A stretch of DNA of 32,000 bases from Candidatus Saccharimonadota bacterium. GTDB taxonomy: Bacteria; Pseudomonadota; Gammaproteobacteria; Enterobacterales; Enterobacteriaceae. The notes under the pieces were generated by a model, which searched no databases, was not told the DNA's origin, and saw only the letters and a list, made by a program, of their open reading frames with translations. The stretch covers positions 570,001 through 602,000 of the forward strand of contig NC_014909.2 in assembly GCF_000185985.2 (NCBI RefSeq), in the 5' to 3' direction. Shown here one piece after another: positions 1-32,000 of this stretch; position 1 is the first letter of the stretch, and each line of letters starts with the position of its first letter. Made by a program: the position numbers and the translations under genes.

Positions 1-707
1 GTAGAATCATATCTCTCCAATTTAGTTGCTTCCATTACATTATCTTGAGTCAGAGAAGAATGTAAATAAATAACATGCGGCATGACAGTCGCTCCTAATA
101 CCCCAGCAGATAAAAAAACTGCTTCTTTATTAGGTAACACAGGAAACAACATACCCATACCTAATCCAATTAATTCAGGCTTAGAATAAAATAACTCAAT
201 ACAATATGCACCCGCTACAAATAATAATAAACTACCTACAATTAATTCTAAAGGCTTCTTACCATAATTTTGTAAAGTTAAAATCAAAAAAGTAGCTACA
301 CCAGTCAATAATGCTCCTTTAAATAAAGAAATTCCTAATAATATTTGAAATCCAATAGCAGCTCCTATAAATTCCGCTAAATCTGTTGCCATAGCAATTA
401 CCTCCGCTTGCACCCAATACATCCATACTATAGACTTAGGAAATTGATCTCGAATATGTTCTGCTAAATTTTTTCCGGTGGCAATACCCAATTTTGCAGA
501 AAGCAATTGAATTAACATAGCCATCACATTAGCCCATACCACTACCCATAATAATTTATAACCAAAAGTAGCTCCAGCTTGAATATTAGTGGCATAATTT
601 CCAGGATCAATATAACCTATTGCTGCTATAAAAGCTGGTCCAAGCAATGTAAGTTTTATTTTTCTTTTAGCATGATTGCTTTCTACATTAGATTGAGTTC
701 TCAACAT
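1..707 (-). CDS. mntH: Divalent metal (Mn2+/Fe2+) transporter MntH, NRAMP family; N-terminal part only, 3' end runs off the left edge
   Basis: Minus-strand frame is open from the ATG at 707-705 to the window edge, so it has no stop and is absent from the ORF track. Translation [87 protein letters not shown]... is collinear with the E. coli MntH N-terminus, including GYIDPGN and [21 protein letters not shown]. Confidence 0.93.
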
Positions 708-2024
708 TCAACCTCTCTATTAATAATATAATTTGATCAACTTCATATTACATACTAACTTTAATAAATCAGTACTATAACAAATTACTATTTTTCAAAA
801 TACATATGATTATATCATAGGCTAATTTTTATAAATCATTTAAATACATTATTACTCTTATCCTTTAATTTATACATTTATATCGAATATTCAAATATAC
901 AAAAAATAACATATCATGGTAATATATTTTAATTTCAGATTAGATTTATCACTCATTTCAATATTTTGAATAAATAAAAATTTAAATATATTTAATATCA
1001 CTTTTAAATTCTAACAACAAAAATTTTTATAAAATATTTTATTGTATATACCTAAATTATATTTAAATTCATATAAAAATTTCCATTATCTGAATAATAT
1101 TATTTTACATATTAAGAAATACATCTGTTTTTTAAAAATACATATACAAAACATTTATATTCCTTACTAAGGATGTATACTTATTATTTTATTGCTACAC
1201 TTACTAAAATTTCAATTTTTTATAAACGAATAATGTATCTTTATTACCACAAAGAATAAATATTATTTTATTTATATCAGTAACATTCAAAAAATTAAAA
1301 TCTTTTAATATAAATAAATTATTAATTTTAAAATTAATCTAAAAATTTACAACATTAAACAAATAAACACTATTAAATATCTCTAATATTTACTATATAT
1401 CGTTACTTCTATAACTACATCCCTATATTTTACGCTATTATTTATAAATATATAAATAATATTATATCCATAACATGTTGTAATGATACTAATACCAGGC
1501 ATATAGAATATTTTTGTTCATTACAATATTCCTCTTACCTAATCTTATGTATTATTTAATCAGAAATAAAATTGAGCATATATCTTATTTGCCTATAATA
1601 AAAATAATTTTTAATTATAAAACATGTTATAATAAAATTTAAATATCTATTATTATCGCTGTAATTTTTTAAAAAAGATACTGACTTACCTATAATTTTA
1701 TTTTGTTATTAAAATATTATACAAAATTTACTTTCAAAAAATTCGAACAATACTTCTATTGATTAGTTTTAATATCAATATACCACTGAAGTATTTTATT
1801 AAAAATAAACAACAACATTATAAAAATTAAATTCAATTCTACTAAATTTAGATTATAACAACTTATAAAATAACAAATATTTATTATTTTTTTACTTAAA
1901 AAATCTATAACTTTTATTATTTATATATATTATTCTTTATTTCTAACACATTGACATTATAACTGATATTACTTCAGAATTGCACAAAAACATTTGATAT
2001 GATATTACAAGATCAACTAATATT

Positions 2025-2054
2025 AATATATTAATTCATATGAATTAATATATT
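2025..2054. repeat. Perfect 30-bp palindrome AATATATTAATTCATATGAATTAATATATT (15-bp arms, no spacer) inside the mntH-gltX gene desert
   Basis: Checked base by base: positions i and 4079-i are complementary for all 15 pairs from 2039/2040 out to 2025/2054. The next pair, 2024/2055, mismatches. Confidence 0.95.
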
Positions 2055-2513
2055 CCAATTATAATATGAAATTAAGTATTGTCATCCTTTTTTTATAGAA
2101 CCAAAACAAATAACACATTGCATTTCTCTATACTATACTTTGATGTTTATACACTTATTCTTAATAATACACTGTAATATACATGTTTATATATAAACAA
2201 TATAAATCTAATATCTAAGCAACACATTAACTTTTTATCTATTACAAAACACTCTACTTAAATCTATTAATTATGTTGCAGTATAATCCTTCCTTTCAAA
2301 AATATTAAATCATTATTTACTTTATTATTCTAAACATAGTATTGACATCACATAGTATCGATTTTTATATATAAATTATTTTTCATGCACACTAATATTC
2401 ATTTTAATACATATATATATTTTGTATAATATTTTTTACTTTAAATATAAAATATAGTATTTTTTAATCAAATTCGTCTGATCATGTAGTTAGAATAATC
2501 AAATTAAAAACAA

Positions 2514-3956
2514 TCATTTATTTATATAAGCCTCTGCCTGCTTCAATCGATATAATGCTTGATATTTTCCAAGAAAATATATAATAGTGCTAAGCTCAGG
2601 TGAATTACTAGATCCAATTAAAGCAATTCGCAAAGGCATTCCTATTATGCTGATATCCATACGTAATTCGTAAATAGTTTCTTTAATTGCTAATTTAATC
2701 AAACTTATTGTCCAAGTACTGATAGCATTTAATTTTTTTATTAAAATTTTTAATATAGGTAAAATAATAGGCGTTAAAAATTTATCCGCAATCGTTGGAT
2801 TATCAAAAATATTAAACTCTCTATGTATAGACAAAAAATTCAATACCATTTCTCGTAAGGTATTAGAACGTTTTGATAATAATTGTACCACATCAAATAA
2901 TTTTGGTTTAATAGATTCGGCATCTATATTCTGTTCCTCCATATACTGTAATAAATATTTAGCAACATACTCAACTGGCAAATTATTTATATAATAGTTA
3001 TTCAACCAGAGTAATCTTTTAAAATCAAACACACTAGCAGATCTACTAACTTTATTAAAACTAAAATACTTTTTCATTTGCTCTACACTAAAAATTTCTT
3101 GATTACCATAAGACCATCCTAATCTAACTAAATAATTTAATATTGCTTCAGGTAAAAATCCACCATCTTTATATGTAATCATCCCTACTTGACCATGTCG
3201 TTTAGATAATTTTTGTCGATTACCATCTAAAATTATTGGTACATGCACATATTGGGGTATTGTAGCATTTAACGATTTTAAAATATTTATTTGTCGTGGA
3301 GTATTATTAATATGTTCTTCTCCTCGTATAACATGAGTAATCTTCATATCCATATCATCTATTACAACACAAAAATTATATGTAGGTACTCCATTCGTTC
3401 TGCAAATAATTACATCATCTAACTCTGTATTATCAACTGTAATCATTCCTCGAATGTGATCGTAAAATGTCACTTTTCCAGATAATGGATTAGCAAACCG
3501 TACTACATAAGGATTACTTTTATTATTAGTGCAATCATTATTACTATTACTAATGGCACCCATATGATTTTTCATACGACAATAACCATCATACTTAGGT
3601 TTCTGACCATCCTTCATTTGCTTTAATCGAAGCATCTTTAATCGATCTAAAGAACAATAACATTTATAAGCTATATTATATTTTAACATATCATTTATTA
3701 TATAATCATATCGATTCAATCTATCAGATTGAAAATAAGGACCTTCATCCCAATCTAAATGTAACCACCGCATTATAGCAAAAATATTTGCAATGTAATT
3801 GTCAGTAGTAGTATTGCTAAAATTAGTATTTTCAATACGCAATATAAATTTTCCCTTTTGCTGCTTAGAAAATAACCAAGCATACAAAGCAGTTCGAATA
3901 TTTCCAATATGTAATTCACCTGTCGGACTAGGTGCAAATCGAGTTCTAATGGTCAT
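2514..3956 (-). CDS. gltX: Glutamyl-tRNA synthetase
   Basis: ORF 2514..3968. [29 protein letters not shown] aligns with E. coli GltX [29 protein letters not shown], so the ATG at 3956 is preferred over the ATG at 3968. The KLSKR (KMSKS-type) motif is present. It lies divergent from a tRNA-Val/Lys pair, as in E. coli. Confidence 0.95.
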   Translation of the reverse strand: [480 protein letters not shown]

Positions 3957-4048
3957 AGTAAACAACATCCAGTTATATTAATTCAAAATATAAATAATAT
4001 ATAATGTATTATATCTGTAATTAATTAAAAAATTTTTTATAAAAACAT

Positions 4049-4079
4049 TTGACTCTACATCACAAATTCATTATATAAT
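4049..4079 (+). promoter_or_regulatory. Candidate sigma70 promoter for the tRNA-Val/tRNA-Lys pair
   Basis: TTGACT at 4049-4054, then TATATAAT at 4072-4079. This gives a 17-bp spacer to TATATA or 19 bp to TATAAT, ending about 16 nt before the tRNA-Val 5' end, with an A/T tract upstream. -10-like hexamers are common in AT-rich DNA, so support is modest. Confidence 0.4.
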
Positions 4080-4094
4080 CATAATTCAAAAAAC

Positions 4095-4166
4095 AGGTGA
4101 TTAGCTCAGTGGTAGAGTATCTCCCTTACAAGGAGAGGGCCGGCGGTTCAAATCCGCCATCACCTA
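4095..4166 (+). tRNA. valU: tRNA-Val (anticodon UAC)
   Basis: Cloverleaf folded by hand. Acceptor AGGTGAT/ATCACCT. D arm GCTC..GAGT. Anticodon stem TCTCC/GGAGA with loop CTTACAA. T arm GGCGG-TTCAAAT-CCGCC. Discriminator A, no encoded CCA. Near-identical to E. coli tRNA-Val(UAC). Confidence 0.95.
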
Positions 4167-4234
4167 ATTATTTTTATATTACTCATAAATTATTTTATGT
4201 TTTAATTCATCGTATATACTTTAATATTACTCTA

Positions 4235-4307
4235 GGGTCGTTAGCTCAGTCGGTAGAGCAGTTGACTTTTAATCAATTGGTCACAGGTTCGAATCCTGTA
4301 CGACCCA
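4235..4307 (+). tRNA. lysV: tRNA-Lys (anticodon UUU)
   Basis: Acceptor GGGTCGT/ACGACCC. D arm GCTC-AGTCGGTA-GAGC. Anticodon stem GTTGA/TCAAT with loop CTTTTAA. T arm ACAGG-TTCGAAT-CCTGT. Discriminator A, no encoded CCA. Confidence 0.95.
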
Positions 4308-4445
4308 GATTCTTTTCATAACAAATTAAGTTTTTTACTAATCTACCTAATCACAAAAATACTTAATCAAAAAATTTAATTTTTACATTGCTAATATCTA
4401 TAATTTAATAATTTTACCCATTTTATATAAACAAAATAATACAAA
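4308..4445 (-). pseudogene. Possible decayed remnant of the ligA BRCT-domain coding region, in frame directly after the ligA stop
   Basis: Continuing the ligA frame past TAG (4448-4446) gives FVLFCLYKMGKIIKL*ILAM*KLNFLIKYFCD*VD**KT*FV. GKIIKL (4418-4401) sits 14 residues after the conserved Trp, against 16 in E. coli LigA (HWPAP...FAGKTVVLTG). KT.FV resembles the BRCT motif KKTDLV. The matches are short. Confidence 0.3.
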
Positions 4446-6242
4446 CTAATTATTTAAAATCCATCTAATCCCAATATCAGGATTGATTAAATCTTTAATA
4501 TTTTTTAAATTTATTGGATCCTTAAAAAAAGAATATATTGTGAAAGCTATAGAATCTCCTACATATTGTAACGTTGATAAAGATTGGAAATCAGCAGATA
4601 TTAATTTCTCAATAGTTTTATATTTAACAGCCAAACTATTAGCTACCGATTCTCCAACATTAGGAATACCCAACGCATATATAAAATTAGCTAAGGTAGT
4701 GTGTTTTGCTAAATCAATAGATCGTAATAATTTCTCCACAGATTTTACTCCATATCCATCTAAATTAAATAATAAATTTTCCCTATTTAAATAAAAAAAA
4801 TCCACTGGAGAAAATACTAGATTTTTATCAACTAATTGATTAATAACTTTTTCCCCCATCCCATGAATATTCATAGCTTTTCGAGACACAAAATGCTTCA
4901 ACATTGATTTACGTTGAGCTAAACATATTAATTTAGCGGGACAACGCAATACAGAAGATCTACAATTAGATGTAATAAGTAAAGTACCACACACCGGACA
5001 AAATTGAGGCAATGTTATAACTTTCATATCATTCGTACGTTTCGATAAAATTACTTTCACAATTTTAGGAATCACATCCCCTGACCTTTGCACAAGAACC
5101 GTGTCACCAAACATTAAATTAAATCGTCTAATTTCATTAACGTTATGCATACTTACTTTCTTAATAACAACATTATTAATGACTATAGGCTTAATATAAA
5201 CTATAGGAGTAATTAAACCTGTACGACCAACCTTAAATATTATATCATTTAACTGAGTTAATTTTGATTCTGCAGGAAATTTATATGCAATAGCCCAATG
5301 TGGCGCCCTTGTTCCATAACCTAATTTTTTTTGAAATACACAATTATCCACCTTTACAACTATTCCATCAATATCATACTTTAAATTAGACCGTATATAC
5401 GTTATGTGATCGTAATACTTAAGCACTTTATCAACTCCATTGACTAATTGAATATGATCATTAATTGGTATACCTAACTTTAAACATAATTGTAGCCGAT
5501 CCCAATGACTATTCGGTAATTCATCAGCTCCAACATAATAACTAATCCCATAGCAATAAAACATTAAAGACCTAGATGCAGTAATATTTGGATTTAATTG
5601 CCGTAATGAACCAGATGCTGCATTTCTTGCATTAGAAAAAGGTTTATTTCCAGATTTTAATATTTTCTGATTCAGTTTTAAAAAACACAATTTAGATATA
5701 AATATTTCTCCTCTAATTTCTAGTAAATACGGCAACTGCATACCATCATTTTTTCTTAAACATTCAGGTATTGATGAAACTACACGAACATTTTTAGTAA
5801 CATCTTCCCCAATTTTTCCATCTCCTCTCGTAGCAGCTTTCAATAATTTACCCGATTTATACAACAAACTAATTGCAACTCCATCTATTTTTAATTCACA
5901 ACAATAAATAATAGATTTATTCTGATTATTATCTCGTAATTTATACTCTATACGATCATTAAATAATAATAATTGAGATTTATTCATAACACTATTTAAA
6001 GATAACATTGGTGCTCTATGATATACTTGACGAAAATTATTTTCTAATATCTTACCAAGAAATTTAGTAGGAGAGTTTTCTGTAATTAAACACGGATATT
6101 CAAATTCTAATTGACGTAATTCTTGTAAAGTTTTATCATATTCTTCGTCAGATGTTTCAGATTCATTTTTTAAATAATACGCATATTCCCATTGACGTAA
6201 TTTTTTTATTAATTTTTTTATTCTTTTTTCAATAATCTTCAT
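4446..6242 (-). CDS. ligA: NAD+-dependent DNA ligase, C-terminally shortened (no BRCT domain)
   Basis: 598 aa. Adenylation motif CELKIDGVAISLLY, Zn finger CPVCGTLLITSNCRSSVLRCPAKLIC and HhH region (FIYALGIPNVGESVA) are present. The protein ends at ...IGIRWILNN, which aligns with E. coli ...EGVHWPAP just before the BRCT domain (E. coli LigA is 671 aa). Confidence 0.95.
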   Translation of the reverse strand: MKIIEKRIKKLIKKLRQWEYAYYLKNESETSDEEYDKTLQELRQLEFEYPCLITENSPTKFLGKILENNFRQVYHRAPMLSLNSVMNKSQLLLFNDRIEYKLRDNNQNKSIIYCCELKIDGVAISLLYKSGKLLKAATRGDGKIGEDVTKNVRVVSSIPECLRKNDGMQLPYLLEIRGEIFISKLCFLKLNQKILKSGNKPFSNARNAASGSLRQLNPNITASRSLMFYCYGISYYVGADELPNSHWDRLQLCLKLGIPINDHIQLVNGVDKVLKYYDHITYIRSNLKYDIDGIVVKVDNCVFQKKLGYGTRAPHWAIAYKFPAESKLTQLNDIIFKVGRTGLITPIVYIKPIVINNVVIKKVSMHNVNEIRRFNLMFGDTVLVQRSGDVIPKIVKVILSKRTNDMKVITLPQFCPVCGTLLITSNCRSSVLRCPAKLICLAQRKSMLKHFVSRKAMNIHGMGEKVINQLVDKNLVFSPVDFFYLNRENLLFNLDGYGVKSVEKLLRSIDLAKHTTLANFIYALGIPNVGESVANSLAVKYKTIEKLISADFQSLSTLQYVGDSIAFTIYSFFKDPINLKNIKDLINPDIGIRWILNN

Positions 6243-6556
6243 GATATCAATATCCGATAAAACATTTATTTAAAACACCATAATACATAATGACTAATAA
6301 ATAACTTTCATTGAAATATCAAAAATTTATACAATTATAAATAGTATCTATAATGTTTACACTATATTATTACTTTCTTGCAATAAAGAACAAAATTAAA
6401 CAAAATTTAATATATTTACAAATCATAATATATCGCACATACTATAGTGTATAATCAGACCTATTTATATGTAAAAGTTAATATATAAATCCAACTAAAA
6501 TATACCCCAATAAATTTTTTTGCCTTATTATATATTAAAAAGGAGTATACACATTT

Positions 6557-7501
6557 ATGAACAAAATTTATCAAGACAATTCTTATACTATTGGCAATAC
6601 TCCATTAGTACGTCTTAACCATATTGGCAATAATTATATTTTAGCTAAAATTGAGTCTAGAAATCCAAGTTTTAGTGTTAAATGTAGAATAGGATCCAAC
6701 ATGATTTGGGATGCGGAGAAAAAAAAATTATTAAATCCTGATGTAGTTATAGTAGAAGCAACAAGTGGTAATACCGGTATAGCCTTATCGTATGTAGCAG
6801 CTGCTAGAAACTATAAGTTAATTTTAACTATGCCAGATACTATGAGTATCGAACGTAGAAAATTGATAACAGCATTAGGATCAAAAATAATTTTAACCGC
6901 TGGAAATCTTGGAATGAAAGGAGCTATTGCTAAAGCAAATGAAATTGTTTCTAAAAATCCTAAAAAATATTTATTGTTACAACAATTTGATAATCCGGCT
7001 AACCCTGAAATTCATGAAAAAACTACAGGTCCAGAAATCTGGAATGACACAAATGGTGAAATAGATATATTCGTCTCTGGAGTTGGAACTGGAGGTACTA
7101 TCACAGGTGTTGGTAGATTTCTAAAACGTGTACAAAATAAAAAAATTTTTATAGTAGCAGTAGAACCAAAACAATCTCCAATAATCACTCAAAAATTATC
7201 TGGAAAACCAATAAAACCAGCACCCCATAAAATTCAAGGCATTGGAGCGGGATTTATTCCTTCAAATTTAGATTTAAATATAATTGATCATGTAGAAACA
7301 GTAGATTCAGATGACGCAATTAATTGCGCCAAATTTTTAATGAAAAAAGAAGGAATTTTATCAGGAATATCTTCAGGAGCAGCACTAACAGCAGCAATAC
7401 AATTACAAAAACAAAAAAAATATATGAACAAAAATATCGTAATTATTTTACCATCATCCGGAGAAAGATATATAAGCACCACTTTGTTTTCTGAGCTATG
7501 A
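6557..7501 (+). CDS. cysK: Cysteine synthase A (O-acetylserine sulfhydrylase)
   Basis: 314 aa, collinear with E. coli CysK ([21 protein letters not shown].. vs [21 protein letters not shown]..; SFSVKCRIG; TSGNTGIAL; GVGTGGT). AGGAG at 6541-6545 lies upstream of the ATG. Confidence 0.96.
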
Positions 7502-7536
7502 AAGCATATTTTTACAAATATATATAATGCTTGTTC

Positions 7537-7550
7537 TTCTTCATGAAGAA
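7537..7550 (+). terminator. Weak candidate hairpin downstream of cysK
   Basis: 14-bp perfect palindrome TTCTTCATGAAGAA, 36 nt after the cysK stop, followed by TTAATTTATA. The stem is short and AT-rich, so support is weak. Confidence 0.25.
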
Positions 7551-7872
7551 TTAATTTATAGCAATGTTCTTATTTTTACTTTTCGTAAAAATATTGTGCA
7601 TTTTATTTATTATAAACCCCCAAAAAACATTGAATTAATTACATTATATAATAAAATATAAACTTCTTTAAAATCAAAAAATTAAATAAAATATATTTAA
7701 AATTGTTTACTAAAATCTATCTTTATAAGAATGAAATTATTCATATAACAAAATAAAACTGCATTAGTATATAAAAGTATATTAATTTAAAAAAATAATG
7801 ATTTAAATCCTTACATAATTAAGCAATTAAACCGAAATTATATTAATTAATAATACAAAGATGGAGAAAAAA

Positions 7873-8130
7873 ATGTTTCAAAAAGAAATCACAATTACTG
7901 CAGTTAACGGATTACATACTCGTCCTGCTACAGCTTTAGTAAAAGAAGCAAAAAATTTTAGTTCTGATATTACAATTATCTCCAATGGAAAACAAGCAAA
8001 TGCAAAAAGTTTATTTAAATTACAAACTCTAGGTTTAAGTAAAGGCTCTATAATTACTATTTCTGCTCAAGGAAAAGATGAAAAACAAGCAGTACAACAT
8101 TTAACTACATTAATTGAAAATCTAAAATAG
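7873..8130 (+). CDS. ptsH: Phosphocarrier protein HPr
   Basis: [29 protein letters not shown].. aligns from residue 1 with E. coli HPr ([29 protein letters not shown]), with the active-site His in GLHTRPA. The ORF-track start at 7861 adds MEKK, and its GGAG (7863-7866) serves better as the RBS for the ATG at 7873. Confidence 0.93.
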
Positions 8131-8178
8131 TAATCTTATATGAACAATAAATTAATTTATAATGTCAATACAAACAAA

Positions 8179-9903
8179 ATGATGATTTCAGGAATTTCAG
8201 TCTCTCCCGGAATTGTTTCTGGAAAAGCATTATTATTAAAAGAAGAAAAAATCATTATTAATACAAAAAAAATTGCTGCATCTTCTATTACAACAGAAAT
8301 TCATAAATTTCTTTCTGCTCGTTCTAAAACTATTGAACAATTAAAACAAATAAAACAAAAAGTAAAAAAAGGATTAGAATCTAAACAAGAAACTATTTTC
8401 GAGGGACATATTTTACTATTAGAAGATACAGAACTAGAACAAGATATCGTAACACTCATAAAAGAAGAACTATTTAGTGCCGATTCTGCAGTACATTCTG
8501 TTATTGAAACTCAAGCAAAAGCTTTAGAAAAATTAGAAGATGAATACTTAAAAGAACGAGCAATTGACGTACGTGATATTGGTAATCGTCTGCTAAAAAA
8601 TATTCTAAACATACCAATTATCGATCTGAATACTATTACCGAAGAAGTTATTATTATTGCAGTAGATTTAAGTCCATCAGAAACTGCTCAATTAAACTTA
8701 ACAAAAGTACTAGGATTTATTACTGATGTAGGAGGAAAAACATCTCATACTGCTATTATGGCTCGTTCTTTAGAATTACCTGCAATTATAGGAACAAGCA
8801 TCGCAACCAAACAAATTGCTAATGGAGATTATATTATTCTAGACGCTTTAAATAATAAAATCTATATTAATCCGGATACAAATATAATTAATACTATAAA
8901 TATAATAAATCAAAAACATATTGCTGACAAATACGAACTAAAAAAATTAAAATACCTACCATCCACCACTATAGACGGACATCACGTCCGTATATGTGCT
9001 AATATCGGCACTATGCATGATATTGTAAAAGCTCAAGAAAACGGAGCTGAAGGAGTAGGATTATATAGAACTGAATTTTTATTTATGAATCGTAATGAAT
9101 TACCTACCGAAGAGGAACAATTTCAAGCTTATAAAAATGCAGCTGAATATATGTCTAATAAATCTATCATCATACGAATTATGGATATTGGAGGAGATAA
9201 AAACTTACCTTATATGAATCTTCCTTATGAAGAAAATCCATTTCTTGGATGGAGAGCAATCAGAATTATGATAGACAAAAAAGATATGTTGCATACTCAA
9301 TTAAGAGCAATACTGAGAGCGTCTTTTTTTGGTAAATTACTAATTATGTACCCTATGATTATTTCAGTAGAAGAAATACAACAATTAAATATAGAACTAA
9401 ACTTATTAAAAACTCAATTACGCAATGAAAGAAAAAAATTTGATGAAAATATCAAAGTAGGAATTATGATAGAAACTCCTGCTTCAGCAATAATTGCACA
9501 CCATCTCATAAAAGAAGTAGATTTTTTTAGTATAGGTACTAATGATTTAACTCAATATACTCTTGCTGTAGATCGAGGAAATAAATTAATTTCTCATCTA
9601 TATAATCCCATATCTCCATCTATTTTAATTTTAATAAACAAAGTCATTGAAGCATCGCATGCTGCAGGAAAATGGACTGCTATGTGCGGAGAAATGGCAG
9701 GAGATGAACTCGCTATCCCATTGTTATTAGGCATGGGATTAGATGAATTCAGTATGAGTTCTACATCTATCCTGCAAATAAAAAAAATTATACGTAATAC
9801 ACACTATAAAGATGCTAAAAAACTAGCTCAAAAAGCATTAAATTACTCCACCACTGAATCTTTAATGCAATTATTAAAAAACAAAAAAAAACAACACATA
9901 TAA
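8179..9903 (+). CDS. ptsI: PTS enzyme I (phosphoenolpyruvate-protein phosphotransferase)
   Basis: Collinear with E. coli PtsI over the full length ([56 protein letters not shown]). E. coli starts MISGI, so the ATG at 8179 or 8182 ([11 protein letters not shown]) is preferred to the ORF-track start at 8140. The exact start is unresolved. Confidence 0.93.
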
Positions 9904-10248
9904 TTAAACCTTAAACATGGTACCAAATATTACAAATTTATATAACCTACCCAAATCAAAAACCTATCTAGTTGATTTGTAAAATAAAAAACAACTATTC
10001 CTAAAATCTACATAACACTTATGCAATATTAAGTGAATTGCCATATTACATATAATATAAATATATTCAATATCCACAATATATAAATCATTGAATAATA
10101 TCAATAGTGCTCTCAATAAATCACAAGCATAAAAAACTTATCTGACATTTTTTATATATATATATCACATATAAAAACATCATAATAATCACACATCTAC
10201 ACATAATAATACTTATTAAATTTATTAAAAACAAATTATCATAGGCTA

Positions 10249-11316
10249 TTACAATATTGTCTCACCAGAATATAAGCGAGCATTTTGACCGCTTACATAA
10301 CAATACATACCAGATTTTGGAACACCAAACACATCTTTAACTCCTAAAATAATAGTTAATAAATCACAATGCCACCCTAAGGGTTCAACGCTCAGTTGCC
10401 AATAGTATCCATGCAAATTAACATTTACAATCTTTACTGGCAATGGAGTACAAATACTAAATTCCTTCCTTATTTCCATTTCCCAAGGCCTAAAAAACAA
10501 TTCAATTTCTCCTTGTACATCCGGTACATAAGATAAAGACCAATGATAAGGACCTATAAACACCTTTGAACCATACACCATTCCATTTACACAATTCACC
10601 TCACTTAAAAACTTTAAAACAAATCGAGTTGCTGGCATGCACCAAATATCTTGAGGAGTGCCTATTTGCTCAATATTTCCACAGTTCATAATTACCACAC
10701 GATGCGCTACTTCCATAGCTTCCTCTTGATCATGTGTTACAAAAACTCCAGTGAATTTTAGTTCATGATGTAAATTACGCAACCAACGCCTTAATTCTTT
10801 ACGTACTTGTACATCTAAAGCTCCAAACGGCTCATCTAATAACAAAATTTTTGGCTCAATAGCCAAAGAACGTGCTAATGCAACACGTTGTTTTTGCCCC
10901 CCAGATAATTGAGAAGGATATCTATACGCTAAATGCTTTAACTGTACCATATTAAGTAATTGCATAACTTTATTATTAATAACTTGTTTATTAGGTCTTT
11001 TATGACGCGGCAATACACGCATTCCGAAAGAAATATTATCTAATACCGTCATATGACGAAATAATGCATAATTTTGAAACACAAAACCTACACTCCGATC
11101 ACGTGCATTTAATTTACTCACGTCTTTTCCATAAAAGCGTAAATATCCACTACTATGACTTTCTAATCCTGCTATAATACGTAACAAAGTTGTTTTACCA
11201 GATCCAGACGGACCCAATAACGCCACTATTTCTCCAGATTTAATATATATCGAAATATTAGTTAAGACTGCTCCACAATCAAAAAATTTAGTAATCTTAT
11301 CAATTTCAATATTCAT
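10249..11316 (-). CDS. cysA: Sulfate/thiosulfate ABC transporter, ATP-binding subunit
   Basis: 355 aa. Walker A GPSGSGKTTLLRIIAGLE, signature LSGGQKQRVALAR and Walker B LLLDEPFGALD are present. Collinear with E. coli CysA. Confidence 0.95.
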   Translation of the reverse strand: MNIEIDKITKFFDCGAVLTNISIYIKSGEIVALLGPSGSGKTTLLRIIAGLESHSSGYLRFYGKDVSKLNARDRSVGFVFQNYALFRHMTVLDNISFGMRVLPRHKRPNKQVINNKVMQLLNMVQLKHLAYRYPSQLSGGQKQRVALARSLAIEPKILLLDEPFGALDVQVRKELRRWLRNLHHELKFTGVFVTHDQEEAMEVAHRVVIMNCGNIEQIGTPQDIWCMPATRFVLKFLSEVNCVNGMVYGSKVFIGPYHWSLSYVPDVQGEIELFFRPWEMEIRKEFSICTPLPVKIVNVNLHGYYWQLSVEPLGWHCDLLTIILGVKDVFGVPKSGMYCYVSGQNARLYSGETIL

Positions 11317-11348
11317 TGCCCAACCTTCTATATAATACTAATATATAT

Positions 11349-12173
11349 TTACATATTATTTTCATAATAATATTTAAAATAATTTTTAATAAACAACATA
11401 ATAATTGATACTAATGCTAGCAATGACGCAGCTATAAACGCACCTACAATATTATAATCCTGATACAATAACTCTATATATAAAGGTAAGGTATATGTTT
11501 CTCCCCTAATTAACCCTGATACAATAGATGATGCCCCAAATTCACCCATAGCTCGAGCATTAGTAATTATTATCCCACATAATAAAGCCCATCGAATATT
11601 AGGAAAAGTAACATACCAGAACATCTTCCACCCTGAGGCTCCCAATAAAACAGCTGCTTCATCTTCTTGATTGCCTTGATTAATCATGACAGGAATCAAC
11701 TCATTAGCAACGAAAGGGCAAGTGATACAAATAGTCACTAATACTATCCCTATCCATGAAAACATAATTTGTATATTATATGAATCCAACCAATCTCCTA
11801 TAATACTACCATTAGAGTAACATAACAAATATAACAAACCCACAACCACAGGAGATACTGCTACAGAAATACTTAAAAAAGCTAATAAAAATTGTTTCCC
11901 AAAAAAATTAAATCTAGTTATTAACCAAGCCATAAATATTCCAAAAACTACATTGACAGGAATCACTATTAACGCTACAATGACTGTTAACAACACAGCA
12001 TGAATCATATCTGTATTTAAAAGATTTAAAACCACCATATGTAATCCTGCCGATAAAGCAGATATAAAAATCATAATTAACGGAATAAATAATAAAATTA
12101 TAGAAATTGATACACTAAAAATAATTAAAATCCATTTTCCCCATTCAATAGATGAAAAAAAATTACTGTTCAT
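11349..12173 (-). CDS. cysW: Sulfate ABC transporter permease
   Basis: 274 aa polytopic membrane protein, collinear with E. coli CysW (..NQGNQEDEAAVLLGASGWKMF.., ..RGETYTLPLYIELLYQDYN..). Confidence 0.93.
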   Translation of the reverse strand: MNSNFFSSIEWGKWILIIFSVSISIILLFIPLIMIFISALSAGLHMVVLNLLNTDMIHAVLLTVIVALIVIPVNVVFGIFMAWLITRFNFFGKQFLLAFLSISVAVSPVVVGLLYLLCYSNGSIIGDWLDSYNIQIMFSWIGIVLVTICITCPFVANELIPVMINQGNQEDEAAVLLGASGWKMFWYVTFPNIRWALLCGIIITNARAMGEFGASSIVSGLIRGETYTLPLYIELLYQDYNIVGAFIAASLLALVSIIMLFIKNYFKYYYENNM

Positions 12174-12209
12174 TACTTTTATACATTTGATAAAATGTAC
12201 TCGCCATTA

Positions 12210-13040
12210 TTAAAAACCCTTAAATCTTTGTTGTAATCGTAATTGGAACACATTGATAATTATTAACAATAATAACGAAATCATTAATATCACAGAAGAA
12301 ATTGCACTAGCTGCAGGATAATCAAATTCTTGTAATCTGACAAAAATAACTAATGATATCACCTCATTTTTACAAGAAATATTTCCAGCAACAAAAATCA
12401 CTGCACCAAACTCTCCTAAACCACGTATAAACGATAATACTATACCAGATAACCAAGCTGGCGCTAATTCTGGAAAAATTATATTAGAAAAAATCTGCCA
12501 ATTATTTGCCCCTAAAATTTTTGCCGATTCTTCATATTCTGTAGAAATTTCTTCTAAAACAGGCTGCACAGATCTTACCACAAACGGAATACCCGTAAAA
12601 ATCATTACAATTGCAATACCTATCCATGTATAAGATAATGATATTCCTGAATGAACTAACAAACTTCCGTACCATCCAGATTCTGAAAACAATGCTGCCA
12701 AAGTTAACCCAGCTACAGCTGTTGGTAAAGCGAAAGGCAAATCTATTATAGCATCTAATAATCTTTGACCAACAAATTTATATCTAACAATAACCCAAGA
12801 TACCATTATACCAAACATTGCGTTAAATAATGCTGCTGTTCCTGCAGATAAAAAAGTTACTTTATACGCTATTAACAATGCTGGATCTGTAATTATATCC
12901 CAATATTGACTCCAACTAATTTTACACAACTGAATTACTAAAGCACTCAAAGGTAAAAATAAAACTAAACAAATAAATAATAAACTATTACCAAGAGCTA
13001 TACCAAAACCAGGTAATTTTTGATTACCAACAAATAACAT
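12210..13040 (-). CDS. cysU: Sulfate ABC transporter permease
   Basis: 276 aa, collinear with E. coli CysU/CysT (DLPFALPTAVAGLTLA, RLQEFDYPAASAI). Confidence 0.93.
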   Translation of the reverse strand: MLFVGNQKLPGFGIALGNSLLFICLVLFLPLSALVIQLCKISWSQYWDIITDPALLIAYKVTFLSAGTAALFNAMFGIMVSWVIVRYKFVGQRLLDAIIDLPFALPTAVAGLTLAALFSESGWYGSLLVHSGISLSYTWIGIAIVMIFTGIPFVVRSVQPVLEEISTEYEESAKILGANNWQIFSNIIFPELAPAWLSGIVLSFIRGLGEFGAVIFVAGNISCKNEVISLVIFVRLQEFDYPAASAISSVILMISLLLLIIINVFQLRLQQRFKGF

Positions 13041-13042
13041 TA

Positions 13043-14074
13043 TTAATCTTTTCCTACAGATGATAACAATTGATCCAATTCTCCACCACGTCTAAAATGA
13101 ATTTTCATAATATTATTCCAATCTGCTCCATATTGCTCTTCTACTGTAAATAAATGTACAACAGGAAACATACTTCGATTTATTTGAAGCATACTAGTTA
13201 CATTTACCCGATATCCAAACTTACTAATAATTTTTCTAGCAGCATCAGTATAAAGATATTCTAAATAGGCCTTAGCTATATTTTGAGTACCATTTCTAAC
13301 CACATTTTTATCTATCCAAGTTACTGGAAACTCTACTAAAATATTAGGATCAGGTATAATAATTTCATAATTATTATCTTTAAATTGATTTTTTATAAAT
13401 TTTGATTCTGATTCAAAATTGATTAACACATCACCTTGATCACGATCGACAAAAGTAATAGTAGAAGATCGTCCTCCCGAATCAAATACCATTACATTTT
13501 TTAAAACTTTTTTCATCTTACTACGAGTAAGTTCTATATTGTTATTACTGCTTTTTAAAAAAGCAACCCAAGCAGCTAAATAAGTATAGCGTCCATTTCC
13601 AGATGTTCTAGGGTTAGGAAATACTATCTTTAATCCATCTTGGGTTAAATCATTCCAATTGTAAATACTTTTTGGATTCCCTTGTCTCACTAAAAAAGAC
13701 ATGGTTGAATAGAAAGGAGAACTACGATTAGGTAATCTATTTTGCCAATCTTTAGGTATTAACTGACCACGATCATGTAATATTTGAACATCTATAATTT
13801 GATTATAAGTAACAACATCTGCGCGTAATCCCTGTAATATAGCTATTGCTTGTCTAGTAGACCCTGAATGCGATTGGCGAATAATTAATTTATCTTCAGG
13901 ATGTATATTTTTCCAATATAGAATAAAATTAGAATTAATTTCTGAAAATAATTCTCGAGATACATCATATGAACTATTTAATAAAATAATACTATACACT
14001 GAAGTACATATCAGACAATATAATAATAATATTGTTATTTTTATAATTCGATAAACAACAGCTATAATAATCAT
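13043..14074 (-). CDS. cysP: Periplasmic thiosulfate/sulfate-binding protein
   Basis: 343 aa with a hydrophobic N-terminal signal. LLNSSYDVSRELF.., ..LQGLRADVVTYNQIIDVQILHD.. and FPNPRTSGNGRYTYLAAW are collinear with E. coli CysP. First gene of the cysPUWA order on the minus strand. Confidence 0.93.
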   Translation of the reverse strand: MIIIAVVYRIIKITILLLYCLICTSVYSIILLNSSYDVSRELFSEINSNFILYWKNIHPEDKLIIRQSHSGSTRQAIAILQGLRADVVTYNQIIDVQILHDRGQLIPKDWQNRLPNRSSPFYSTMSFLVRQGNPKSIYNWNDLTQDGLKIVFPNPRTSGNGRYTYLAAWVAFLKSSNNNIELTRSKMKKVLKNVMVFDSGGRSSTITFVDRDQGDVLINFESESKFIKNQFKDNNYEIIIPDPNILVEFPVTWIDKNVVRNGTQNIAKAYLEYLYTDAARKIISKFGYRVNVTSMLQINRSMFPVVHLFTVEEQYGADWNNIMKIHFRRGGELDQLLSSVGKD

Positions 14075-14824
14075 ACAGAAAATAAAATATATATACTTTT
14101 ATGAAATAAAAAAATATTTTACTAGAGTGACCCCGATATAACCTTAATAATTCTTTAATTAAAGAATATTACACACTAACCTAGTATGGTATACTAATAA
14201 CATTTCAACTCATCATATGAGTGAATTTCATTCTCTTTACTGTTAGAAATAATTATATAATTAATGCCAATACTGACCTATCCATATAACACCTATATCA
14301 TCATATCCAAACCAAATTTGCTTATACAAACAACGATATATACTAACAACATAATATTATTTATTAAATTGTACTATAATAAACAATTTACGGTATTACA
14401 TATCTAATAATTGCAACGATAACAAGTTTATTAATTTTTTATCTAAGATTAGACAACATTTATATTTGCACATTAGTATACTAATATATATAAAATTACA
14501 ATATGTCAAATATATTAGATACATTTTTCTTTTAAATTAAATATGAATAATTCTATATTTATTAATTAATCAATTCCAAAAACAATAATGTTTCACATGA
14601 AACATAAAATTCTTTACTTTAATATACAATATTCTTTTCTTGTTTTTTAATTCAATTAACTTAGTAAATTATATAAATATATGTTACTTTATGTATAAAT
14701 TATATTTATGACTTGTGTTCATATTACAAATATGAATGTCAGTAATTTAATATACAACGAATACAAGAATAATTAAAATGACTTCAATATTGATTACCTA
14801 TATACAATGGAGTTAATAATCATA

Positions 14825-15667
14825 ATGAATCAGCTTGATATCTTAAAAAAAATTCCCATGATTTCATCAAATACTGAAATTATTGAAGATATTGTATTAT
14901 ATAAAATTCAATACACAATAACTCATCACCTATTACTCAGTGTAAAGTCTCCATTATTCACCATATCTGCTATACTATTTGAAGATAATTTAAATTATAC
15001 CCACAAATTAATACATAATCCAAATAAACAGGTAATTAATGCAAGTCATAAATGCACAGTAAATATTAGATCTAAAATCTTAAAAAAAATTACAGAATGC
15101 ATTTCCTTCCCCAAAATTAATACAACACTTTTCTTAAAAAAACACTTCTCTATACAACAAGCATATAAATTAATTAAAATTTATCAAGAAAAAAATACAA
15201 ATACATCACTAGTGTTAACAAAAATTAAAACTACTTGGAAAAGGATCAAATCAACAAAAAAATTAGAAAAATTTAAGATAAAATATATTGTAACATCGTT
15301 ATTTTTTTTTACTCAGACACATTCATATACTACAAACAATTTATACTTAATATCTCCTTTTATTGTTTATATCGATGATTGGTACAATAAAAATAACTTA
15401 TTAAAAAGACATTACATAAATAACGATCCTAATGTCAAAACACTAAAAAAAAATTATCATTTTTACAAAACGCACTATAATATAATTACTATGGAACCTA
15501 ATCTCCATATATTTCAACAAATTTTAACTACTATATCTGAATATGATTATCTAATTCTTTTTCTAAACTTCCTCAAGGAAATATTGTACAAAAATTTAAA
15601 ATCCGTTGAAGGTCAATTATCTCCATGTAATCTAATAATACTTAATTGCCAAAATCCATTTTCCTAA
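14825..15667 (+). CDS. tal: Transaldolase-derived ORF, highly diverged and 3'-truncated; probably not a canonical transaldolase (pseudoenzyme, repurposed protein or late-stage decaying gene)
   Basis: Sits directly upstream of tkt, as talA-tktB does in E. coli. Collinear with E. coli TalA/TalB: MNQLD/MNELD, IEDI/IESI, VLTKIKTTW/ILIKLASTW, YLISPFIVYIDDWY/FLISPFVGRIYDWY, NNDPNVKT/EEDPGVKS, FLKEIL/LLKEL. The ATG at 14825 matches the TalA start; the ORF-track ATG at 14807 adds 6 aa. Details in findings. Confidence 0.8.
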   Translation: MNQLDILKKIPMISSNTEIIEDIVLYKIQYTITHHLLLSVKSPLFTISAILFEDNLNYTHKLIHNPNKQVINASHKCTVNIRSKILKKITECISFPKINTTLFLKKHFSIQQAYKLIKIYQEKNTNTSLVLTKIKTTWKRIKSTKKLEKFKIKYIVTSLFFFTQTHSYTTNNLYLISPFIVYIDDWYNKNNLLKRHYINNDPNVKTLKKNYHFYKTHYNIITMEPNLHIFQQILTTISEYDYLILFLNFLKEILYKNLKSVEGQLSPCNLIILNCQNPFS

Positions 15668-15781
15668 TCAATTTTTTAGAATATAAAAAATAAAATGGAA
15701 ATTAATAATTTAAAAAAAGGCATCAAAAACTCTTAATAAATCACAATTTATCCAATGAACTATTTATCACAAAACTCTGAT
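15668..15781 (+). pseudogene. Decayed 3' end of the tal gene, filling the tal-tkt spacer
   Basis: The same frame continues past TAA (15665-15667): SIF*NIKNKMEINNLKKGIKNS**ITIYPMNYL. MEINNLKKGIK (15695-15727) aligns without gaps, at the expected offset from FLKEIL, to TalA MAVEKLSEGIR. Further stops occur at 15677, 15734 and 15737. Confidence 0.6.
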
Positions 15782-15810
15782 TATATTATTAACAACACAA
15801 GGAAATAACT

Positions 15811-17811
15811 ATGGAAACACAAACATATAAAACTTTAGCCAATGCTATACGTATACTAAGTATAGATTGTGTGCAACACGCAAATTCCGGACATCCAGGA
15901 GCTCCTATGGGCATGGCAGACATTGCTGAAGTCTTATGGAGGGATTACATGAATCATAATCCAAATAACCCAAATTGGATAAATAGAGATAGATTTATTT
16001 TATCCAACGGACACGCGTCTATGTTATTATATAGCATCTTACATCTTACCGGATACAACTTATCTATAGAGGATTTAAAAAATTTTAGGCAATTACATTC
16101 GAAAACCCCTGGACATCCAGAATATAAACACACAGATGGAGTTGAAATCACTACAGGACCTTTAGGACAAGGTTTAGCTAATGCCGTAGGGTTTGCAATA
16201 GCTGAACGAACATTAGCAAAACAATTTAATCGCCCTTCATTTAACATTATTGATCATTATACTTATGTTTTTGCTGGAGATGGCTGTATGATGGAAGGAA
16301 TTTCTCATGAGGTTTGTTCATTAGCCGGAACCATGCATTTAAATAAATTGATTGTATTTTATGATAGCAATAATATTTCTATTGATGGAAACACTTCAGA
16401 ATGGTTTACCGATAATACTGCGATAAGATTTAAATCTTACGGATGGCATGTAATTGATAATATTGATGGTCATCATAGAAACTCCATTAAAATCGCTATT
16501 GATCAAGCTAGATCAGAATTGAATCGACCATCGTTGTTAATTTTTAAAACCATTATTGCTTTCGGTTCTCCAAATAAAAGCGGAAAAGCTAGCGCACATG
16601 GATCTCCATTGGGAAAAATAGAAGTTTATGAAACTAGACGCGCATTGCTTTGGCAAGAAAAAACAGCATTTTTAATTCCGAAAGAAATATATAATGCTTG
16701 GAATGCTACTCAATTAGGAGAAAAAAAAGAAAATGACTGGAATAAAATATTCTATCAATATCAAATTCATTATCCTAATTTATCTCAAGAACTTAAAAGA
16801 CGTATAAAACATGAATTACCTCAAAATTGGGAAATAGAAATAAAAAAAATTATTGAAAAACTAAATATAAATCCTAAAAATCTCGCTACCCGACAAGCAT
16901 CACAAATTATCATTGAGCATCTTTACAAAAAATTACCAGAACTTTTAGGAGGCTCAGCAGATTTAACCCCTAGTAATCTAACTACTTGTTCTCAATCCAC
17001 TTCTATCATGCACAATCCTGCAGGAAATTATATTCATTATGGTGTTCGAGAATTCGGAATGACTGCTATAGCCAATGGAATATCCAATCACGGAGGATTT
17101 TTACCCTATACTGCAACTTTTCTAACATTTAGTGATTATGCGCGTAATGCTATTCGTATGGCCGCTCTTATGAATACTCATCATATTATGATTTATACTC
17201 ATGACTCTATTGGATTAGGAGAAGATGGGCCGACTCATCAACCTATAGAACAATTATCAAGTTTACGTATCATTCCTAATTTACAAATCTGGCGACCTTG
17301 TGATCAAATTGAAACTGCAATTGCCTGGAAATCAGCAGTTGAATACCAAGGCCCAACTGCTTTAATTTTATCTCGACAAACACTAAAAACACAAGAATAC
17401 ACATCAACACAAATTACTAATATCGCTCGAGGAGGATATATATTAAAAAATTTCCAAGAAGATCTTGATCTAATAATCATTGCTACTGGCTCAGAAATAG
17501 AACTAGCAATACAAACATATTATATATTAACTAAAAAAGGATATAAGATACGAGTTGTCTCTATGCCTTCTACCAACCTTTTTGACAAACAACATATAAA
17601 ATACCAAGAATACGTATTGCCAAAAAAAACATTAAACAAATTAGTTATTGAAGCTGGTAGTGATAATTTTTGGTATAAATATATTGGGTCATACGGAAAA
17701 ATAATTGGCATAAATGAATTTGGAAAATCTGCTCCAGCACATGAACTATTTAATTTTTTTAATTTTACTATAGATTATGTACTACAAAAATCTTACGAAT
17801 TATTAAAATAG
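15811..17811 (+). CDS. tkt: Transketolase
   Basis: 666 aa, strongly conserved against E. coli TktA/TktB along its whole length ([58 protein letters not shown]). AAGGA lies upstream of the ATG. Confidence 0.97.
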
Positions 17812-17941
17812 AAATTAAATTATTACAATAATATGCTTTTATTTGTTAAAAATAAAACTAATAATTTATAGCATGATATTTATTTATTCATAAAATCTAA
17901 AAATGAAACTAATTCATCATTATTGATATAACATAAATCAT

Positions 17942-19114
17942 ATGACTATTTCACTAATAGAATTAACAAAAAAATTAATCAATCAACCTTCAATTACTCC
18001 AAAGGATCATAATTGTCAAAATATTATTGCTTGTTATTTAAAGTCATTGAAATTTAATATAGAACTTATGAATTTTTATGATACACACAACATATGGGCT
18101 TATCGAAATGGACAACATAAACAAAAACAACAACATACAACAACATTATTATTTTTAGGACACACAGATGTAGTATCTCCTGGCAATACTCAAAATTGGA
18201 AATATCCACCTTTTTCAGGATTAATAAACAATGGAGTTCTATATGGACGAGGTGCATCAGATATGAAAGGGGCTTTAGCAGCTATGTTAATAGCCGCCCA
18301 ACATTTTATTCAAAGACATCCTAATCATAAAAAAAAGATAGCATTCCTCTTCACTTCTGATGAAGAAGGTTCTGGAAAAAACGGCACCATAAAAGCAGTT
18401 CAACAATTAATAGAGCGCAATGAACATATAGAGTATTGTATAGTAGGCGAACCATCCAGTCAAAATAAATTAGGAGATGTAATTAAAAATGGACGACGAG
18501 GTTCTTGTACAGGTAAATTAATTATACAAGGTTCATCTGGGCATGTTGCTTATCCACAATTTCTAATAAATCCAATACATTTAACAATACCCATGTTATT
18601 TGATTTAATGAATATAAAATGGGATCAAAAAAACAGTATAATATTTCCTAAAACATCTATTCAAATAACCAATATCAATACCGTACCTGCTAATTGTACA
18701 ACACACAATATTACACCAGATCAATTGATATTAAATTTTAATTTACGATTTAGTGATCAATCTTCTATAAAAAGTATTCAAAATAATATTAACAAAATTT
18801 TATCCATGCATTCTTTAAATTATCATATATATTGGGACCCATGTATCTCAGAACCCTATTTTAGTAATCCTGGGAAATTAACCAACGTTGTTACAAATAT
18901 TATTACAAAACATTATCATTACAATATCATTCCACGATTAGAAACTACAGGAGGTATTTCTGATGGACGATTTATCGCTAAAACAGGATCAGAAGTCTTA
19001 GAATTAGGAGCTCTTAATCATACAATTCATAAATTTAACGAACATATAAAATTAACAGATTTAAAATTATTAAGTTACTTTTATTTTAAAATTATGGAAA
19101 AAATGCTATTGTAA
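17942..19114 (+). CDS. dapE: Succinyl-diaminopimelate desuccinylase
   Basis: 390 aa, collinear with E. coli DapE (GHTDVV.PG, GRGASDMKGALAAM, TSDEEG, VGEPSS, GRRGS, GHVAYP, TTGGISDGRFIA). Carries a short insertion NGQHKQKQQHTTT near residue 57. Confidence 0.95.
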   Translation: MTISLIELTKKLINQPSITPKDHNCQNIIACYLKSLKFNIELMNFYDTHNIWAYRNGQHKQKQQHTTTLLFLGHTDVVSPGNTQNWKYPPFSGLINNGVLYGRGASDMKGALAAMLIAAQHFIQRHPNHKKKIAFLFTSDEEGSGKNGTIKAVQQLIERNEHIEYCIVGEPSSQNKLGDVIKNGRRGSCTGKLIIQGSSGHVAYPQFLINPIHLTIPMLFDLMNIKWDQKNSIIFPKTSIQITNINTVPANCTTHNITPDQLILNFNLRFSDQSSIKSIQNNINKILSMHSLNYHIYWDPCISEPYFSNPGKLTNVVTNIITKHYHYNIIPRLETTGGISDGRFIAKTGSEVLELGALNHTIHKFNEHIKLTDLKLLSYFYFKIMEKMLL

Positions 19115-19283
19115 TTTATTATCTAATTAAACATTAGTAACCAAATAACCCCCCTAATTTTAAGTATACAACCACAATAATACCTTTATTATGCTATTTC
19201 TAAAAAATTAGAATTTTGTAATCTACTAAAATTTTAGAACATAAAATAATTAAAATTATTAATAAATACAATTCCCATATTTC

Positions 19284-19658
19284 TTAATTAAGAACATTAT
19301 TTAATATAACAGGAGGACATATATTCAGATTATTACTACTTGTAAAATCTGTATCTATCTTTTTTATTGTAATAGTATCAATAGCGGGTATATTATACTC
19401 AGTATACGGATCAGGAAAAATGATACCTAAATTTTTTGGTATTTTAAGTTCATATAAAAAATAATTGTTTTTACGATTCTTCAAATATTGCAATTTATCA
19501 TCTGCATTTATTGCACAGCAATAATTTTTTTTATTCATTTCTTTAGAAACAAGGCATCCTGTTAACAACAGGGCGCAAAAAAATTGCAATATCAACCCTA
19601 TGTATATACAAACAATTCTTTTTTTTATGTATAAATATACATTGGCTATATGTAACAT
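19284..19658 (-). CDS. bamC: Minimal outer-membrane lipoprotein BamC (NlpB) homolog: signal peptide with lipobox plus the N-terminal BamD-binding segment only
   Basis: Starts 14 nt after the dapA stop, mirroring the dapA-bamC operon of E. coli. The signal peptide has KKR, a hydrophobic core and lipobox LLTG|C. Mature part: LYELKIP..GIIFP..EYNIPAI..NLNICPP, versus E. coli BamC LAELHAP.GMILP..DYAIPVT..ALDIRPP. 124 aa versus 344 aa in E. coli. Confidence 0.75.
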   Translation of the reverse strand: MLHIANVYLYIKKRIVCIYIGLILQFFCALLLTGCLVSKEMNKKNYCCAINADDKLQYLKNRKNNYFLYELKIPKNLGIIFPDPYTEYNIPAIDTITIKKIDTDFTSSNNLNICPPVILNNVLN

Positions 19659-19672
19659 TTAATATATATTAC

Positions 19673-20551
19673 CTATAATAAATTAGCATTTATTAAAGAT
19701 TGCCTAACTACATTATGATTCTCCTTAGATAAAGGAGTCATAGGTAACCTAAGAGTATCATAAGGTATCAAACCTAACTCTTTACAAGCCCATTTTACTG
19801 GAATAGGATTAGAATCAAGAAACAAAGATTTATGTACTGGAATCAAATAATTATTAACGCGATAAGCATGTTTAAAATCATTTTTTTTAGCTAAATCACA
19901 AAGAATCGACATTTCTTTTGCTGCGATATTTGCCGTCACAGAAATTACTCCATTTCCTCCTAATCTCATAAAATCTAAGGCACTTAAATCATCTCCGCTA
20001 AGTAAAATAAAATCTTCTTCAACTAATTTCTTTATTTGATTAACTCTATTTAAATTTCCTGTAGCTTCCTTAATTCCAATGATATTTTTTATCTTTGACA
20101 AACGACCTACTGTTTCTGGCAATAAATCACATCCCGTTCTAGATGGAACATTATACAATATTTGAGGCAATGATGTATTCTCAGAAATCGACTGAAAATG
20201 TTTAAATAAACCTTCTTGATTTGGTCGATTATAATAAGGAGTCACGCTTAAACACGCAGCTATTTTGCTATTTTGAAATTGTTGTGTTAACAAAATAGCC
20301 TCAGCGGTGGAATTTGATCCAGTTCCAGCTATTATAGGTAGTCTTCCATCACTAAATTCTAAAGTCCACATAACAACATTAACATGTTCTGTATGTGTAA
20401 GACCAGACATTTCTCCTGTAGTTCCCACGGAAACAATAGCAGATGTTCCACTGCGCACATGATACTCCACTAATTTTTTTAAACTTTTACGATCTATAGA
20501 ACCTCGTAAATTCATTGGTGTAATTAATGCAACTATGCTACCAGCAAACAT
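19673..20551 (-). CDS. dapA: 4-hydroxy-tetrahydrodipicolinate synthase
   Basis: 292 aa, highly similar to E. coli DapA ([69 protein letters not shown]). Confidence 0.97.
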
Positions 20552-20996
20552 AAATTATCTTCTCCAAAATATAAACAACATACCCTGCTCATTAAAACTA
20601 TACTAATACATAATAACTACAACAAATAAACTTTAAATATTATTAATGACAAATCATTATTTAAAATCTAATTAAATTAATTCAAACTATTTAAAAATAT
20701 AAATTTTAATTAATATAATATAATTATAATATTACTAAACTCTATTAATTATAAATACACTTGCACCACCAATAATTGATTCTATAATATAGGACGTAAC
20801 TATTAAATTCAATAACTAATATTAGTAGATATTGCCTCTATTTTTTATATAAATAAACTAATTTATATATATAATGACTAATATTTAATAATAAAAAAAA
20901 GAAAATATACTAAATTTAATTAAAAATTCACAATATTTATGTAATAAAATATTATTAATACAATTATTAATAATTTTATTTCGGAGTATTAACATA

Positions 20997-21493
20997 ATGA
21001 TATTACAACCTGGAATTAAAGCTCCAATTTTTAATAATATACTTGACCAAAATGGAATATTGATTAATTCTTCTTCTTTTTTAGAAAAAAATACTAATAT
21101 ATTTTTATCTAAAAACCATGACATCCAAGATGTACTATTCAAACTTAAAAATTACACGACAAAATGAATATTTTTAACACACTACAGGTAAAAATTGTTG
21201 AAATTAGCTCAGATACACCAAGAAAATTATTAACCTTTTCTAAAAAAAAATATTAAATTTCACACTTTATTATCTGATTCAAAAACACCAAATCTCTAAT
21301 ACATTTTTAGCGCATAAAGAAAAAAATTTATGGGTAAAAATATAACGGTATTCATCGAATTAGTTTTTTAATTAATGAACAAGACATCTTTGAACAAGTA
21401 TTTAAAAAATTTCAACCTAACAATCATATTCAAATAATTTTAAATTATTTACAAAAAATCAACTCATTGTTCACCTTAGTAGTATTAAGATAA
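20997..21493 (+). pseudogene. bcp: bcp pseudogene (thiol peroxidase / peroxiredoxin Bcp): one frameshift plus seven in-frame stops
   Basis: From the ATG at 20997: MILQPGIKAPIFNNILDQNGILINSSSFLEKNTNIF, versus E. coli MNPLKAGDIAPKFSLPDQDGEQVNLTDFQGQRVLVYF. After a frame change near 21090-21100, frame 2 reads HPRCTIQT*KLHDKMN..VKIVEISSDTPRKL..KYNGIHRISFLINEQDIFEQVF..ILNYL. This is gapless against TPGCTVQACGLRDNMD..VDVLGISTDKPEKL..TYDGIHRISFLIDADGKIEHVF..VLNWL. Stops start at 21110, 21119, 21146, 21254, 21275, 21308 and 21335. The position after dapA matches E. coli (dapA, gcvR, bcp). Confidence 0.85.
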
Positions 21494-21681
21494 TATTACA
21501 TTAGTATTATATTTAAAAAATTATACACTTACTTATGAGAATATAACGATATATCCTATCTATCAAATATTATCGTGCAACACTATACATTATATCTTCT
21601 TATATTATTGAATTTATATTCATACATTAACTTTTATAATGAAATATCATGAAAATAAAATAATTATCTCGTTTTATTATT

Positions 21682-22308
21682 TTATTTGGTTCCAAAAATT
21701 TTATCTCCAGCATCTCCAAGGCCAGGGATAATATAACCATATTTATTGAGTTTTTGATCAATTGAGGCTAAATATAATTCAATATCTGGATGTTTTTGTT
21801 CTAAAGCTGTAATTCCTTCTGGAGCAGCTACTAAAGACAAAATTTTTATATTGTTACATCCTGCTTGTTTCAATAAATTAATAGCGGCAATTATAGTTCC
21901 TCCAGTAGCTAACATAGGATCTAATAACATTGCCATTCGTTCATTAATCTTAGATGCTAATTTATGAAAATAAGGTATTGGTTCTAAGGTAATTTCGTCT
22001 CTATACACCCCTATCATGCTAATACGAGCACTAGGAATATGTTCCAAAACACCATCCATCATACCTAATCCAGCTCTTAAAATAGGTACTATTGTTATTT
22101 TTTTTCCTTTGATACGTGTAATTTTTACTAACCCACTCCATCCTTTAATAGTTACTGTTTCTATTTCTAAATTATCAGTAGCGACGTAAGTTAATAAACT
22201 TCCCAATTCTGCAGACAACTCTCTAAAACGTTTAGTACTAATATCACAAATACGCATTAATCCTAACTTATGTTGTACCAAAGGATGTTTAATTTCAATT
22301 ATTTTCAT
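21682..22308 (-). CDS. upp: Uracil phosphoribosyltransferase
   Basis: [19 protein letters not shown].. matches E. coli Upp from residue 1 (MKIVEVKHPLVKHKLGLMR), so the ATG at 22308 is preferred over the ORF-track start at 22320. C-terminus ..[17 protein letters not shown] is identical to E. coli. Confidence 0.96.
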
Positions 22309-22918
22309 ACTATAGTACATTCCTTATAAATACATTATTCTATTATATCAAAAAAAATATTATAATTTGTGATCATAATTCATTACACATAATCAACAAT
22401 GAGATAACAATATGTAAACTATTTTTTAAATATTAAATATATATGTAACAAAAATTACTATATTAAAATTTTACTCTGTATTCTTCTTAATAAAATTTTA
22501 AATATCCTTTAATAATTTATGATATTGTTTATGAATTAATAATATTTTTTACCTAATATATCTGTAATATCAGATATTTTATACCAATGAAAAAAAATAA
22601 AGCAAAAACCAGGATTGCAAAAGGAGTTTTTTTAATCAGTTTTATCGTATTATTTGCTCGGTTAATCTTTTCTTTGATACAATCCTGGGATTTTTATAAA
22701 AAAACAACTCTTACTTCCATCCCCATCATACTACAAATAATGACAAACATATATGTTAATCTATTTTTATAACTATACATTACTTGTAGTATAATGTTAT
22801 TATTAATATTCATTATATAATAATGGTGATTATTTTTGTTGGATCAATATATATTGATTCTGAATTTATTTATTACTGCACAAAATAAATATGATTCAAA
22901 AAAATAGATTTTAATGCT

Positions 22919-23551
22919 TTACATAAACACTTCTTGTTGTGATATAAAATCAATAATATTTTGTACTCCATCACCTATTTTAAGATTAGTAAAAATCCAA
23001 GAACCCTTCTTATTATGACGAGCTAAATTAATATCGCTATTCATAATATCCAATGAAGCTCCAACATATATAGCTAAATCAATCTTATTAACTATCAATA
23101 AATCAGACTTAGTGATTCCAGGCCCTCCTTTACGAGGTATTTTATCCCCTGCAGCGACATCAATAACATAAAAATTTAAATTTGTTAAATCCGGACTAAA
23201 TGTAGCACTTAAATTATCCCCTCCACTCTCTACAAAAATAATATCTAAATTTTTAAATTTATTTGTTAATTCATCAATAGCTAATAAATTCATGGATGCA
23301 TCTTCTCTAATAGCAGTATGAGGACACCCACCTGTTTCTATTCCAATAATACGATCAGCTTCTAAAGCACCTGAATCTACTAAAATACGTTTATCTTCTG
23401 TAGTATAAATATCATTAGTTACGACTGCTAATTGATATTTATTTTTAAGTCTTTTACATAAAACCTCAATTAATGAAGTTTTTCCTGAACCGACAGGCCC
23501 ACCTACTCCAATCTTAAGAGGTTTAATTCTATTATTTTTTAATACTACCAT
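22919..23551 (-). CDS. ureG: Urease accessory GTPase UreG
   Basis: 210 aa. P-loop GGPVGSGKT, Ni-binding CPH motif ([13 protein letters not shown]) and NKIDL are present. There is no His-rich N-terminal extension. Confidence 0.95.
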
Positions 23552-23673
23552 CGTTTTTTTAAAATCCTAAAATAATATTATACATCCTGAAATAATATCA
23601 TAATCATTATTATATAAATAAAAATTTAACATACTACTCAAATAATCAAAAACCAATTACATATCAAATATAA

Positions 23674-24357
23674 CTAAGAACGAAACAGTCGAGAATATTG
23701 AATCTCATGACATGAAGATGCTATAGATTTACATAAAAAATTACTGCCTAATTCAAAATCTGATACACTTTTAGATCGATCCCAAACTTGTGAAAAAAAA
23801 CTTGACAAATATCTTATTAACTGTTGTGCTATATTTTGACCAAAAGGTAATAATTTTAATCCTATAATTACAGAAGATTCTAAAATATTATAAGCATATC
23901 CTAATGCTAAATTTTTAATAGGAATATCCCAAGCGTGACCCAACCATGCCACGGATGCTAATCCACTATATTGAAAACCTGAGATCCAATTCTCATCAAC
24001 AGGAGAATACCATTGCAAAATTAATTTAGACATTGCTTTACCACGTTGCTGTTCCTCTACTCTTAACTCATAAGTATCTCGATATGATAAAACTTGTACA
24101 GCACATTGCTCAAATTTCACAGCATCATTAATTTCAGCACAATTATAACAACGCTTTAACATAGGCCAATCTAAATACATTAATTCACCATAAATCCATT
24201 GTTTTTGCCAATCTAAAAAATTTTCAATAGATTTAATCCATCCAAATTCGATTGCTGATTCTAATCCTTTAGAATAACTAAAACTCCCCACCGGTAAATT
24301 AGAACTAACTAATTGCATAAGCGATAATAACGATCCATCACTTTTATATGTATTCAT
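23674..24357 (-). CDS. ureF: Urease accessory protein UreF
   Basis: 227 aa. LLSLMQLVSSNLPVGSFSYSKGLE matches the conserved UreF N-terminal motif (LLQL.S..LPVG.[FY]SYS.GLE). Lies between ureC and ureG. Confidence 0.88.
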   Translation of the reverse strand: MNTYKSDGSLLSLMQLVSSNLPVGSFSYSKGLESAIEFGWIKSIENFLDWQKQWIYGELMYLDWPMLKRCYNCAEINDAVKFEQCAVQVLSYRDTYELRVEEQQRGKAMSKLILQWYSPVDENWISGFQYSGLASVAWLGHAWDIPIKNLALGYAYNILESSVIIGLKLLPFGQNIAQQLIRYLSSFFSQVWDRSKSVSDFELGSNFLCKSIASSCHEIQYSRLFRS

Positions 24358-24687
24358 CGTTGATCAAGAATTATAAATACTTTTTATAAATATATTCAAA
24401 AACATATTTTTATATACTAAAATATACATTTTACTATCTCCTGATAGTATAATTATTCATCTCGTATTCTTAAATATACCCAATTGCATACACGCACAAA
24501 AAAATATGAATATAAATTCATTAATATCAATATCAGTAATAACTGCTTCTTATTAATATGCTTATCAATAAAAATGCAATATCTACCTTGCATCAAGCAA
24601 TACACATCTATTAACTAAAACAACAATACATTTTCAATCTACACCCTCCCATTCTAATGGTAAAATATATATACATAAAAATCAATT
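24358..24687 (-). pseudogene. ureE: Probable heavily decayed ureE (Ni metallochaperone) relic occupying the ureC-ureF spacer
   Basis: No ORF. One minus-strand frame contains NRCVLL, AVIT, ACMQLG (24495-24478) and SGDSKMY. These appear in the same order and with similar spacing as K. aerogenes UreE PRGLLL, QVIA, ACYHLG(NRH) and PGELRY (recalled from memory). That frame has nine stops in 110 codons. The location is where ureE sits in canonical ureDABCEFG clusters. Confidence 0.4.
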
Positions 24688-26391
24688 TTAAAATAAAAAA
24701 TAACGTTGAGACATAGGTAATACAGAAACAGGCTCACAAATTAATAACTCCCCATCCGCCCGTACTTCATATGTTTGAGGATCCACTTCAATCACAGGTT
24801 GCCATGTATTATGAATCATATCTCTTTTTTGAATATTTCTACATTGTTTAACTTTTCCAATCAAACTAATCAATTTTAAACGACCTATTATATCTAAGCT
24901 ATAACTAATTTTAGATACAAATGTCATTCGAATAAAACGCTTTGCCTGATCACATTCCCCAAACATTGATCTATAATATACTGGTTGTGGAGTAGGTATA
25001 GAAGCATTGGGATCTCCCATAATTGAAGATACAATCATGCCTCCTTTTATCACCAAATCAGGTTTAATCCCAAAAAATGAAGGATTCCATAATATCAAAT
25101 CTGCTAATTTTCCCTGTTCTACAGAACCAACTTCATGAGCAATACCATGAGTTATAGCAGGATTAATCGTATATTTAGCAATATATCTTTTTATACGCAT
25201 ATTATCACTGTATCTATCATCTTCCTTTAATGATCCACGTTGTAATTTCATTTTATCTGCAGTTTGCCAAGTCCTTAAAATTGTTTCACCAATTCTACCC
25301 ATAGCTTGAGAATCAGAAGAAATCATAGATAAAGCACCCAAATCATGTAAAATATCCTCTGCAGCAATTGTCTCTCTTCGAATTCTAGAGTCTGCAAAAG
25401 CTATATCCTCAGGAAGACTGCAATTCAAATTATGACAAACCATCATCATATCTAGATGTTCATCAATGGTATTAATAGTATATGGCATCGTAGGATTAGT
25501 AGACGATGGTAAAATATTACTAAATTCACACATTCGTATAATATCTGGAGAATGCCCTCCTCCCGCTCCTTCAGTATGATAAGTATGTATTGTTCTATTA
25601 TTTATAGCAGATATTGTATCCTCTACAAATCCGGATTCATTTAAAGTATCTGTATGTATAGAAACTTGAATATCAAATTGATCTGCGACATTTAAACAAC
25701 AATCAATAACAGCTGGAGTTGCACCCCAATCTTCATGTATTTTTAAACCAACCACTCCAGATTCTACTTGTTCTATTAAAGCCTCTGGTAATGAGGCGCT
25801 ACCTTTGCCAGTAAAACCAATATTAATAGGTAACGAATCCGCTGCTTGTAACATCCGAGATATAAACCATGGCCCAGGAGTGCAAGTTGTTGCATTAGTT
25901 CCGGTTGCTGGTCCTGTACCTCCTCCAATTAACGTAGTAATACCAGAACATAACGCTTCTTCTATTTGTTGAGGACAAACAAAATGCACGTGCGTATCAA
26001 CTCCTCCTGCAGTAATAATCTTTCCTTCTGCTGCAATTACTTCTGTTCCAGGACCAATACATATAGTCACTCCAGGTTGGACATCCGGATTGCCTGCTTT
26101 TCCAACTTTAACAATACGACCATTAGCTATTCCAAGATCAGCTTTGACAATGCCCCAATAATCTATAATTATTGCATTAATTAACACTAAATCAACACAC
26201 TCTTTGTTACTTAATTGACTTTGCCCCATACCGTCTCGTATAACCTTACCACCTCCAAATTTTAATTCTTCCCCATATACAGTAAAATCTTTCTCTATCC
26301 TAGCCCATAAATTCGTATCCGCTAATCTAATAGAATCGCCACAAGTTGGGCCATACATTTCCGCATACGCTTTTCTATTTAATTTATACAT
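24688..26391 (-). CDS. ureC: Urease alpha (catalytic) subunit
   Basis: 567 aa. Ni ligands and active-site motifs are intact: [18 protein letters not shown] (carbamylated Lys), [32 protein letters not shown]. Confidence 0.97.
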
Positions 26392-26397
26392 AAGATA

Positions 26398-26706
26398 TTA
26401 ACTTAATCTCCTCATAATTTTTTTGCAAAAACCAAAAATTTTTAATTTTCCTGAATATTGCACTAACTCTACTTTTCTAGTTTGACCTGGTTCAAACCGT
26501 ATTGATGTTCCTGATGGAATATTTAATCGAAACCCAATAGCAACATCTCTATTAAATTTCAAAAAATTATTTACCTCATAAAAATGAAAATGAGATCCAA
26601 CTTGTACTGGCCTGTCTCCATAATTTAAAACCATAACAGTAGAATATCTTCGTCCAGAATTTAACTCTATTAATCCATCTATTATATACAACTCACCTGG
26701 AATCAT
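26398..26706 (-). CDS. ureB: Urease beta subunit
   Basis: MIPGELYI.. is the typical UreB start. The ORF-track start at 26715 is a TTG adding 3 aa, and the ATG lies at 26706. The stop is 6 nt before the ureC start. Confidence 0.92.
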
Positions 26707-26742
26707 AATTTTCAATTTCCATATATTACGTTAAACTTTTTA

Positions 26743-27045
26743 TTAAATTATTGGATCATGTATGGTTACTAACTTAGTCCCATCAGGAAAAGTAGCTTCT
26801 ACCTGAACATTAGAAATCATTTCTGGCACTCCTAACATTACATCATTTCTACTTAACACAGATTTACCTAATTCCATTAATTCAGATACATTTTTACCCT
26901 CACGAGCACCTTCTAAAATAACAGCACTTATCAAAGCTATAGCTTCAGGATAATTTAATTTTAACCCTCTATTACGTCTTTTTTCTGCTACTAAAGCAGC
27001 CATGAATATTAATAACTTATCTTTTTCTCTGGGTAATAATTTCAT
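26743..27045 (-). CDS. ureA: Urease gamma subunit
   Basis: 100 aa. [60 protein letters not shown] is near-canonical UreA. Confidence 0.96.
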
Positions 27046-27065
27046 AAAATTATAAAATCCCTATT

Positions 27066-27929
27066 TTATGTAAACCACACACGTGGTATCACAGCTTTTT
27101 TACCAATTATAACAGGACGTATTATACTCCAAATTCTAAACAACAACTTTCTTAGCTTGTGACTATCATTACCTAATAACCTCACTATTAATAATGTATT
27201 TAATAATGTCGCCCCTCCTATTTGCTCATCTACAATAGATCGCACTAATTGTTGAACTTGTTTTAACATCATTAAATTCGCTGGAATTGCAAATAAAAAA
27301 GCACTAATTTTAAATCCACCCAATTGGGTGTTAACACAATTCTCTTGTTGATCACTAACTCTTAAACGATCTCTTAACCCAACACAACCAAATTTACATA
27401 TATATAAAGAAACATCTATTTTTTTTGGAATTTCATGCACTCCAATAATATTAGTACTACCAAAACATAGAATTTCAAATGAAATCATGCAAGCTCCTTT
27501 GTCCAACTGAAAAGTCGTATGTATTCGTGCCTTCGATTTAGGCAAAAAAATATTACCTTGAGGGATCCATTCTAAAACAGCATTACTTTTTATTCTAAAG
27601 AAATTTTCTTGATATGCTACCTTTCCATTAGTTCTATAAAATTTACTGAAACTAGGAGTAGTTAGCAATGCACGACTTCCAGGTTCCAAATTTACTAATA
27701 ACCGCAATTGATCTCCACCTACCATTCCTCCAGGAGGATGTAATAAATATACATGAGGTGTCATTTCATCATCTTCTGGATAAAAACTTTTTTGTACCAT
27801 AAATGGGCCCAAATGACTATTTTTCACTAATACACTGCGTCTTTTTTTCAAAGAAAAACTTAATTCTAATTTTCCCAACCACCCATCATGCAATTTATAT
27901 AACCACACATCTTTTATCACAATAATCAC
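27066..27929 (-). CDS. ureD: Urease accessory protein UreD (UreH); non-ATG start
   Basis: 287 aa ORF. GWLGKLELSF..GPFMVQKSFYPE....HVYLLHPPGGMVGGDQL..SKFYR..PRVWFT is collinear with K. aerogenes UreD (GWQATLDLRF..GPLTVQRPFYPE..HLYLLHPPGGIVGGDEL..SKFYR..PRIWLT). The frame opens after a TAG at 27935-27933. There is no in-frame ATG before the conserved N-terminus. Candidate starts are GTG at 27929 or 27920. Confidence 0.88.
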   Translation of the reverse strand: MIIVIKDVWLYKLHDGWLGKLELSFSLKKRRSVLVKNSHLGPFMVQKSFYPEDDEMTPHVYLLHPPGGMVGGDQLRLLVNLEPGSRALLTTPSFSKFYRTNGKVAYQENFFRIKSNAVLEWIPQGNIFLPKSKARIHTTFQLDKGACMISFEILCFGSTNIIGVHEIPKKIDVSLYICKFGCVGLRDRLRVSDQQENCVNTQLGGFKISAFLFAIPANLMMLKQVQQLVRSIVDEQIGGATLLNTLLIVRLLGNDSHKLRKLLFRIWSIIRPVIIGKKAVIPRVWFT

Positions 27930-28180
27930 GTACTATATTAATTTTTATTAAAGTACTATGCATTTTTAATACATCACTCATTATGCATAGAATAAATACA
28001 TTTTTCTTTATCTACACATTATGTCAAAAACTTAAAACCTACCACAACATTACTGTTTTTAAAAAAACCCAACAGCCTTGATCTTCATATTATTTATATT
28101 CACTAAATAACACAACAATACATACAATTTTTTATCCTTATCTTATTTATCTTGTACTCTTAATAACTTAGCATCATCAA

Positions 28181-29770
28181 TCATTCCCATTCAATAGTAG
28201 CAGGAGGTTTAGACGAAATGTCATATACGACACGAGATACATCCTGAATTTCATTCACAATCCGATTAGATACTTTATCTAAAAAATCATAAGGTAAATT
28301 TACCCATTTAGCAGTCATAAAATCTATTGTTTCCACTGCTCTTAACGCTATAACCCATTTATATTTACGATTATCTCCTTGTACTCCTACTGAAGATATA
28401 GGCAAAAACACTGCAAACGCTTGATTAATTTTAGTATATAAATTTCTATTACGAAGCTCTTCAATAAATATTTGATCTGCTTGTCTTAATATATTACAAT
28501 ATTCCTCTTTTACTTCTCCTAATATCCTCACAGCCATTCCAGGTCCTGGAAATGGGTGTTTATATACTACGTCCTGAGGTAACCCCAATCTCAAACCAAT
28601 TTTACGTACTTCATCTTTAAATAATGTTTTTATAGGTTCTAATAATTTTATATTTAAATAATCCGGCAGACCTCCTACATTATGATGGGATTTAATTACA
28701 TTAGGTGTTGAATTATTATACACTGCAGATATACCAGATTCAATTACATCTGAACATACAGTCCCCTGAACAAGCCATTTAATATTTTTTACTTTATCGC
28801 TATTAATATATGTTTCAAATATTTCTATAAATACCCTACCCACTACTTTCCTTTTTTCTTCTGGATCCACAACACCAACTAAAGCACTTAAAAATCGTTT
28901 CTCCTCTGATAAGCACACAATGTTTAAATATTGATACTTTTTTTTAAAACTACTAAGTTTTTCAATTTCATCATAACATAACAACCCATTATTCACAAAC
29001 ACACACACAAAATTATTACCAATTGCATATTTTAATAATAAAGCAGTAACACACGAATCAATCCCTCCAGAAAAAGCAAGCACTACTCTATCCCTACCCA
29101 CTACTGCTCTCACTGTTTTAATAATATCTTTAATAATATTACTCGGTTTCCAAAAAGATTCACATTTACAAATATCGGTAACAAATCTATTTAAAATATT
29201 ATTCCCTTTTTTAGTATGAGTAACTTCTGGGTGAAATTGTACCCCATACCAATGATATTTTTTATGAGCCATAATAGCAATCTTATTATATTGAGTTAAA
29301 CCAACAATATTAAACTCATCAGGAATAACAGTAACTACATCCCTATGACTCATCCACACATCTAATATTCTATACCCGTCTCGATTAGTAGAATCATAAA
29401 TACCATTCACTAATATATTTTCGGTAACAATCTTTACTCGAGCATAACCAAACTCTCCTTGATTATCAGAATATCGCACCGTGCCGCCTAATTGGGCAAC
29501 CATAATTTGCATACCGTAACATATTCCCAGTATTGGAATATTTAATTTAAAAATAACACTAGGAATACATGGATTATCTTTCTGAGTTACACTACATGGA
29601 CCTCCAGAAAGAATAATGCCATGAGGATTTAGTTCATAAAATTTCGATACGTTACAATTCCAAGCATATGAAACAGAATAAACTCCCAATTCCCTAATTC
29701 TTTTCAAAACTAATTGAGTATATTGAGATCCAAAATCCACAACCAAAATCCGATATTTAGTGCATTGCAT
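28181..29770 (-). CDS. guaA: GMP synthase (glutamine-hydrolysing)
   Basis: 529 aa, collinear with E. coli GuaA (ILVVDFGSQYTQL, GICYGMQ, QFHPEVTHT, SGGIDS, KSHHNVGGLP, ..SKPPATIEWE at the C-terminus). Confidence 0.97.
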   Translation of the reverse strand: MQCTKYRILVVDFGSQYTQLVLKRIRELGVYSVSYAWNCNVSKFYELNPHGIILSGGPCSVTQKDNPCIPSVIFKLNIPILGICYGMQIMVAQLGGTVRYSDNQGEFGYARVKIVTENILVNGIYDSTNRDGYRILDVWMSHRDVVTVIPDEFNIVGLTQYNKIAIMAHKKYHWYGVQFHPEVTHTKKGNNILNRFVTDICKCESFWKPSNIIKDIIKTVRAVVGRDRVVLAFSGGIDSCVTALLLKYAIGNNFVCVFVNNGLLCYDEIEKLSSFKKKYQYLNIVCLSEEKRFLSALVGVVDPEEKRKVVGRVFIEIFETYINSDKVKNIKWLVQGTVCSDVIESGISAVYNNSTPNVIKSHHNVGGLPDYLNIKLLEPIKTLFKDEVRKIGLRLGLPQDVVYKHPFPGPGMAVRILGEVKEEYCNILRQADQIFIEELRNRNLYTKINQAFAVFLPISSVGVQGDNRKYKWVIALRAVETIDFMTAKWVNLPYDFLDKVSNRIVNEIQDVSRVVYDISSKPPATIEWE

Positions 29771-29888
29771 ATATTCTATTTAATCTTCAGTAATTAAAAT
29801 TAGCTAAATATATGATATCGTATACCATAACTTTCCATCTTAACTCATATAAAAATCGTATCCATAACTAACAATAATAATTCCTTTT

Positions 29889-31358
29889 TTATTTCAACCG
29901 ATAATTTGGAGCCTCTTTTATAATTGTCACATCATGCACATGCCCTTCTCTCATTCCAGAATAACTGACTCGTACAAATTTTGTTTTCGTTCTTAATTCA
30001 TCAATAGTTTCACACCCTGTTAATCCCATGCAAGAACGCAATCCCCCCATCAATTGGTGTATAATCGTTTTCAATTTTCCTTTATAGATAACCCGACCTT
30101 CAATCCCCTCAGGAACTAATTTTCCAACAACATTTTCATCTTGCTGAAAATATCGATCAGATGAACCCCGATGCATAGCCCCTAAAGACCCCATCCCTCG
30201 GTAACTCTTAAATGATCGGCCCTGATAAAACTCTATATCTCCTGGAGATTCTTCTGTTCCTGCTAATAAAGAACCAACCATAACGCAATGTGCTCCAGCT
30301 GCTATCGCTTTAGCTATATCTCCAGAAAATCTAATTCCTCCATCAGCAATAACAGGTATATTAGTATTCTTTAATGCTCTAGATACATTATATATAGCAG
30401 TAATTTGAGGAATTCCCACTCCAGTGACAATCCGTGTTGTACATATAGACCCCGGGCCTATCCCAACCTTCACTGCATTAACTCCAACTTTTTTTAAAGC
30501 TAATGCTCCTTCTGTAGTAACAACATTCCCCCCTATAATAGGTAAATCAGGATACAATTTCCGAATCGTTGAAATATAATTCAATACACTTTCCGAATGT
30601 CCATGAGAAGAATCAATTAATAAAATATCCAAACCAGCTTTAACTAACCCATCAATTCTACTCTTATAATCTGTGTTTATACCTATTGCTGCTCCAACTC
30701 GTAATCGTCCATCCTTATCTTTACATGCATTTGGTTTACGCTCTGATTTTTCAAAATCCTTTGCAGTAATCATTCCTTTTAAATGAAATGAAGAATCCAC
30801 CAATAATATCTTTTCTACTCTTTTCTCGTGCATCTTAGCAAGTACTATTTCTCGATCTTTCTTTTCACATACTGTCACTAATTGAGCTTTAGGAGTCATA
30901 ACATTGGAAACTAAAGTATTTAAATTATCTATAAAACGTACATCTCTACTGGTCACAATACCTACTAATTCATTTTTATTCACTACTACTGGATACCCAG
31001 CAAAACCATTACGACGAGTTCTTTCTTTTACTTCCAATAATGTAGTATTAGGAGAAACGCACTGAGGATTAGTAACTACACCACTTTCATGACGTTTTAC
31101 ACGACTCACTTCGTTAATTTGCTCTATTAAAGACATATTTTTATGTATAAAACCTACTCCACCCTCTTGAGCTATAGCAATAGCTAAATTAGATTCAGTT
31201 ACTGTGTCCATAGCAGCAGATACAATAGGAATATTTAAAAAAACAGAATTTGTTAATCGAGTTTTTAAAATTGCTTCTATAGGCAACACAGAAGATCTCT
31301 CCGGCACAAGAGATACATCATCAAACGTTAATGCTTCCTGAAAAGAAAAACGCAACAT
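29889..31358 (-). CDS. guaB: IMP dehydrogenase
   Basis: 489 aa, highly similar to E. coli GuaB ([57 protein letters not shown]), including the CBS-pair region. Confidence 0.97.
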
Positions 31359-31853
31359 TATACAATCTTAATTTTATGTTATTAATAAAATGTTATACAA
31401 AATTATAAAAATAAAATATATAAATATTTTTTATACAAAAACTATTATGCTAAACCCTTGATTATTATAAATATATATATCATCAATGATATAATAAATA
31501 ACAACAGTTTTTCAACTAATATGCAAATTATTAATTTATTGGTTAAAGATCATGTATCTCGCTGCACATATAAACAATAACAATATTACATAATTTCTTT
31601 CGTGTTTCTGTATCTTCTAACCATAAATCACAATATGTTGCAATATCGTTAAATTAATCAATAATCTATTTAAAAACTACTAAACAAAATAATTTATCAT
31701 ATCTTTTATTAAAAGTATTGAATATTTCTATAAAAAAATATAGCATGTTAACAATATCAAATGTTGTTAGTGTTATTAACACATCAGCTTACTGATAAAT
31801 AATTATCACCTGAAATATACTAAAAATTAGTGTAGTAATTTTGACAAGTTTAA

Positions 31854-32000
31854 ATGAACAGTAATACTTTTGATCAAACACCTGTGCAATTAAATAAAAA
31901 AAATGTACTCCCCCCTATTGATGTTGTATTAATTGGAGCCGGCATTATGAGCACAACCTTAGGGATGTTTATAGCAATGCTGGAACCAAACTGGAAAATA
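31854..32000 (+). CDS. mqo: Malate:quinone oxidoreductase, N-terminal 49 codons (runs off the right edge)
   Basis: ATG at 31854. Translation [49 protein letters not shown]. The FAD-binding segment [15 protein letters not shown]....LEPNW matches E. coli Mqo [25 protein letters not shown]. Not in the ORF track because it has no stop. Confidence 0.8.

Follow-up and report, generated by a model that had tools for sequence, protein, structure and literature searches.

The tal-tkt locus of Blochmannia vafer

The window analysed here, a stretch of 32,000 nucleotides, belongs to Candidatus Blochmannia vafer BVAF, a symbiont of ants. It contains a talA ortholog immediately upstream of tkt and on the same strand (Table 1), as in the talA-tktB arrangement of Rahnella, Serratia, Rouxiella, Pantoea and the Blochmannia lineages with an intact gene. 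The open reading frame (ORF) is called 'transaldolase' in GenBank and 'transaldolase family protein' in GenBank/RefSeq annotation. The NCBI 'transaldolase' of this strain is 100% identical to the ORF and is the 280-aa version, which begins at the homologous start MNQLD.

Table 1. Features of the tal-tkt locus and of the bcp comparator (positions in the window)
Feature	Position	Strand	Remarks
Six-codon N-terminal extension MELIII	14807..14824	+	Upstream in-frame ATG
Whole ORF including extension	14807-15667	+	286 codons, TAA at 15665
Shine-Dalgarno GGAG of tal relic	14809..14812	+	Conserved across Blochmannia tal loci
tal relic body	14825..15667	+	280 open codons and premature TAA 15665-15667; matches TAL_FSA, TalA, TalB
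Replaced residues (ORF numbering)	N16 14870, H34 14924, K97 15113, I155 15287	+	Alignment
Replaced residues (ORF numbering)	Y182 15368, N226 15500, H228 15506	+	Alignment
Schiff-base Lys (TalB Lys132 = K133)	15221-15223	+	Codon AAA
Decayed tal 3' end, now the tal-tkt spacer	15668..15810	+	Further in-frame stops 15677, 15734, 15737
Shine-Dalgarno AGGA of tkt	15800..15803	+	7 nt before ATG; read from sequence
tkt (transketolase), intact downstream cistron	15811..17811	+	Full-length Transketolase_N, Transket_pyr, Transketolase_C (Pfam)
bcp pseudogene, internal neutral comparator outside the tal locus	21000..21460	+	tblastn with Blochmannia Bcp

The Pfam profile PF00923 (TAL_FSA) matches the ORF with 59.2 bits at a cut-off of 27, placing it in the fold family. 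The talA profile NF009001 of NCBIfam (152.3 bits, cut-off 439) remains below its equivalog threshold and the talAB profile TIGR00874 (122.6 bits, cut-off 396.2) below its own, at about one third of these family cut-offs. E. coli TalB chains from the PDB align over ~270 residues with an E value of 1e-24. As judged from these scores, homology to class I transaldolases is solid but weak, and the almost gapless alignment to TalA/TalB at the talA site, reported in a first-pass annotation of this DNA, is borne out. The protein is a singleton among 1.8 billion representatives, its top non-self match being 38% identical, and it shares 37-45% identity with intact Blochmannia Tal. An AlphaFold2 model of the ORF built with a six-sequence alignment has a pLDDT of 37; intact Buchnera Tal, modelled with the same alignment, reaches only 48.6, so that the model says nothing about the fold of the relic. 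Within the 280-codon body, the three frames of the coding strand have 0, 28 and 29 stops. An overlapping gene in another frame or strand was ruled out by the 18-31 stops present in each of the other five frames.

The translation signals of the ORF are preserved. GGAG, or GAGG in the symbiont of Polyrhachis turneri, lies upstream of tal in eight of eight aligned Blochmannia loci, including this one and a second relic in B. pennsylvanicus. In the neutral model, B. vafer would keep the motif with a probability of about 0.11 and B. pennsylvanicus with one of 0.03. A start codon is still present in both relics. In B. vafer, a 5-nt insertion has widened the spacing between the Shine-Dalgarno sequence and the ATG at 14825 to 12 nt, and brings into frame an ATG (within ATGGAG) that is out of frame in intact tal genes.

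At the 3' end, the premature TAA removes ~38 codons of a full length of ~316-323 aa, including the C-terminal helices. The sequence MEINNLKKGIK, encoded in the same frame at 15695-15727, matches the Tal C-terminus MAV(D/E)KL.EGI. Counting the premature TAA, this tail carries four in-frame stops (15665, 15677, 15734 and 15737), a density of ~0.1 per codon that equals the equilibrium level. The stops and the C-terminal match of the tail had been read correctly in the first-pass annotation. The tal-tkt gap measures 143 nt in B. vafer versus 13-39 nt in intact Blochmannia. A search for an intrinsic terminator in the spacer between relic and tkt found none, and a promoter scan of the AT-rich locus gave 19 hits versus 22.9 expected from shuffled sequence. 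B. vafer Tkt, previously described as highly conserved, is indeed full length and 74-77% identical to other Blochmannia Tkt.

Loss of the transaldolase active site

We mapped the catalytic residues on a MAFFT alignment comprising E. coli TalB, five enterobacterial TalA and five intact Blochmannia Tal. The enterobacterial outgroups were picked, from among the matches listed, through a Tkt search of genome contigs; the listed matches were free-living and other Enterobacterales, with Blochmannia not among them. All 11 mapped active-site and phosphate-site residues are kept in 11 of 11 functional comparators; in the B. vafer relic seven of them are changed (D17N, N35H, E96K, N154I, R181Y, S226N and R228H). 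Catalytic Asp17 and Glu96, together with Asn35 and Asn154, have every one been replaced, as have all three phosphate-binding residues (Arg181, Ser226 and Arg228). We take these roles to be those given in the structural and mutagenesis literature on TalB. The relic keeps K132, T156, S176 and F178 (TalB numbering).

This mapping agrees with the earlier proposal that the catalytic and phosphate-binding motifs are mostly replaced and that Lys132, Thr156 and Ser176 are retained; Phe178 joins the retained residues. The loss of Glu96 also stands, but not its replacement by proline, since a one-codon insertion gives T95 to P and E96 to K. The N154I replacement had not been noted in the first-pass annotation.

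From these residues, the ORF almost certainly no longer encodes a working transaldolase. That it is a functional enzyme that merely evolves fast is barely credible, even though it is annotated as a transaldolase in GenBank/RefSeq, keeps the Schiff-base lysine and is open: all seven replaced positions are invariant in the functional comparators, several of them were targeted in the TalB mutant structures 1i2n-1i2r, the talA profile score is 152 bits at a cut-off of 439, and the C-terminal helices are absent. The profile searches proposed earlier as a check do place the ORF in the family, but the catalytic Asp, Glu and Arg remain replaced.

Conservation has been lost along the whole protein. Only 41 of 86 universally invariant Tal positions (48%) survive in the relic, whereas four intact controls keep 93-95% of them and the P. 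turneri symbiont, as the fifth control, keeps 84%. The codon-position composition of the relic body (GC1/2/3 of 0.27/0.23/0.19) has nearly fallen to that of intergenic DNA (0.20/0.17/0.21), from values of 0.36-0.41/0.28-0.33/0.12-0.20 in intact tal, and 64% of the ancestrally invariant G's are gone. The loss of these G's and of half of the invariant residues, with GC1 and GC2 near intergenic values, contradicts a very recent relaxation of selection, one of the hypotheses raised in the first-pass annotation. Across the whole branch, codon positions 1, 2 and 3 evolved at rates of 2.7, 1.9 and 3.7, a pattern that would also fit a long period in which constraint was relaxed but not absent. As no close relative of B. 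vafer is present in any collection, amino-acid neutrality in this lineage rests on indirect measures.

The dead Tal-like protein might have acquired another task, such as binding, scaffolding or other chemistry through the retained Lys132, Thr156 and Ser176, with selection on that task holding the frame open. The preserved frame, Shine-Dalgarno sequence and start codon would fit this idea, as would the Schiff-base lysine kept with three neighbouring active-site residues, and the somewhat slower evolution of codon positions 1 and 2 relative to position 3. Nevertheless, such a pseudoenzyme is unlikely. Retention does not favour universally invariant sites, being 48% there versus 62% at sites conserved only in Blochmannia. 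The composition is almost intergenic, the retained lysine is encoded by AAA, a codon favoured under AT pressure, and the protein is the singleton described above.

Frame preservation in two independent relics

Under an explicit neutral model, which starts from ancestral codons and uses the mutation spectrum between the B. pennsylvanicus and Camponotus sp. symbiont sequences, 9-11 stops are expected in the B. vafer ORF. None is observed, with a probability of ~0.7-5.6e-5. Within the locus, stops number 0 in 280 codons of the body versus 4 in 38 codons of the tail (Fisher p = 1.8e-4), and the earlier report of this contrast stands. Its estimate of 1e-11 for an open frame does not: it assumes an equilibrium sequence and is thus too extreme by about six orders of magnitude. 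All five indels that separate the B. vafer body from intact genes are whole codons; just 3 of 35 intergenic indels are multiples of three.

The bcp pseudogene in the same window provides an internal comparison. Both bcp and queA are ordinary endosymbiont pseudogenes; like them, the tal relic has lost its function, drifts with an AT bias and erodes gradually without large deletions. No other pseudogenes are counted in the B. vafer genome paper (PMC3017870). The bcp relic is 44% identical to floridanus Bcp, a protein divergence like that of the tal relic, but has a frameshift and at least 8 in-frame stops in ~127 codons (Fisher p = 7.7e-5 against the tal body). The first-pass annotation had counted 7 stops in about 155 codons of this equally diverged relic. 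In bcp and the tal tail, stop density is about 0.06-0.1 per codon.

These results confirm that selection keeps the B. vafer ORF free of stops though the enzyme is dead, as had been proposed from the sequence of this locus: 7 of 11 residues are lost, and stops and frameshifts are significantly depleted. A plain pseudogene that is open by chance, or was inactivated very recently, is strongly disfavoured and very improbable. The gene is clearly dispensable and is fully decayed in related lineages, its C-terminus is already gone, and the same genome has other pseudogenes; moreover, this case was chosen for its oddness, which introduces a selection bias. Against this stand the low probability of an open frame (~1e-5 in B. 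vafer and ~1e-7 to 1e-6 in the independent relic of B. pennsylvanicus at the same locus), the whole-codon indels and the state of the equally diverged bcp, while the degree of decay excludes a recent event.

The most informative context, beyond the reach of the first-pass annotation, is the independent decay of tal in another Blochmannia clade. We compared Blochmannia contigs that encode Tkt homologs, a set that does not include obliquus. Five lineages have an intact tal: floridanus, the P. turneri symbiont and three Logan assemblies, among which is the sampled lineage nearest to B. vafer. Throughout the clade of pennsylvanicus, Camponotus sp., C-046, SNP and ocreatus, the gene is degraded or absent, in states that range from an open relic of 283 codons to the lack of any recognisable trace. 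Decay of tal is thus recurrent in Blochmannia, and the pennsylvanicus clade lost the gene independently of B. vafer.

The same case recurs at the same locus in B. pennsylvanicus and B. chromaiodes, where a product of 283 aa is annotated as 'talA', and in the C. modoc symbiont, where the annotation reads 'transaldolase family protein'. The B. pennsylvanicus relic is catalytically dead and has the replacements D17N, E96K, S176Y, R181L, S226N and R228C, an intergenic composition, ~283 open codons, a GTG start and a preserved Shine-Dalgarno sequence. Its identity to intact Blochmannia Tal is 29-31%; compared with the B. vafer relic it is older and has decayed further, and 13-15 stops would be expected in it under the neutral model. 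As in B. vafer, the first stops fall within the last ~35-40 codons.

In contrast to B. vafer, this relic has close relatives, which makes dN/dS and indel tests possible. Comparing the B. pennsylvanicus relic with that of the Camponotus sp. symbiont yields a dN/dS of 0.91 (bootstrap CI 0.55-1.53), whereas five neighbouring genes compared for the same pair give 0.12-0.28. Nucleotide divergence is 11.8% in the relic and 13.4% in intergenic DNA. No new stops have appeared in this relic pair versus 4.7 expected (P = 0.009), and there is one frameshifting indel versus ~11 expected from intergenic density, making such indels about ten times rarer. In several tips of the pennsylvanicus subclade (Camponotus sp., camponoti and one modoc strain), however, the ORF is disrupted within its 5' third.

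For the pseudoenzyme, the lower end of the bootstrap interval (0.55) is favourable. On the other side are the dN/dS of 0.91 itself, the broken frames in several close relatives and the identity of just 26% between the two relics, which implies that no shared new sequence has been conserved. The derived enzyme or pseudoenzyme suggested in the first-pass annotation thus finds no support: conserved sites are not preferentially kept, and the parallel relic evolves neutrally at the amino-acid level.

Proposed selection for translation upstream of tkt

The explanation that we favour, with a probability of roughly one half, is that the relic is a dead gene whose frame, start codon and Shine-Dalgarno sequence are held by selection for translation, avoiding polarity on tkt. 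Polarity avoidance had been among the hypotheses of the first-pass annotation, and it provides the best fit to the lack of stops, the whole-codon indels, the preserved initiation signals, the confinement of stops to the 3' end and the dN/dS of ~0.9 in the parallel relic. We infer the polarity mechanism itself, the co-transcription of relic and tkt, and the dispensability of tal by way of transketolase.

According to this explanation, enzyme function is gone and the amino-acid sequence drifts under AT-biased mutation. Transaldolase is probably dispensable: transketolase, together with Rpe and RpiA, could still supply erythrose-4-P and pentose-P from fructose-6-P and glyceraldehyde-3-P. The independent loss of tal in another Blochmannia clade agrees with this. 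Selection would protect the act of translation and not the protein, through the Shine-Dalgarno sequence, the start and an open frame across the first ~280 codons. If the relic is the promoter-proximal cistron of a tal-tkt operon, an early stop or frameshift in it would put several hundred untranslated bases, rich in C and poor in G, in front of tkt. This naked RNA would be subject to Rho-dependent termination or rapid mRNA decay, the classical polarity, and the cell would be starved of the essential transketolase. Only near the 3' end would stops be tolerated, since there little naked RNA precedes the tkt ribosome-binding site. The rho gene lies outside the window.

Several observations bear on the strength of this constraint. 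The 12-nt spacing in B. vafer is suboptimal and counts against the polarity reading. In the Camponotus sp. symbiont, whose DNA was examined, an in-frame ATG follows 2 nt after the stop and would allow re-initiation. In C-046, SNP and ocreatus, tkt is expressed behind a shattered relic, showing that the constraint is escapable. The noisy conservation profile of the spacer in the pennsylvanicus clade possibly contains a conserved block 60-100 nt upstream of tkt; this could be a tkt-proximal promoter, in which case polarity would be weaker there.

Nonsense and frameshift alleles could also be purged because truncated or out-of-frame peptides are costlier or more toxic than full-length junk, for example through ribosome rescue or the load on proteases and chaperones, with tkt being irrelevant. 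On this view, too, one would expect too few stops and frameshifts while missense changes evolve neutrally, and endosymbionts are known to be chaperone-limited. We nevertheless regard it as distinctly unlikely: it leaves unexplained both the loss of the last ~40 codons in the two relics and the tolerance of 94-aa N-terminal fragments by the Camponotus sp. symbiont, Blochmannia pseudogenes like bcp, presumably still transcribed, gather stops freely, and the simplest escape, loss of the Shine-Dalgarno sequence or of the start, has not occurred.

Selection for translation of the tal relic would follow the same logic as Rho-dependent polarity and leader ORFs or uORFs, where ribosome occupancy of the upstream cistron is selected and not its product. 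The signature expected for such ORFs, a dN/dS of ~1 without stops or frameshifts, is seen at the tal relics. Leader ORFs and uORFs are short and dedicated, whereas the tal relic is an 840-nt dead enzyme gene, with a mechanism deduced from sequence evolution alone. Our literature search on transaldolase/talA or rho in Blochmannia, or on polarity-preserved pseudogenes, returned nothing relevant. It is a tentative suggestion, somewhat less likely than not, that dead genes may persist for long as 'translation spacers', of which the two Blochmannia tal relics would be the first documented examples. If this is true, many 'intact' but wildly divergent ORFs in reduced genomes may lack protein-level function, and where a gene lies in its operon would determine when and how fast it erodes. 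The idea is testable with simple reporter constructs and with ant-symbiont sequence data that exist or are easily obtained.

In B. vafer, B. pennsylvanicus, B. chromaiodes and the C. modoc symbiont, the entry labelled 'transaldolase' almost certainly does not represent an enzyme, and pentose-phosphate reconstructions of these symbionts should omit Tal. The locus separates selection on a protein from selection on the act of translation, which are usually confounded. Its states in Blochmannia, from intact gene to open dead ORF, broken ORF and nothing, form a natural series that relates operon context to gene erosion.

A decayed transaldolase upstream of tkt

The window comes from Ca. Blochmannia vafer BVAF. 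The transaldolase-derived ORF is already known as a GenBank entry: the NCBI 'transaldolase' of this strain matches its product with 100% identity, and the adjacent Tkt is a B. vafer protein too. As judged from profile and structure searches, its homology to class I transaldolases is weak but genuine. It scores 59 bits against Pfam TAL_FSA, 152 bits against NCBIfam 'transaldolase A' (cut-off 439) and 123 bits against talAB (cut-off 396), and aligns to E. coli TalB structures almost without gaps (E = 1e-24), the TalB mutant structures 1i2n-1i2r being among the structure matches. Searched exhaustively with HMMER, 1.8 billion representative proteins gave only 329 matches at E ≤ 1e-3, the nearest non-self match having 38% identity, and the ORF is therefore an extreme outlier within its family. 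A 5-nt insertion between the tal Shine–Dalgarno and the ancestral ATG has brought their spacing to 12 nt; it also places the ATG of ATGGAG (14807) in frame, so that the longest ORF gains MELIII.

Features in the window and at the B. pennsylvanicus locus (L082)
Feature	Coordinates	Strand	Length
Region without ORF of at least 90 aa	window:1-2513		about 2.5 kb
cysP-tal spacer	window:14075-14806
tal relic, longest ORF	window:14807-15667	+	286 codons
Shine–Dalgarno to ancestral ATG, with 5-nt insertion	window:14813-14824
tal relic from start homologous to other tal genes (ATG, MNQLD)	window:14825-15667	+	280 codons
tkt	window:15811-17811	+
ORF downstream of dapA	window:19284-19658	-	124 aa
bcp relic	window:21000-21460	+
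cysP-tal spacer, B. pennsylvanicus	L082:2836-4036
tal relic, B. pennsylvanicus	L082:4037-4888
AATTCTCTATAAGAGA block, B. pennsylvanicus	L082:4900-4945

The ORF was translated through its stops and placed in an alignment with E. coli TalB, five enterobacterial TalA encoded directly upstream of tkt, and five intact Blochmannia Tal. Residues D17, N35, E96, K132, N154, T156, S176, F178, R181, S226, and R228, whose roles we take to be those described in the TalB structural and mutagenesis literature, are kept in all 11 functional sequences. In the B. vafer ORF, K132, T156, S176, and F178 are unchanged, and the others are replaced (D17N, N35H, E96K, N154I, R181Y, S226N, and R228H). With such a site, the product is very unlikely, on sequence grounds, to be a still-active transaldolase. 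The residue list of the first-pass annotation was right overall, except that E96 is replaced by Lys and T95 by Pro, with a one-codon insertion, rather than Glu by Pro; N154I is a further loss. The in-frame stops it had placed at 15665, 15677, 15734, and 15737 are present, and the residual match of the tail beyond the first of them (MEINNLKKGIK against the conserved MAV(D/E)KL.EGI) is borne out by the alignment.

B. vafer keeps 41 of the 86 positions invariant across the 11 functional Tal (48%), compared with a control retention of positions conserved in the others of 93–95% in four intact Blochmannia and 84% in the fifth, the P. turneri symbiont. Sites whose conservation is limited to Blochmannia fare no worse (62% kept) than the universally invariant ones, whereas residual constraint on the protein would predict the reverse. 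By codon position (1/2/3), GC amounts to 0.27/0.23/0.19, against 0.36–0.41/0.28–0.33/0.12–0.20 in intact Blochmannia tal and 0.20/0.17/0.21 in adjacent intergenic DNA, and first-position G has fallen from about 0.22 to 0.11. At nucleotides that never vary among the five intact genes, 64% of G, 26% of C, and 15–18% of A/T have changed. These measures are so far advanced that a very recent relaxation of selection, proposed earlier for this ORF, is ruled out.

Loss of tal within Blochmannia

The tkt neighbourhood was recovered from 10 further Blochmannia genomes or assemblies, and the order cysA-W-T-P, tal, tkt, dapE, dapA, bcp, upp is conserved across these loci. Intact tal (317–323 aa) is found in B. 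floridanus, the Polyrhachis turneri symbiont, and three Logan assemblies, among them the closest to B. vafer by Tkt. The gene is degraded throughout the clade of ocreatus (no recognisable remnant), SNP (63-aa trace), C-046 (~436-bp deletion and frameshifts), the Camponotus sp. symbiont (1-bp deletion), and B. pennsylvanicus, whose 283 open codons show 29–31% identity to intact Tal and are catalytically dead too. B. vafer is placed with intact-tal lineages on the Tkt tree, and its tal decay is therefore independent of that in the pennsylvanicus clade.

The symbiosis can evidently do without tal. From F6P and GAP, transketolase by itself yields E4P and Xu5P, and R5P is reached via Rpe and RpiA; both products needed by the symbiont would thus still be obtainable without tal.

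The names 'transaldolase A' in B. pennsylvanicus and B. chromaiodes (283 aa; among the relic proteins P0274-P0286) and 'transaldolase family protein' in the C. modoc symbiont (281/282 aa) are carried by dead relics whose composition is intergenic, and broken versions of 155–242 aa occur in further genomes from modoc, camponoti, and Camponotus sp. The literature searched yielded no mention of tal decay in Blochmannia; tal goes undiscussed in the B. vafer genome paper, whose only listed pseudogenes are bcp and queA (PMC3017870). The cysP-tal spacer is unusually long (0.57–1.28 kb) in every Blochmannia locus with cysP, and in the pennsylvanicus clade it contains islands conserved between species, such as pennsylvanicus region 203-252 (96% with C-046).

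Frame preservation beyond chance

Read in its two other sense frames, the 280-codon body contains 28 and 29 stops. An earlier estimate of P ~1e-11 for the open frame started from a wrong premise, treating the ORF as equilibrium random sequence. We instead evolved ancestral tal codons neutrally until conserved-residue retention equalled the observed value, with the intact Blochmannia genes serving one by one as ancestor proxy. The substitution spectrum was strand-specific and drew on 261 changes that distinguish B. pennsylvanicus from its Camponotus sp. relative across the relic and the intergenic DNA flanking it. For B. vafer, the neutral distance t (one unit being ~12% divergence) is about 2.2, with 9–11 stops expected and P(no stop) of 0.7–5.6e-5; for B. 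pennsylvanicus, t is about 3.7, with 13–15 stops expected and P(no stop) of 7e-8 to 9e-7. Independent estimates of t from the loss of invariant nucleotides, 1.9–3.7, agree with the model.

The bcp relic, already reported as a pseudogene (PMC3017870), has 44% identity to floridanus Bcp and the tal relic is equally diverged at 43–45%. The contrast in stops drawn previously between the two holds, bcp being frameshifted and interrupted by at least 8 in-frame stops over ~127 codons (Fisher p = 7.7e-5 against the tal body). In the tal tail, 4 of 38 codons are stops (Fisher p = 1.8e-4). Relative to intact genes, the B. vafer body has five indels, each of whole codons, whereas in intergenic DNA only 3 of the 35 indels that separate pennsylvanicus from its relative have a length divisible by three. 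The bcp, tail, and indel controls lead to the conclusion drawn with the neutral model, and chance is rejected as the cause of the open frame. A called bcp is also absent from B. ocreatus and the P. turneri symbiont.

No close relative of B. vafer was found in any collection searched, including the 1.8 billion representative proteins. The kind of selection was assessed on the open dead tal of B. pennsylvanicus, compared with the Camponotus sp. symbiont (Tkt 95% identical). Here dN/dS is 0.91 (bootstrap 95% CI 0.55–1.53), versus 0.12–0.28 in the five neighbouring genes compared; the 99 differences are even across codon positions (34/37/28), and the divergence of 11.8% is near the intergenic 13.4%. 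Yet these substitutions created 0 new stops against 4.7 expected (P = 0.009), and there is one frameshifting indel against about 11 expected from intergenic density. Amino acids thus drift freely while the frame is defended. A pseudoenzyme with a new role is an unlikely reading for B. vafer: nothing supports it, and the two relics, just 26% identical to one another, argue against it. Gene decay as such is commonplace in endosymbionts; what is unusual is that one locus has twice, independently, kept its frame without constraint on the amino acids.

Translation of the relic and the downstream tkt

A Shine–Dalgarno GGAG and a start codon are kept ahead of both relics; G disappears fast from neutral DNA in these genomes, and GGAG would be retained neutrally with a probability of 0.11 in B. 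vafer and 0.03 in B. pennsylvanicus. In both lineages the first stops are confined to the last ~35–40 codons. A similar signature would be expected if selection acted against toxic truncated peptides, but this reading fits the tolerated truncations poorly.

The relic lies immediately 5' of the conserved tkt on the same strand, and a scan of the spacer found no terminator between them. A premature stop in the relic (C 0.16, G 0.07) would expose several hundred nt of C-rich, G-poor RNA ahead of tkt, which, being untranslated, could be attacked by Rho or RNases. Preserved signals and frame, a free peptide, truncation only near the 3' end, and tkt directly downstream are as polarity avoidance predicts. 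We infer, as the best explanation of these sequence patterns, that avoidance of polarity on the essential tkt keeps the relic translatable. This idea from the first-pass annotation is favoured by the kept frame, Shine–Dalgarno and start, the late stops, and the lack of a terminator, but it is weakened by three lineages that get by with a shattered relic and by several pennsylvanicus-subclade tips in which the 5' third is disrupted. In all disrupted tips of this subclade the 3' 172–195 codons are open and start at or near the same Met, which is shared by most of the broken relics (camponoti, Camponotus sp., and one Logan assembly). In the single disrupted case with DNA, the Camponotus sp. symbiont, an in-frame ATG lies 2 nt after the frameshift-caused stop (UAAAAAUG), which would allow re-initiation.

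A block, AATTCTCTATAAGAGA, is kept 60-100 nt upstream of tkt across the pennsylvanicus clade (also in loci L087, L090, and L092), with identity of 0.75–0.96 versus a background of 0.55–0.9, and is absent from B. vafer. It might be a tkt-proximal promoter or other signal; as a promoter, it would weaken the polarity reading.

Elsewhere in the window, the ORF downstream of dapA has no Pfam match. An ORF of 86–122 aa occupies the same place in most other Blochmannia loci, with a weak BamC_C match in one (L087), and the window copy may be a much-shrunken bamC/nlpB. At the start of the window, GC falls as low as 0.158, especially in 1001-2000, and this ORF-poor region may represent the remains of eroded genes or a large spacer.
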